Assembly: GCF_006345805.1 (NCBI RefSeq)
Contig: NC_043009.1
Location: forward strand, 15,438,001 to 15,502,000
From: Octopus sinensis
Taxonomy: Eukaryota
Reading direction: 5' to 3'
DNA: 64,000 bases
In this document: positions 1 through 64,000 of the stretch, in pieces
Layout of the letters: every line of letters starts with the position of its first letter
Position numbering within the stretch: the first letter of the stretch is position 1
Made by a program: the position numbers and the translations under genes
The notes under the pieces: generated by a model
Seen by the model: the letters and a program-made list of their open reading frames with translations, nothing else
Told to the model about the DNA's origin: nothing
The model's database searches: none

Positions 1-599
1 TTATAGAACTTTGTGAAACTCCCAAAGAACAGGTGAGATGGTGCAAATATTTCTCAAATTAGTATTACATGTAATTTGATAATTACTGCCCTATAATATT
101 TCGTATACTAGATGATTTATTTAGGCAAGCCATATGCGGTACAATGTAAATATATATAATTTTGTGTGTGAGTGTGTTTTTTAGTCTGTATGTCTACGTA
201 TATGTGTATGCATATACACATACACACATACACACAAACGCGCACACAAACACATCAATTTTAGGGTAACTATCTCAAATTTTATCAGTAATTTTAATGT
301 GTACATGTTTTAATAGCAAGTAATGAAAAAAAATATTTTGCTGCAAGAAATTTTGTTGTGATAAACCATATTTGTATTAATTATTTCCAAATGACGGTGC
401 CATTATAGTTTGTAAAGCAATCTACTGAAACCCCTAGAAAATTTGAAAATTACTGCAAGAAAATCCAAAATATGTATCACATTAAAAGCTTTTCTTCATA
501 TCCTGTTTAAATTAAACATAAATTAGGTAATAATTAACTGTCAATTAATCTTATGTTAATAGAATTTTTGAATTTGGGCGTACGAATATTTTGGAGGCA

Positions 600-855
600 C
601 AGGCGTGTCTTGGGCAAGTGTCTCAAAGCTTTTTGAGTGAATTTGATACATGGAAACCGTCATGTATATATACATATATGTGTATGTACGTGTATGTGTG
701 TATGTGCGTGTGCGTGTGTATGTGTGTGTATGTGTGTGTGTGTGTGTGTTATGTGTGTGTTTGCGTTTGCTGGCTCACAACCGTTGTTAGTGTGTTTAAA
801 TGTCCGTAACTTAGCGGCTCGGCAAAAGGAACAGATAAAATAAGTATTAGGCTTC
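600..855 (+). mobile_element. Degenerate SINE family 1 copy
   Basis: cttgggcaagtgtctc ... (TG)n ... gtgtgtttaaatgtccgtaacttagcggctcggcaaaagg..gataaaataagta. Confidence 0.65.
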
Positions 856-3800
856 AAAAGTTCACAACTAAATTTCTTCAAGGTTTTGCCCCGACACAGC
901 ATTAGTCTAATGAATGTAAGACGTAAAAGATAAAAGGAGGTTGAAGTATAAAACAGTTGAAACATTCCTGGAATATGACTGCTTATTATGAGTGGTAGTT
1001 AATACACATTCATTATAGTAGTGTCATATAAAATCGATGTATTTACACATAACAATAATTAAATATTTCGTTAAGAATGAAGTTTTGTTGTAGTTATACA
1101 GAAATTTTTAATGTAAATAAAGTAATAAATTTGTATACCATTGAAATAAATATTTGGAAACACACAATTAGGCACATAAATGTCTGGAAAATGCTCACAT
1201 TTTAGCCATTATTTTCGGTTATTTGCTTTATAGCAATTGTGCAATATTATTAAGAAAACAGCTTTTATTGAATTTTTACAGACAAAATTGAAAGACGTGA
1301 AACTAAGGTAACTATAGGAAATGGCATTATTATATAATAAATAATTTATTGTTATATTGTTATATATGCTTTAAAGTAGATGATAAAAGAGTTTCACTAA
1401 CACAAAGTGAAACCAATGAAAACATTCTAATTGTAGTAGCAGCAGTAGTAGTAGTTATTTTTGCTGTTGTTTCATTTTTGCCAATAGATCACATTCATAC
1501 TTGAAATGTATATAAGTGTGTTAACTTATATAAAAATCAGGGTGATTGCACAAAGAATATGTTGATTATGGAAAGCCCAGCTATATTTGGAAAATATATT
1601 TGAAGGAAGTATGAAAACAAATGAGGTGTTACACAGAATCAGACACACATTCAGGCACATAAACATACAGACACAGACACACAAACACACACACACACAC
1701 ACATTTGCACCCGCTATAAGTGTAGCAAGATAACCAGGCTGGCACAGAGTCGGAAAACACCACGAATATACAAAGATACAACCCAACTTATGAAAATAGG
1801 AAGAGAGACGCATGTAAGGACTTTCTTCACGAAAGAATGATCATCCGATGCCCCTATGGTATTATAGAACATGGATGTAATTTTTAATATGTTTTCATTT
1901 CAATGTTTCCAGCTCAAATTTCTCCTTTTCAAATAAAACATCGGCCCCATTGATATAATTCAGGACGCACATTCTGGGTCAGATAGATTACTCGCAGGAT
2001 CCTGAATTTCAGATGCATCGACGTGGAAGTATGCCTCATTGATTGTAAAATGCATCTGATTTAATTTCATGCTCCGCATCTTTTACCATTTTTCAGCTTT
2101 TGAAATTATTTTAACAGTCCTAGATTGAATGCTGCCACATTACTTCCAATACTACCCCGACAAAGTTACCCGTGGTTTTCTCCAGCAAAGGTGTTACTCT
2201 ATTCCATAGCTAAATCTCTTTAGGTTACTAAGGCATTATTTCTGTCGGTGGCATTGATCATCAGAAGGTAATGAACATTTGTCAGTAGTACGAATATCAG
2301 TCGCCCATTTCTAAATTTATTTCACCCACCTCCCACAAAGAAACAAACTGTGCAAAATATTCTTACAAAGGTGACGGAATTCGCTCATTGCGAAAAACAT
2401 TTTCTGAAGTGCTGCAACAAACGCATGTCAGCGCATTATTATCCACATTATACTAACCCTTCTTTATAGTAAGTCAAACATCAGATGGACTGTCTAAGTA
2501 GTAGAATGCTTTGCTTTCTAAAACAAACACAAAACATGAAGAACAGGCTCTCTTGCCTGGTCAACTGTAACCAGCGCTAAATGAAGACTGGCAAAATTAT
2601 AACATTAGATTGGAAATAAAATCTGTCATACTTTTCACATGCTCTCTTTTGTGGGTATTTTTTCCATGTTTCCCGTATAATAAGTATTAATTTTTTTTTC
2701 TAAACACTGTATTTTTATTTCTTTGTTCGCAGATAATGTTGAATTTATCCTTTTAAAATGAGTTCAGACTCGATGTATATCAGAACCTGCATGTCATATG
2801 AATTAAAAATGAACACTTCTACAATGGAATCGGTACGATATATTCGTTATGTCTATGTAATGTATCTTTATGTATCCGGGCATACCAACGATGGGCTGAA
2901 CTTTTCTCCTCGGAAAATGCTTATCCCGCAGGTTCCCTTCGATCCTGACAGGCAAGTCCTGTCGATATTTATCTTCTAAAACATGTAGTTGAAGAACACC
3001 CCAGAACTGCACGAGAATTAGCAAAGCGGTGCAATTTAAGTCAGACATCATAAAACATAAAATAGCTCTGTGAACGGTGAAAAATGCCTAAACTTGCTTC
3101 TTAGCTTAATCGAAGTGTTGTCCTGAAACCTTTATTTAAAAATGAACTTCGTGCAGAAAACCTCTTGGTATCCACTTCACAAGTAAAAAACGAATTCCGT
3201 TTATTCATTTTCAACGAAAGCAACAGTGAAAAAGGACGGTCCATGCCAAAACAGTGACTACAACTGAAAAAATACTGCACTGTATTTGGTTGAATATTTA
3301 AGGTGTCGTCTTTCGTGAAGTGTGGAACCAAACGAAACAATGTCAACTGGAAACGTTCTATAATTATTTGCAGAAAAAAATGTATTTGTTATTTGTCCCT
3401 CGTAAACGTACGTGGCTGAGTAGAAAACAATATAGTCTTGTTGGACCATGACTGCCACTTTGTTTTCTGGGGAAAATGACATTACTCATAGAGTTTATCA
3501 ACGTATGTAGACACACCTTTCCTGTATCCAATGTCTAACCAAATTCTGCAGAAGTAACTGAGAGCCAATGACACAGACAGAGTGATCGAGAAAAGATTTC
3601 CCTGAGAAATTGAAAATCTGATAAGAAACGGTCCCAGTAGATGGTTACTTAATATCATTAGAGTAGTACATTCTCTCTGAAAACTCCCAGCAATTAACAT
3701 ATTTGAATAAAATCGGCAGCTTTTAGGCCAGCAGCCAAGTAGCAGCAGCTAACATAATCGAAAATTATCAATTAATTCTAATCGATTAGAGCTACATCAA

Positions 3801-6689
3801 ACCCAGGTTGTTACCCAAACTCTGATAAATGGCATGGAGTAGAGATTATCAGGAATAAATTTGCATGAAATCTTACATGTTTGCAAATTTCCGACAATAC
3901 CGACTACTGTTGCCCATGGTTTTGCTAATTCTTCGACTAAAATCTTAATCTCAGTATGTACCAAACAATGCCCATCCACATCCACCATCGCCTATATTTT
4001 AACAGCTGTTATCGGAAGTTTTTAGAAGAGTGTGTCTACTGTAGTGGAGGGAGCCACAATGTCACTAACTGAAGGTCAATACCATTTCTAGCTCGTCATT
4101 TGGTCAAACCTTCCAAAATTCTAGTTCTTACACATAACTATCTATCGAAAATCTATTTCTGACATGTTTCCAAGACAGACATGCACCAGCTAGGTGCATG
4201 GAATGGTTTTCGTTAGCATGTTTTAGATAATATTGTATAGTTCTATCAATGTAAACGCCGTCTTTCGCTTTGAAGAAATAGTTCAATCACCATTCTTTGC
4301 ATAACGTCTGACTCTGTTAGTTGACTATGAATTTACTCTTTGGCCCTACCTCTAGTCTATTTTGCTGTATCATTATCATTAGCTGAAAGGTACGAATTCT
4401 ATTCTAATCATCTCTTCAGAGGATGATTGTTTCTGAGTTATTTAATAATAATTGGGACGGCGCAGACATGATAAACTGGATTTAAAATATATGGAAGTCG
4501 TTATATAAATGTACAAATACATACACGAGTGTAAAATGCCACGTTCTAGATAGGTTCGGTTGCTGTTTTGTGGCGACCACATCTACTGTTAATCACCTTT
4601 TGAAAACTTGTATAATTTGCAAAATAACTTCACTGAAATTATAGCTTGTCCGATGAGAGCACTTTGGACTTAGAGTCTCCATTTTCTTCTAAATGAACAG
4701 ATTTTTTCCATCTTTCTCTTCCCTGCTATTCACTATTTCGAGTTTCCTTTGTTTAAACACGCATCTTTGCACATCGTACACAACAATTCTTTCCGCAAGG
4801 ATTAGTAAAGTTCTCTCAACCTTCCACAGCCATCATTTTTTTTTACTCATGTCTTTATTAATCTCCCGTTGTGCACTCACATGCTCCCTACTTTCCATTT
4901 TATTTGCTACGTCACAGAAAATTTGGAATATACTTTGCTGGAACACATTCTCTTCTGAAAGTCGTGAGTTGGTTGTATACTTCAGTGTCATCTTGGTGTC
5001 TACCTCGTCGCCACCTGGTAATGATTCTCCTTCAACTAATGGTGCTACTGAAAGATCAGTAACTGCTGAGGAGTATGGCCTTAATTTCAAAATGTCTTGT
5101 TCTCAACAAGTTTTCTAGTGATTATCTTTACTCTCAAACTTTATAACCTTTCCTCTCAAGGTCAGTGCTCTCATTGATCTCTAGTAGTAGTAAGCACATT
5201 TGACCTCTGCTGATCCAAAAGGTGTGAGGTTGCTTTTGTCTCCTTATTGCACAGGAATGTCCATTGGGGACCTCCTTACCATCTGCCGAATCTATTTACA
5301 TATCTGTGGAATTTGGTCTATTCACCAAGAGTAGCAACTTGGTGAATAGACCAGAAGATTGGTAATATAGATCTGGTGTTATTATCTCACCTAGAGGCGG
5401 TAATAATCTTCGTAAAATAAGAATTTAAGTTGTATGCGATTTGATATACGTCCGTTCGTCTCTGCTGCTCAAATACATCCACTGGCCACTATAAGCGATT
5501 TCTCTTTCAACATTCTTTTAAAGTTATACCTGTGTGTCTGTGTCATTGTCTCTGTATGTGTGTGTGTGTGTGCGCGCACGCTTGTGTGTGTGTGTGCGCG
5601 TGCGTATGTGCGAGTGTGTACATTTAATTATATGAGTATACATGTATCTATACATATTGCTCTCTTCAGATCATGCTGTATATCTCTACGAATATTATCC
5701 ATTGAATTAAGAATATAGTGTGGGAAACGTTTTGTAGCAACTGCCCTTCGCCTCTTACTCATTGAATACCTGTACGCAATTTTGCATCCTGTATACAAAC
5801 TGTACATCATAGAAAATCCACAACCTACAGTAAGCCTACGACGGAGAAGTCGTGTAACAGTGTATCTTGTATAACATAATAAAAGCTGCTGGTTGCTATG
5901 CGAAAAACAATTGAAATCTTCTCACATCAAGCTATAATTATCATATATATGAAAAGTAACCTATCTGGTGCCAAAACACAATTATTCTTGACTGAATAAA
6001 CGTTTACAATGTTTTACTAAGTACTTACAATCAATCGTTCTTCGATATTGTGTCTCCTCACTTTTTACTTTTTAGCCTCTAGAACGTTTTTTTTTTTCTT
6101 ATTTCTGAAAACTATATTTTTTTCAATGTCTCCATCTTCGACTTCAAAATTTTCAATTCCAATATCTTTTCATAGATACTAAAACGAAGATCTACTAAAA
6201 TTGGTAGAGTATCTCGGGAAATTCATGCAAATATATTTTCATAAAGTGTGAGTATATTTTAAGCAATTTCCGAATAAGCACGGATTCTGTATTTTATCTT
6301 GCCTTTCTACAAACATCTGCAAACTCTTTCCAGATTTATTCTTTTTGAAGTCATCTCAAACTCACCATATGCAATATTTTCTTAGATTTTTCGTGCTAAT
6401 GCATTTCAGTTTTCCCTTATATTAAAATATCATTTCGTTTTCTGATATTTGAGTAAGAGTTACTTGTTAGAAACACATTTCATTAATTATTAGCTAAGTA
6501 TTTCTCAACGGAAATGCGAACAATTTCTATGTTTTGATTTTTATACCAAATGTGATTTATGGCTGTGAATAATTCAAACAACATTAATGCAGAAATTTGA
6601 ATTTTCCAAACGTTCAATTTACGCTTGCAATACATTTGCAACTGTGTGTTTCAGTCTACCGAATGGAATATTTCTGCCTGCACATATCC

Positions 6690-7130
6690 CCGCCTTATGA
6701 TGATGGTCGTCATTCGAAAATGAAACTATTCTCTCGTGTCAGTCGCCAGTGAGCCCCCACTTTCTTGAACAATATAGTTACTCTGGATATCAGCAAATAC
6801 TTCGATCGTAACTACCACAAAAATCATTTTAAAATATGTCACTGATCATCATCCATTCCTTCTCAGGCCCATCGATAACTCCCTCCCTCAGATCGCATAA
6901 TCCTATTGTGTCCTGAGAAAGGATTATCTCTCCCACAATTTATCAGCTGTAGTGTATACCAGATTTTAGTTTTCTCCCCAACACTATTCCGCCTAAACCT
7001 CAACTTCCTCCTTGACCCACACCTCAGCAATACTGAAACACCTACAACCAATTCTCCCTTCGTTACTAATTTGCTTATTATCTTCCCTGGATGCTGCATT
7101 TCTGCTTACATTTTGTCAATGTAAGATTAT
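6690..7130 (+). mobile_element. Highly decayed LINE RT fragment (Jockey/CR1/I-like)
   Basis: In-frame VTLDISKYFDRNYHK (cf. LDISKAFDRVWH) at ~6776-6820 and IISPTIYQL at ~6927-6953 (cf. GSVLSPTLF). Confidence 0.5.
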
Positions 7131-7721
7131 TGTCAGGTATTTTCTCCCTATGACAATCACATCTGTTTAGCGATTTCACATTTATTTTGGCGGTTCTACA
7201 TTTGATTTGTTTTTTTAATTTTCCCTTCATTTCATTAACCTTGTCGCGTTCTGAAGCCCTTAATGAAGCCCTTAATGTTGAATCGGAGGGCTAGCGTTAC
7301 CGAGAATATATATCTGTATCCTTATAAAAAGTAGAGTTTGTTTGTTTGTTTGCTTTTTTTGTTTTGGTTGTTTGTACGTTGACTGCAGAAAACATTAAAA
7401 ATAATTTACACTTCAGGTTCTTGTGTCATTTAAATTAATTTGACCATTCCACGGATAACTGTGCTCTTATTTTTCGAAAACTAATTGATAGGGGTCAACT
7501 TGGTGGTGTATTGGTTACTATTTCGTACTGTCTATTTCACCGTAATACTTTCCACAGAGGAGAAAAAATACCCCACCTATCACTCAATCCACCTCCAACT
7601 TTCTCTAAGTTTATACACTACATTTGTTCCTTGGCAGTCGACGCCGGACCTCTGCTTTCTCCTTGACACTCTCTATGTCCCTGTCACTCTCACTATCTCC
7701 CTCTCCCTCTCTCCCTTTCTT

Positions 7722-7754
<33 letters not shown>

Positions 7755-8094
7755 ACCTCTATCTCTTTTTCTCTATATAGAAAAAAATACGTGAGACACA
7801 TAGAAAGGGGTTTAGGGACAAAAATCAAGTGAGACGCAGGACCTCTGCATTCTCTCTTTCTATATGTCCCTCTCTATGTCTCTATCTCCCTCTCTCTCCT
7901 TCTCTCTGGTTGCTTATGTGTGTTTCTCTCTCACTACTTCTATCTCTTTTTCTCTCTAGAGGAAAAAGGATTGTGGAGTGGTACACGTATGTTTGTGACT
8001 GAACTACAGCCTTGCATTATCGAAGTGTTTTGCATTATCAAAGGAAAAGACAGAAATACAGAAAAAGGGAAAAGTTCCTAGCTATTTGAAGACT

Positions 8095-8495
8095 ATACTC
8101 TTTACTCTCTCTTTTACTTGTTTCAGTCATTTGACTGCGGCCATACTGGAGCACCGCCTTTAGTCGAGCAAATCGACCCCAGGACTTATTCTTTATAAGC
8201 CCAGTACTTATTCTATCGGTCTCTTTTGCCGAACCGCTAAGTGACGGGGACGTAAACACACCAGCATCGGTTGTCAAGCAATGCTAGGGGGACAAACACA
8301 GACACACAAACACACACATACATATACATATATATACATATATATACATATATACGACAGGCTTCTTTCAGTTTCCGTCTACCAAATCCACTCACAAGGC
8401 ATTATTCGGCCCGGGGCTATAGCAGAAGACACTTGCCCAAGATGCCACGCAGTGGAACTGAACCCGGAACCATGTGGTTGGTAAAGAAGCTACTT
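8095..8495 (-). mobile_element. tRNA-derived SINE family 1 (Octopus OR/CORE-like): B-box, body and tail, head split by the Tx1 LINE
   Basis: Minus strand reads aagtagcttctttaccaaccacatggttccgggttcagttcc (B box) cttgggcaagtgtctt..., internal (TA/CA) tract, and tail ...gtcaaatgactgaaacaagtaaaagagagtaaagagta. Matches the intact copy at 16179. Confidence 0.9.
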
Positions 8496-8723
8496 TATTT
8501 CATAAAATTTGCCATTTAGGCATTTACAAAGAGGGGACAAACAAGGACAGACAAATATAAAGTGTGAAGTAGCTTAACACAGTTACAATTTTCGAATGAA
8601 ATTACGGATAAGATTATAAACAATGAATTTTACGAAGGCAATGTTTAAAAATATTAATGATCATGTCGAAGGACGGACACCCAGCCATTCGGGTAGAACC
8701 TTTACTTTCTGATCCGGTCACAC

Positions 8724-11018
8724 TTACCTGGTGCCAAACATACCCATCTTGTATGCCACAGGCTTCCATCTTTTCACAAACATATCTCGTGACAGACACC
8801 TCTTCTCCAGCCTGATTTTGCTACTGAGGTGGTAACTAAAAAAATTAATCAACCCCTGGCCGGAGACAAAGGTGCCTGTCACTATACCTTTCGTACGCGT
8901 CTTCCATACTGTTTCTTTCAGTATGGCTACTACACAGAAAAAACAAGCCTTTCTTTCCCTGTTAAGGAAAGGGGGCGGCACAATCTCGATGATAGACTCA
9001 GCTGATAGCTGTACTCTTCCCATCACTGACAACAGTTGTTCAACAAAAGCTATCAGTCCCGATAACTCCGGACACTCCACGAATGCGTGCAAGACGGTCT
9101 CCCTATCCTGCTCACATCGCGGGCATGTCGGCGAGACGGCACTACCGTGCCTTGACAGCTTGTCGCGAACAGGTAAAGCCGCACGGAAACACTGCCAGGC
9201 CAGGGATTTCTGGTAATTATCCAGATACCCCGGCCCGAACGTCCTCCGGAACAGGTTGACCAACTGATTTTCATCGTAGCCCAGGGTCTCCCCCAAGGCG
9301 TCTTCGGACTTAATCTCCACTAACCCGCTATAGAAATCCGTGGTGGAACTCCTGTTGCCGGCGTTGCCCACCCGAGATAGTAGCTGGAGCGCCTGGCGGC
9401 ACTCCAAATGCCATTCACTCAGTTTAGGTCTCCGCTTGATCCATGCACCGATGTCCGTTAGGGATGTTAACTGGGGAAGGTAGAACCGGACGTGCGGTGA
9501 CCACACCTGCTCTCCATCCAGGTAAAGCCAGAGGTGCCTCAACCTTAACGCGAGTTTTCGCATCCTCAGCCAAGGCATCCCTAGCCCACCCTTTAGCGGT
9601 TTCTGGCAGCAGACAGAGCGCTTTACAAGTGGCTTTCCTCCTTTCCACAAAAATCGGAAAAGGATTCTCTCCAACTTGTTCAGCCACAAATCGGGGCAAG
9701 GCACCACGGTCAGACGGTAGGTGATTACTGATGCTATAAACATCTGCACCACCTCTGCCTTCCCTAGCAGGAATAACGCCCGCCCAGACCAGGTCTGGGT
9801 TAGAGCGGTTACCTTGTTGGCCACCTCACTCCAATTTTTCTCAATCTGGAGGTCTGGCCCGAACCAGACTCCGAGCAGCTTAACAGGACCTTCCGTCCAA
9901 CGCCCTACGACGTTATTGGACGGCATCGGCTTGCCCCTCCAGGTGCCGAGTTGCAAACCGACCGACTTGTCCTTGTTAACCTTTGCTCCTGCCACCGCCT
10001 CGTAGCTTTTGATGGCCTCTTCCACCACTGGAAGCTGGCCTTCGTCTGCCACGATGATGGAGGTGTCATACGCATACGCCGTAGCTCCTCTTCCACACCA
10101 TAGATCATGCGGCGCGCCCCCTAGTGCCTCCAACTTCCGCAGCAAAGGCTCAAGAGCCAATACGTATAGGAGCGAGGACAGGGGACACCCTTGACGAACT
10201 GAACGCTCGATCCTGAACGGCTTCGAAAAGGAACCGTTCACCTTGACTACAGACTCGATGTCGCTATACAAAGCAGCGATCCAGCCTCGAAAGGTCGGGC
10301 CTAGGCCAGCCTCTTCGAGGACCGCCGCCAGGTACCGATGGTCGACCCTATCAAATGCTTTGGACTGGTCTAAATGTACCAGTGCTCCCCCTGCGCCAGA
10401 AAGCTTCCCCACCCTCTCTAAGGAGTAGCGTATAAGGTGGAGATTGTCGTGGATCGTTCTGCCGGGGATAGCGCACGTTTGCGCTTCCCCGACAAGTTTG
10501 TCCACGACCCGCGCCAACCTTTTTGCTAGCACCTTGGCCAGAATCTTTAACTCTGTGTTTAACAGAGTTATGGGCCTGAAGTTCCCTATCTCGTCCCCCT
10601 TGTTCGGGTCCTTCCTGATCAACGTCACCGCCCCCCGGCTCGCAGACTTGGGAATTCTCCCATTCTGCTGCCAGTTGGCGTAGACGCTAGCCAGCAGGTG
10701 CCCGAACAAGTCTGGCATACTTCTATAAAATTCATAGGGCAGACCATCGAGACCCGGCGACTTCTCCCCGGGGCACTTGCCCAACACCTCGATTACTTCC
10801 TCGGCTGTGATTGGCCCTTCACAGCACTCAGCCTCTCGTGTCGAGAGGCGCGGGCCACCAGACAGGAAGTCCCTAAGGGCCTCACCATGATCCAGCGTCC
10901 CGCACCTCCCGAACAACTCGGCGAAGTGCTTGTGAAGTGCCTCACACATCTCGTCCCGCTTTTTGATCGTGCATCCGTTTTCATCAACAAGAGACCCAAT
11001 TGTGGCATCGTTTCCACG
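8724..11018 (-). pseudogene. Tx1 ORF2 reverse transcriptase and C-terminal Cys/His domain (catalytic motif mutated)
   Basis: Motifs KSPGLDGL, NFRPITLLN, LDQSKAFDRV, VRQGCPLS, AYAYD (expected YADD), CPRC..ETVLHAFVEC. The 23 codons 11018-10950 (RGNDATIGSLVDENGCTIKKRDE) link it in frame to the endonuclease. Confidence 0.95.
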
Positions 11019-12125
11019 CTATGTTTCTATCGTACGGGCCCATCCGGCAACATTAATACCCTCACGGCCCAATGCTCGTACTTTAGCCCGGACTCTACAT
11101 CCCTCATGTTTGGTTTTGAGGTGACGGTCTAATGCCGTTCTCGCCGCTAAAATGTGAGATGCAGAGCCCAACCTCAACGCCTCCTCTAAGTTCTTAACTA
11201 GTTGCCCTTCTATTCTAGCCCTATCTAGTCTTAGTTGTTTACTAAATCTAATGGACTCGAATCGAATGGCTCTTTTGAGGGTGAACCACCACCGGTTATT
11301 AACCACGGCTCCGGTTAACGCCCTCTGCACTAACACCTTAATCCGGCTACGGTATGCCTCGCGTGTCAAAATAGACTTGTTCAGCTTCCAGTAGCCGGTT
11401 CCTATCTTAAGTGTGCTATCTATGTCCAGTCTACACGTGACCATTCTATGGTCAGTATAGGGCACCTGGACGAGCTGTGGACAACTAAAACTAGACTTAT
11501 CTCTAGTTCTTATCACTATCCTGTCTAGGTAAGACTTGAACCTTCCGTCGCCACTCATCCAGGTCCACTCTGGGACGTTCGGATGGTCAAGTCTGTAACG
11601 ATCTGCCAGCTGAAACCGCTTAAGCAGATCCACGAGACGTGAGTTCACTTTCCTATAGATCGAGCCAACGCTATCGATGTGTACGTCAACGATAGCATTA
11701 AAGTCCCCTAATATCACTAAAGTCTTCGACGTCACGAGAAAGCCCTCTAGGCGCCGATAAAAATCAGTTTGGAAGCCTCTAACACAAGGTGCATAGAGTC
11801 CGATCAACCTGAAGGCCTTACTGCTGTATGTCACATCAAGGACGACCAGCCCACCTTCTGGGTCTACATAGACTGTACTTGTCTGTAGAGCCAAGTCTTT
11901 ACGGATCAGTACCACTACGCCCCCTCGTCCCCCGGTCTGGCCAGGAGACATGATTTTCTCGTAGCCATTCAGGAGAGGCGAGAAGGTTTGTAGGCTGTCC
12001 AGCTTGGTCTCTGTAGCAACCATCACATGTATATTATGTGATCTGAGGTCGTCGAGGAAACAAGCCTGCTTCCACTTCGAACTCAGACCACGCACATTTA
12101 AACAACCAAGGTTAAGCGAAGCCAT
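11019..12125 (-). CDS. Tx1 ORF2 N-terminal part: apurinic-like (APE) endonuclease
   Basis: Motifs GCLNVRGL, ATETK, IGLYAP, LGDFNA, SYLDRI, YTDHRMV, GTGYWKLN. Terminated by a TAG at 11019-11021 that is in frame with the RT ORF below. Confidence 0.93.
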   Translation of the reverse strand: MASLNLGCLNVRGLSSKWKQACFLDDLRSHNIHVMVATETKLDSLQTFSPLLNGYEKIMSPGQTGGRGGVVVLIRKDLALQTSTVYVDPEGGLVVLDVTYSSKAFRLIGLYAPCVRGFQTDFYRRLEGFLVTSKTLVILGDFNAIVDVHIDSVGSIYRKVNSRLVDLLKRFQLADRYRLDHPNVPEWTWMSGDGRFKSYLDRIVIRTRDKSSFSCPQLVQVPYTDHRMVTCRLDIDSTLKIGTGYWKLNKSILTREAYRSRIKVLVQRALTGAVVNNRWWFTLKRAIRFESIRFSKQLRLDRARIEGQLVKNLEEALRLGSASHILAARTALDRHLKTKHEGCRVRAKVRALGREGINVAGWARTIET

Positions 12126-12142
12126 TACAAAAAGTAAAAGTT

Positions 12143-13548
12143 CTACTTACGTTTCGTTGGAGAGGTGGGGGCCGACCTCGCCACACGTTTGTGGGCCCCT
12201 TCTTTCTCCTCTTTCTTCAGATAGTCCGGCAAGTTCGCGATATGCCGGATGGCGTTTGGGTGTCTGTCTTTTAATTGTTTGAACGTTGTTTCCGCAATCC
12301 ACGCGTGTCTATTTCGATCTTTGTATTTGTTGTACAGTCTTGCTGACTGATGCTGAACCACAATATCGTTTATGTATTTGTCTTGTGTGTCAAATTCAAT
12401 TAATATGAGTTCATTTTCTTTTTTGTCTTCTTTTTCTGGGCCAGTTGAGCGGGATGTTTTTTTCCGTGTCTGTGGTGTGTCTTTGTTTTTATTATTTTTT
12501 GTAGGGGATTTGGACGGGGATGCTGCACGAATTCTTTTACGAACTGGTGTAAATCCCCCCTCTGATACCTCCATGGTATCGTCTGGGGTGGCAATGGCTT
12601 GTTCGGTAGGCGCCGCAGTTTTTAGGGGGGTGGGAGGTTTTAATAGTGTAGGGGTTTGTGAGTGCGAGGGCTGGGTTTTTTCTTCAGTCTGTTTTGGGGT
12701 TGGCACCGTAATAGCGGGAGTGGGATTTTTTGTTTTTGTAGGGGTAGGTGTGTTTGCCAGGGTAGGAACTTCTTTATTATCTGAGGGGCCTGGTGTCTGC
12801 GGTTTCTTTTGCTTGTCTGGACAGTCTACACGAATGTGGCCCTTTTTGCCGCAGGCGTAACAGGTGGGTTTTCGGCCTTCGACCTGTACCCTGAGGGCTA
12901 CGTTCTCGCCCACGAGCACCCTCTCAGGAAGGAGCTGTAGGTCCTCCGCTGTTCCTTGAATTAATATATTAATGTTACGCCCGAGCCAAAATCGAGGGGT
13001 AGAGCATGTTACTTCTAGTATTTTTATTTTGTCCGCCCTTTTATATAATAGGGCGGCCACTACCTCTACCGGATCAACTTCCGGCGGGGCTTCTACAATC
13101 CTGACCCGGGACGTCCTGCGTCCCCTATAGCTTGGAAAAAGTACCACCTCCTTGGTTTTTAGGGGGTTTACAGAATGCCCGCAGGCCATTTCTTCCCCCG
13201 AGAAGCGGACATCCACTGTGCCATATGCCCGTCCCCTGGCGACGTACACGATGTCCTTCCAAATCGGGGACAGGCATTTCTCGATGGTACTTTTTTTCCA
13301 AAGTGTTTGAACCTTCTGCTTTGTGGACAGAAAGTTTAAAACACTACGGTCCGCTTCTCGGTCTCCACGATACTGGCGGAGGGTGATATTTTAACATCAC
13401 CACCCTCCTCTTGCATTTTTTTAAATAGCTCGACGAGCTGATTGACAACGATGTCAATTTTCTCGGTAGCCACTGCGGCTACCTCAGAAAATTTTTTAAC
13501 ATTGCTCTCCTCAAGAGCACTACTTTAGTGAATAATTTCAACAGACAT
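12143..13548 (-). pseudogene. Tx1 ORF1 (gag-like RNA-binding protein with zinc knuckle); N-terminus disrupted
   Basis: Track ORF 12143..13249 contains CYACGKKGHIRVDC (CX2CX4HX4C) followed by a Pro/Thr/Lys-rich tail. A probable original ATG lies at 13546-13548 (MSVEIIH*SSALEESNVKKF...EKRTVVF*), with two in-frame TAA and an inferred frameshift near the A-run at 13291-13297. Confidence 0.85.
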
Positions 13549-13934
13549 TATTCTGTTGAAATTAGACAACACAAAAATTACGAGTATTGGTTTCCCACAA
13601 AACTGGGAAACCTATAGAAAGTTTTTCTTCCAAAGTAGTTCAAAACAGCAGTTCAAAAATTCCAATTCCCACCCCCATTCGGGGGAGGGGCACGAAAATA
13701 GTCTGGCAGGACTATGTATAGTCACGTAAATAAAAAGCCACAGTGGCTAACAGTTCAACGGTAAGAAATTATTCAATTATTTCCCGGTAAAACCGGAGAA
13801 CAAGACTGTTCAGCAACGTTTAAAGGCAAATTTTCAGTAGTAGGAATTCAACAATTAACAACACAGCAAAACTCTTACCGGGAAGAAAACGCGTCCACAC
13901 CGTAGTACGGTAAGCAAAGTCACTCTTCTGTCAG

Positions 13935-13975
13935 TGTGGTTAGCAAAGCTACTTACCACACAGCCACTCCTGCAC
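13935..13975 (-). mobile_element. SINE family 1 5' head (A-box half) on the far side of the Tx1 LINE
   Basis: Minus strand reads gtgcaggagtggctgtgtggtaagtagctt, the A-box segment missing from the 8095-8495 copy. Confidence 0.85.
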
Positions 13976-14329
13976 TATGGAAATAATTACAAAAGATTTT
14001 ATTAAATTTTTCTTTCAGTTTAATAGTTTCACTTCATAATTACTAACTACCTTTGCTTTATTCTTAGTTGAAAAAGTCGAAAGGACTCAAACAGGGACTA
14101 ACCGTCGCAAAATTTATTTCATGATCTAATTATTTTGGGCATTTTCTACCTTGTCTTAATTTCCCTATACATACTAACTCGTGTTTGTACGTATATCATT
14201 ATTATTGTTGTTGTTTTCGTCGTTGATGTTGTATATTTTTCCCTTGCTCTGTAAATGTTGTTCTTGTTATTATTATCATTGGTATTACTAAGACTGCAAG
14301 CTGGCAGAATCAACAGCAGGATGGAGAAT

Positions 14330-14500
14330 ATGCTTAGCGCCATTCATCCGTCTTTGTTCATCCGTTCTCCAAGATCGACTTTACTGTTCATCCTTTCGTG
14401 GCCTGCCAAATATGTACCAGTTGAGCACTGGGGACAAGGTAAGCGATAACCCTCCTCCCCGGAAATTCAGGCCGTGCACCTATCATGAAAAAGAAGATCA
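14330..14500 (+). mobile_element. Degenerate SINE family 2 fragment
   Basis: atgcttagcg...gatcgactttactgttcatcctttcg...gtaccagttgagcactgggac...ccctcctcccccggaaattcaggccgtgcacc resembles the array body and the unit-3 tail. Confidence 0.55.
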
Positions 14501-16092
14501 TTATTATATTTTTCCTTCTTATTTATATTGTCTGACGAAAACAGACACTATTTCTAGCTATTTCGTTTTTATTAACTAATATATACACATTCTCGAATGG
14601 TTACTATATCTATGTCCCCCGATGAATGAGAGATCCTGAAAGTTACTAAATAACAGAATACACATATTTCAACGCTCACTATTATATAGCAAAAGTACTA
14701 TTTATCATCGTATTTTATGGCTGTTTCGATAATTTCGATGACCATAAAATGAAAGCGTTCTGATATTGGTAAAAAAAAGTATTTGTTTTTTATATATAGA
14801 TATATAACGACTAATCAAAATTGAAAAATATGCGATCGAACACAGACAAATAAATATACTCACGCATATCACACGCATACACGTGCACATACACACACAT
14901 ACACACATGCATGTACGTATGTATATATGTATTCATACACACACATACATGATATATTAAAGTACAAAATGTAGCTTCCCATAGTGCAAAAAATAAAACT
15001 GTTGTTGTTAGAAAAGTGTGTGGTAAGAATGAGTGAGAAAGACGTGCATATGAGGACTAAATACAGGTACAAACTCAGACACATTCACACACATACAAAC
15101 ACTTTTAGAACATGTAAACACACACAGGTCGATATATGTACATGTGTGAGAGAATGATCTATACATGTAAGGTATGGACGTGTTTAGCGGTTGTTTCTCT
15201 TTCTATCTTTCTTTGTGCCTCACTATTTATCCAGTGGTTCGACCAATGTATCATGAAGTAATTTATTGTAGTGTAGATTTAACATTTATCTATCGAATTA
15301 TCTATATATATTATAAACATTTGTCTTCCTGTGTTTATAAATGTGACACCTTATGTTGTATAAGGCATTTTTTCAGCTATCTATATATGCTAGTTGCCAT
15401 ATTCCTGCCTTTTCATGTAAATTCTAGATGACGCTATGTCCTAAGGATGCATGTTTTGCAACTATCTATATATAATTTCTTCGGAAAAGATATGTAGTCC
15501 TATGGCCTAGATGCGGACTATTCAATCTATATAATATCAAGTGCTTCTCGAATTTACTTATCCTAAAATAGGAATGCGGTGTGCTCCGGCAGGCAATGCC
15601 CATAGACCCTGACATCGAAAATCGAATCTACACAAATAGAGAAAATACAAGGAAAGATTGTGGAAAGTGTAAAGAGGGGAAAAAGGATTAGGCATAAAGA
15701 AAGGAAAAATGACAAACGATAATGAGGGTAAAATGAAATTACTGCAAAATTTCGTGATGCATTGTGTGGTATGACAAACGAGAAAGATGGCGATAATAGG
15801 GAAAGAAAGGGTGTTTTCAAGGAAAAAGAAAGCAAAATATGAACAACGGTGATAGGTAATATCTTACACAAACCAGAATGATAAATCTGGTTAAAGAGTA
15901 TACTTAAGATTTCCTAGGTAAATCAAAGGATTATAGAAGAAATAAATGGCCTGATATTATTAACAGAGTGGAGGGGTGATTATGGGGGGCCTTGTATCAG
16001 AAAATGGGCGTTCAATTTTCTCTTGCACGTACACTAAATATGTGTATGTAACTACACACTTGCAGTTGGTGATGTTTTTTCTTTCTTTGGAC

Positions 16093-16131
16093 ATTTTCGA
16101 CGAACAAAGAGCTATGCTCGAAACGTCATGA
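16093..16131 (+). ncRNA. Degenerate hammerhead-like motif (family A)
   Basis: UCGACGA-ACAAA-GAGC(UAU)GCUC-GAAAC-GUC; downstream ctgagcgtc matches the other two copies. Confidence 0.45.
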
Positions 16132-16178
16132 GACTTCTCTTTCTACTGAGCGTCAACTTAATACATTTTTGTACACAT

Positions 16179-16368
16179 AGGCGCGGGAGTGTCTGTGTGG
16201 TAAGTAGCTTGCTTATGAACTACATGGTTCCGGGTTCAGTCCCACTGCGTGGCAACTTGGGTGAATGTCTTCTACTATAGCCTCGGGCCGACCAAAGCCT
16301 TGTGAGTGGATTTGGTAGACGGAAACTGAAAGAAGCCTGTCGTATGTATGTATGTATATTGTCGTATG

Positions 16369-16423
<55 letters not shown>

Positions 16424-16662
16424 TTGTGTGTCTGTGTTTGTCCCCCTAGCATTGCTTGACAACCGATGCTGTTGTGTTTACGTCCTCGTCACCTAGCGGT
16501 TCGGCAAAAAGAGACCGATAGAATAAGTACTGTGCTTACAAAGAATAAGTCCCGGGGTCGATTTGCTCGACTAAAGGTGGTGCTCCAGCATGGCCGCAGT
16601 CAAATGACTGAAACAAGTCATAGTAATAGTAAAAGTAATAGTAAATAGTAATAGTAAAGTAA
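16179..16662 (+). mobile_element. tRNA-derived SINE family 1, full length
   Basis: A-box-like gtgtctgtgtggtaagtagc, B-box ggttcagtccc, CORE-like cttgggtgaatgtctt, internal (TA)n, conserved 3' body cacctagcggttcggcaaaaagagaccgatagaataagtac, tail of agtaa repeats. Confidence 0.92.
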
Positions 16663-16739
16663 ATCTTATAGCTTGTTTGTTATTGTTCATTTTATAGTTT
16701 ATTTATTAGATTTAAATTGAAATATATATATATATTTCT

Positions 16740-17308
16740 CTGCGGTCACCAAGGCGTTTTACATTCTGTTCGTCACTGTGTACCTCGGGAACAGACTTTG
16801 TACAAAGTTTGCAAATGTTCAGATCTTCATGAACAATTCTTTATGAAAATTTGCAACACAAACTCGAAACTGTATGCTGATTGCCATTATGTACACACAA
16901 TGGTCTTCTTACACAACCTTATGGATTTTCTCAATGGCATCAATTGTCCTGGAGACCATCTCTCTTTCACGCCGCTCATTGTTTCTTATCTCCACTCTGC
17001 AATACTTGAAACGCTTGTGCCAGCGAAAGTCAAATGCTCGGCTTCATAAGCAGTCCGGATCCTTTCATAAGTTTCTGTAACATTTTTACCCAATTTAACA
17101 CAAAATATTTGGACATAGCGAGTTTCCAGATGGTCTGTCACCTAGTAATCTGTGACAAGCAATGTTTAGTAGGATATGTTCAATGTGTTGTTTCAGCCAC
17201 CCCCTTCAATCTTGTATTAATAATTGACAAGTTACATTATTAGATGTATAGAAATGATATAAAAAATTGCAGCCAACAAATGTTTCTGAATTTTTTTACC
17301 ACCTCGTA
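16740..17308 (-). mobile_element. Mariner-family DNA transposon remnant (one TIR plus transposase N-terminus)
   Basis: Minus strand reads RYVQIFCVKLGKNVTETYERIRTAY...WHKRFK..RV..NER..SRT..IEKI..VV.ED...IVHEDLNICKLCTKSVP.VHSDEQ..R. TIR-like TA|CGAGGTGGTAAAAAAATTCAGAAAC ends at 17306-17308. Confidence 0.85.
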
Positions 17309-18153
17309 TATGCTTGTGTGCATATACATGTGCCTGTGATTGTATGTATAAATATACATCCCTGGTTGCGTCGTAAGTGAACGGGTTTCACGGCACATAA
17401 GGAGAACTCAAAGCTAGTTTACGAGGTGATTTTTCCAATGAGTTTTATGAAAAATGTTACGGGTGTATTTTTTTCTAAATATTGTTAATGTAGATTATAG
17501 AAAGAGTGGATAAACATATAAAAACGCACTATTACGTGTGAGTTAATGGCAATGATTTTACGAAAAATTCAAGGCAGATATTTCTGAAATGCTAAATTCT
17601 ATTGAAATCTGTCAGCGAATATTAACTACTTGTAACAAAATATTTACTACAATGAAGTGTTTGCTAATTTTGAATGCCAAAACGGAGTAAGAAATTAACA
17701 TTATACATATATGGATTAGATCTCAGCAATGATACGCTATAATGATTAAATATAAAGGGAAAAGAAATCATAAAATTCAAATTTTCAGAGTTTAAATAAC
17801 GAGCAACGAGTAAATATTTCAATAGATAAGACTGAATGTTCAAGTAGTAACCAAATTTATCTGATTAGTGATATTTTAGTTTAAAACTAGTATAGGACAC
17901 GTGAAAGTAAATGGAAAAGAATCAAGAGAAATTTCTATAGATGCTTTCAAGCTAATCATATTTTTTACAGCCTCCTCCCACCAACAAAAAATAACAACTT
18001 ACACTGATTGTTCAGAACTGAAAAAAACATCAATGCTTATGATTATTGTTGTAAGACCGTTAGGTCACGTACAATGTTCTCTACGGATATGGACTATATA
18101 TTTTCCAGCCAGTAATATTGGAATAATATATATGCACACACACATACATATAA

Positions 18154-18242
<89 letters not shown>

Positions 18243-19039
18243 AATGTATATATATATATATATATATTTATACAATTATATTATTATAATTATTAGGGAA
18301 TATTACTTCCGAATACACAGGAAAAAGACATTCAAATTAGGTATATTTAAATGAACATCTCTTCATGCTTAATTCCTATATGTAAAAGTAGTTTTAGAGA
18401 CAAAACCACCTTCAAATACATCAACACTGAAAGATTTTATAACCGACCACTCCATAAAATTTTAAATATTAAATCATATACTAACTATATCTATTCTGAA
18501 TCCCGTATTTCCGTTTAAACGACTAGACGAGTTTCATCAAAGTACGTCGGTATTGATTAGATACGAGGTATCTAGTTTCAATACTTAATCGGATCGACAT
18601 ACTCCCAATCTTCAGGTCTGGATTCTTATATACTTCCATGATACACTATATCTTCAATATAATCTTACTTAACATATAGAAATGAATAGAAATACAAATG
18701 ATAAATGAAAATAACTGAATATAAAAAATTTAAGGAGTAAAAATTTAAGGAATAAAAATTCAAGGAATAAACGCTCAAAGAAAAAACTTTAACGAGGAAA
18801 AAATACCAGTAAAAATTACAAATAAAAGTTACGAATAACGAATAAAGAATTGCGAATAAGCAAATAGGAAATAAAAACGAAATAAGAATGACGAAATAAT
18901 AATGAAATAAAAATAGAGACGAAAATAAACGAATGTTAACTTATCGCCGAGGAAAGAAAAGATAAGTTAACATTCGATAAAAAATACACTCAACCATAGT
19001 CTCACAATACATAGACATAAAACCTCCAGCGTTCATAAC

Positions 19040-19352
19040 ATCTACATACGTACACACTCACACAAACATGTATATGTACATGCACATACACACAAAGATA
19101 TATGTGCATGTACGTATTCATACATATACACATATCCACACACACGCGCACATATATACATATATATGTGTGTGTGTGTGTGTGTACACGCAACTTCATC
19201 CTCATATACGCATATGTGTATGCTTGCATGCACATATATATAGACCTATATACATATATATATATACATATATATATATACATATATATATACATATATA
19301 TTGACATTTATCCATATAAATATATATATATAGACATAGAGATATATGTATG

Positions 19353-19417
<65 letters not shown>

Positions 19418-19600
19418 GGCATACATTCACCATCCAGCATATACGTATATATATATGTGTACATCCTCCTGTCACATACCGCCAGGCGCAGACATGTAAG
19501 CATATGCATATCCGTATTAAAGAATAGGAGGTGTGCATGAAACTCGCACATATGTACACTCATATACATATATACATACACATACACTCACACACGTACA
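19040..19600. repeat. Compound (CA)/(TA)/(TG) microsatellite
   Basis: Direct reading. Confidence 0.9.
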
Positions 19601-19699
19601 CATTCACACAAAAAGAAAAATATAAAGAATATATATAAAACAATAAAAAAAATGTGAAGGCATATGGAAAGTTTGTGCAGGAACAGGTTAACAAGGCGG

Positions 19700-21700
19700 A
19701 TTCTATCCGTGATCCAAATCCGTAACCGGTATTTTGTTATATGCAGACATGATCCAAAATTTCAGTACTTCAATTTAGGCATGTAGCGAGGACCAAGGAA
19801 GTTTCCAGATGAGCCATCTTTCCATAACACAAAGGCTGCACTTACCACTACCGTTCGTATAAGATTTACACTTGGCCAAGACCTTCCAGTAAATCCTATA
19901 GCTGACACCTCATTCTTTTCAGAACTACATATGACTGGATTATTTGGTAGTTTTTCGTTTATCCCAGTTTCTGAAGCTTAAGGTGTGGTTGTTGAATCTT
20001 GCTTTAAAATTTCTCTCCATGAGACCCACATATTTCTTTGACGAAACTGTGTTATTTGCGTTCGTAGAATTCACGGTGGCTTCATAATTAATGGCCTCGG
20101 TCATACAGTCTCCATTTAGTGGGTACAAGCCTTTATCCCTGCAGGAACAGCCGGCTTCGTATTGTTGCTTTGCGTTGTGTGCAATTATGTTTTTAAAACT
20201 TGGGGTTGAACTAAAACTAATTTTTACGTTATGACTATGATTGAGTTTCCTATATTCATGATTTATTGGAAATTGTCCATCTGTAAGTGATAAGAAATAT
20301 TTACCTATATTAAAGGTCACTTCGGAGGAGTGAGGCGGTGTGAACCAAGTAATTTTCTGTGTCAGTGTTTTCTTTTCTTTATTCTGGCCTAATAGCAGGT
20401 GTGTAAGTTAGTTCCTCTTTAAATTCACTAGTTTTAAGGGCTTTGTTATATATTGGGACTGCATTATTAAATATGTTTATATTGTAGAAGAGGCTAGAAA
20501 TTCTCGTACTAATATTCTTAACGAAATTCTTAAATACTATGGTGGTGGGGTGATAGGAACCTACATTAATATAGCTAAGTCTATCGTTAGGCTTTCTATA
20601 GGACTTATAAATATTCTTTTGTCAAACCAGAGATCTCTCAAGGAAATTGACAACCATCTGGTTAGTATCTATTATTATGTTAAGATCGAATGTTTTCATG
20701 AGATGGATAATATCCTTCCTTAACCGATCTTGCGCTGGTCCATTGCTATTCTTAGCTAAAGCTAGAACGTCACCCCTATAAATAACGAAATATACACCAG
20801 GGAAAGCTTTTCCTAACGTGTCAAGCCGGTATAGCCCAACGAGATCGCATATGCCTGCTCCATCATAGGACCCCATGCTCACATCGAAAGCACCCTCTGT
20901 GTCAGCTGTTTTGACCCACTCTGTGTTCTCGCTGAAGGGTAAAGTATTTCTACCACGTATCTTGTTCACTAATCTCTGTAAAATCGCTTGCGAAAGTGAG
21001 GGCTGTATCTAGCAGTTTTCTAGAAATAGATGCATAGAAATCTACAATATCAACTTGTGTAAATCTTCCTTTATTCTTATTTCTCATTGCTTTAAACCAG
21101 CTAACAACTTCTATACTATTGGACCAATATACTAAATTAATTTTCCCCCTAACTTTAGCATTGATTTTTCTTAAACTTTCCTTACTAATTATACCAATTT
21201 CTGATTTTGCAGTGTTAATTAGTCTGCATTTAGCATTAGATAGGACGTTCTTTTTATGGCCCTTAATAGTTATAAAGGCCTCCTTTTTGGAAGGATCTCT
21301 GTTATTTTTATCTAATTTAAACCTAGCGGCGATGATACTAGCTTCTTTATTAATGTCATAAACTTGTGATCTAGCTTTAATGTAATTACTAAGAACATTG
21401 TTACGTCGGAGTTGTGAGTATGTGCTGTTGTTTATAAGGTATACGTTCTTGGTTTTATCAGAAAAAAGTGCCATTTTTTTTTACCTTTCATGATTCTAAT
21501 GTCTTTTTTCAGTTTCTCTGGAAAAGTGCTAAAGGACTTATGAAATTTGGTTTTGTTTATAAGCTTCAGTAGATATGTTCCTAAGTCATCTAAGTCCTCG
21601 ATTTTGGAAGACAAATTCTTTGATTAGATTTCGTGGTATATATTCTCTCTGGTAGACACTTCAATGCTATAATGGAAGGCCTTCTATCTCATTCGCTTAA
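19700..21700 (-). mobile_element. Penelope-like element (RT plus GIY-YIG endonuclease), decayed
   Basis: ORF pieces: KEAFITIKGHK..KCRLINTAKSEIG..W..VVSWFK..FTQVDIVDFYASIS; FDVSMGSYDGAGICDLVGLY..YRGD; NFLERSL; YEATV..KYVGLMERNFKARFNNH..F..K..T.LS; downstream YWKVLAKCKSY..GKCSLCVME. Multiple stops and frameshifts. Confidence 0.92.
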
Positions 21701-21738
21701 TAAGATACGTATTTTTTCCCATTTTTTATTTTATTCCT

Positions 21739-21965
21739 TTATTTGTTTCAGTCATTTCAATGCGGCTATGCTGAAGTTTCACCTTCAGTCGAAGAAATAG
21801 ACCCAAGGACTTATTCTTTGTAAACCAAGTACTTATTTTATCGGTTCTGTTTAGCCGTATTTCTAAGTTACGGGGACATAAACACACCTTTATTTGTTGT
21901 CAAGTGATGGTGGGGGGACAAACACAGACACATAAACATATACATATACATATACATATACATAC

Positions 21966-22046
<81 letters not shown>

Positions 22047-22203
22047 CGACGGGCTTCTTTCAGTTTCCGCCTACCAAATCCACTCATAAGTCTTCGGACC
22101 GCTCAAGGCTATAGAAGAAGACACTGCTCAAGGTGCCACGGAGTAGGACTGAACCCGGAACCATGTGGTTGGTAAGCAAGCTACTTACAACCACACAGCC
22201 ACT
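21739..22203 (-). mobile_element. tRNA-derived SINE family 1, full length
   Basis: Reverse complement of the 16179 copy, with head catgtggttggtaagcaagctactt...ccacacagccact and ~115 bp internal (TA)n. Confidence 0.9.
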
Positions 22204-22217
22204 TTTGCACCTTATAT

Positions 22218-22286
<69 letters not shown>

Positions 22287-22579
22287 CTTGAGGAAGAGTT
22301 AGAATCAACTTCGTGTACTGAGAGAAATGCATTATTTTATCTTCATGCTCATAGTTTATTAAATTTGCTTATCAATTGCATTTTGAAAAGCGAAGTTCTT
22401 CATAATCTCATATAGTTACTATTTCTGTCACGTTGGTACCGAAGCGGTAAGACGAATCAAGAATCTGAGACCTATTATAACTTACAATACATTAACATAG
22501 ATTAAGTTATGAAGGTTATAGAATTAGAGAGATGGAATGCATATAGGAAAGTCAGCGTTCGCATACGAGTCTCCAAGAT

Positions 22580-22640
22580 TTTCAGGAACTTGAACACTCG
22601 GTGATTTGAGAGTGTAATCACCACTAGGCCAGATCGCCGT
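22580..22640 (-). mobile_element. Degenerate tRNA-like head (SINE or tRNA pseudogene)
   Basis: Minus strand has A-box tggcctagtgg and B-box-like gttcaagttcc at tRNA-like spacing. No intact cloverleaf seen. Confidence 0.45.
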
Positions 22641-22964
22641 TACGTAAATACACAAGGCCCATACGATGAGTATGTATAGTCAATAATATCTATTACACTA
22701 GCGCTGCCTCTACTTCATATTTGATCTGATGATCTGCAGATTAATTGCGTAAGTAAAATTGCAGAATTTATTAACAGTGAAATAATCGTATGGGGTTAAT
22801 TTATGGGGTTATATTTTTGTTATTTTTCATTTCTCCTGCTCGCTTACGTTCATAGTGTGCTAAACTTTTCTTGAGAACAATTCTTAGTGGTTGAGACTCA
22901 TGCGGATCTCTCTTTAGTGTAAGGGCGTCCACATAGTGGATTCTCTCTCATATTTGTATATATA

Positions 22965-23015
<51 letters not shown>

Positions 23016-23139
23016 CACGTTCTTTAAACATCAGGAAAGAGACTCTATGTAACTATATTTATGTAAACTCTTGTCAGTTTACGTATGTAAATCACGGCAA
23101 TGAGCTGTCAAAATCTTTACCATACCGGAATATTGCTTA

Positions 23140-23310
23140 GCAGCATTTCTCGTGACCTTACATCCTGATTTCAAATGACTCCACATTCGATTTTGCTTTT
23201 TATATTTTAGGAGTCGATAAAATAAGTACCTGTTGAATACTGTGGTTTATGTGATCATCCTATTCCTTCCCCTAAAACTGCTGGCCTTAAGCCAAAATTT
23301 GAAAAAAAAG
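23140..23310 (+). mobile_element. Degenerate SINE family 2 fragment
   Basis: ttcgattttgctttt..ttaggagtcgataaaataagtacctgttgaatactg...ccttcccctaaaactgctggcctt. Confidence 0.55.
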
Positions 23311-24670
23311 TGTATGTATATATGAGATGGTGTGGATGTGTGACCAGCTACGAATACTATTTGCTAATTTTATTCATATAGCTACTTCATAGCATTTTAC
23401 TTATGCTGATAGCTTCTTAAGATGTGACTTTCGTGTTTCAAAATTAAGTAGCTATTTGAAAACCATTTTCCCTTACAAAATATCATTTACATGAACGCAT
23501 CAGAAAAACAGTTTCAATTTATGTTCTTATAATTACATTTAGCTCTTAAATACCATTTCCCATACCAAACTTTTTCTGCAATAATGATTCTATTAGATAA
23601 CATAGATTTTTCTATTTGTGATACTTCCGGTCTAATTTTTTATTGGTCTGTTAGCATTAAACATTTAAATTTGTTCACTTTTTTGTATATAGATTTTCGT
23701 TTTAAATCGACTTTCAATTATGTGTGCGTATGTGTGTGTGTATGCACATATATTTATCTGATGATATATAGCCGTATCATAAACTACCTCAAATCTTACA
23801 TTGAATATATATGTTGCTTTCACTATTATATGCGACCTCTCGTCTTTCAACATCTGTATTAGGCTCGTTAGGTTTACACGTATTAGACATTTTGATGTCA
23901 ATGATCCACAAATATCTGTCGAGATAACATGCAAGTATTTTCTGAACCATGGGCCTTGTATGTAGTAATCGCTGGCAATTCATGTCAGCGGATGGCATTG
24001 AATATTGTTTAAACCAAAAAACGTCGAAATGGGTATTAGTAAACTTATGACTATTTATATGTCGTCTTCTACTGACAATTTCATTTGCATTTTTATATCC
24101 CAAGTTTTTTGCCGCCTCTTTTAGTGACTATTCCGGAGTCATCATCAGCTCTGGATACTATAAAATGTAGATTCTCTTGTACTTCTGACATTTAATAGTA
24201 TCACAATCTTCCAGTTTAATGGAATCACATCTATACATAAAATATTTGTGGAATATAGAGGGTTTCCCTTCGATTTCTTTAATCTTTTATCAATGCAAGC
24301 TGGATAGTTCTTCATTCTCACGAGAGGTAATTAGGAGTTCCTCACCGATAAGCTGTATGTCATTTTATTCTTATTTGATCCTTTCATTAATGCGTTTCTG
24401 AACAGTTGCCTGAGCTATAATATAAGGACCCCAAAACGCCTTTGCGCCGAAGCACAGCGCACGTATTTTTTTTTGCGTGTGTATATGCATAAATGAATAT
24501 ATGAATATATGTATGTTTGTCGGTTCTTTTTTGAGTACTTTTGCCAATGAAGGAGATGGTTTACAACAAAGAAACAAAGTTCCGTCGTGAAATTTTGGAG
24601 AAAAGGATAGGGCGTTATATACTTCGAGCAATAGAAAGGAATTGCATTTACTATTATTGTTACAGTTTCT

Positions 24671-25285
24671 AAGGCGGTGAGCTGGCAGAAACGTGAGCAC
24701 GCCGGGCGAAATGCTTAGCGGTATGTCGTCTGCCGTTACGTTCTGAGTTCAAATTCGGCTGGGGTCGACTTTGCCTTTCATCCTTTCGGGGTCGATAAAT
24801 TTAGTACTAGTTGCGCACCGAGGCCGATGTAATCGGCTTAATCCCATTGTCTGTTCTTGTTTGTTCCCTCTATGTTTAGCCCCTTGTGGGCAATAAAGAA
24901 ATAAGAAACGTTAGCACGCCGGGTGAACTTCTTAACGATATTTCGTCTGCCGCTACGTTCTGAGTTCAAATTCCGCCGAGGTCGACTTTGCCTTTCATCC
25001 TTTCGGGGTCGATAAATTAAGTACAAGTTACGCAATGGGGTCGATGTAATCGACTTAATACGTTTATCTGTCCCTGTTTCTCCCCTCTGCGTTTATCGTC
25101 TTGTGGGTAGTAAAGAAATATGTATTTCATCTGTCTTTATGTTCTGAGTTCAAATTCCACCGTGGTCGACTATGCCTTTCAACGTTTCGGGGTCGATAAA
25201 TTAAGTACCAGTTGCGTACTTGTGTCGATCTAAACAACTGGCCCTTCCCCAAAAAAATTTTGGGTCTTATGCCTAGAGAAGAAAA
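24671..25285 (+). mobile_element. tRNA-derived SINE family 2, head-to-tail array of three units
   Basis: Unit 1 24671-24903 (aaggcggtgagctggcagaaacg..., B-box gagttcaaattc), unit 2 24904-25120, unit 3 25121-25285. All share ggtcgac(t)ttgcctttca..tttcggggtcgataaatt(a)agtac. Confidence 0.9.
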
Positions 25286-26152
25286 TATTATAATCACAGT
25301 TTCTAGTAACATAATGGACATAAGCTGGACTTGATTTGCCTAAAAAGATTATCCAGAGTGTCATTCGAGATATATTAACTTAAACAGGTGTACGAACAAT
25401 TACTGGTATAAACGTGAATTTATTATCAGTGAAGCGTTGAAAACCTATGTTTATTCTCCACTGATTTTGGAATATACACCCACATTTATAACGAAATATT
25501 TTCATGGTAACACTTTTGGGAAAGCTGCTGATCCCGTGTCATATCTAAGAGTAAGGGATATAAGTGAGATTTTGTTTCATTTCACCTTCATGGGTTTTAG
25601 TGTTTCATTCATATTTCTTTATTGGGCATATTATAGCTATACACGTTTCTTCGGTTATTAAAACATACTTTTCAAGATGGTACGATGTATGTGATCACGA
25701 ATTCAAGAGGCGTTACCCCTTATATTATCAGCATGCCAAATATTTCTGGAAATGTACGTGCTCATACCATTTGTGAGGTGTATATCGTGTTTCGTATTCA
25801 GATTTGTTAGTCATCCAATTCTACGTTCACACAGGCAGTTCTTTTAAGAGAATTCCTCTTGAATAGTTCACTGCAACTGAGGGAGATGGTAAGCTCTTCA
25901 ATTTCCGCGCATTTAAGTTTAATGCATTTATTGAGAAGATATGGCATTAACAAGCTTTCTACTAAGGTCTTGACTTCAAGTAATTATATACATACTCTGA
26001 ATATTTTTCTACCTGGAGTTGGGTACCAATTTTTATATCCGTCTATAGTTGTTGTGTAGGCATTTCAATTTTAAACCGACATGGTGTCTTGCCATTTAAG
26101 CACCTCATTCAGCTAAATTTTAATATTTTATTCATATATATATTCATATATA

Positions 26153-26310
26153 TATACGACGGGCTTATTTCAGTTTCCGTCTACCAAATCCACTCGCAAG
26201 GTTTTGTTCGGCTCAAGGACATAGTAGAAGAAATTTGCCCAATGTGCCACGCAGTGGGACTCAACCTGGAACCATGTGGTAATATAAGCTACTTACCACA
26301 TAGCCACATC
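26153..26310 (-). mobile_element. SINE family 1, 5' half
   Basis: gacgggcttatttcagtttccgtctaccaaatccactc...gccacgcagtgggactcaacctggaaccatgtgg...ctacttaccacatagccac. Confidence 0.85.
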
Positions 26311-26344
26311 TACGCGTATATACAATGTGACTGCGTGTGTACCG

Positions 26345-26519
26345 CTGGCGATTCTTTTCCTCTGTCTTCCCTTCTCTGGATCTTTCCTTCTCCTATGTTT
26401 CCGACGAAGAGCTCCGCTCGAAACGTTAGACCTTCCTTCTTTCCTGAGCGTCCAATAATACTATATTTGTTCCACGTCCTCGCGTTGTTGTGTTTTCTTG
26501 TGCCTTCATGCTTGGATTA

Positions 26520-26525
<6 letters not shown>
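26345..26525 (+). mobile_element. Solo PLE terminal repeat with hammerhead-like motif
   Basis: tcttttcctctgtcttcccttctctggatctttccttctcctatgtttccgacgaagagctccgctcgaaacgtt...cctgagcgtccaataata...ttggattaa(TA)n, homologous to 58040-58232. Confidence 0.75.
26397..26431 (+). ncRNA. Minimal type-I hammerhead ribozyme-like motif (family A)
   Basis: GUUU-CCGACGA-A-GAGC(UCC)GCUC-GAAAC-GUU-AGAC: core, 4-bp stem II, palindromic ACGU helix III, stem I GUUU/AGAC. Confidence 0.65.
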
Positions 26526-26576
<51 letters not shown>

Positions 26577-26583
26577 TATATAA

Positions 26584-26654
<71 letters not shown>

Positions 26655-26880
26655 TATATATATATATACATACATATATAAATTTATATATATATATATA
26701 TACATACATATATAAATTTATATATATATATATATACTTACATACATAAATATTTATATATATATACATACATACATATATACATACATATATACATATA
26801 TAAATATATATATATATACACATATCTGTGAGTATGTATTCATGAATGCATATATGTGTGTATGTATATGTGCGTGGGTG
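26520..26880. repeat. Compound (TA)n-rich microsatellite
   Basis: Direct reading. Confidence 0.9.
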
Positions 26881-27699
26881 CACCTGGTATGAGTATTATT
26901 ATAATTATTATCGCTTATTTGTTAATGGACATATCACTTTCTTTTTATTTTTTCCGAATGCGCTCCATCTTTGCCTTTTAGACCTTTTCTCAAGACAGAC
27001 ATTTCCGTAAACATGTCTCCATTATTTCACATAATGCTCTTGCAGTTTTTTATTTACATTCAAGTCATTGAGAGTGAGTTAGGAAAATAAATATTGCAGA
27101 GAAAAAATGACAAAAACCAAAATAAATATTTTCTCTGAAAATATTGAATCGGTTGACAGTTATACAATACATAGTTTAACAGATGTAAAAACATTTGTAA
27201 CGTTTTCATCCACACGCAGAGAAGTAAATTATAATCTGGGCAAATATTTGTATAAACTTTATTGTTGATCAGACTCTCTCGAATATGAATGGAATATTTA
27301 CCTATAATATTGCCAGTAAACTAAAGTATATTTATATTTGCTATTGCTCGAACATATACTATCTCACCAGACAATATATAAAACGTATTTCTTTGTGAGT
27401 GTTTGCTTATGTATATTGCACATGCAAGACATATCCAAGGGGCATTTTAAAATGGAAATATCGTAGCAATGTCTTAATATAGGAATGATTTATGAATTAG
27501 TTTGAGAGAAAATACTTTGAACCGAATAACTATCAGATATAATGCTCTTTTCTAAGAAAGTGTTTATTCAGAATAAATGAGACAATGTCGAAGAAAATTT
27601 TCAGGGCTTCCACAAATTTGCAAGTGGTGAATCAGATGCTAAACAAGCGATTTCAATCTTTGAAAGGAATCAAAATGAATGAAGTAATGTTCAAACGAG

Positions 27700-27895
27700 T
27701 AATCTATAAAGTTTACCACGGAAGAACCAGAGCGGGCCGTACAACAGGCTTCCACACAGTATTCTCAAACACATTTCCCTTACAAGATGTTAGCCAAGGC
27801 AATTTTATAGTAAAAGCATTTTGTCGATAATGCCAGTTAAGGGAATCGAACCCGAAGCAATATAACTGCAAATAGAACGTCTTAGCTCATGGTTG
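27700..27895 (-). mobile_element. Probable tRNA-derived SINE remnant
   Basis: Minus strand carries a perfect B-box ggttcgattcc (plus ggaatcgaacc at ~27843-27853) in a tRNA-like context. Confidence 0.4.
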
Positions 27896-28899
27896 TAATC
27901 ATTGCAATAGGCATAGAGTACGAGACAATGATTCCCGCCGAACAACCTTAGCCATTAGAAAATATTCTGTAATATCTCCACTTGACAATGACTACTTTAT
28001 TAGGAAGTATAATTATTGTTTTAACAGTTATACTTGTTCATGTAACTGAATATTTTATAATATAACATAAATATTTGTAGAATATAAAGTTAGAAATAAA
28101 ATCCGTACAGAACACCCAGATGCGATATTTGTTCGACTTCCCTAAATCTCTAAATTATTTCATAGTCCTCTTTCAATATAATTCAGAATTGTTTTTCTGA
28201 AACCATCCTTACTCCCATATGGGATTTTAGAAGGATGTTTAGCGCCTAGCTGTCATCTTAATAATTGATTATCATTTGAGATAAAACATTGCTTTTAATT
28301 TCCTTCATTTACAAATGTTTATTGTTTCAAGAAAGGAATAAAACTATCGATATATCAAAGGCCTTTATTTCCTTAGCTCCTTTGAAAAGAGCATTTATAT
28401 ATGTTCATTATACTGGTTAACAAAGATTGATATGGCACGGACAAAAGAGTGATTAATCATGATTTTAAAATTGCTTTCGGTTTCCCAAAAGCATGTATAG
28501 CATTTGAGAGAATATAACTATTTTTTAAATTTATGTTTGAAATATTTTGTACTATTCTAAATATTTGCTCAGGTAGTTACTATTTGTTCAACATGTCTTG
28601 TGAATGTTAAAATCATCCAATATTTTTGATAAGCATTTAACAATTGCGTGGCAAAAATGTCATGCTATCATGAAAATATGAAATCATACCATTTATTCAT
28701 TGGTTGTCATACAGCTGATCACCGCCGCAAGTAGCAAATCTGTTTTGCTTGCTTGAGAGAAGTTCATGACTGAACAAAAGAAAATCAACGTTTATTTTGT
28801 GTGTTATTTATGGTATGGAGATAATAAAAAATTGCTTTATACAGACTGTTTTTGCAACGTAAGGATTATCTTCGATACTTTTTTCTCAAAAGGCCGTTT

Positions 28900-29140
28900 G
28901 CTTTTATACACTTTCACTAAACCTCCTCTGATGTGTGGAATTTGGTGAATGAGGGAGATTGATATTGCTTGCCTCATCCCGTGTTTCTTTCATCGAGGTA
29001 GGGTCATCCGGAACTCTTGGACAAAATGAGATCCAGTTTTGTTTTGAAGGTGCACATTTAATTTTCTCAAAACGATGGACGAATATCTATTGGTGGGGAT
29101 GATTGGCTTTCTATAGATCTTCCAAATATATCCCATAAAA
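28900..29140 (-). mobile_element. CR1/L2-like LINE 3' fragment
   Basis: Minus strand accttcaaaacaaaactggatctcattttgtccaagagttccggatgaccct reads TFKTKLD(L)..SRVPDDP with one frameshift, resembling the FKxKLDxFLxxVPDEP terminus. Confidence 0.5.
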
Positions 29141-30807
29141 ATTTTAACAAAGTTTATTTATTCAAAAAGCTTTCACTAAACTTCATAGGAAGGTTATACT
29201 TTTGCATTCAGAAAACAGAACTTATCGCCTCAAAAGGGAAGAAGTTACTTTATTTGATTCAGCTCTTCCTGTGATTCGTCACAGAAAGCGAAATATACTT
29301 ATTTTAATTCATTAAGAAATATTGCAGTATTTGATCCACTCTAGTGTTGCAGTAACCTCACTATAATATCCACAAGCTTTTCTCCGAATTGTGTATCTTC
29401 TGACTGACGGCTCTCTATTGAAAATCGCTAACAATATGAAAAGCAATTCTGCTGCGAAATAGGGATGTAAATGGGATATATGATGACATGCATATTCTGC
29501 AGAATACATTCAAAACGTATTCACCAATGTAGAAATCTCAAAGTTACTGACATGCTAACGGTCACGCAGCATTGCTTTTACGTGTATATCCAGAGCAGTT
29601 GTGCTCTTCCTGGTCATTCCAGTGAACCTGCATATCTACTGAAGCCGATATATATCCTTAAAATGTACAGTCGATCCAAGTATTTCTGTCATCCCTACAT
29701 ACTAAATATAGTTGAATGTGATATGTTATTTCAGCAATTTGTAGATCCAGGCCAAGTGGGTTACAGTACCTTTATAGATATATCCATATAAGGAGAGGGA
29801 AACTTTAAAGGATGGAAATTTATAGGACTGCAAACCACGGAGATTTGTATAGATACTTGAATTACCAAAAACGAAAAACAACGCACTTTTCAAATAAAAC
29901 GTAAAAGGCTTTTAAGTATTAATGTGAAAACATTCTGCAAGTGCATAAGGTCCATAGTTATATAAAGAATGGACTTCCGTTAAATATACCCTGTCAATAA
30001 ATGTAGTCGTTCTATATTCGCATGTAGATTACTTTCCCGAAAATATTAGTGATGACATGAAAATGTTAGTGAAGATGTACAAAGAAGTCAAAGTTTTTCA
30101 CACAATATATTATTATATATAGCCAGGCCTATTCCCCACTTTCCATTCATTTCCGAGCTCAAAAGGTCGAGCCCAGGTCTTTGCTTGCGTCAAGGCATAG
30201 AACTCAACCCTAAATAGCAACAGCAGGGCTCGACATCATACGCCAGTTTACAATTAATTAACAAGATATATTTCGTGATAAATACAGAGAAATTGATTTT
30301 GATTGAATTCCTATATCGGTGCATTAAATTCTACGTTTTTGATAAAAAATTGTTTTATCGAAACAAATCTTAACTGGTTTCTTCGGCAGAATATACTTAT
30401 TATATTCTTCGTGTTTGGCAGGGGAAAACTTTCTTAAATGTAGTCATACTTTTTTCTCGTCCGTCCAATTTTTACACTCTTTTTGGAGATTTCTTCGTAT
30501 TTTCGAAAATATGCACAGAAGGAAATCTCTTCTTCTAGGTTATAAGCTGAATTCTTCAACTGAGTTTGCTACGCTGTCTGGAGAGTGCGAACCTGAAATA
30601 TTTTCAGACTTCACCCTTAAATCCAGCAACTGTTGATTTTGTTGTTGCTGTTGTAGATGATCCAGCAACTGTTGATTTTAGTTGCTGCTTTTGCTGTGTT
30701 AACTTTGTCCTGTTTTCCATTTTTTCTCGTTTACGCATTTCACACATTTTGTCCTGTAATTACTATCCACGTTTTGTACGGGACGTATCCATTTCCAATT
30801 AAGTTTA

Positions 30808-30827
30808 TTTATATACACACACACACA

Positions 30828-30884
<57 letters not shown>

Positions 30885-30917
30885 CCGTGTGTATATTTGC
30901 GTGCGTGTATGTGTGTG

Positions 30918-30956
<39 letters not shown>

Positions 30957-31062
30957 AAATTATATTTATATATATACATATATACATATATGTATATATA
31001 TGTATATATATGTATATATGTATATATATGTATATATATGTATATATATGTATATATATGTA

Positions 31063-31110
<48 letters not shown>

Positions 31111-31115
31111 CATAT
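30808..31115. repeat. Compound (CA)/(TA)/(TATG) microsatellite
   Basis: Direct reading. Confidence 0.9.
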
Positions 31116-34100
31116 TTATTAAAGTTGCAAAAACATTATTTAAAATATCACAGAAAACGGCTACTTAGATTTTCACGTTCTCGTTCGTCGAACGGCCGAA
31201 GAACGGGAACGTGAAACTGTGAGTAAAGGATTTTGTTTGTTTCTCTGTCTACGAATTTTCACTTTACGAACGTTCTCCGCGAACAAATTAACTCGTATTT
31301 CAAGTCATTATTGTATACACACACACGCACACACGCACACTCACATACACACACATACTCACACACACACATACTCACACACACACCCACACACTCACAC
31401 ACACAGAGTCCTACTATAGTACAAGGAATAGACGGAAACCGTTTCAGTAATTTCGAATTAACGCTCTTTAGTAGGCCAACTAAATGAATTACATTATAAA
31501 GTGCAATATAAGGAAAGAAATCAGAGTTAGTAAATTAATATCCTATTGTTGTAGTTTTAATTGAATGTCGTCGTCATGCGATCCGAAATTGATGTTTTTG
31601 TTGCATTATTTCGTTGATTTATTTCTTTTCGGTGTTGGTGGGAGTGAAAACTTCTACTGAATAGCAATTCAAAAGAATTAATTAGTCAGTAATTTCAAGA
31701 AAGTGACGGAAGCATCATTCAAGAATTGTATAGTGAATGCGGCAGCAGCTCATGTCATAATATTTAATTTAGTTAACCTATTTGTAGTTTGAAGAGTAAG
31801 TACTCTCGAATAATCATTAAAAAAATACACTCATACGTGCACATACAAACATACATACATACAAACATAAATACAAACATACATACATACAAACATAGAT
31901 ACATATATATATGTGTGTATACATACAAGGCATATGCGAATAGGCACACACTTGCACGCGTTCACGTGAGACATTTGGGTAAATTACTGTTTTTTTATGC
32001 CTTCTGTTAAACAAGGCCATCCGCAAACAATATGTTCAATGAAGAAATTAGGCCAATGAAGAAGTTCTATGACTCAACGACAAATGTTATTGCATCACTT
32101 GTCAGCAATAGATTTTGAATCTGATACTTGGAAAGTATTATTACCTTTAAGGAACAAAAGAGTAACAAAAGCGAGAGAAACGGTTGCCTGTTTCTGTAAC
32201 AGATTTAGTAAATAAGCATTCAGCGTATAGCATTCTTGATGATCTAATTTCCTCAGAAATTCCCTTTAACATAAGATTTTATGTACATGGGTTTTGTGTG
32301 TGTGCGTGTGTGTGTGTGTGTGTGCCTTCCCGCTTTTGCGTGAGTGAATGTGTCTTCTCACTTTTGTGTGTGTGTATTTGTGGGTACGTGTATATTCTTA
32401 CATGTATTTCTATGTTTTATTCTACGCGTATAAGCGTCTACTTATATGATTTATATGTTTGAGTTTGTGTAATACATATTAGTTTTGTATTAATATCGAT
32501 TTTTTAGTGCATGCATGATATTAGTATCATGAATTGATATGCTAAGTGCTGTACGAGATAACTTTCTTATATGAAAGTCTTTTACGTACAATAAGCAAAG
32601 TTCGTAGCATATTTTGTTTTGCCATTGTTTAATTGTATATTTTTAAACTGTTTTAATATAATAAAGTGCATTATTGTTTATTTGGATCTTATTTTATAGA
32701 CCAATCGTACAAATCATATTGTTTTTTACGGTTTTTGCTCTTATAGTTTCCATCGTAGTTATTCATTTGCATGTTCTTTTTACTGACATACTTTTGTCAT
32801 CGCTTACAGGAACATTGTGTTTGCGAGCGAGATGCTTTTTTTGTCAGGGTACATATGGTTTCCTTCTGTCTTGGTTATCTAAATAAAAAAAACACATATT
32901 TTTTACCTAGTCAATCACTTTTTGAGCATACAGTGTATATGATCAGAAAAATATACATGGCCTATACCTATCAGCCTCAGAGTGGCGCTTAGAGAATCCA
33001 GCAATTAACTCTCTCGTGCCATATTGCCAATCTCTCTTTCATCTAAGTTGCAGTTTCGTAATTAAATTTTTATATGCTTTATATACATAAGGATGTGTAT
33101 GAGTGATTTCTCTTATGTATATTATTCATACATAGAATAAATATTTTATATATAGAAAAAGTGTTTTGTAGTCTTTTGTATCGGATTTGTTATCACTCAA
33201 TTCCGTAAATATGAATATGAGATTTTCAAAAGAAAGCATTGGAGGAGGAGAAATGAGTGTTTCCTAAAACCCTCTATGATATGAGCATGATTCGTTTTTA
33301 TTCTCTTTGTCATGCAGTTTTATTGAAGCATCTTGTAGTTAGTATCATAATTCACGTTTCATTTACACTGCAAAAGCTTTTTATTAACGTGTCCATGCCA
33401 TATTCAGATGAATGTTTTGCTTTTCGATATCTTGGATAACCACTCAATTTGATAATTGCAATATATTAAAACCACACAGTGCTTCCTGGCGTTTGTTCTG
33501 TTCATATACTGAATTGTCGTTGGATTTCAGCTCAAGGTAAAATGAAATATACAAATACGTCAGACGTTTGTGCAATTTTGATATACATGCTTTTGGTATA
33601 TAGCGTGCAGCATCACCGAATTTAGCCTTTTGGAATTAATGTTATGTTCCCGTTTGCTAAACGGTACCTATTTTAATTTCTTTAATAATTCATTGTATAT
33701 AAACAGCTTAAGTGTATTTTCATCAAACGAATATTCTAGTTGTTTGATCACCAGATTAGAATATCTAATTCTTCCAGAGTTATATCATAAAACAACATGC
33801 ATTTCGTTTTGTGAACATATTCTATGTTCGTTTTGTAAATCAATGCTTATTATTACTCAGAACATTATCCTTCTTTAAAATATCAATGATTTGTTTTCAT
33901 TTTGTACTTGATATCTTCGTTTTAAAGAACCAATATTCAATGTTATCTTCTTTTATTTTCTTATTTTATTTTTATTTTCTTTTACATTGATATCCCGATA
34001 AATAATTTTACTCTTTACATCAGATATATGTTGTTTTCTGGTGTATCAAAATATATAAAAGGATAAGAAAAAGCACTCCACATTCCTAGTCTTCGCATTT

Positions 34101-34394
34101 GGCCACTTCCGGATTGCATAAATTATTTCGTTGTCTTTGCGATTAATATTCTTCTTCCTTTCACATCATACATTGGCTCATCCCATAAATAATGAGGTTT
34201 TTTAATTGCTTGAACCAAAACTCGGAAGGGAACGAGATACTCTACCTACATCAACTTACTATAAAAGCAGGGAGTAATTTTACCTTGTACCTATTCTTAG
34301 CTCCGGCAGAGGTGGTGGTGGCGAACCCTGCTGTACTCTTTCACCACAACTTTCTCTCACACTTTCTGTTTCTGCTGCACCTGTATTTTAAAGA

Positions 34395-34558
34395 GCCAGC
34401 CTTGTCACACTTTGCGTCACGCTAAATCTCCCCGAGAACTACGTTAAGGGTACACGTCTCTGTGGAGTGCTCAGCCACTTGCAGGTTAATTTCACGAGCA
34501 GGCCGTTCCGTTGATCGAATCAACTGGTACCATCGTCGTCATAACCCACGGGGTGCCA
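34395..34558 (+). mobile_element. SINE family 3, 3' half
   Basis: gccagccttgtcacactttgcgtcacg...ttaatttcacgagcaggccgttccgttgat...tcgtcgtcataacc, homologous to 62390-62540. Confidence 0.8.
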
Positions 34559-37500
34559 TTTTTTTTTTTTTTGCAGGTTTGCTTGAATCCATATATAATG
34601 ACTTAATCATGCACGCACACATACCCACACGCATACATACACACAAATAGCAGAAAATTCATTACAGTTTATGTCTGACATAAAACCTCTTATAGATGTG
34701 CTGCGTTTAAAAACCTTATATATCGGAGGGACGAAAGACACTCCCAGCAGCTGTCGGCAAAAGTATCATATGAATTTCTGCTTTGTTCGGCCTTGTCAAA
34801 TACGCAATAATTGCTTGTCATCTGTGTATATACTTTACTTGTAATACTTAGGTGGTTATATTAATTACTACGGCTTCGATTGCATACATCTTATTTATTC
34901 AGAGGTATGGTTATTTTCTATACTAGTGTATGTATTATGTACTGATTCCCATGTCAGAATTGATGAATAACTTCCAGGCTTGTGGCTGGTTGATAAATCT
35001 ATCTGGCATTCTCACTAGCCTCTACAGGGCTGGATTTTTCGCCTCTATCCAACATATTTTGCGACTTTTAAAGACAGCAAACACACAGAAGACTTGGTCC
35101 CGACAGAAAACCCAATATCTTGCATGTCAACATTATGCCTGATACATAGATGGTTATTTTTATTTAATATTGCTTCACTTTAGGAAACCAGATTATTTAT
35201 TCAGCCTTGCCGCCTAATTGCAATGCCAATGAATGTATTACTCCCTGTTCCTTATAGTAAAGGCAATGAATCTCTTATAGGCATGTAGCTGACTGCGGTT
35301 ATACATAACTGACAAGGCCCAACAAGGTCTCAATGAAACTGGCGTTTCGCTAACTGCGTGTGAGTTTCTGTTTCGCATACTGTGATTTTTAGCATAGATC
35401 GCCTATACAAGATTTTATCTTGGAGGAAAATCACAATAACGTGCCTGCTAAATATGTATGTACGTTAAAAGTGCATCAACAGTGTACAGAGGGCTATTAA
35501 ACACCTGATTTGCAAAGAGACTAAACAATATAATTTGTAAATTTCAGTGCCGGATTTTGAGGAATAGTTAGATCTTAAGTTTCGCTCGGGACCGTCTTTT
35601 AACGAATTATAATGCTGTGTTATAAGAGCTAATCTGCTACGTGAACAGGTGTTTCTAGTGATTCATTTTTGTGCCGTTGAGGTTTAGATATTCACTATGG
35701 TGTTGGAGTGAACTCTTTTATTTCATTTTCAAAGATTGTCGATGTTCAACATTTGCATGTATGGTTGTTCTACCACATTTCGTAAGCTGTGTTGCTCTTC
35801 CCCTGCATAAATTAGGTGAGTTAGCGTATTTATTTCTTCTGTCCAGTATTTCTAGTATTGCGTGAAGTCAGGAGCACAAATGTTTGTGTGATGATAATGA
35901 ATCATATGGATTAACTCCATTTGGGGATTGCCTGTTATTTGACGATGCCTCTTGTTTCTTGACTTAGCACCTTAACTGTTTGTTGTATTAATTGTAATCG
36001 ATACAGTTTCCGGTATTTGTAGAATCCAGCCTTTGCTGTTGTGTTTATTGCTTAACTTGCGTTTCTGTGTTTATAGTGATGGCCTTCTAGTTTCATGTAT
36101 TTACTTTTCGTGAGCTATTCCATTTCTGTAACAAATACTGCTTCGATGTTGAGTATTCGTTTGCAAACACCCCCCCCCCCAATATACTTCAATTTAACAT
36201 TTGTATGACACTGCACATCCTTTGCGATCGATTTTGTGAAATTGTAATCTGTAATATAATTTCCTATGTAAGAATGGTGAATTCTTACTTCGATAGAATG
36301 TTTTCTTCGTCAGAGTTAAAAAAAGAAAGTATCAGCTACTTCGATCTTGGCTCGGCAAAGGGTGGGTTAAATTCAGGAAATGATGAATAATAACTAAGTT
36401 CATTTACATGTGTAGAGGTAAATCTGATCTCTGTTTGCAAGCAGCGGGCAAGTTTGGACAGAAAATAGTATCTATTAGACCCCATGAATATCTTTTATAA
36501 TATAGTTTAAGGTGCAATGCTGATACCTATTGTCTTTTTAATCCTTGTTTCTTCATCGGCTGTGATTTCCCCCTGGAAGACGCTTGCCGTAATAATAGAA
36601 GGTGGAAAATGTTGTTTGGTAGAACACTTTGAAGGAGTATCACTTTTGACACTCATGTTTTACGTTCCAATATGAATGCACTGATCTGCCAGTATGACAT
36701 GCTTAATAAATCCTGGAATGACTGGAATTGATTCCACTACAATTTGTTTTCTGGTTCACTATTATCCTTAGTGTTGATTTCCTTTAACTTGGTTCATGTT
36801 TTTTATATGTATTTACTTTAATCAATTTAGCTCTTCACTTTTTGCAAATATTTCACGTCATGCATAATAGAAAAGCAACCAAATTTCTTTCAATAAAAAA
36901 ACTTTCGTTATAATTACTTTCACGAAGAATAACGTACACTTATCGCAATAACCAGAAGATCGTGAGAAAATACCAATTTTGCAGTTCATATTTTACAGCC
37001 CTCTTGACATACCTTTAAATAATTATGCCATCACCTGGAGAATGATTATCTTCCAGTAATTGTTATCCATTTCTGAATTGGTTCTCTGGATTTTATTTAA
37101 TTATTTATTCTTTTGTTTTCCCGTCTCAGTGTTCCTTTCGGTGCCGTGGTTTGTATTAAATTCATTTTCTGGACATAACACAATTTACACCAGGTCACGA
37201 TTACACTTTTGCGTCTGTCTTTGCAGATAGAGGAATATCCCCCGTAATTTACGCCGAGAAAAGCATCGTCATATTTATATTTGCTACTCTCGCAAGAGAG
37301 GGATATTGCATTATATACACATGTGTGTGTCTGTACGTCAGTATGTGTATGTATGTGTTTGCGTGTCTGTGTGTGTACAGAGAGTGACTGACATACAAAC
37401 CTACAGACAGGAAAACTGACTGAATAAGAAATCCATACGCCTAAGTATGGGCAAGGAAATACTTCAGTGTATAATTATAAAAACCTACAATGTTAACGTG

Positions 37501-38574
37501 TTTCTAATTGAAAGATACGAATATTATTTTTATAAAATTATGTGAGCTTAGGGGAAGATTTGGAGCGACAATGGAAATTGACCATAGTTTATTTGAATTG
37601 TAATAGAAGTCAGTTTCTGGCGAGGAAATCCTAATACTCCGGGCAATATTACAATTATTGTGAAGTTTCTAAATATGTCACACTCAAGAATTCGATTGCA
37701 ATCGATTTTATCTTTGACTGTATGTTGTGTTTATTCTTATAAATGCCTCGGTGATGGGCGTGAATGGACAAATAACTGGGGCTTAAAAATGACGTACAAA
37801 TTTACATTGCTATAGTAGTTAATGATGCCGTGAATGCACACCAGTAGCGCCACCCAATATTGTGCTCTTTCAAGCGTTCATTTAATACAAAAGAAGACTG
37901 TAATTTATGAATGCTGTATCACTCGATTCAGTTTCAAAACCGCCAATATCACAACCACTTTCATCTTCTCCCCAATCTGTCTCTCTCTCTCTCTCTTCCT
38001 GTGTGATTTTCTTTAGAGACTTTCCCTACGCTCAATATCTTTTCCACCAGGTCAGAAAGAGACACACAAGGAAAAATAATTTATGTCATAAGCTTCAATA
38101 ACATTCTCTCCTTAATAACGTGTCTCTGTTCCAGTATGTTTCCCATTCTGTATCTTAATATATCCACTTATTTCAGGCAGAGTCAGATAAGCAGAAAGAT
38201 AGATAGATTGGTGCTGCCACTCCATTTTACCTCCATTTTAATAAATGCGTAATAAGAATAAGTTTATTTGAGAAAATATTTTCATTTTCAGTTAAGTCTG
38301 GAAAAGTAATATTTTCCATAAACTTCTACTGCTAGGTTGTTTGATAAAGCACGAAGAAACCAAAGTATATTTCACTATTTTGTTCTTTCTGACTACGCAT
38401 TATGATATTTAATTGTTGAGTGAAATTTCATATATGCGAAAGTGATATATAAATACTGAATTGTTCGTAGAAAATTTACTTTACGTTAACACTAAGTATG
38501 GAAATTTTAATAAAACTTAGCTTCTATGTGTATCTCTCTTGCTCTCTCTCTCTCCCTCACACAGATGCACACAC

Positions 38575-38654
38575 TATCTATACATACATCTAACTATATA
38601 TCTATATCTATCTATTTATCTATCTATATATCTATTTATCTATCTATATATCTA

Positions 38655-38685
<31 letters not shown>

Positions 38686-38742
38686 TTATCTATATCTATC
38701 TATCTATCTATCTATCTATTTATCTATATCTATATATCTATA

Positions 38743-38798
<56 letters not shown>

Positions 38799-38826
38799 AA
38801 TCTATCTATCAATCTATCAATCTATA

Positions 38827-38889
<63 letters not shown>

Positions 38890-38910
38890 ATATATATATA
38901 TATATACATA
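38575..38910. repeat. (TATC)n tetranucleotide microsatellite
   Basis: Direct reading. Confidence 0.95.
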
Positions 38911-39100
38911 TATATAATCTTTCCGTATCACACAATTTTCTAGCGAGGCAGGAACGTTAGACAAGCTTGCTTATATTCCTTATTAATAATCCAGACGTAA
39001 TACAAACATATTGCACATAAACTGTCTTTTTCGATTATAACTGACATATCTAGTAAAGACATACAGCATATATTACAATTACGAATGCATTTTATTGACA

Positions 39101-39187
<87 letters not shown>

Positions 39188-40747
39188 ATACATATACATA
39201 AATTTCACATTCGGTTAAATTAATTAAAATTACTTCTACCAGTGAATGTATCAATCAATTTCATCTTTATTCCGTAAAGTGGTCCAACTTAATAGCAGAA
39301 AATAAGTATCCAGTATTATTTAAAATTCCCCAGCGAGTATTTAATCCAAACAATTTATTTGTACATATATAAAACATTCAACCAGACTTTCTATAATCAA
39401 CATCCCCATAAAACTCACCAACATATGTACTTACAACGAACATTGTGTTCTTTTCCATAATTTATTTGAGCGGATAATATTGCACCAGGTGTTCTAATGT
39501 TCTGGAATTAAAGCAGCTGCAAATTTGTGTTCAAGTCTGATATAATGAACTAACTTGCTCTAAGAAAACAAAATTTAAAGCAACAAATCATTCATTGATC
39601 ACAATTATATAAAATCATAATCATCTCCGACGTTTCAAACCGCATGGAAACTAAATAATATTAGTATAGAATTAAATATTATTCAATCGCACAGCTAAGA
39701 ATAACAGCAAAACTTCCAAACTTTAATTCTTTGGCGAACTTTACGCGTTGTAAATCCTGAAGTAACAAACAACATCAAAATAAAGTAAGATACCAGAAGG
39801 AATTAAAAGTAAATAATGCGATATTTATGGGCTTCTGACAAATGTAATGCAATATAATTTCAAATACACACACATGTAATTATATAGTAACATATGTGTG
39901 TGTGGGTGTGGTATGCGTGTCTGTGAATGTGTATGTATACATACATACATATATGAAAGCAAGCGTATATACATACATGTATACATACAAACATACAGAC
40001 ATACATATGAATTTGACAATCAAATATCTTTCATGAAATCCGAGAAATGCATATTAAATATCAAAGTAAATCCAGGACCAACAAAACAGGTACAGCTTTT
40101 GCAATTAAGTGAAGCATGCGACTACAACATGGATTACCAGCTCTAATGATTATTTATCTTTACATACTCAGTGTTTGTCAGAATCTAATTCTGTAAAATC
40201 ATTACGTATTGACTCGTGGAAGAATTAATAATGTTGGCAGATGGGAAACATTAGAAGTCCTTAGTCTTCATTCACTACGTAGCTATAATATTCTGATATC
40301 TCAACACAAATTCCTTCAAATTTCAGTCAGTGTGAGTGAAATTTGAGACAAAGTGAATTAATCAAATGAAACCTATTAACTGAGTGATGACTGAGATTTG
40401 CACTCCAAATATAAAGAGTTAGATCACACCTGGCATCACAGATGATTGGACTCATTCTGCCAACTAGAAACCAATCACAGTAAACAAACAAACGAAGTTT
40501 GCTTTAGAAGCGTTGAGAGCTAGGAAAGTTAAAGAAGTGATTTTTTAAATTCTCAAACACAGGATAATGCTAATAATATAGCCCGAACAAGAGAAACTAT
40601 CCCTAATTTGTAGAAAAAAATGTAAATAATGTAAACAATTTATTGAAGCAGTCCCATTACAGCGTGTGGCTTTACTTTTAGTTATAACCCTTGATGTAAT
40701 AATTATATAAAAATAATATATGTATATACATATGTATACATATATAT

Positions 40748-40796
<49 letters not shown>

Positions 40797-40829
40797 ATAT
40801 ATATACATGGATGTATCTACTATATATAT

Positions 40830-41738
40830 ATACATGGACGTATCTTCTATCTACTGGGGCTCAACTCCGGATGACAAGTCACAAATCCAAGCCCTCATCA
40901 AACTCTTCCCACAATAAGTGGGAAGAAACGAAATTTCATTACCCTCCAGGGGCTGACTTGCAAATTCATGAGCCACTTCTGGGGAGTCAAACAGCAACCA
41001 CATGGTTGCGTATTTGAACCCCTAGTGATAAACTTAATTGCTGGCTTAAATTCTGCCAGCTCTCTTTAAATTTCTGAAAACGGCAATGGCATCGAGGGTC
41101 CTAGAGTAGGTCCTCAAAACCAACGTCTTACTTACTTTCAAGTTCTTTTAACCATTTTTGGGTAGTGTAATTTCCCACTCCACCAACTTTTCATTGTTAT
41201 TTGCCATGTTTTTTAAAGAGTCCAAAAATACTGTTGTTAAAATAAAAAAATAAAGAAAAAAGGAAGAGGAAAAAGTCCAAAGAAAAGGCAGGAGAGAAAA
41301 AATTAACAGTTCAATCAAGAGGTTTTTTTAAAAATAAAAGATAGAAGAGAGAGCAACAGTTCAAAACATAGCAAAGGCCACTTGATACTCCAGTTTTAAC
41401 ACAATTGTAAAACAGTTAAAAATCATTCCAATTTTCTTCTAGGTACTCCTTGACAGGAACAATATTGTTGAAACACTATTTTGAAACAAAAAACAATTGG
41501 GGAAGGATATGCCCACCAAACCAATAATTTTCACAATTAAGTGAATAATATTTTCGTTCAGCCTCAAGCAGACTAGAGTCTAGTGAGGACCTCTTGCTTG
41601 TAAAATAATCTGCGACATACAACAAGTTCTCACTAGACAAAAGGAAATCTTACCTTACAGCGGAGTTTAAGACGGCTTCAAAAGCGCGTCTTACCGTTTC
41701 GATATCAAACACAATTCTATCTTGCTCGTGCGCAATGA
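40830..41738 (-). mobile_element. Second, diverged Tx1 element: 5'UTR plus ORF1 N-terminus only
   Basis: ATG at 41205-41207. Decayed translation ...ATMWLLFDSPEVAHEFASQPLEGNEISFLPTYCGKSLMRAWICDLSSGVEP aligns with GTVDVRFSGEEMACGHSVNPLKTKEVVLFPSYRGRRTSRVRIVEAPPEVDP of ORF1 at 13249. Shares a 5'UTR motif with the full element. Confidence 0.8.
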
Positions 41739-41775
41739 GGTAAGCAAACTACTTACCACACAGTTACTCCTGCGC
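41739..41775 (-). mobile_element. SINE family 1 A-box half-head abutting the second Tx1 5' end
   Basis: ggtaagcaaactacttaccacacagttactcctgcgc, with no B-box or body on the other side. Confidence 0.8.
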
Positions 41776-41899
41776 TTATATATAACATATATATATATAC
41801 ATATATATACATGCATACATGTACTTTTATACATATATATATATATATATATAAGCAATAATAAATCTCAGAGCGAGTTATAAACAGTAGCTACAACAT

Positions 41900-42063
41900 A
41901 TATGGCTAACCCCTAAGGGTGGATGCTACTGGAGCTTGTAGCCCCAGGAGGACACCTCCTCCAGTTGGCCATAGACACACTTTCTGTGCCCTATCAGTGT
42001 GGAGGTGGTATCCTCCTGCGACTTCAAACTACAGTAGCATCCACCCTTAGGGGTTAGCCATAT
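41900..42063. mobile_element. MITE-like element, 164 bp, perfect 32-bp terminal inverted repeats
   Basis: atatggctaacccctaagggtggatgctactg (41900-41931) and its exact reverse complement (42032-42063). Ends in TA/ATAT. Confidence 0.85.
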
Positions 42064-42089
42064 TTAAATGGCAAATATACGTCACTATA

Positions 42090-42120
<31 letters not shown>

Positions 42121-43559
42121 CAATATACACATCAGATCTCAAATGTGTTTAACTGACAGTTGAGTTCTGAACGGAAATAATATAACAACCAATTAATGAT
42201 GTGGATTAATAAAAATAAACAAGCTACAGAATATCAGTTCGCCAGGCAACTCGTGATGTTTAAGATCATGCAGTTTTATCAAAAAGGTATCGTAAAAATG
42301 CTGCTGGTTGGAGCCTTCTAACTATTTGTTAAACGCATTTGGAATCAGATGAGTACGCTATGTATGAAAGCGCTAATTTTGTTAAAATGGCATAATAAAA
42401 AAAACGTAAAATCCAGACTATGTTTTAACTTTATTCAACTGATATATCATTCTGTACACATTCACATGACTGAAACAACTAAAAGAACAAAAGAATATAT
42501 ATATATATATATAATATATATATATATATAATATATATATATATATGTACATGTGCACATACATGCATCTTTTTATATAGTTTTCATTGAAATAGGCACA
42601 AGTTGCAAAGTAACCTGAAGAGCGTGAAATTTATCAAACATGGCACCTACCAAACTGCGTCAGAGTCTGGGAGTCTACATAATTTACAATAATAATTATC
42701 TCTGGATTGTTCGAGGAAAAAATATAATTGGAGGGTCACCTGAATAATGTATATTTCCACAGAACTCTGCCCCTTAAGTAGTTCAATAGATGGATTAATG
42801 CCAATAAATAAATAGATAAGTTAAAGTAAATAATTCAATGACTTAATAGAAGAAACCTCACGTTAACTCATACACATAAAGAAATATATAGAGAGAGAAA
42901 TAAGCACACACACACATACACACACATATCCTCACACACAAACACACATACACAAATAGCAATAACATGTATGTATGCTCTTTACACTTTTTTCACTCTT
43001 TGAAAAAAAAAAAAAACATTTTCCACAGGAGACAAATGATGGGTATGCTTAGAAACGACTATCATTCCTCTGAGCAGGAAATCTCTTTTGTTCTCTGTCT
43101 CTACCACATACACCAAACGCACACGCACACACACACGCACACACATACAAACAAACAACACACTCACAAGCACACACATACGCACACAAACACACACATA
43201 ATGTATAATATATATTATATTATATATGTATATGTGTGTGTGTATCTGTGTATATATACACATATATAGTTTTTGACCTTAAATCTATTCATTTATCGAT
43301 ATACATCTATTATATAAACATAAAAGAAACGGTGAAAGCTATTTTCTGTGCAGGCTCTCACTTCAATCATAGTAATACATATGAATACATAAATATATGG
43401 TCATACATGTTTATTATATAGTTGCATATACAACTGTACAGAGACACACAAATATACACAAAAAAATACACACGTGTGAGTGTAGATCTACGAATGTTTG
43501 CTATTTTGTGCTTTTGACGATATTTGCAGATTAAAATGTTTTGCGGATTAAATAGACAT

Positions 43560-44560
43560 TATCGTTCCCATGAGCTCAATTTTCTTTTAATTTCTTCTAT
43601 TTTGGGATTTCCTAGTATCTGAGTTAAGTAGCAATTATCTCCTTTTGCCGCTATTCGTAAGGCACATATGACACTAGGTATTGCTTTAGTTTTAAGGTTA
43701 CACATTTTGCCAATTTCTATTTCAAGGTCTTTGTTTTGTTTTTTTGGTAGGTCTTCATAAATATCTTTACGTCGATCTGGGCGGTCATATCCATACGTGG
43801 GCAGGATTTTTGTCTGAAATCCTTCCGTGTAATGTCTGGCCCATTTGCATCTATCTTATCTATCTTTCTGTCAGTTTGAACAGTAATGTTCCAAAGGAGT
43901 GAGATGTGATCATATTCAAGGACTGAAGGTGGTTTGTATTTACACCAGATTTTATCGTGGGGCAGGTCCAGGCCTATGCAAATTACCCAATGAATATACT
44001 GTTACGCTATGCCATGCCTGTTGAGATACTCTGTAGGTATAAGAAGGCTGAACATGATCGATGGTTTCATTTCGTTGTTTGCATACACAAATTTCTCTAC
44101 TGCTGTCTTTTAAGATGTTGGTCTGGTAGATATGATAAACCCTTCTATCTCTGATTTTAAGCAAGAAGACACTAGACATTCATAGGTAAGTGCTTTGTCC
44201 ACATCAGCATTATTGGCTCTCTTTGGGAATTTGCCATTGAGAGGTTTTTCTTGCAATTTATCAGAATATCTAAGGCAGCAGCTTTACCAAGGGCTTTCAT
44301 ACGCTTAGCTTTTTCTGTACTTGTTTCCAGTACGTCTGATTCTGAGATTTGTTGTATTTGGAAATCACTTAGATAATTCTTTGCCTGATTTATTACTGAG
44401 TATGCGGTTTTCTTGTTTTAGTATCCCCTCATCAGTGTTTCGAGTAATTGTTTCGGCCAATTGTGCCAATATCCATTGTCAATTCAAGTTGTAAGTGCCT
44501 ATGGCCACCCCACTTTCTTGTAAACAATTTAAGTGGGTGGTTTCTGTCAAGCTTACATAT
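43560..44560 (-). mobile_element. R4/Dong-type (restriction-like endonuclease) non-LTR retrotransposon C-terminal fragment
   Basis: Decayed translation HGKFPKR..DVDKALT..LKSEIEG; ICVCKQRNETIDHV (zinc knuckle); LLWNITVQTDRKI..NGPDIT.KD (PD motif); KDLEIEIGKMCNLKTKAIPSVICAL. Confidence 0.85.
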
Positions 44561-45689
44561 TTCAGTAACTGTTAATAATATTGAACCTGTAAGTCCTGAC
44601 TTGTATGTCTAAATTATTGTTTCTTGCGTTCAGTTATATATTTATATATAAGGTTGTGGCGGTTCGTGCGGGCTCTGCTTATCTGAAGCATTCCTTATTA
44701 ATAAAATTAAATCAAATATTATTAATCGGCGTAATGAATGGATTGTAAGATGACGTCGCCTTAAATATAAATCATTCCTCCTTTATAACTATAACTAACC
44801 CCACACTACATTATTATATCTACACTTATAAATTTTATTACCTGGCATAATATTATCAAACGATTTCCTACCGAAGTTAGCTATAATTTAGTCCGAACTT
44901 GGCAATAGATAACGTATTATATCCTATTCAAGCATTCTGCTATTTGTAAGGTTATTTATTATCCATTAACGTCAGCGCCCTAACACAAATCGTCCATGTA
45001 TGCTAGCAAGTTATCAACCTTAGTTAACAGTAATTTTGGCCTACCTTTGTAACGGATAATGCATTTGACCGCATTCATTTATTCTGCTAAATTCTTCTCT
45101 AGTATATTTAGTGCATGAAACATTTTGAAAACATTCTTTAAATGAATATCTTATAACGACGGCATAATTCTAGTATTCTACACATTGAAACATGTATATC
45201 CTCCTCATTACATCTTTCTTAGATATCATGTCCTTTTTATAGAATTATAGACCGATTATATGCTTATATTCATTAGCTTCTATATGAACCTGTATACATT
45301 TTGGTTCTATTAAGATATGTATAATTATGTATTCCTATTTTGTGTATACCTGTGCATATATATATATGGGGGTATATATGCTTGTGTTCTACTATGTTTA
45401 CATGCATACACATAAATGCATGTATGTGTCTGTGTTTGTGTGTCTGTGTCTGTGTGTGTGTCCATAAATTGTTAAGTCAATGGATGTATATTAACAACTG
45501 TATATAAACAGACTTGAGTTTCTATTATATATTGATCTCTGTCCTTATGTTCACCTATATCTATCATCTATGCTTATCTAAGTGTACATATGTATGTATA
45601 TATGTATAAACATGTATATAGATATTGTACATATATATATTTATATATATATTTATAAAGTGATCTCAAGAAAGTTGGCGGAGTTACGT

Positions 45690-46080
45690 TCATTTTATAT
45701 AGAGATTGGATAGTCCTAGTTTCTTAAAGATTTTTTCAAATCTTTTCTGGTATTTCTCTATCTGCATATTAGAGGAGTTGTCTAGGGTGAAACGTGTATC
45801 ACCCATGTATGGCCCCCCTCCCAAATCAGGGAATCCTTTGCTTAAGCTGAACATTAAATATATCCCTACTAAGTCTGTAACTTGTGCGGAGTCTGTTGAT
45901 TCCATAGTAATATGAAAGCTTTCATTTTTATCCTTTCCAAACCAGTACTTATCTTCAAATTTTATAATAGATTTTCTAGCTACTAAAATCACATTAATTT
46001 CTTCCCTGGTTAGTTCCGAGTTTTTCTAGTAAATATAACTGCTTTGTTAAGTAGGATAGCGTCTATAGACGAGTTATTTG
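45690..46080 (-). mobile_element. Penelope-like RT fragment
   Basis: SFHITMESTDSAQVTDLVGIYLM...PYMGD is homologous to the MGSYDGAEVCELVG..YRDD block and to 20622..20969. Confidence 0.8.
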
Positions 46081-46299
46081 TATCAATTGTATAAATCATT
46101 ATTTGCATTATCTACATTTCAGCATGAGCCATTATTCCTTCCTTTTTCCTTAAAACCAAACAGGATGAGAAACATACGTCAAATGTAAATAATGTAAGCA
46201 ATGTACATAATATCTCATCTCTTAAATATAGAATTATATAAATAATTTCACACTTCTTTTTTTGTTATTGAAGTTATTAAACAAGTTGATAACTTCATT

Positions 46300-47150
46300 T
46301 GCGCTAGATCAGAGTTTTAGTTTAACTCCTTGGTGATGGTATATACTTATCCATAATTAGTTTACTTGTCAGCCTCACACTGGGGTTAGTTGTGAAGTTG
46401 GGTTAATGGTCTTCAGAAGTCCGCTTGATTTTGGGGATCAGGCGAGACTAAGGTTAAAACACTCAGATGCTTTTAAAAAATTATTAAATTACAGAAGTCG
46501 AATGATGGACGAACAAAAAGACAAAACAAATGAGGTGGTGAAAAGGGTTTTTGCTCCGACCTCACGAGCCCCCTTCCACCACCGATGCTCGTAATAACGC
46601 CCATAGCATATTCCCGTGGTTTCCTTCACACTCAACACCTGTGCCGCACGCATCCATCTGTCCTTGAGCATTTTCTCCGACTGGCATCTCCTGTCTAGCC
46701 CCACTTTCGTTTTCAGATGAAAAGCGAAATATCTCAGCAACCCGGGACCAGAGATGAAATTACCTGTCACCAATCCTTTCATTGGCGACTTCCATATCAC
46801 CTCTCTCACGATTTCTACTACCATGAGAAAACAATTCATACCTTCGAAAAACAGGTAAGTCAATTTTTAGAATTGACTCAAACGACAGCTGTACTCTTCT
46901 TGTATCGGACAACAGGTGTTCTGCATGAACTCACACTTCTGACACCTACGGACACTGGAAAATAGCTTGCAGGAAGAAAACTTTCCAAAAATCATTTGCT
47001 CAACACCGTGCAGCAAAAGTTTTTTTTTTTCAAACACAGCAATAATACCAAGTCCTCTTGCGCGGCTGAATTGAAACAATTTGCTTTCAAACAAGCAATA
47101 ACAGTTCTTTCGTCAAACAACAAATAATTCACAAATAATTTTAACGACTA
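46300..47150 (-). mobile_element. Third Tx1 remnant: ORF2 C-terminus and 3'UTR, internally deleted
   Basis: ORF 46489..46863 CFLMVVEIVREVIWKSPMKGLVTGNFISGPGLLRYFAFHLKTKVGLDRRC aligns with CFFCVVAILKETVWKTRTKGIVTGTFVSGQGLINFFSYHLSSKIRLEKRC of the full element. Confidence 0.85.
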
Positions 47151-47951
47151 GCACAGATGCTAACCTCAAACACAGTCACGTAAATACAATTCAAAGAGAC
47201 AATGCAATGGAAAAGACCTTCGTGGACAGAAAATTCACGTAATTTATTTCTCCATTGTAGCTATAAAAACATAATAAAATTTTCATGGCAAAACATGTCA
47301 TTTAAATTTTTCATTTTAATATTCACCTCGTAGAGTGTGATTAAAATCACACACGTAAAATTAGTGCTAAATTTGGATAAACTTATTTCGAACTCGAATG
47401 CTCATGTGTGAATATTAATGCTCGAAAAGATGCTTCCGATTAATTTGAATGTTCTCGATGGGCATTTTAATTTGAATGATGCAAATGCTAAATTCTTTGA
47501 CCGAAGTGCAGAAATTGAATAATCCAAAAGCGAATTTGGGTCACTAACCTCATGGCGCTAAATTATTTTCGTGATTTTCAATGATCTGATTACAAATTGA
47601 ATAACAAACGAATGAAACTGACTGCAAAACCCTATATTTTCACTCTAGTGACACAGCTGTATCTTACTGTAATCATTGAATCACCTTCAGAGCATGAAAT
47701 AAATTTATTAAATGTAATGTAGTCTGCTTATTATGTGTTCATCTAAATATATACTCATTTATTCATTTACGTGTTTCAGTCATTTGACTGCAGTCATACT
47801 GGAGCAGCGCCTTTAGTTGGACGAATCAACACCAGGTTTTATTCTTTGTAAGACTAGTACTTATTCTATCGTCTCTTTTGCCGAACCGCTAGTTCACTGG
47901 GATGTAAACACCCCAATATCGGTTGTCAAGCAAAGGTGGGAGACAGCACTG

Positions 47952-47990
<39 letters not shown>

Positions 47991-48052
47991 TAAAAACAGT
48001 AAGATAACAAAAGAAAGAAAGAGACCTCAATATTATGTAAATAGAGGAAATT

Positions 48053-48133
48053 TATCTGTAAAATAGTATGTGACAATTATTCAATAGCCAAGATAAAACT
48101 ATATATATAACTATATATGAAAACTATATATAA

Positions 48134-48167
<34 letters not shown>

Positions 48168-48266
48168 ATGGCCGAAGAGATAGTGTTGTGGATTTCCACC
48201 TCGGCATCCGAAACTCAGAGTTTTATCTTGGCTATTGAATAATTGTTACATATTATTTTACATATA
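48053..48266. repeat. Inverted repeat, 48-bp arms (3 mismatches), 118-bp spacer
   Basis: tatctgtaaaatagtatgtgacaattattcaatagccaagataaaact (48053-48100) versus 48219-48266. Confidence 0.93.
48165..48229 (+). ncRNA. Hammerhead-like motif (family B)
   Basis: AAGAUGG-CCGAAGA-GAU...GUGG(AUUU)CCAC...AUC-C-GAA-ACUC(A)GAGU-U-UUAUCUU: stem I 7 bp (2 G.U), interrupted stem II, near-palindromic helix III, GUU triplet. Confidence 0.55.
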
Positions 48267-48709
48267 TATGTATATATATATATTTCAGTTTCTGTCTACC
48301 GAATCTACTCACAAGGCTTTGGTCAGTCCGAGGCTATATTAGAAGACACTTTATCAAGGTGCGGCGCAGTAGTTGAGAAGCAAGCGTCTTACCACACAGC
48401 CACGCTTGGGACTATATATATTTTTAAATATAATTAATTTTAGATCGATTTATTTTTGATCGAATTGATTTTATTATTATTATCTATTTGAAAATATAGC
48501 CACGAATCGCGCGTAGTCTATTTACTTTTTATGTTTATGTACTCTATTGATTTTTAGTATAATGTTTTCTTTAGTATATTGAAGTTTTTCTATATGGTGT
48601 GAGTAACGTCTTTCACATATAAATTATTTAATAGAGGTTTTTCTCTAAAGTAGGAATAAACAGTTATGGTATCAACTTCATTATTTGTTTCATTGTTTGT
48701 TTTAATTGT

Positions 48710-48885
48710 TTCAATCATTAGAATGCGGCCATGCTGGGGTACCTCGAAATTTTAGTCGAATGAATCGGCCTAAGGACTTATGTTTTAAGCCTGGTATCTA
48801 TACCCTCGGAACGGAAACACACCAACACGGTATGCCTAACGGTGGCGGGGGGGGGGGGTAGAAACACAGACACAAAAACTTAGAT
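48710..48885 (-). mobile_element. Degenerate SINE family 1 3' fragment
   Basis: gtttcaatcattagaatgcggccatgctgggg...tttagtcgaatgaatcg...aaacacagacac. Confidence 0.55.
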
Positions 48886-49062
48886 GAATATCCCTTATTT
48901 AATAGACCTGTGCCCGTGTGTGTATGTTCACTTTTCACACGAAAATGGATGCGCGAATTGCTCCCATACTTGCAATGCATGAATAATTTGACCTTGGATA
49001 CATTATAGGGTCTTCAGTTTATTTTTTATTAAAAATATATAATATTGCCTTACATGTATATA

Positions 49063-49131
<69 letters not shown>

Positions 49132-49207
49132 GGTCCCGGGTTGATTCGGGGTTAACCACAGTAAATAAGGTACTCAATACATAGCAGAGTAAAATTTATT
49201 TATTTAT

Positions 49208-49317
49208 TATATAGAAGGAGCTTCTACAGGACTAGAACTGTTTCATTCAAGAGAAATCATCAGCTTCCTGATGATTTCTCTTGAATGAAACAGTTCTAGT
49301 CCTGTAGAAGCTCCTTC

Positions 49318-49323
<6 letters not shown>
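49208..49323. repeat. Perfect palindrome: 56-bp arms, 4-nt loop
   Basis: 49208-49263 is the exact reverse complement of 49268-49323; loop is cttc. Confidence 0.97.
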
Positions 49324-49374
<51 letters not shown>

Positions 49375-49402
49375 ATATATATATATATATATATATATAT
49401 TA

Positions 49403-49434
<32 letters not shown>

Positions 49435-50370
49435 ATGTATGTATGTATGTATGATTCACTTCTGTAAAATGTTTTCTCGGTGTCAACTTCCGGTATTGAC
49501 GTAGCTACGGCGAAATTTTCCGCTTTCACTTGCAAAGTCTCACAATCTTTATCTTGATGCGTTCATTTCACGTTTTAATTCGCTGTTTCCAAACAACTAG
49601 GATAAATTAGTGAAAGAAATATTTACCAAGTTCAAGAATTTAAATATTCGCTACAAGATAGTTTTTGACGAACTTTAAAATTATACGAATTTTTCATTTC
49701 ATGTTTATCTCATTCATTTTATGCAATGTTCTCTCTCTCCTTCTCTCTCTCTCTCCTTCTCTCTCTCCTTCTCTCTCTCTCCTTCTCTCTCTCTCTCTCC
49801 TTCTCTCTCTCTCTCTTTCTCACGCACACACACACATATACACATACACACTTTCTCTCTAATATAAATTCACACGCACACATACTCCACGTTTGATTTT
49901 GGCATTACACAAATATCACATTAACAATTGCAATTCAACATAGGGTGTTCAAAAAGATATGGGCTTTCTTTTATTTCAACCCGCACATTTCGTTAATTTC
50001 CATAAAACATTTTTAATTTTTTACCACCTTGTGCACCGTGTTCAACTCTAAGTATTTGTAGTCAGTCACACAAGCAACGTATAATTTACTGTGAACGTTT
50101 GTATACATTTCTGCATGTATGTGTGAAAGACAGTGAGTGAAGGGGGTGTTGTTACGTATATGTACATACAAAAATACATAGGCATACATCATATTTGTAT
50201 GTATGTGTGCGTGCGTGAGAGAGAGAGACAGAAAGAGAGAGTGCGAGTGATGTCTCAGTGGCGCTCTCTCTCTGCCTCTCTCTCTCTCTCTCTCTCAGAC
50301 ACACACGAACACATACATAAAAAGATGTATGCATATTCATTTATGCATGTACGTATACATGACCACACAC

Positions 50371-50406
<36 letters not shown>

Positions 50407-50775
50407 TTGCACACATCCATTTCATCTGACGTTTGATACTGTATGTGCGCGTGAGAGTGCATGTGCGCGCGAGCGCGGTGCGTGGGGTGTCCTACATTCG
50501 CCATTTATTTCAATCACTCTTGTGAAGATATTCACATAAGTCAGTCATTTTTTCATTTAATCACCATTTTAATTCTCAAAAACATTTTCGAGAACAATGA
50601 TCTCACGTATTCATCTATGCTACGGAAATATATATATATATATATATATATAAGTAAAACATAATATAATGAATAGCGATAGCGAAACCGGTCGACATAT
50701 TAAAAATTATATTAAAACTATGTAAGTGTGCGTAATTTCCTTTTTTAATTTCTTATATATATATTATATATATAT

Positions 50776-50839
<64 letters not shown>

Positions 50840-50859
50840 TTTCAGTAGCATAGATGAAT

Positions 50860-51135
50860 GCGTAAGGTCCAATCCGACAACTTTCAGCGATTGACCCTGT
50901 GCTTTTTTAACTGTCATGGCGAAGCTGATTTTGGGAGGGAACTGACGTCTCCGCATGCGGTAGGGGCTGTCTGTTGGGGTTAGCGGAATTTTCGGAATAA
51001 AGACGGTTTCGTTTTTGCCGTGTCTCATGATAATTTGGGCTTCAATGACGTGGTCCATAATTTTTTTTACCACAAGGCGAGTTCCATTGCATAGTGTGGG
51101 CGTGTTGAGATTGCGAAGGCGGATGACAGAGCATA
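50860..51135 (-). mobile_element. Helitron RepHel (PIF1-like helicase) C-terminal fragment
   Basis: LRNLNTPTLCNGTRLVVKK..VIEAQI..G..VFIPKIPLTP..R.QFP..SFAMTVKKAQGQSLKVVGLDL. Confidence 0.9.
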
Positions 51136-52278
51136 TATATATAGAAATCGTACACATTGAATGCTAGTATATGTAGTGTCTATTTTATATTGTTTGAACG
51201 CTAATATGTTGTATTCACTTACTCACCGGAGTTGTTGTTAATTTGGATATTTTTCTAAAATAGTTTTATAATCTCTCGCATTTATGAGCTGTTAATATGA
51301 CACAGAACATGAGACAAGGGATTAAGAGTATTTAATATCTCTTACGAAAACTACATCAGGCCTGTGTGGCAGTTGCATACGAATGGACACACAAACTCAA
51401 AAACACACGCGCATAGTCACAAAGGAAAACATTCACACATAGAGTAAACTAACAAAGACGTTTGGTTTGCATAACTTTATAATTGAACGTGGAATAATCA
51501 CATGCATTTGGTTTGTACAAATTAAGAATCATATAAATCCTACTTCAATTAATGGAATAATGAATTAGATGGGGATTTGCCATTGTATCTAACCTCTTGG
51601 AGGAAATTGCCTTATTTCACAGTTTGTATGGAATACGGTGCATGTCAGTCAGATTTTCTGAATGGAATTCTGACCGAAATATTCACCCGGATGTCTTTAA
51701 TCCGGACCATAACTTGTGTGTGTGTGTGTGTATATGTGTGCCTGTGTACTTGCGTGTTTAATGTTATGTGTGTGAGGGGATGGATAATATTGTTCGATCA
51801 CCTAAATTATCCAATCATTGAATTAGCCTGTAATTGGCTGAGTATGTAACAGAAAGCCTGCAATTAACCCAATTCTCATATAGACAATATTGTATAGTCA
51901 GGTTCAAAGCAAAATCTACCCAATATACTTCAGCACATTTTCTCTCTTCTTAGTTTCATTCATATAGTATGGGTCATATTGAGACAGGATATTTGACTTT
52001 GTGACTGCAAAGCCAACTTTTTAAGCAATTTCCCAAGCTGCGCCCGTTCAAGTATAGCATGCATAGGTACAAACGTGTGACAACTTCAGGTGTTTCTGAA
52101 TCTGTAAGAATGCAATTCACTATATTTTGTCATCATAAATATTTTGTTGCTGTATAGAAATAAGGATGAATATATAGGAGTGATATTCGAAATGGATAGA
52201 CGGGAGTAAAGGAGAGGAAGGTGTAAGATAATCAATTTTCGATCAAAAATAGTAAAATTAGTTTTTACTCGTTAGAAA

Positions 52279-52382
<104 letters not shown>

Positions 52383-54025
52383 ATCTAATTATAAAATCTA
52401 GGGACGGCGAGTGAAGTGGGAGATAGTAGTATTAACTTAAATCTGAGATTATATGAGTGCGTAGTAGCTCGCTTGTGTATATATGTTGTGCGTCTGTAAA
52501 ATCTATAAGATGTGTATTGTATATTATCATGTGCAGATGTATGTGGAGATAGAAAAATTAGGAGAACTTAAATTATAAATGATAAGGAAAACAGTTTGGG
52601 AATGTAATTTTTTTTTAAGTTTAGGAAATATAAAGGTGTTTAAAAAGTTGTTATTGTAAAGTTATATGTAGAGGGAATTTCTCCAACTGATATCCCTGCT
52701 GTTTCATATATAGTGAATATATGAAGCATCAACGTCATAGACACCCCACACAGTGCCTGTGTGTATTTTTGGTAGTGTGTCTGATATGATAGACCAGCGT
52801 AAACGTCTTTCAGTGATTGTGTGCGAGGTGTGCGAGGTGTGCGGGTGGAATGATGGTGGCATAGGATAAGTTTTTACAAAGAAAACGTATTTAATGAGTT
52901 TACAGAAAAAAATATTAATTGAACCATGCAAAGCCTAGAGATCTATATCCGGAGAGTAAAATTAAGTCAAATAATGAAAAGTAGCGTATTCATATATCAG
53001 AAATGTCGAGAGACAGACCTATTTGGATATGCTGAGCGACAGACGTGTTACTTCCGAGCCGGATATCGTGGATAGTTACCGTGAATTGGTTTGCCAAATG
53101 ACAGCAGGATTATTAGATAAAAGACGTTCAAAGAAAAATAAATGGTGTAGATTTGTGTCAGCAGTTGACGTTAGAAGAGATGCAGTTCAATTAAGTAGTC
53201 AATAGAAACTGTTGGATACAGTAAGGGAGGTAATGCAACGGACAGGTGTTACAACTAATTCCAGGAACAAGGGATGGTCCAGATCTCAACCCAATCAATC
53301 TCTAGTTCCTGGACTCCTTTGTCTCTCAGTAATAGACCAGTAATTCCCTTAGTTTATATATGTATGTTTCAAAATTTATGCGTGTGCGCATGTTAATAGA
53401 TGTCTATGAATGAGTGTGTTCTTCGGTCCAAATTCTTTTTTCTTCTTAACAAAGCACTACAGCAATTTGCTTCTTATATCAATACATCAGGAGTCTATAA
53501 AGATTTGCTTATGTTCTATGTATTGCACGTTTGTTGTTATAATGGAAGCTTCTAGATAATATATTGGAAGCAATACCAGAACGGCTACGTTAATACGCAC
53601 ACAGACAATTTGCTTTATTGCAAAAGTGTCAGCGTTTTAAGTAGGTTTTCACAACAAAAATGTCATTCTGTTTGAATTAAAGATCTAAAGACATTTCGTT
53701 CCTTGGAAACCGTTTCGTATTCAGAGCTACCACATCATTGTTTTAAGCTTCTATGGAAGTTTTATTCATCTTCGCAACATTCTTTTCAACTCTGGCTCTA
53801 TTTACTTGGGTATTCGTTGTTAAGTGTTTGACGTAAACATTTATTGTTAATTCTAATGTTTAATTAATTTTCGACCAACAGAAATAAATCACATAAACCT
53901 AACACGTATTTCTTCAATTGTTTCCTGTCTAGCACTGTAAAGTGTATAGAAAGATACATTTATCATTGTCGACATGTTTATATACCTTCATTCACAGGCA
54001 CACTCTCTCACCGTATATGTATGTT

Positions 54026-54075
<50 letters not shown>

Positions 54076-54715
54076 CACATATTCACAAACACTCATATAA
54101 AGTATATATAAGTATACAACTATTCATGTATGCATATACATATATATATATATACATATATATGTGTGTGTGAACATGTATATATATATAAATGTGAGTG
54201 AGTGGGCGGGTTTGCGTGGGAATGTGTGTTTGTATGTGTATGTATGTGTGTGTATGTGTGTGTGTGTGTATGTGTGTGTGTGTAATATAGGTGAGTGAAC
54301 ATTAATGCAACTAGTAGTGGGTATCAAGAATTTTGTGCCTATGTGAGTTAAACTATCTGGAATAATTTACCAAGATAATAGTAGGCCGAGTAAATAGGAT
54401 TTGTAGAGATGTTTAGATCAGTTCAAATAAATAAGGAGAATTACGCATCTACGCACTTTTTATTATCACAGTCGTTTATATAAAATATCTAAATTAATGT
54501 TTCTGCATACATTGATATCTCAAAATGAGGTTTTCATTTGCCAGTTGCTTGTTCATCTGCATACCGATTACATTCAGCTTAATTCAAAGTGTTGCCACTA
54601 TTAAATTTGAACATCTATGTGCGTTTATGTGTATGTCTATGCATGTGTATGTGTGTGTATATATATGTGTCTGTGTGTATGTAAATATATATATATATAT
54701 ATATATATATACAAC

Positions 54716-54826
54716 TTATAAACAAGGACAAAAGAAAATTATTTCTTTGCCAATATGCTGATAACAGACTTATAAATCGTCAATTTTCACATGTTATTAA
54801 TCATTTTCTTTTGCCCTTGTTTATAA
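54716..54826. mobile_element. Small MITE-like element, 111 bp, 24-bp TIRs (1 mismatch)
   Basis: ttataaacaaggacaaaagaaaat (54716-54739) versus attttcttttgcccttgtttataa (54803-54826). Confidence 0.6.
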
Positions 54827-54875
54827 ATTATAACGTAGTTTTTTTAATGAAATATTAGCTATATTAGTAGTATAC

Positions 54876-54909
<34 letters not shown>

Positions 54910-55189
54910 GATGCTGTATGTAGGACAGACGGGACGCCGGTTGTCCGACCGTTTCACTGAACACTTGAGGGACGTTCGCCTACACTCTCTTTCTCCCGTC
55001 GCACGCCACTTCCGCTCGGCCGGCCATTCCCTAGATGACATCTCAGTGTTTGGTCTCGCCCCACACCATGGTCGCCCACTTTCCAGGCTCCACTTGGAGC
55101 AACGCTACATCTTCACCCTACAAACTACCACCCCACACGGACTTAACACAGCCCCCTCCTCTTGAGATCCGTTTTTTTTTTTTTTTTTT

Positions 55190-57400
55190 GGACACACCAC
55201 CCACACACACCCACCCACCTACATCCCACACGCACACACCCACCCACCTACCTCCCACACCCACACGCCTGTTCACACACACATACGTAGACCCATCTAC
55301 GTACATACATTCACACATTTAATCACACACACTTACAGACATACTAACACACACTAACATACAAACCAACATGCACATACACACACACATACATACATAC
55401 GCACACACATACATACTTAGACACACACACACACACACAGACATACATACACACATACACACACACATACATACGCACATACATACACACACACTCACAC
55501 ACACACACCGCACGTACATACTTCACACACACACATGCAAACATACATGTAGGCACATACATACATACATACCTACACATGCACACCCTTACACTGAATG
55601 CACACACACATACACCTTTTTGCATCCAGGCAGCCCCCCCTCTTTTCTGCTTTCCGGTTTTGGCTGATGGATCCTCGGTTCCCGCGTAGCGGGGCGTTCG
55701 AGGGCGTTTGCGCTCGCGCTGGGGGCTTGGTCGGCCTTGGCGCGCGCTGGGGGCTTGGTCGGCCCCTTGGGCTTGCGTTGTACTGCTTGTGCGTTGTGTG
55801 CGTGGGCGCGCTTCGTGTATGTGGGATGCTTCGGATGTGCGCGTGCGTATGTATGCATACATACCCACACACTCGCATGCATCCCTACCCACATACATAC
55901 ACGCACACCTACTCACACACACACATACACACACATACCTGCACACACACGCACACATACATACATACACATACATACCTACTTCAGACATACACACACA
56001 CAGACATACACCCATACACTCACACTCACACGCATACACACACACACATACACACGCACACGTACACATACACACACACACACACACCTACATACATACA
56101 TTACACTTGTATACACACACACTTACATTCATACACACACACACCTACACAGCCATACCCTCACTCAGACACACACATCTACCTACTCACACACACAAAC
56201 ACACATGGACACACACCCATACATACATACATCTACACACACACGCCTACACACATACATACACACATACATAAACACACACTCATACACATATACACAC
56301 ATACGCACACACACATATACTTATACACATGCACACACACACATACATACATACACCCATATACATACACACACACACATACCCACATACTCCTATACGC
56401 ACATACATACACACAGACATACACACATACACACTCACACAAACATACACACACACATACTTACACACACACTCACCTGCACGCGCACACACATGCATGA
56501 CAAACACCCATACACTCACACTCACATACGCACACACCAACATAAACACGCACACGCACACGCACACACACACATACACTCCCACACACATACACACGCA
56601 CCTACATACACACACGCACGCATACACACGCAAACACACATACATTACACACGTACACACACACCTACATACACATGCATACACACACACACACACAAAC
56701 ATGCACGGACACACCCAGACATACACACATACACCTATATACACACGCCCACACACCTACATACACACACATATACACACGCCCACACACCTACATACAC
56801 ACACATACATACACACACATACACGGACACACCCATACATACTTACATACATACACCTATACACACACGCCTACACACCTACATACACACACATGCATAC
56901 ACACACACACATATACGCACACACACACACATATACGCACATACATATATACCCACAAACATGCACACACACACACACATACGCACATGCATGCATGCAT
57001 GCATGCACACGCGCACACCTACACGCATACACACACACACACGCACGTACACATACATACATACACACACGCATACATACACCCATACACATACATGCAT
57101 CCTACACACACATACATACACACTCACACATACATACACACACACACACTCACTCACACACTTGTATGTACGCGCACACACATGCACATACACACACTTC
57201 CCCACACCCACACGTACATACATACACACTCACACACATACACACACACATACACACGCACACGTACACATACACACACACATACATACTCACATACATT
57301 CATCGGACACACTGCCACCCGGACATACACACAGACACACTCACACATCCACACACATACATACTTACGCACATACTCGCAGGCTCGCGCACGCACGCGC
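55190..57400. repeat. ~2.2-kb degenerate CA/CATA-rich simple repeat with GC-rich inserts
   Basis: Mixed (CA)n/(CATA)n/(CACG)n; source of the spurious 685-aa, 429-aa and 300-aa HT-rich ORFs. Confidence 0.95.
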
Positions 57401-58105
57401 TTGCGCCGGTTCGCGTACGCATACGCTCCGCAGGCACCTCGCTCTTGGAACCGACAAGACCTCCCGCCCGTTCCTGGGACCGTCGCGTGTCGTTGGGTTT
57501 TCCCACGCCCGCCTCCGCGGGACCACTCTTCCATCTTCCCCTCAGCTGGAGTCCTTTTTCCTTAACCCCCCCCCTTTTTCGTTACACACGCGCGCACACA
57601 TATACACACATTGCTTAAATATATACATTACTCTTACACACATTCAATCTACTCGCCATTTATACCAACACGACACTGGACACACACACACACTACTACT
57701 CAACACACGCTGGCACGCTACTTACGCCCCCACCCCTTCCCCTCCCTCCCTTCCTCCTTCCTTCTTTTTCTTACTACTGACCTTTGTCTGCTAAGCTGAC
57801 CACTAGTCTCGCCCTACCTCACACGCCTACACACAGACGCACACACTAACACACACATATATATTTTTTTGTTTTTTCATCTCGCCTCACACACACACAT
57901 ACACACACGCACACACTCACACATACACACACATCTGTTGCGTTACCAACCTTGTCTCCACTCTTTTGCCTTTAAAAACCCACTTTGCTCTGTTTTCGTA
58001 AACATCCGCCTTTCACCATGTGCAACTCGTAAACACCAGTCGTCTTTTTTCTCTTTCCCTGTTGCCCGCTCTGGGATCTTTCTTTCCTCTCTCTTCCTTC
58101 TTTAT

Positions 58106-58140
58106 GTTTCCGACGAAGAGCTCCGCTCGAAACGTCATAC
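58106..58140 (+). ncRNA. Minimal hammerhead-like motif (family A)
   Basis: GUUU-CCGACGA-A-GAGC(UCC)GCUC-GAAAC-GUC-AUAC. Confidence 0.62.
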
Positions 58141-58226
58141 CTCCCTGCTTCCTTTTCCTGAGCGCCTATTAATAATAATACTGTAATTATTCCATTGTTG
58201 TTGTTTTTTTGTTTCCCGTTTGGATT

Positions 58227-58292
<66 letters not shown>

Positions 58293-59212
58293 TATATATA
58301 TATATCTTTCCGGCTTCGGCGCACCAAAACAAAAACATTTGAAATATACCACCAAATATAATTGATACAACTGTATACATGCTCTCTCTAGTGAGGACGT
58401 GTCGTGTATAGTTCTGTAAATTATATGTTACATGTCGTGCACACTGATGACTTGCGCACATTTACGTAACGTAAATGGTAACAATGAAATCTAGGTATGT
58501 GACAGATCACTAAATTTTGTACCTTTTCATTTGTCTTGCTCGCTTTACGTTATAGCGTTTCCCGAAATTTCTTGAGTACAATGTTTCTTAGTGGTCAGAC
58601 CATATGGGGTCTACTTTTAACATATTAGGAATCTACCTAGTGGTCATTCCTATTATATGTATGTAATATAATTTTTCTGAATCTTGGGATTTTTTAAATA
58701 TGCTAGGCTACTGATTTAAATTAATATTAATTCAATTAATATTAATCTTTACCCTCGTTTAAATTTATAAAACTAAGGAGCGAATATTCAGATGTGTATG
58801 TTCATAAAGATATTATTATTAATATTATTATCTTCGTTAAATATAATATATCGATAATAATAATAATAACAATAACATAGATAGTTATGCATCAAATTAG
58901 CACTAAACCAAAGGACACACTGTGCGTCTAATCTGGAATAGGAGTCAAAACCCCAATGGACCACCTTAAGCACTGAACATATTACAGAGAACAACAATTA
59001 GCGGGCGAACGGTTAAAGAATTAAAAGCATATCATTAAAGATAGTGCCATTAGAATATTCGTGTACCATGGTTTCAATTTTTGTCTCACGGATCACACAT
59101 ATATTCAGCATGATTTACCGAGAGAAGAAAATTCAGAACACATCATGTTGGAACTATGGCGGCGTTCTGATTTGTTATGCGCCAAACGCAGGGACCATAT
59201 TATCTAAGTTAA

Positions 59213-59234
59213 TATAATATATTGATAATAATAG

Positions 59235-59309
<75 letters not shown>

Positions 59310-59334
59310 TTGCTATTATTATCAATATATTATA
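59213..59334. repeat. Palindrome centred on a (TA)n tract with 24-bp unique inverted flanks
   Basis: tataatatattgataataatagca (59213-59236) and tgctattattatcaatatattata (59311-59334). Confidence 0.93.
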
Positions 59335-59465
59335 ATTAACGTAGATAATATTAACAATTATAAACTCTCAGCGAACATATATATATATATATTATATATA
59401 TATATATATACATACATACATACATAATACATACACACACGTACATACATACATGCATATATACA

Positions 59466-59497
<32 letters not shown>

Positions 59498-60189
59498 CTC
59501 TGTATATGATTTAACTTATTGAACACAGTTCAACAAATTCGTTCATATTTATGTAATGGAGGAGTTTAGATGTTAAAATGGATTATAGTTTTTATTACTC
59601 ATGTTGCTATATGGTTTGTTTCATACAAAATGACATATATGTTCATAATAGAAAATCGGAAAAATCGGAAAAATCAACGTTCTTACAAAATTAACAATAG
59701 ATCCTGTAGGTTACGCCTGAAAAAAAAACTATAAAATAATGAATATGAAAAGGAATCTAGTTAATAAGAGGGATGAAAAAGATTTTACATTAAACACGTG
59801 ACAACATTCCTACTTATTAATCTAAAATGATATAACAATATTATTTAATAATATTATTTGATATCACACTATAATCTTCAATTCAATTTTTGAAAATATA
59901 ACTATTGAACACATAGAGACATCCTGTTAAAAATGTATACGATCAGACTATATTCTGAAGGTGCGTACATGTGTATCTTCTTTCTGACAGCACATACAGT
60001 CGAACTAAACATCCGGCTCTTGGATTCAAGATATTTGTATGTCTAAAAAACGCTAGAGGAGTAGTAAAGGAAAAAAAACACAAATAAATGGGAAGTATAT
60101 AACGAAAAATATGTAAATAAGAAATGTAAAAAATATATAACTAGTGAATACGAAATGTAAAAATAAAATTAATGTTTCAATTATATATG

Positions 60190-61404
60190 ATGATAGATAT
60201 CACTTATATGGATTAAAGGTGTGTTTCTGCCAATGTTCACATCGATATGCACGCTCTATAACCGTGTTTACAAGGGGAATTTTAGAAAAAAGAATAAAGA
60301 ATAGTTCAGAATTACAGAGAAGACATATTTCCTTGCCTTTATCATAATGGATCGAAATTGAGAGAATAAACCAATCTAAATTAAAATGTTTATTGTGGTA
60401 TTTTAGATAATAAATTAATTTACTAAGCTCTGTACTGTTACGTTTATTCATATCCCTAAATGTAGAGTAATGATTAGAAATCCTTTTAGATAACTGAGAA
60501 GAGGAACTACCTATATATAAAATACATTGTTACCTCAAGTACGTTCACACTAGTATATAGAATATTTAAATTTAGAGTTAGTTGACATAAACTTGATTCT
60601 ATTGTAATTGACGTCAGATACAATAACCTTGTTATTAATATTTCTAGGGGGATGGATGATATTAGCTAAATTAATGTTAGTATTAGTAAATGTATCCCTA
60701 TTTAACAGGCTAATATTATGTGAGGAGATAACTTGTAAGAGATATTTTGTGTTGGAAAACCCAATCCTAGCGGTGTGTGAGTTGATAATAGTATAATACC
60801 TAGAATTTGTTGGAAAATTCCTAATAATAGCTCCATGAAACTGCAAAGGAAGATTAGATTTAATTTGTCTCCCATAAGGAATAAATAACCAAACAGTTTT
60901 ACTATTAGTTACCTTATTTTTAGTGTAACTATCTTTGAAAGACATAAATCTACCTTTAGAATTAAAAAATGGGTTTAAATAAGGGTTATCTCCCTTCCTC
61001 TGTTTGTTGTTGGCGTATAAATAAAAATTGATATCGTTTATATCCTTACAACTAGATTTCATGTCTCCATTACTAAAGGTAGAATAAGATTGAATGGAAT
61101 TAATGTAGGTAACTTTCTCTGTATAACCTGCATTAAGTAAAGCAGAGTTATAAAACTCGGCCTTATGATTGAAGTCGTCAACATCATCAGATAACTTAGA
61201 CAATCTAAATGAAATATGTTTATCTAAGTTTCTAGTAATTGCCCTAGAATAATTACTGAATTTACTAATATACTTAAGATTGATCGATGGTTTGTAGTAT
61301 GAGAAGTACGAATGATTGTGTAAGTTAAATGTAATATCTAAAATGTTGGCATTCGTTAAATCATCATCAAAAAGGATGCGGAAGTAAAAGAATTTAAATA
61401 ACAC
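60190..61404 (-). mobile_element. Penelope-like element 3' part (RT thumb/linker plus GIY-YIG C-terminus), AT-rich subfamily
   Basis: 284-aa ORF NILDITFNL..Y..YYKP..YISKFSNY..I..RLSKLS..F..Y..AL..GY; ORF 60200..60451 KRNSTELSKLIYYLK..LDWFIL..ICLLCNSE. Confidence 0.88.
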
Positions 61405-62235
61405 CTGCGTTTAACTGCATTTATTCACTTATATGTATTATACAAAATATTTCACGTAAACCCGGAGTTTCTATCTTTAAAAACAAGGAGTTACACCATT
61501 TTTACTTGTGTGATTTTTTGCTACACTGGTAAATATTTATCTATTTTTCCCGTGTTAATTGTTAACAAGGGGCAAATACACACATCTATATATATATTAC
61601 CTTCTATGATTATGAAATAAGTTAGTCACAAATAAACTCAGTTCTTTTGGAATCTCTCTTGCAGGAAGTCCCTCACTGACTGTACATTTAAGTATATTTT
61701 GGGTTGCATGCACAACTGAACACATACAGCGCAGCAGAAATATGTGTCGCTCATTTTAACTCACTAATTATGCTTTATAAGTAACAGTTAAATATAAAAT
61801 AAATTTTAAGATTATACCAGTCTCCGTATTTTTTCCAATCGTTTGGGAATTTACAACATCCGAAAATATTCATAATCCAGAGAGACGAACCTGCATTTGC
61901 CCATCGAAAGAATTACAGCGGAATTGCTCACGCTAAGCGATTATTGATGTTTATTAGTATTTGATGTGGTTAGCCGGAACCTGGAACATATCTGAGAGCA
62001 ATTATGGGAGCCACCTGGATAATTTATCCTAATGTATTCATATATGTGTGTATGTGTGCGTGTGTGTGCGTACATACATATACATATATATGTAAACATA
62101 CATACATAAATATACTTGTATGAATTTATATATATATACATGTATATGGATATGTGTCAATCCATCAATATACATATCTATATATGGATATATATGTATG
62201 TATTTATATATGTATGTATGTATGTATGTATGTGA

Positions 62236-62545
62236 ATGCGCGTGGCTTAGTGTTTAAGGCATTCAGCTTACGATCGTAAGGTCGTGAGTTCAATTCCCGG
62301 CGACGCATTGTGTCCTTGAGCAAGACACTTTATTTCACATTTCTCCACCATTAAGCTGGCCAAAATGAGTAGTACCTGCATTTCAAAGGGCCAGCCTTGT
62401 CACACTCAGTGTCACGTTGAATTTCCATGAGAACTACGCAATAGGTACACGTGATCGTGACTTGCTCAGCTACTTGTACGCTTAATTTCACGAGCAAGCT
62501 GTTCCGTTGATTGTATCAGCGGGGAACCTCGTCGTCGTAACCGAC
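62236..62545 (+). mobile_element. tRNA-derived SINE family 3, near full length
   Basis: A-box tggcttagtgt, B-box gagttcaattcc, then gtgtccttgagcaagacacttta, ending at gtcgtcgtaaccgacagagtgc followed by (TATG)n. Confidence 0.85.
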
Positions 62546-62674
62546 AGAGTGCTTCTCCTATGTATGTATGTATGTATGTATGTATGTATGTATGTATGTA
62601 TGTACGTATGCATGCATGCATGCATGCATGTATGTACGTATGTATGCATGCATGTATGCATGTATGTATGTACT

Positions 62675-62959
62675 TATGTAAACATGTTTGGATGTGCGTC
62701 CATCTGTCATTTGTCCAACATGGCCAGACCATTTCATTTGGTTTTCCGGAATCATTGCTCTAATTGAAGTGATGCCTGCAGCCGCAAAGGCAAACTTACT
62801 GGAGTAAAAAAACCAGAAAAAAAGTCCTTTAATATATAAAATGCAATGAAGGCAATTTTGGTGGAATTGTCCTACCAATTTAAAATGCCTTTTATTACAC
62901 ATCCATGTTTCAGAAGCATACAACAGTGATGGTAAGACAAGCGATTTGTAAAGAGCCAA
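62675..62959 (-). mobile_element. RTE-clade LINE fragment (post-RT region)
   Basis: LYKSLVLPSLLYASETW..RHFK..QFHQNCLHCIL.I..GITSI.AMI..QMKWSGHVGQMTDGR. Confidence 0.88.
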
Positions 62960-62984
62960 TTGTGTGTTCTTGGCGCCAAAGTTA

Positions 62985-63670
62985 TGACTCTGAAAAACAA
63001 AATGAGATGGTCTGCTCCTATTGTTCGAATGACAGATAGACGCACACGCAAACAGCTGTTTTATGGCGAGCTTGCAGAGGAGAAACTCTATCGGTGTAAT
63101 CCTAAAAATAAGATGAAGGATGGCATAAGTACTACTATAAAGTCATTTGGAATGGATCAAGAGGACATAGAAATCCTTTCTTCAGATCGGGCTCGATAGC
63201 GAACAAAAGTGTGAAGTGGAGGGAAAGCATTCGAAGAGGCCAGGACAAAGCATGCAAGACTGAAGAGATATTTAAAGAAGAATGTTACGATCGAAAAGCT
63301 GAATCACATTTGACCTTTTTGTGTGCAGAGTTTGTGACAGATCATGCCTTTCTGTTGCTGGGCTCAAATCTCACTCGTGAATCCATGAAAAACGAACCTC
63401 CATCAACTATTCTGCCTATATATCTCTGCACACCTTTCAACGCTGTGCATGCCATAAGATCTCCAAATCTAACGGAGGTCTGAAAATACATTTTATGATC
63501 CACAAAGATCAGAACGTTTCTGCAGCTCTTGGCGGTTCAAGTCGGATATGCAATCTATGCGGATGTCTTTTCAATACATTGTCTGATTTAAAAAGCCACA
63601 TCAGACGCCATGGTGGATCTTAGGTGTAGGAACAAGAGGTGGTCAGACTCTGCATAAGGTGTACACAACT
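62985..63670 (+). mobile_element. RTE-clade LINE 3' fragment with decayed C2H2-like motifs
   Basis: KMRWSAPIVRMTDRRTRKQLFYGEL..MKD..K.FG..E..SDR; downstream CRVCDRSCLSVAGLKSH and CNLCGCLFNTLSDLKSHIRRH read across stops and frameshifts. Confidence 0.82.
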
Positions 63671-63777
63671 ACCATTTATATATAAGCTAATATTTTGCTT
63701 ACGCTTAGCGCTACTTCTAACCTGTGTTACAGTTCAGTATATACGCACGCACACACGCACAATCATACAGCCACACA

Positions 63778-63848
<71 letters not shown>

Positions 63849-63867
63849 ATACATATATATATGTATA

Positions 63868-63912
<45 letters not shown>

Positions 63913-64000
63913 ATACATACTTTAAATTAAAGCGTTGAGTTAATACATATCGTAACATGAATATAATCTTGTCTAATCTAGGCACAAGTCCCAAAACTTC

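What the first reader, a model, noticed from the sequence alone, without database searches (positions are those of the whole stretch)
24847..24903. SINE family 2 array units end in the 3' terminus of the Tx1 LINE
Seen: the Tx1 3' end (sense) ttgtctgtccttgtttgtcccctctttgt (8526-8554, minus) matches ttgtctgttcttgtttgttccctctatgt (24847-24875) at 26/29 nt. Both then run through ggcaa to the same terminal gaaata (8496; 24903). Unit 2 carries a decayed version (25063-25120). Established: SINE-LINE 3'-tail sharing marks the partner LINE in stringent clades (RTE, L2, CR1), whereas L1-group elements are usually poly(A)-dependent. Inference: this SINE subfamily is mobilised by the Tx1 machinery through a specific tail, linking it to the targeting seen above.
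Basis: partly seen in the sequence, partly recalled or inferred. Interest (0 to 1): 0.75.

Follow-up and report, generated by a model that had tools for sequence, protein, structure and literature searches.

The report
Octopod SINE tail copied from LINE
The last ~60 bases of a short cephalopod repeat (SINE) are the same module that ends an L1/Tx1-like LINE family, so the SINE very likely borrows that LINE's machinery to copy itself. This is a textbook kind of partnership seen here in an unusual LINE group.

Summary
The 29-mer matches at 26/29 (3 window hits, 0 expected), and both elements end in GAAATA.

The window's LINE is a single copy, so I checked relatives. Their 3' ends carry the SINE tail, at the very terminus 222-273 nt past the ORF2 stop in the ORF-linked copies. 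They come from Argonauta hians, JGI and ENA metagenomes and Logan read assemblies. An Argonauta LINE matches the window SINE tail at 51/66 (z=12.4, 0/2000 shuffles).

The tail holds a small hairpin, usually with loop CUUGU, whose 4-bp stem co-varies between LINEs and SINEs. It is followed by AAUAAAGAAAU and, in terminal copies, (ATT)n.

In 28 kb of Argonauta DNA at least 20 copies of this tail end two different SINE families and four LINE 3' ends. So the tail belongs to the LINE, and SINEs acquired it.

- Tx1 membership is untested. The best solved-structure match is human L1 ORF2p.
- The proposed link to targeting is not supported. The SINE array lies in unique DNA.
- The three-unit array is flanked by a single duplication, ACAGTTTCTA, and its third unit carries a variant tail.

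Verdict: a stringent-type SINE/LINE pair, a new member of a known kind. I found no report of it in the searchable literature.

The parts
24840..24903 (+). LINE-derived 3' tail module of SINE-2 unit 1 (type a): AATCCCATTGTCTGTTCTTGTTTGTTCCCTCTATGTTTAGCCCCTTGTGGGCAATAAAGAAATA
   Evidence: Local alignments to LINE 3' termini: L032 51/66 (z=12.4), L003 46/61 (z=9.9), window LINE 26/29 (z=9.1), all 0/2000 shuffles. The module boundary coincides with the point where the type-a and type-b SINE-2 units diverge.
24879..24891 (+). Apical hairpin of the tail: GCCC-CTTGT-GGGC
   Evidence: The stem co-varies across 23 LINE and SINE tails: 82.6% paired against 67% in shuffles (0/500) and 16-50% when the partner is slid. 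It is predicted in every single-sequence fold.
25057..25120 (+). Decayed type-a tail of SINE-2 unit 2, ending GTCTTGTGGGTAGTAAAGAAATA
24673..25295 (+). Head-to-tail SINE-2 trimer. Unit 1 is 24673-24903 (full length). Unit 2 is 24904-25120 (5'-truncated by about 14 nt). Unit 3 is 25121-25295 (5'-truncated by about 40 nt) and has the variant type-b tail GGCCCTTCCCCAAAAAAATTTTGGGTCTTATGCCTAGAGAAGAAAATATTATAATC.
   Evidence: Self-BLAST, sequence, flanks.
24662..24671 (+). Upstream copy of the target-site duplication ACAGTTTCTA flanking the whole trimer
   Evidence: Exact 10-mer repeated at 25296-25305.
25296..25305 (+). Downstream copy of the target-site duplication ACAGTTTCTA
8496..8570 (-). 3' tail of the LINE: the 29-mer (8526-8554), the hairpin TGCC-TAAAT-GGCA (8510-8522) and the terminal TTTTATGAAATA
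   Evidence: It folds as a 12-bp terminal stem-loop (-7.9 kcal/mol). The stem pair T-A replaces the G-C/G-U pair of relatives.
8496..13934 (-). Nearly intact L1-superclade LINE (5.4 kb). ORF1 is 12143-13249 (zf-CCHC). ORF2 is 8724-12125 (APE + RT + zf-RVT, 1133 codons with one in-frame stop at codon 369). The 3'UTR is 228 nt.
   Evidence: Pfam, PDB best hit human L1 ORF2p at E=3e-47, reading frame, boundaries.
8473..8495 (-). 3' copy of the imperfect duplication of the SINE-1 head (AAGTAGCTTCTTTACCAACCACA) flanking the LINE. The 5' copy is at 13935-13954 (AAGTAGCTTTGCTAACCACA).
   Evidence: Comparison with intact SINE-1 heads at 16183 and 22190.
14290..14507 (+). Older SINE-2-type (Deu-like) copy with a type-b tail ...CCCTCCTCCCCGGAAATTCAGGCCGTGCACCTATCATGAAAAAGAAGATCATTATTA
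   Evidence: Its terminal AAAAGAAGATCATTATTA resembles the L003 LINE terminus AAAAGAAATCATTATTA.
23134..23310 (+). Divergent SINE-2-type copy whose tail has the hairpin GGC-CTTAA-GCC followed by AAAATTTGAAAAAAAAG
   Evidence: It resembles the tail of the distant LINE relatives L005/L006 (AGGCCTTGTGCCAAATTTG).
63979..63992 (-). Type-b tail hairpin (GGGACTTGTGCCTA) of a SINE cut by the window end

Best explanation
SINE family 2 is a modular SINE of about 230 bp. It has a Pol III-type head with a B-box-like GAGTTCAAATTCC. It has a Deu/Nin-DC-like central domain (...GCCTTTCATCCTTTCGGGGTCGATAAATTAAGTAC...). Its last ~62 nt were copied from the 3' terminus of an L1-superclade (probably L1-Tx1-type) LINE family of octopods.

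That terminus is a recognition module of the stringent type. It holds a short terminal stem-loop with a 4-bp apical stem and, in most copies, a CUUGU loop. An outer A/U-rich stem is formed by UCUAUGUUU and AAUAAAGA. The module ends in GAAAU(A/C), followed in terminal copies by (ATT)n.

Shown here: the sequence homology, its terminal position in independent LINE copies, and covariation in the apical stem. Also shown: the same tail on several SINE families, and target-site duplications.

Inferred: the LINE ORF2 protein (APE + RT) binds this tail on SINE RNA and starts target-primed reverse transcription at its end, so the SINEs are mobilised in trans.

The three-unit array in the window is flanked by one duplication. 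It arose either by end-to-end template jumping of the reverse transcriptase between SINE RNAs, or by successive insertions into the terminal repeat of a resident copy.

The window's own LINE copy is a diverged subfamily. The true partner of SINE-2a is more likely an Octopus relative of the Argonauta L032 or JGI L003 type.
For: (1) The match is far beyond chance.
(2) Other LINE 3' ends carry the tail at their very terminus. L032 from Argonauta runs ORF2, then 222 nt, then ...GTCCCCTCTATGTTTTTGCCCTTGTGGCTAATAAAAGAAATA(ATT)4. L003 (JGI) ends ...GGGCCCTTGTGGCCAATAAAAGAAATC(ATT)n. L028/L029 (Logan), L023 (ENA), L002 from Argonauta and two 5'-truncated LINE 3'UTR fragments also carry it. 3'UTR lengths are 222-273 nt in the four copies (window included) with both the ORF2 stop and the terminus in hand.
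(3) LINE-specific 3'UTR sequence (TGTAAACCCC...) runs straight into the tail, and no SINE body lies upstream of it.
(4) Relatives only 44% identical in protein (L005/L006) still end in C-rich sequence, then AGGCCTTGTGCC, then A/T-rich sequence.
(5) Hairpin covariation gives the stem variants GCCC/GGGC, GGCC/GGCC, AACC/GGTT, GACC/GGTC, AGCC/GGCT, TGCC/GGCA and GGC/GCC. Cells are 82.6% paired against 67% in shuffles (0/500); the covariation score is 0.52 against 0.25. All six single folds give a terminal stem-loop.
(6) In 28 kb of Argonauta DNA at least 20 copies of the tail end a Deu-type SINE, a short tRNA-like SINE and LINE fragments.
(7) All six SINE-2-type copies in the window end in a variant of this tail.
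(8) Duplications flank the window array (10 bp) and the Argonauta SINEs (10-13 bp), as expected for target-primed reverse transcription.
Against: There is no functional test. Only one copy of the window's LINE subfamily is available, and its last 30 nt resemble the SINE tail mainly in fold, not in sequence. The apical stem is only 4 bp. The outer stem shows almost no covariation, and RNAalifold predicts only the apical stem. Folding energies are not unusual (z from -2.15 to +1.03). The 5' part of the 29-mer is T/G-rich, and its 11-nt core recurs inside SINE-1. The sequences are related, so the shuffle controls overstate significance. No Octopus genome could be searched, so copy numbers, the ages of SINE and LINE subfamilies, and the exact partner are unknown.
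Confidence: 0.8

Rival explanations
1. The tail belongs to the SINE. The window's LINE merely carries a 5'-truncated SINE-2 fragment, or a template-switch chimera, at its 3' end.
For: Only one copy of this LINE subfamily is available. The similarity to the SINE begins abruptly 59 nt from the end. Head-to-tail chimeras clearly form in this system.
Against: Six further LINE 3' ends from other species and sources carry the tail; where the ORF2 stop is in hand it ends 222-273 nt past that stop, and LINE-specific 3'UTR sequence is contiguous with it. The window LINE's terminal 30 nt differ from the SINE yet keep the hairpin through compensatory changes (TGCC/GGCA). A decaying SINE fragment would not do that. 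Distant LINE relatives also have the motif.
Confidence: 0.05
2. The resemblance is chance or low-complexity similarity between T/G-rich and A-rich sequences.
For: The 29-mer is T/G-rich. Its core TGTTTGTCCCC also occurs in three SINE-1 copies beside a (TG)n tract. The exact 20-nt tail pattern also hits bacterial genomes by chance.
Against: No shuffle in 2000 reached the observed score for six LINE/SINE tail pairs (z = 5.7-12.4), and none in 100 for the pattern. Similarity spans 50-66 nt, including the non-repetitive hairpin. It always lies at the element terminus, and the stem co-varies.
Confidence: 0.02
3. The tail is LINE-derived, but it is a relic. Present-day SINE-2 copies are mobilised by a different LINE abundant in octopus (RTE, CR1 or Dong-R4), or through the terminal (ATT)n/A-rich end alone without recognition of the stem-loop.
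For: No functional data. Published octopus work names an RTE element as the transcribed full-length LINE (PMC9115989). Folding energies of the tail are unremarkable. Terminal simple repeats can matter on their own in other LINEs (PMC3747384).
Against: Different SINE families and tail variants (types a, b, c) each track a variant seen in LINE relatives, including compensatory stem changes. That implies continuing selection on the module in both partners. The L1-Tx1 class has recently active families in O. vulgaris (PMC13282606).
Confidence: 0.12

Closest known systems
UnaSINE1 / UnaL2 of the eel and other stringent-type SINE/LINE pairs (L2, CR1, RTE clades; Kajikawa & Okada 2002; reviewed in PMC3747384)
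   Same: About 60 nt of 3' sequence is shared between a SINE and a LINE. There is a terminal stem-loop followed by a short simple repeat, and several SINE families use one LINE tail.
   Different: The LINE here belongs to the L1 superclade, not L2, CR1 or RTE. The terminal repeat is (ATT)n. Nothing has been tested experimentally.
ZmSINE2/ZmSINE3 with LINE1-1_ZM (maize/sorghum) and SINEX-3_CR with L1-1_CR (Chlamydomonas): the L1-clade tail-sharing pairs listed by Ohshima (PMC3472496, PMC3747384)
   Same: An L1-clade LINE with a conserved 3' stem-loop whose stem nucleotides vary while the loop and flanks are conserved, shared with tRNA-type SINEs.
   Different: Those pairs are in plants and a green alga, and their ends are poly(A) or (T)n. 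This would be an animal (mollusc) example ending in GAAAT(ATT)n.
SINEU and Tx1-Mar in crocodilians (Kojima 2015, PMC4494074)
   Same: A SINE proposed to be mobilised by a Tx1-clade LINE.
   Different: The evidence there is a shared insertion target (Mariner-N4_AMi) and shared snRNA-derived 5' heads. Here it is a shared 3' tail, and no shared target was found.
DeuSINE / Nin-DC superfamily (RepeatMasker class tRNA-Deu, reported as a main octopus SINE class in PMC8967140)
   Same: The SINE-2 body carries a conserved central domain. I found that domain word-for-word in unrelated non-cephalopod SINEs from metagenomes.
   Different: The superfamily is defined by the central domain, and its tails differ between hosts. 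The L1/Tx1-type tail described here is the lineage-specific module.
End-to-end template jumping by non-LTR reverse transcriptases (R2; U6/L1 chimeras), cited from my own knowledge
   Same: Head-to-tail chimeras of separate RNAs within a single duplication, with downstream units 5'-truncated.
   Different: This is not distinguishable here from repeated insertion into the terminal repeat of a resident copy.

Membership tests
Stringent-type SINE/LINE tail-sharing pair | The 3' end of the SINE is homologous to the 3' end of a LINE in the same lineage | tested here: met
   z = 7.5-12.4, 0/2000 shuffles against five LINE termini (z = 5.7 for a sixth, L028), with identities up to 51/66. Alignment.
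Stringent-type SINE/LINE tail-sharing pair | The tail is an intrinsic, conserved terminus of the LINE family and not a secondary insertion | tested here: met
   Six further LINE 3' ends from Argonauta, JGI, ENA and Logan carry it. The 3'UTR is 222-273 nt in the four ORF-linked copies (window included), with the tail terminal. Only one copy of the window's own subfamily was available.
Stringent-type SINE/LINE tail-sharing pair | A conserved stem-loop in the shared tail | tested here: inconclusive
   The apical 4-bp stem co-varies. The outer stem is 79% paired but nearly invariant. RNAalifold keeps only the apical stem, and fold z-scores are unremarkable.
Stringent-type SINE/LINE tail-sharing pair | SINE retrotransposition depends on the cognate LINE protein and on the tail | not testable with these tools
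   This needs a retrotransposition assay.
SINE (Pol III, tRNA-derived) | Short, multicopy and flanked by target-site duplications | tested here: met
   Units of 175-231 bp, six copies in 64 kb and many in Argonauta. Duplications of 10-13 bp.
SINE (Pol III, tRNA-derived) | Head derived from tRNA with A and B boxes | tested here: inconclusive
   A B-box-like GAGTTCAAATTCC is present. ARAGORN and Rfam find no tRNA similarity, even at E up to 10.
L1 superclade of non-LTR retrotransposons | ORF1 plus an ORF2 with an N-terminal APE endonuclease and an RT closest to L1 | tested here: met
   Pfam finds Exo_endo_phos, RVT_1, zf-RVT and an ORF1 zf-CCHC. The best solved-structure hit is human L1 ORF2p at 3e-47, against R2 at 1e-20.
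Tx1 clade | RT-domain phylogeny places the element with Tx1 references (the RTclass1 criterion) | not tested
   No Tx1 reference sequences were available in the tools. The only indirect support is that L1-Tx1 is the only L1-like class named in the two octopus repeat surveys read (PMC13282606 Table 1, PMC8967140).
Tx1 clade | Sequence-specific insertion, typical of many Tx1 families | tested here: inconclusive
   The window LINE sits in a SINE-1 head (a single case). The distant relatives L005/L006 are in a head-to-tail array with similar flanks. The SINE copies have varied flanks.
DeuSINE / Nin-DC superfamily | The conserved central domain | tested here: met
   The 20-mer GGGGTCGATAAATTWAGTAC with flanking CTCAGCCTTTCATCC occurs in 14 non-cephalopod metagenome SINE copies that have other heads and tails. 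The name of the domain rests on my recollection and on the published class tRNA-Deu (PMC8967140).

The most novel reading that the evidence does not exclude
The large octopod SINE expansion (the tRNA-Deu class and at least one further SINE family) was driven by an L1/Tx1-superclade LINE. That LINE recognises a specific terminal stem-loop of about 35 nt plus (ATT)n, not poly(A). This would be the first stringent-type SINE/LINE partnership of the L1 superclade described in animals. Its reverse transcriptase would often build head-to-tail SINE and LINE arrays, by end-to-end template jumping or by targeting its own tail repeat.
Probability: 0.4. Interest if true: 0.6.

Novelty: new member of a known kind. 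Interest (0 to 1): 0.45.

Why it matters
SINEs are one of the largest components of octopus genomes: 11.6% of the O. vulgaris genome (PMC13282606) and about 40% of its transposable-element content (PMC8967140). They have been discussed in connection with cephalopod genome and brain evolution. None of the papers I could search names their autonomous partner. The one LINE singled out as transcribed in octopus brain is an RTE element (PMC9115989).

Tying the Deu-type SINEs to an L1-Tx1-like LINE through a defined RNA module gives a concrete hypothesis that can be tested. It says which LINE subfamilies must be active for SINE bursts to occur.

It would also add an animal case to Ohshima's argument that L1-clade elements were ancestrally stringent (PMC3472496). 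The co-varying hairpin is a ready target for mutagenesis.

Tried and rejected
- A protein-pattern scan of JGI metagenome contigs with an ORF2 alignment found no confirmed relatives.
- A scan of metagenome contigs for the SINE-2 core returned 14 SINE copies, all from non-cephalopod hosts with other tails. These helped only to show that the core is a widespread domain.
- A scan of bacterial and archaeal genome contigs for the 20-nt tail pattern gave 8 hits, all chance matches inside bacterial genes.
- ARAGORN and Rfam gave nothing for the SINE head.
- Cluster names gave no clade label for the LINE relatives.
- L001, L004, L021, L022 and L024-L027 end before the LINE tail or are frameshifted, so they were uninformative.
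- I considered the (ATT)n after L003 as a microsatellite target, as for the Tx1-group elements Kibi and Koshi. I prefer it as the element's own terminal repeat, because it also follows the Argonauta LINE ends and the type-b SINE tails in unrelated flanks.
- Chance similarity is rejected.
- A SINE fragment inserted in the LINE 3'UTR is rejected, because the tail sits at the terminus of independent LINE copies.
- Albertin et al. 2015 could not be read.

Full report
**Observation.**
- On the minus strand, 8554-8526 reads TTGTCTGTCCTTGTTTGTCCCCTCTTTGT. On the plus strand, 24847-24875 reads TTGTCTGTTCTTGTTTGTTCCCTCTATGT. They match at 26/29.
- Both run on through a GGCA(A) motif to a terminal GAAATA, ending at 8496 and 24903.
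- A 25-nt core with up to three mismatches occurs only at these two places and in the decayed unit-2 copy (25064-25088). None is expected by chance.
- The local alignment score is 9 standard deviations above dinucleotide shuffles.
- One caveat: the 11-mer TGTTTGTCCCC inside the match also sits in three copies of the other SINE family beside a (TG)n tract. The T/G-rich half is therefore the weaker part of the evidence.

**What the two elements are.**
- The minus-strand element at 8496-13934 is a 5.4-kb LINE.
- Its ORF1 carries a zinc knuckle. Its ORF2 has 1133 codons with an APE endonuclease, a reverse transcriptase and a zf-RVT domain. One in-frame stop at codon 369 interrupts ORF2.
- Its best match among solved structures is human L1 ORF2p (3e-47, against 1e-20 for R2). 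It therefore belongs to the L1 superclade.
- I could not test the Tx1 label, because no Tx1 reference was available. L1-Tx1 is the only L1-like class named in the octopus repeat surveys I read (PMC13282606 Table 1, PMC8967140). That is consistent with Tx1 but is not a test.
- The LINE lies inside the head of a CORE-type SINE-1, between two imperfect copies of AAGTAGCTT...ACCACA of about 20-23 bp. This fixes its 3' end at GAAATA with no poly(A).
- SINE family 2 has three parts. The head contains a B-box-like motif, but Rfam and ARAGORN detect no tRNA similarity.
- The central domain recurs word-for-word in SINEs of unrelated hosts. I take it to be the Deu/Nin-DC domain, matching the published class tRNA-Deu.
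- The third part is the ~62-nt tail at issue.

It could not be answered from the window, which holds only one LINE.
- The closest ORF2 relatives in the protein collection are only 57-69% identical. I fetched the DNA of those whose contigs extend past the stop codon.
- L032 from Argonauta hians runs from ORF2 through 222 nt of 3'UTR to ...AACCCCATGTCTCTGTATCGTCCCCTCTATGTTTTTGCCCTTGTGGCTAATAAAAGAAATA, followed by (ATT)4.
- This matches the window's SINE-2 unit 1 tail at 51/66 over the whole module (z=12.4, 0/2000).
- L003 (JGI) ends ...GGGCCCTTGTGGCCAATAAAAGAAATC(ATT)n.
- L028/L029 (Logan) read ...AACCCTTGTGGTTTGAATAAA at the contig end. L023 (ENA) reads ...CTCTTGTGGCCAAT.
- A second Argonauta LINE (L002) ends ...CAGCCAGGTGGCTAAGAAAGAAAT. 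Two 5'-truncated LINE 3'UTR fragments in the Argonauta loci end the same way.
- In the four ORF-linked copies, window included, the 3'UTR is 222-273 nt and the tail is terminal. LINE-specific sequence runs straight into it.
- Relatives at 44% protein identity (L005/L006, unknown host) still end in a C-rich run, then AGGCCTTGTGCC, then A/T-rich sequence.
- The tail is therefore a conserved terminus of this LINE group, not a SINE fragment lodged in one LINE.

**Structure.**
- Near the end lies a small hairpin whose stem changes while pairing is kept. The variants are GCCC/GGGC (window SINE), GGCC/GGCC (L003), AACC/GGTT (L028), GACC/GGTC (an L032 fragment), AGCC/GGCT (L002), TGCC/GGCA (window LINE) and GGC/GCC (type-b tails and L005).
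- Over 23 LINE and SINE tails, 82.6% of cells pair. Shuffled partners give 67% (0/500) and slid partners give 16-50%. Three of the four pairs show double changes.
- Each of six single sequences folds its last ~35 nt into a longer stem-loop.
- That outer stem is nearly invariant, so covariation does not support it. RNAalifold keeps only the apical stem, and the folding energies are ordinary.
- I therefore treat the apical hairpin as supported and the extended stem as plausible.
- The window LINE's last 30 nt differ in sequence from the SINE but keep the fold. This argues that it is a functional diverged variant, not a decayed SINE piece.

**Breadth.**
- All six SINE-2-type copies in the window end in a variant of this tail. 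Type a is on units 1 and 2.
- Type b reads CCCCAAAAATTTTGGGTCTTATGCCTAGAGAAGAAAATATTATAATC. It is on unit 3 and at 14469 and 63992.
- A third variant is at 23283.
- The 28 kb of Argonauta DNA fetched holds at least 20 copies of the tail. They end a Deu-type SINE homologous to SINE-2, a short tRNA-like SINE, and LINE fragments.
- Several SINE families sharing one LINE tail, in two octopod lineages, is what the known stringent SINE/LINE partnerships look like.

**The array.**
- The three units are not three separate insertions with their own duplications.
- One exact 10-bp duplication, ACAGTTTCTA, flanks the whole trimer (24662-24671 and 25296-25305).
- Unit 1 is full length. Units 2 and 3 are 5'-truncated by about 14 and 40 nt. 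Each starts directly after the GAAATA of the previous unit. Unit 3 has the type-b tail.
- Two explanations fit. The reverse transcriptase may have jumped from the 5' region of one SINE RNA to the exact 3' end of another. Or later copies may have inserted into the terminal repeat of a resident copy.
- Similar head-to-tail runs occur in Argonauta: a LINE fragment with (ATT)26 followed by three SINE units. They also occur in the distant LINE relatives, with two copies 6,596 bp apart.
- One locus cannot decide between the two explanations.

**Targeting.**
I found no support for this.
- The LINE is in a SINE-1 head. The SINE array is in unique sequence, and the Argonauta SINE copies have varied A/T-rich flanks with duplications of 10-13 bp.

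**Comparison with what is known.**
- Tail sharing between SINEs and LINEs is well established, and was proven experimentally for eel UnaSINE1/UnaL2.
- Ohshima's survey lists 58 pairs. The only L1-clade pairs in it are maize/sorghum ZmSINE2/3 with LINE1-1_ZM and Chlamydomonas SINEX-3_CR with L1-1_CR (PMC3747384).
- For Tx1, the one proposed SINE partnership I found is crocodilian SINEU. It rests on shared targets and shared heads, not on tails (PMC4494074).
- The octopus repeat papers I could read classify the SINEs as tRNA-Core and tRNA-Deu and report L1-Tx1 families, some recently active. None names a partner LINE.
- I could not read Albertin et al. 2015 or Repbase, so an earlier description cannot be excluded.

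**Verdict.**
- The core inference, a LINE-derived tail that most likely serves trans-mobilisation, is well supported by comparative evidence (confidence about 0.8).
- The Tx1 label is untested, and the link to targeting is not supported.
- This is a new member of a known kind. It is of moderate interest because it names a candidate driver for the octopod SINE expansion and would be an animal example of stringent recognition within the L1 superclade.

Noticed in passing
window 8473-8495 and 13935-13954 (minus strand): The LINE interrupts the head of a CORE-type SINE-1. It lies between two imperfect copies of about 20-23 bp (AAGTAGCTTCTTTACCAACCACA and AAGTAGCTTTGCTAACCACA). The two copies differ by several changes although the LINE's reading frames are almost intact. 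It is unclear whether this is a long duplication that later mutated or two different SINE-1 copies.
   Followed up: partly
window 8092-8495 (-), 16183-16642 (+), 21735-22190 (-), 47758-47988 (-): SINE-1 is a composite. A CORE-like 5' half is followed by an internal (TA)n(TG)n microsatellite. A second half then starts with TGTTTGTCCCCC and carries its own Deu-like segment (GAGACCGATAGAATAAGTAC). The arrangement recurs in every copy, as if one SINE had been fixed inside the tail repeat of another.
   Followed up: no
window 8724-12125 (minus strand): ORF2 of the LINE is a single 1133-codon frame with only one in-frame stop (codon 369). This copy is therefore young and nearly intact.
   Followed up: yes
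L005 and L006 (ENA ERZ21867824, contig ctg122906l, 358689-373746): Two full-length copies of a LINE 44% identical in ORF2 lie head to tail, 6,596 bp apart on one contig, with similar sequence after each 3' end (...CGACAACCC). This suggests tandem arrays or site-specific insertion. The host organism is unknown.
   Followed up: partly
L032 4600-5360 (Argonauta hians): A nested cluster made of a Deu-type SINE tail, a 5'-truncated LINE 3'UTR ending in (ATT)26, and three head-to-tail copies of a short tRNA-like SINE. Every member ends in the same tail.
   Followed up: partly
L007-L020 (JGI metagenome contigs): SINEs from non-cephalopod hosts share the 35-nt central domain of SINE-2 but have other heads and tails. 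Some end in (ATT)n (L009, L016) and others in (TTAC)n (L010, L012, L014, L015, L020).
   Followed up: no
P0040 / P0146 (MCP3653585.1, WP_288064025.1, labelled Herbaspirillum sp. MAG): A protein annotated in a bacterial metagenome-assembled genome is 56% identical to this cephalopod LINE ORF2 C-terminus. It is almost certainly eukaryotic contamination of the bin.
   Followed up: no
window 55344-57800: Long overlapping open frames on both strands, up to 685 aa, with no Pfam match. They lie within an internally repetitive stretch (56219-57376). This is probably low-complexity or satellite sequence, not a gene.
   Followed up: no
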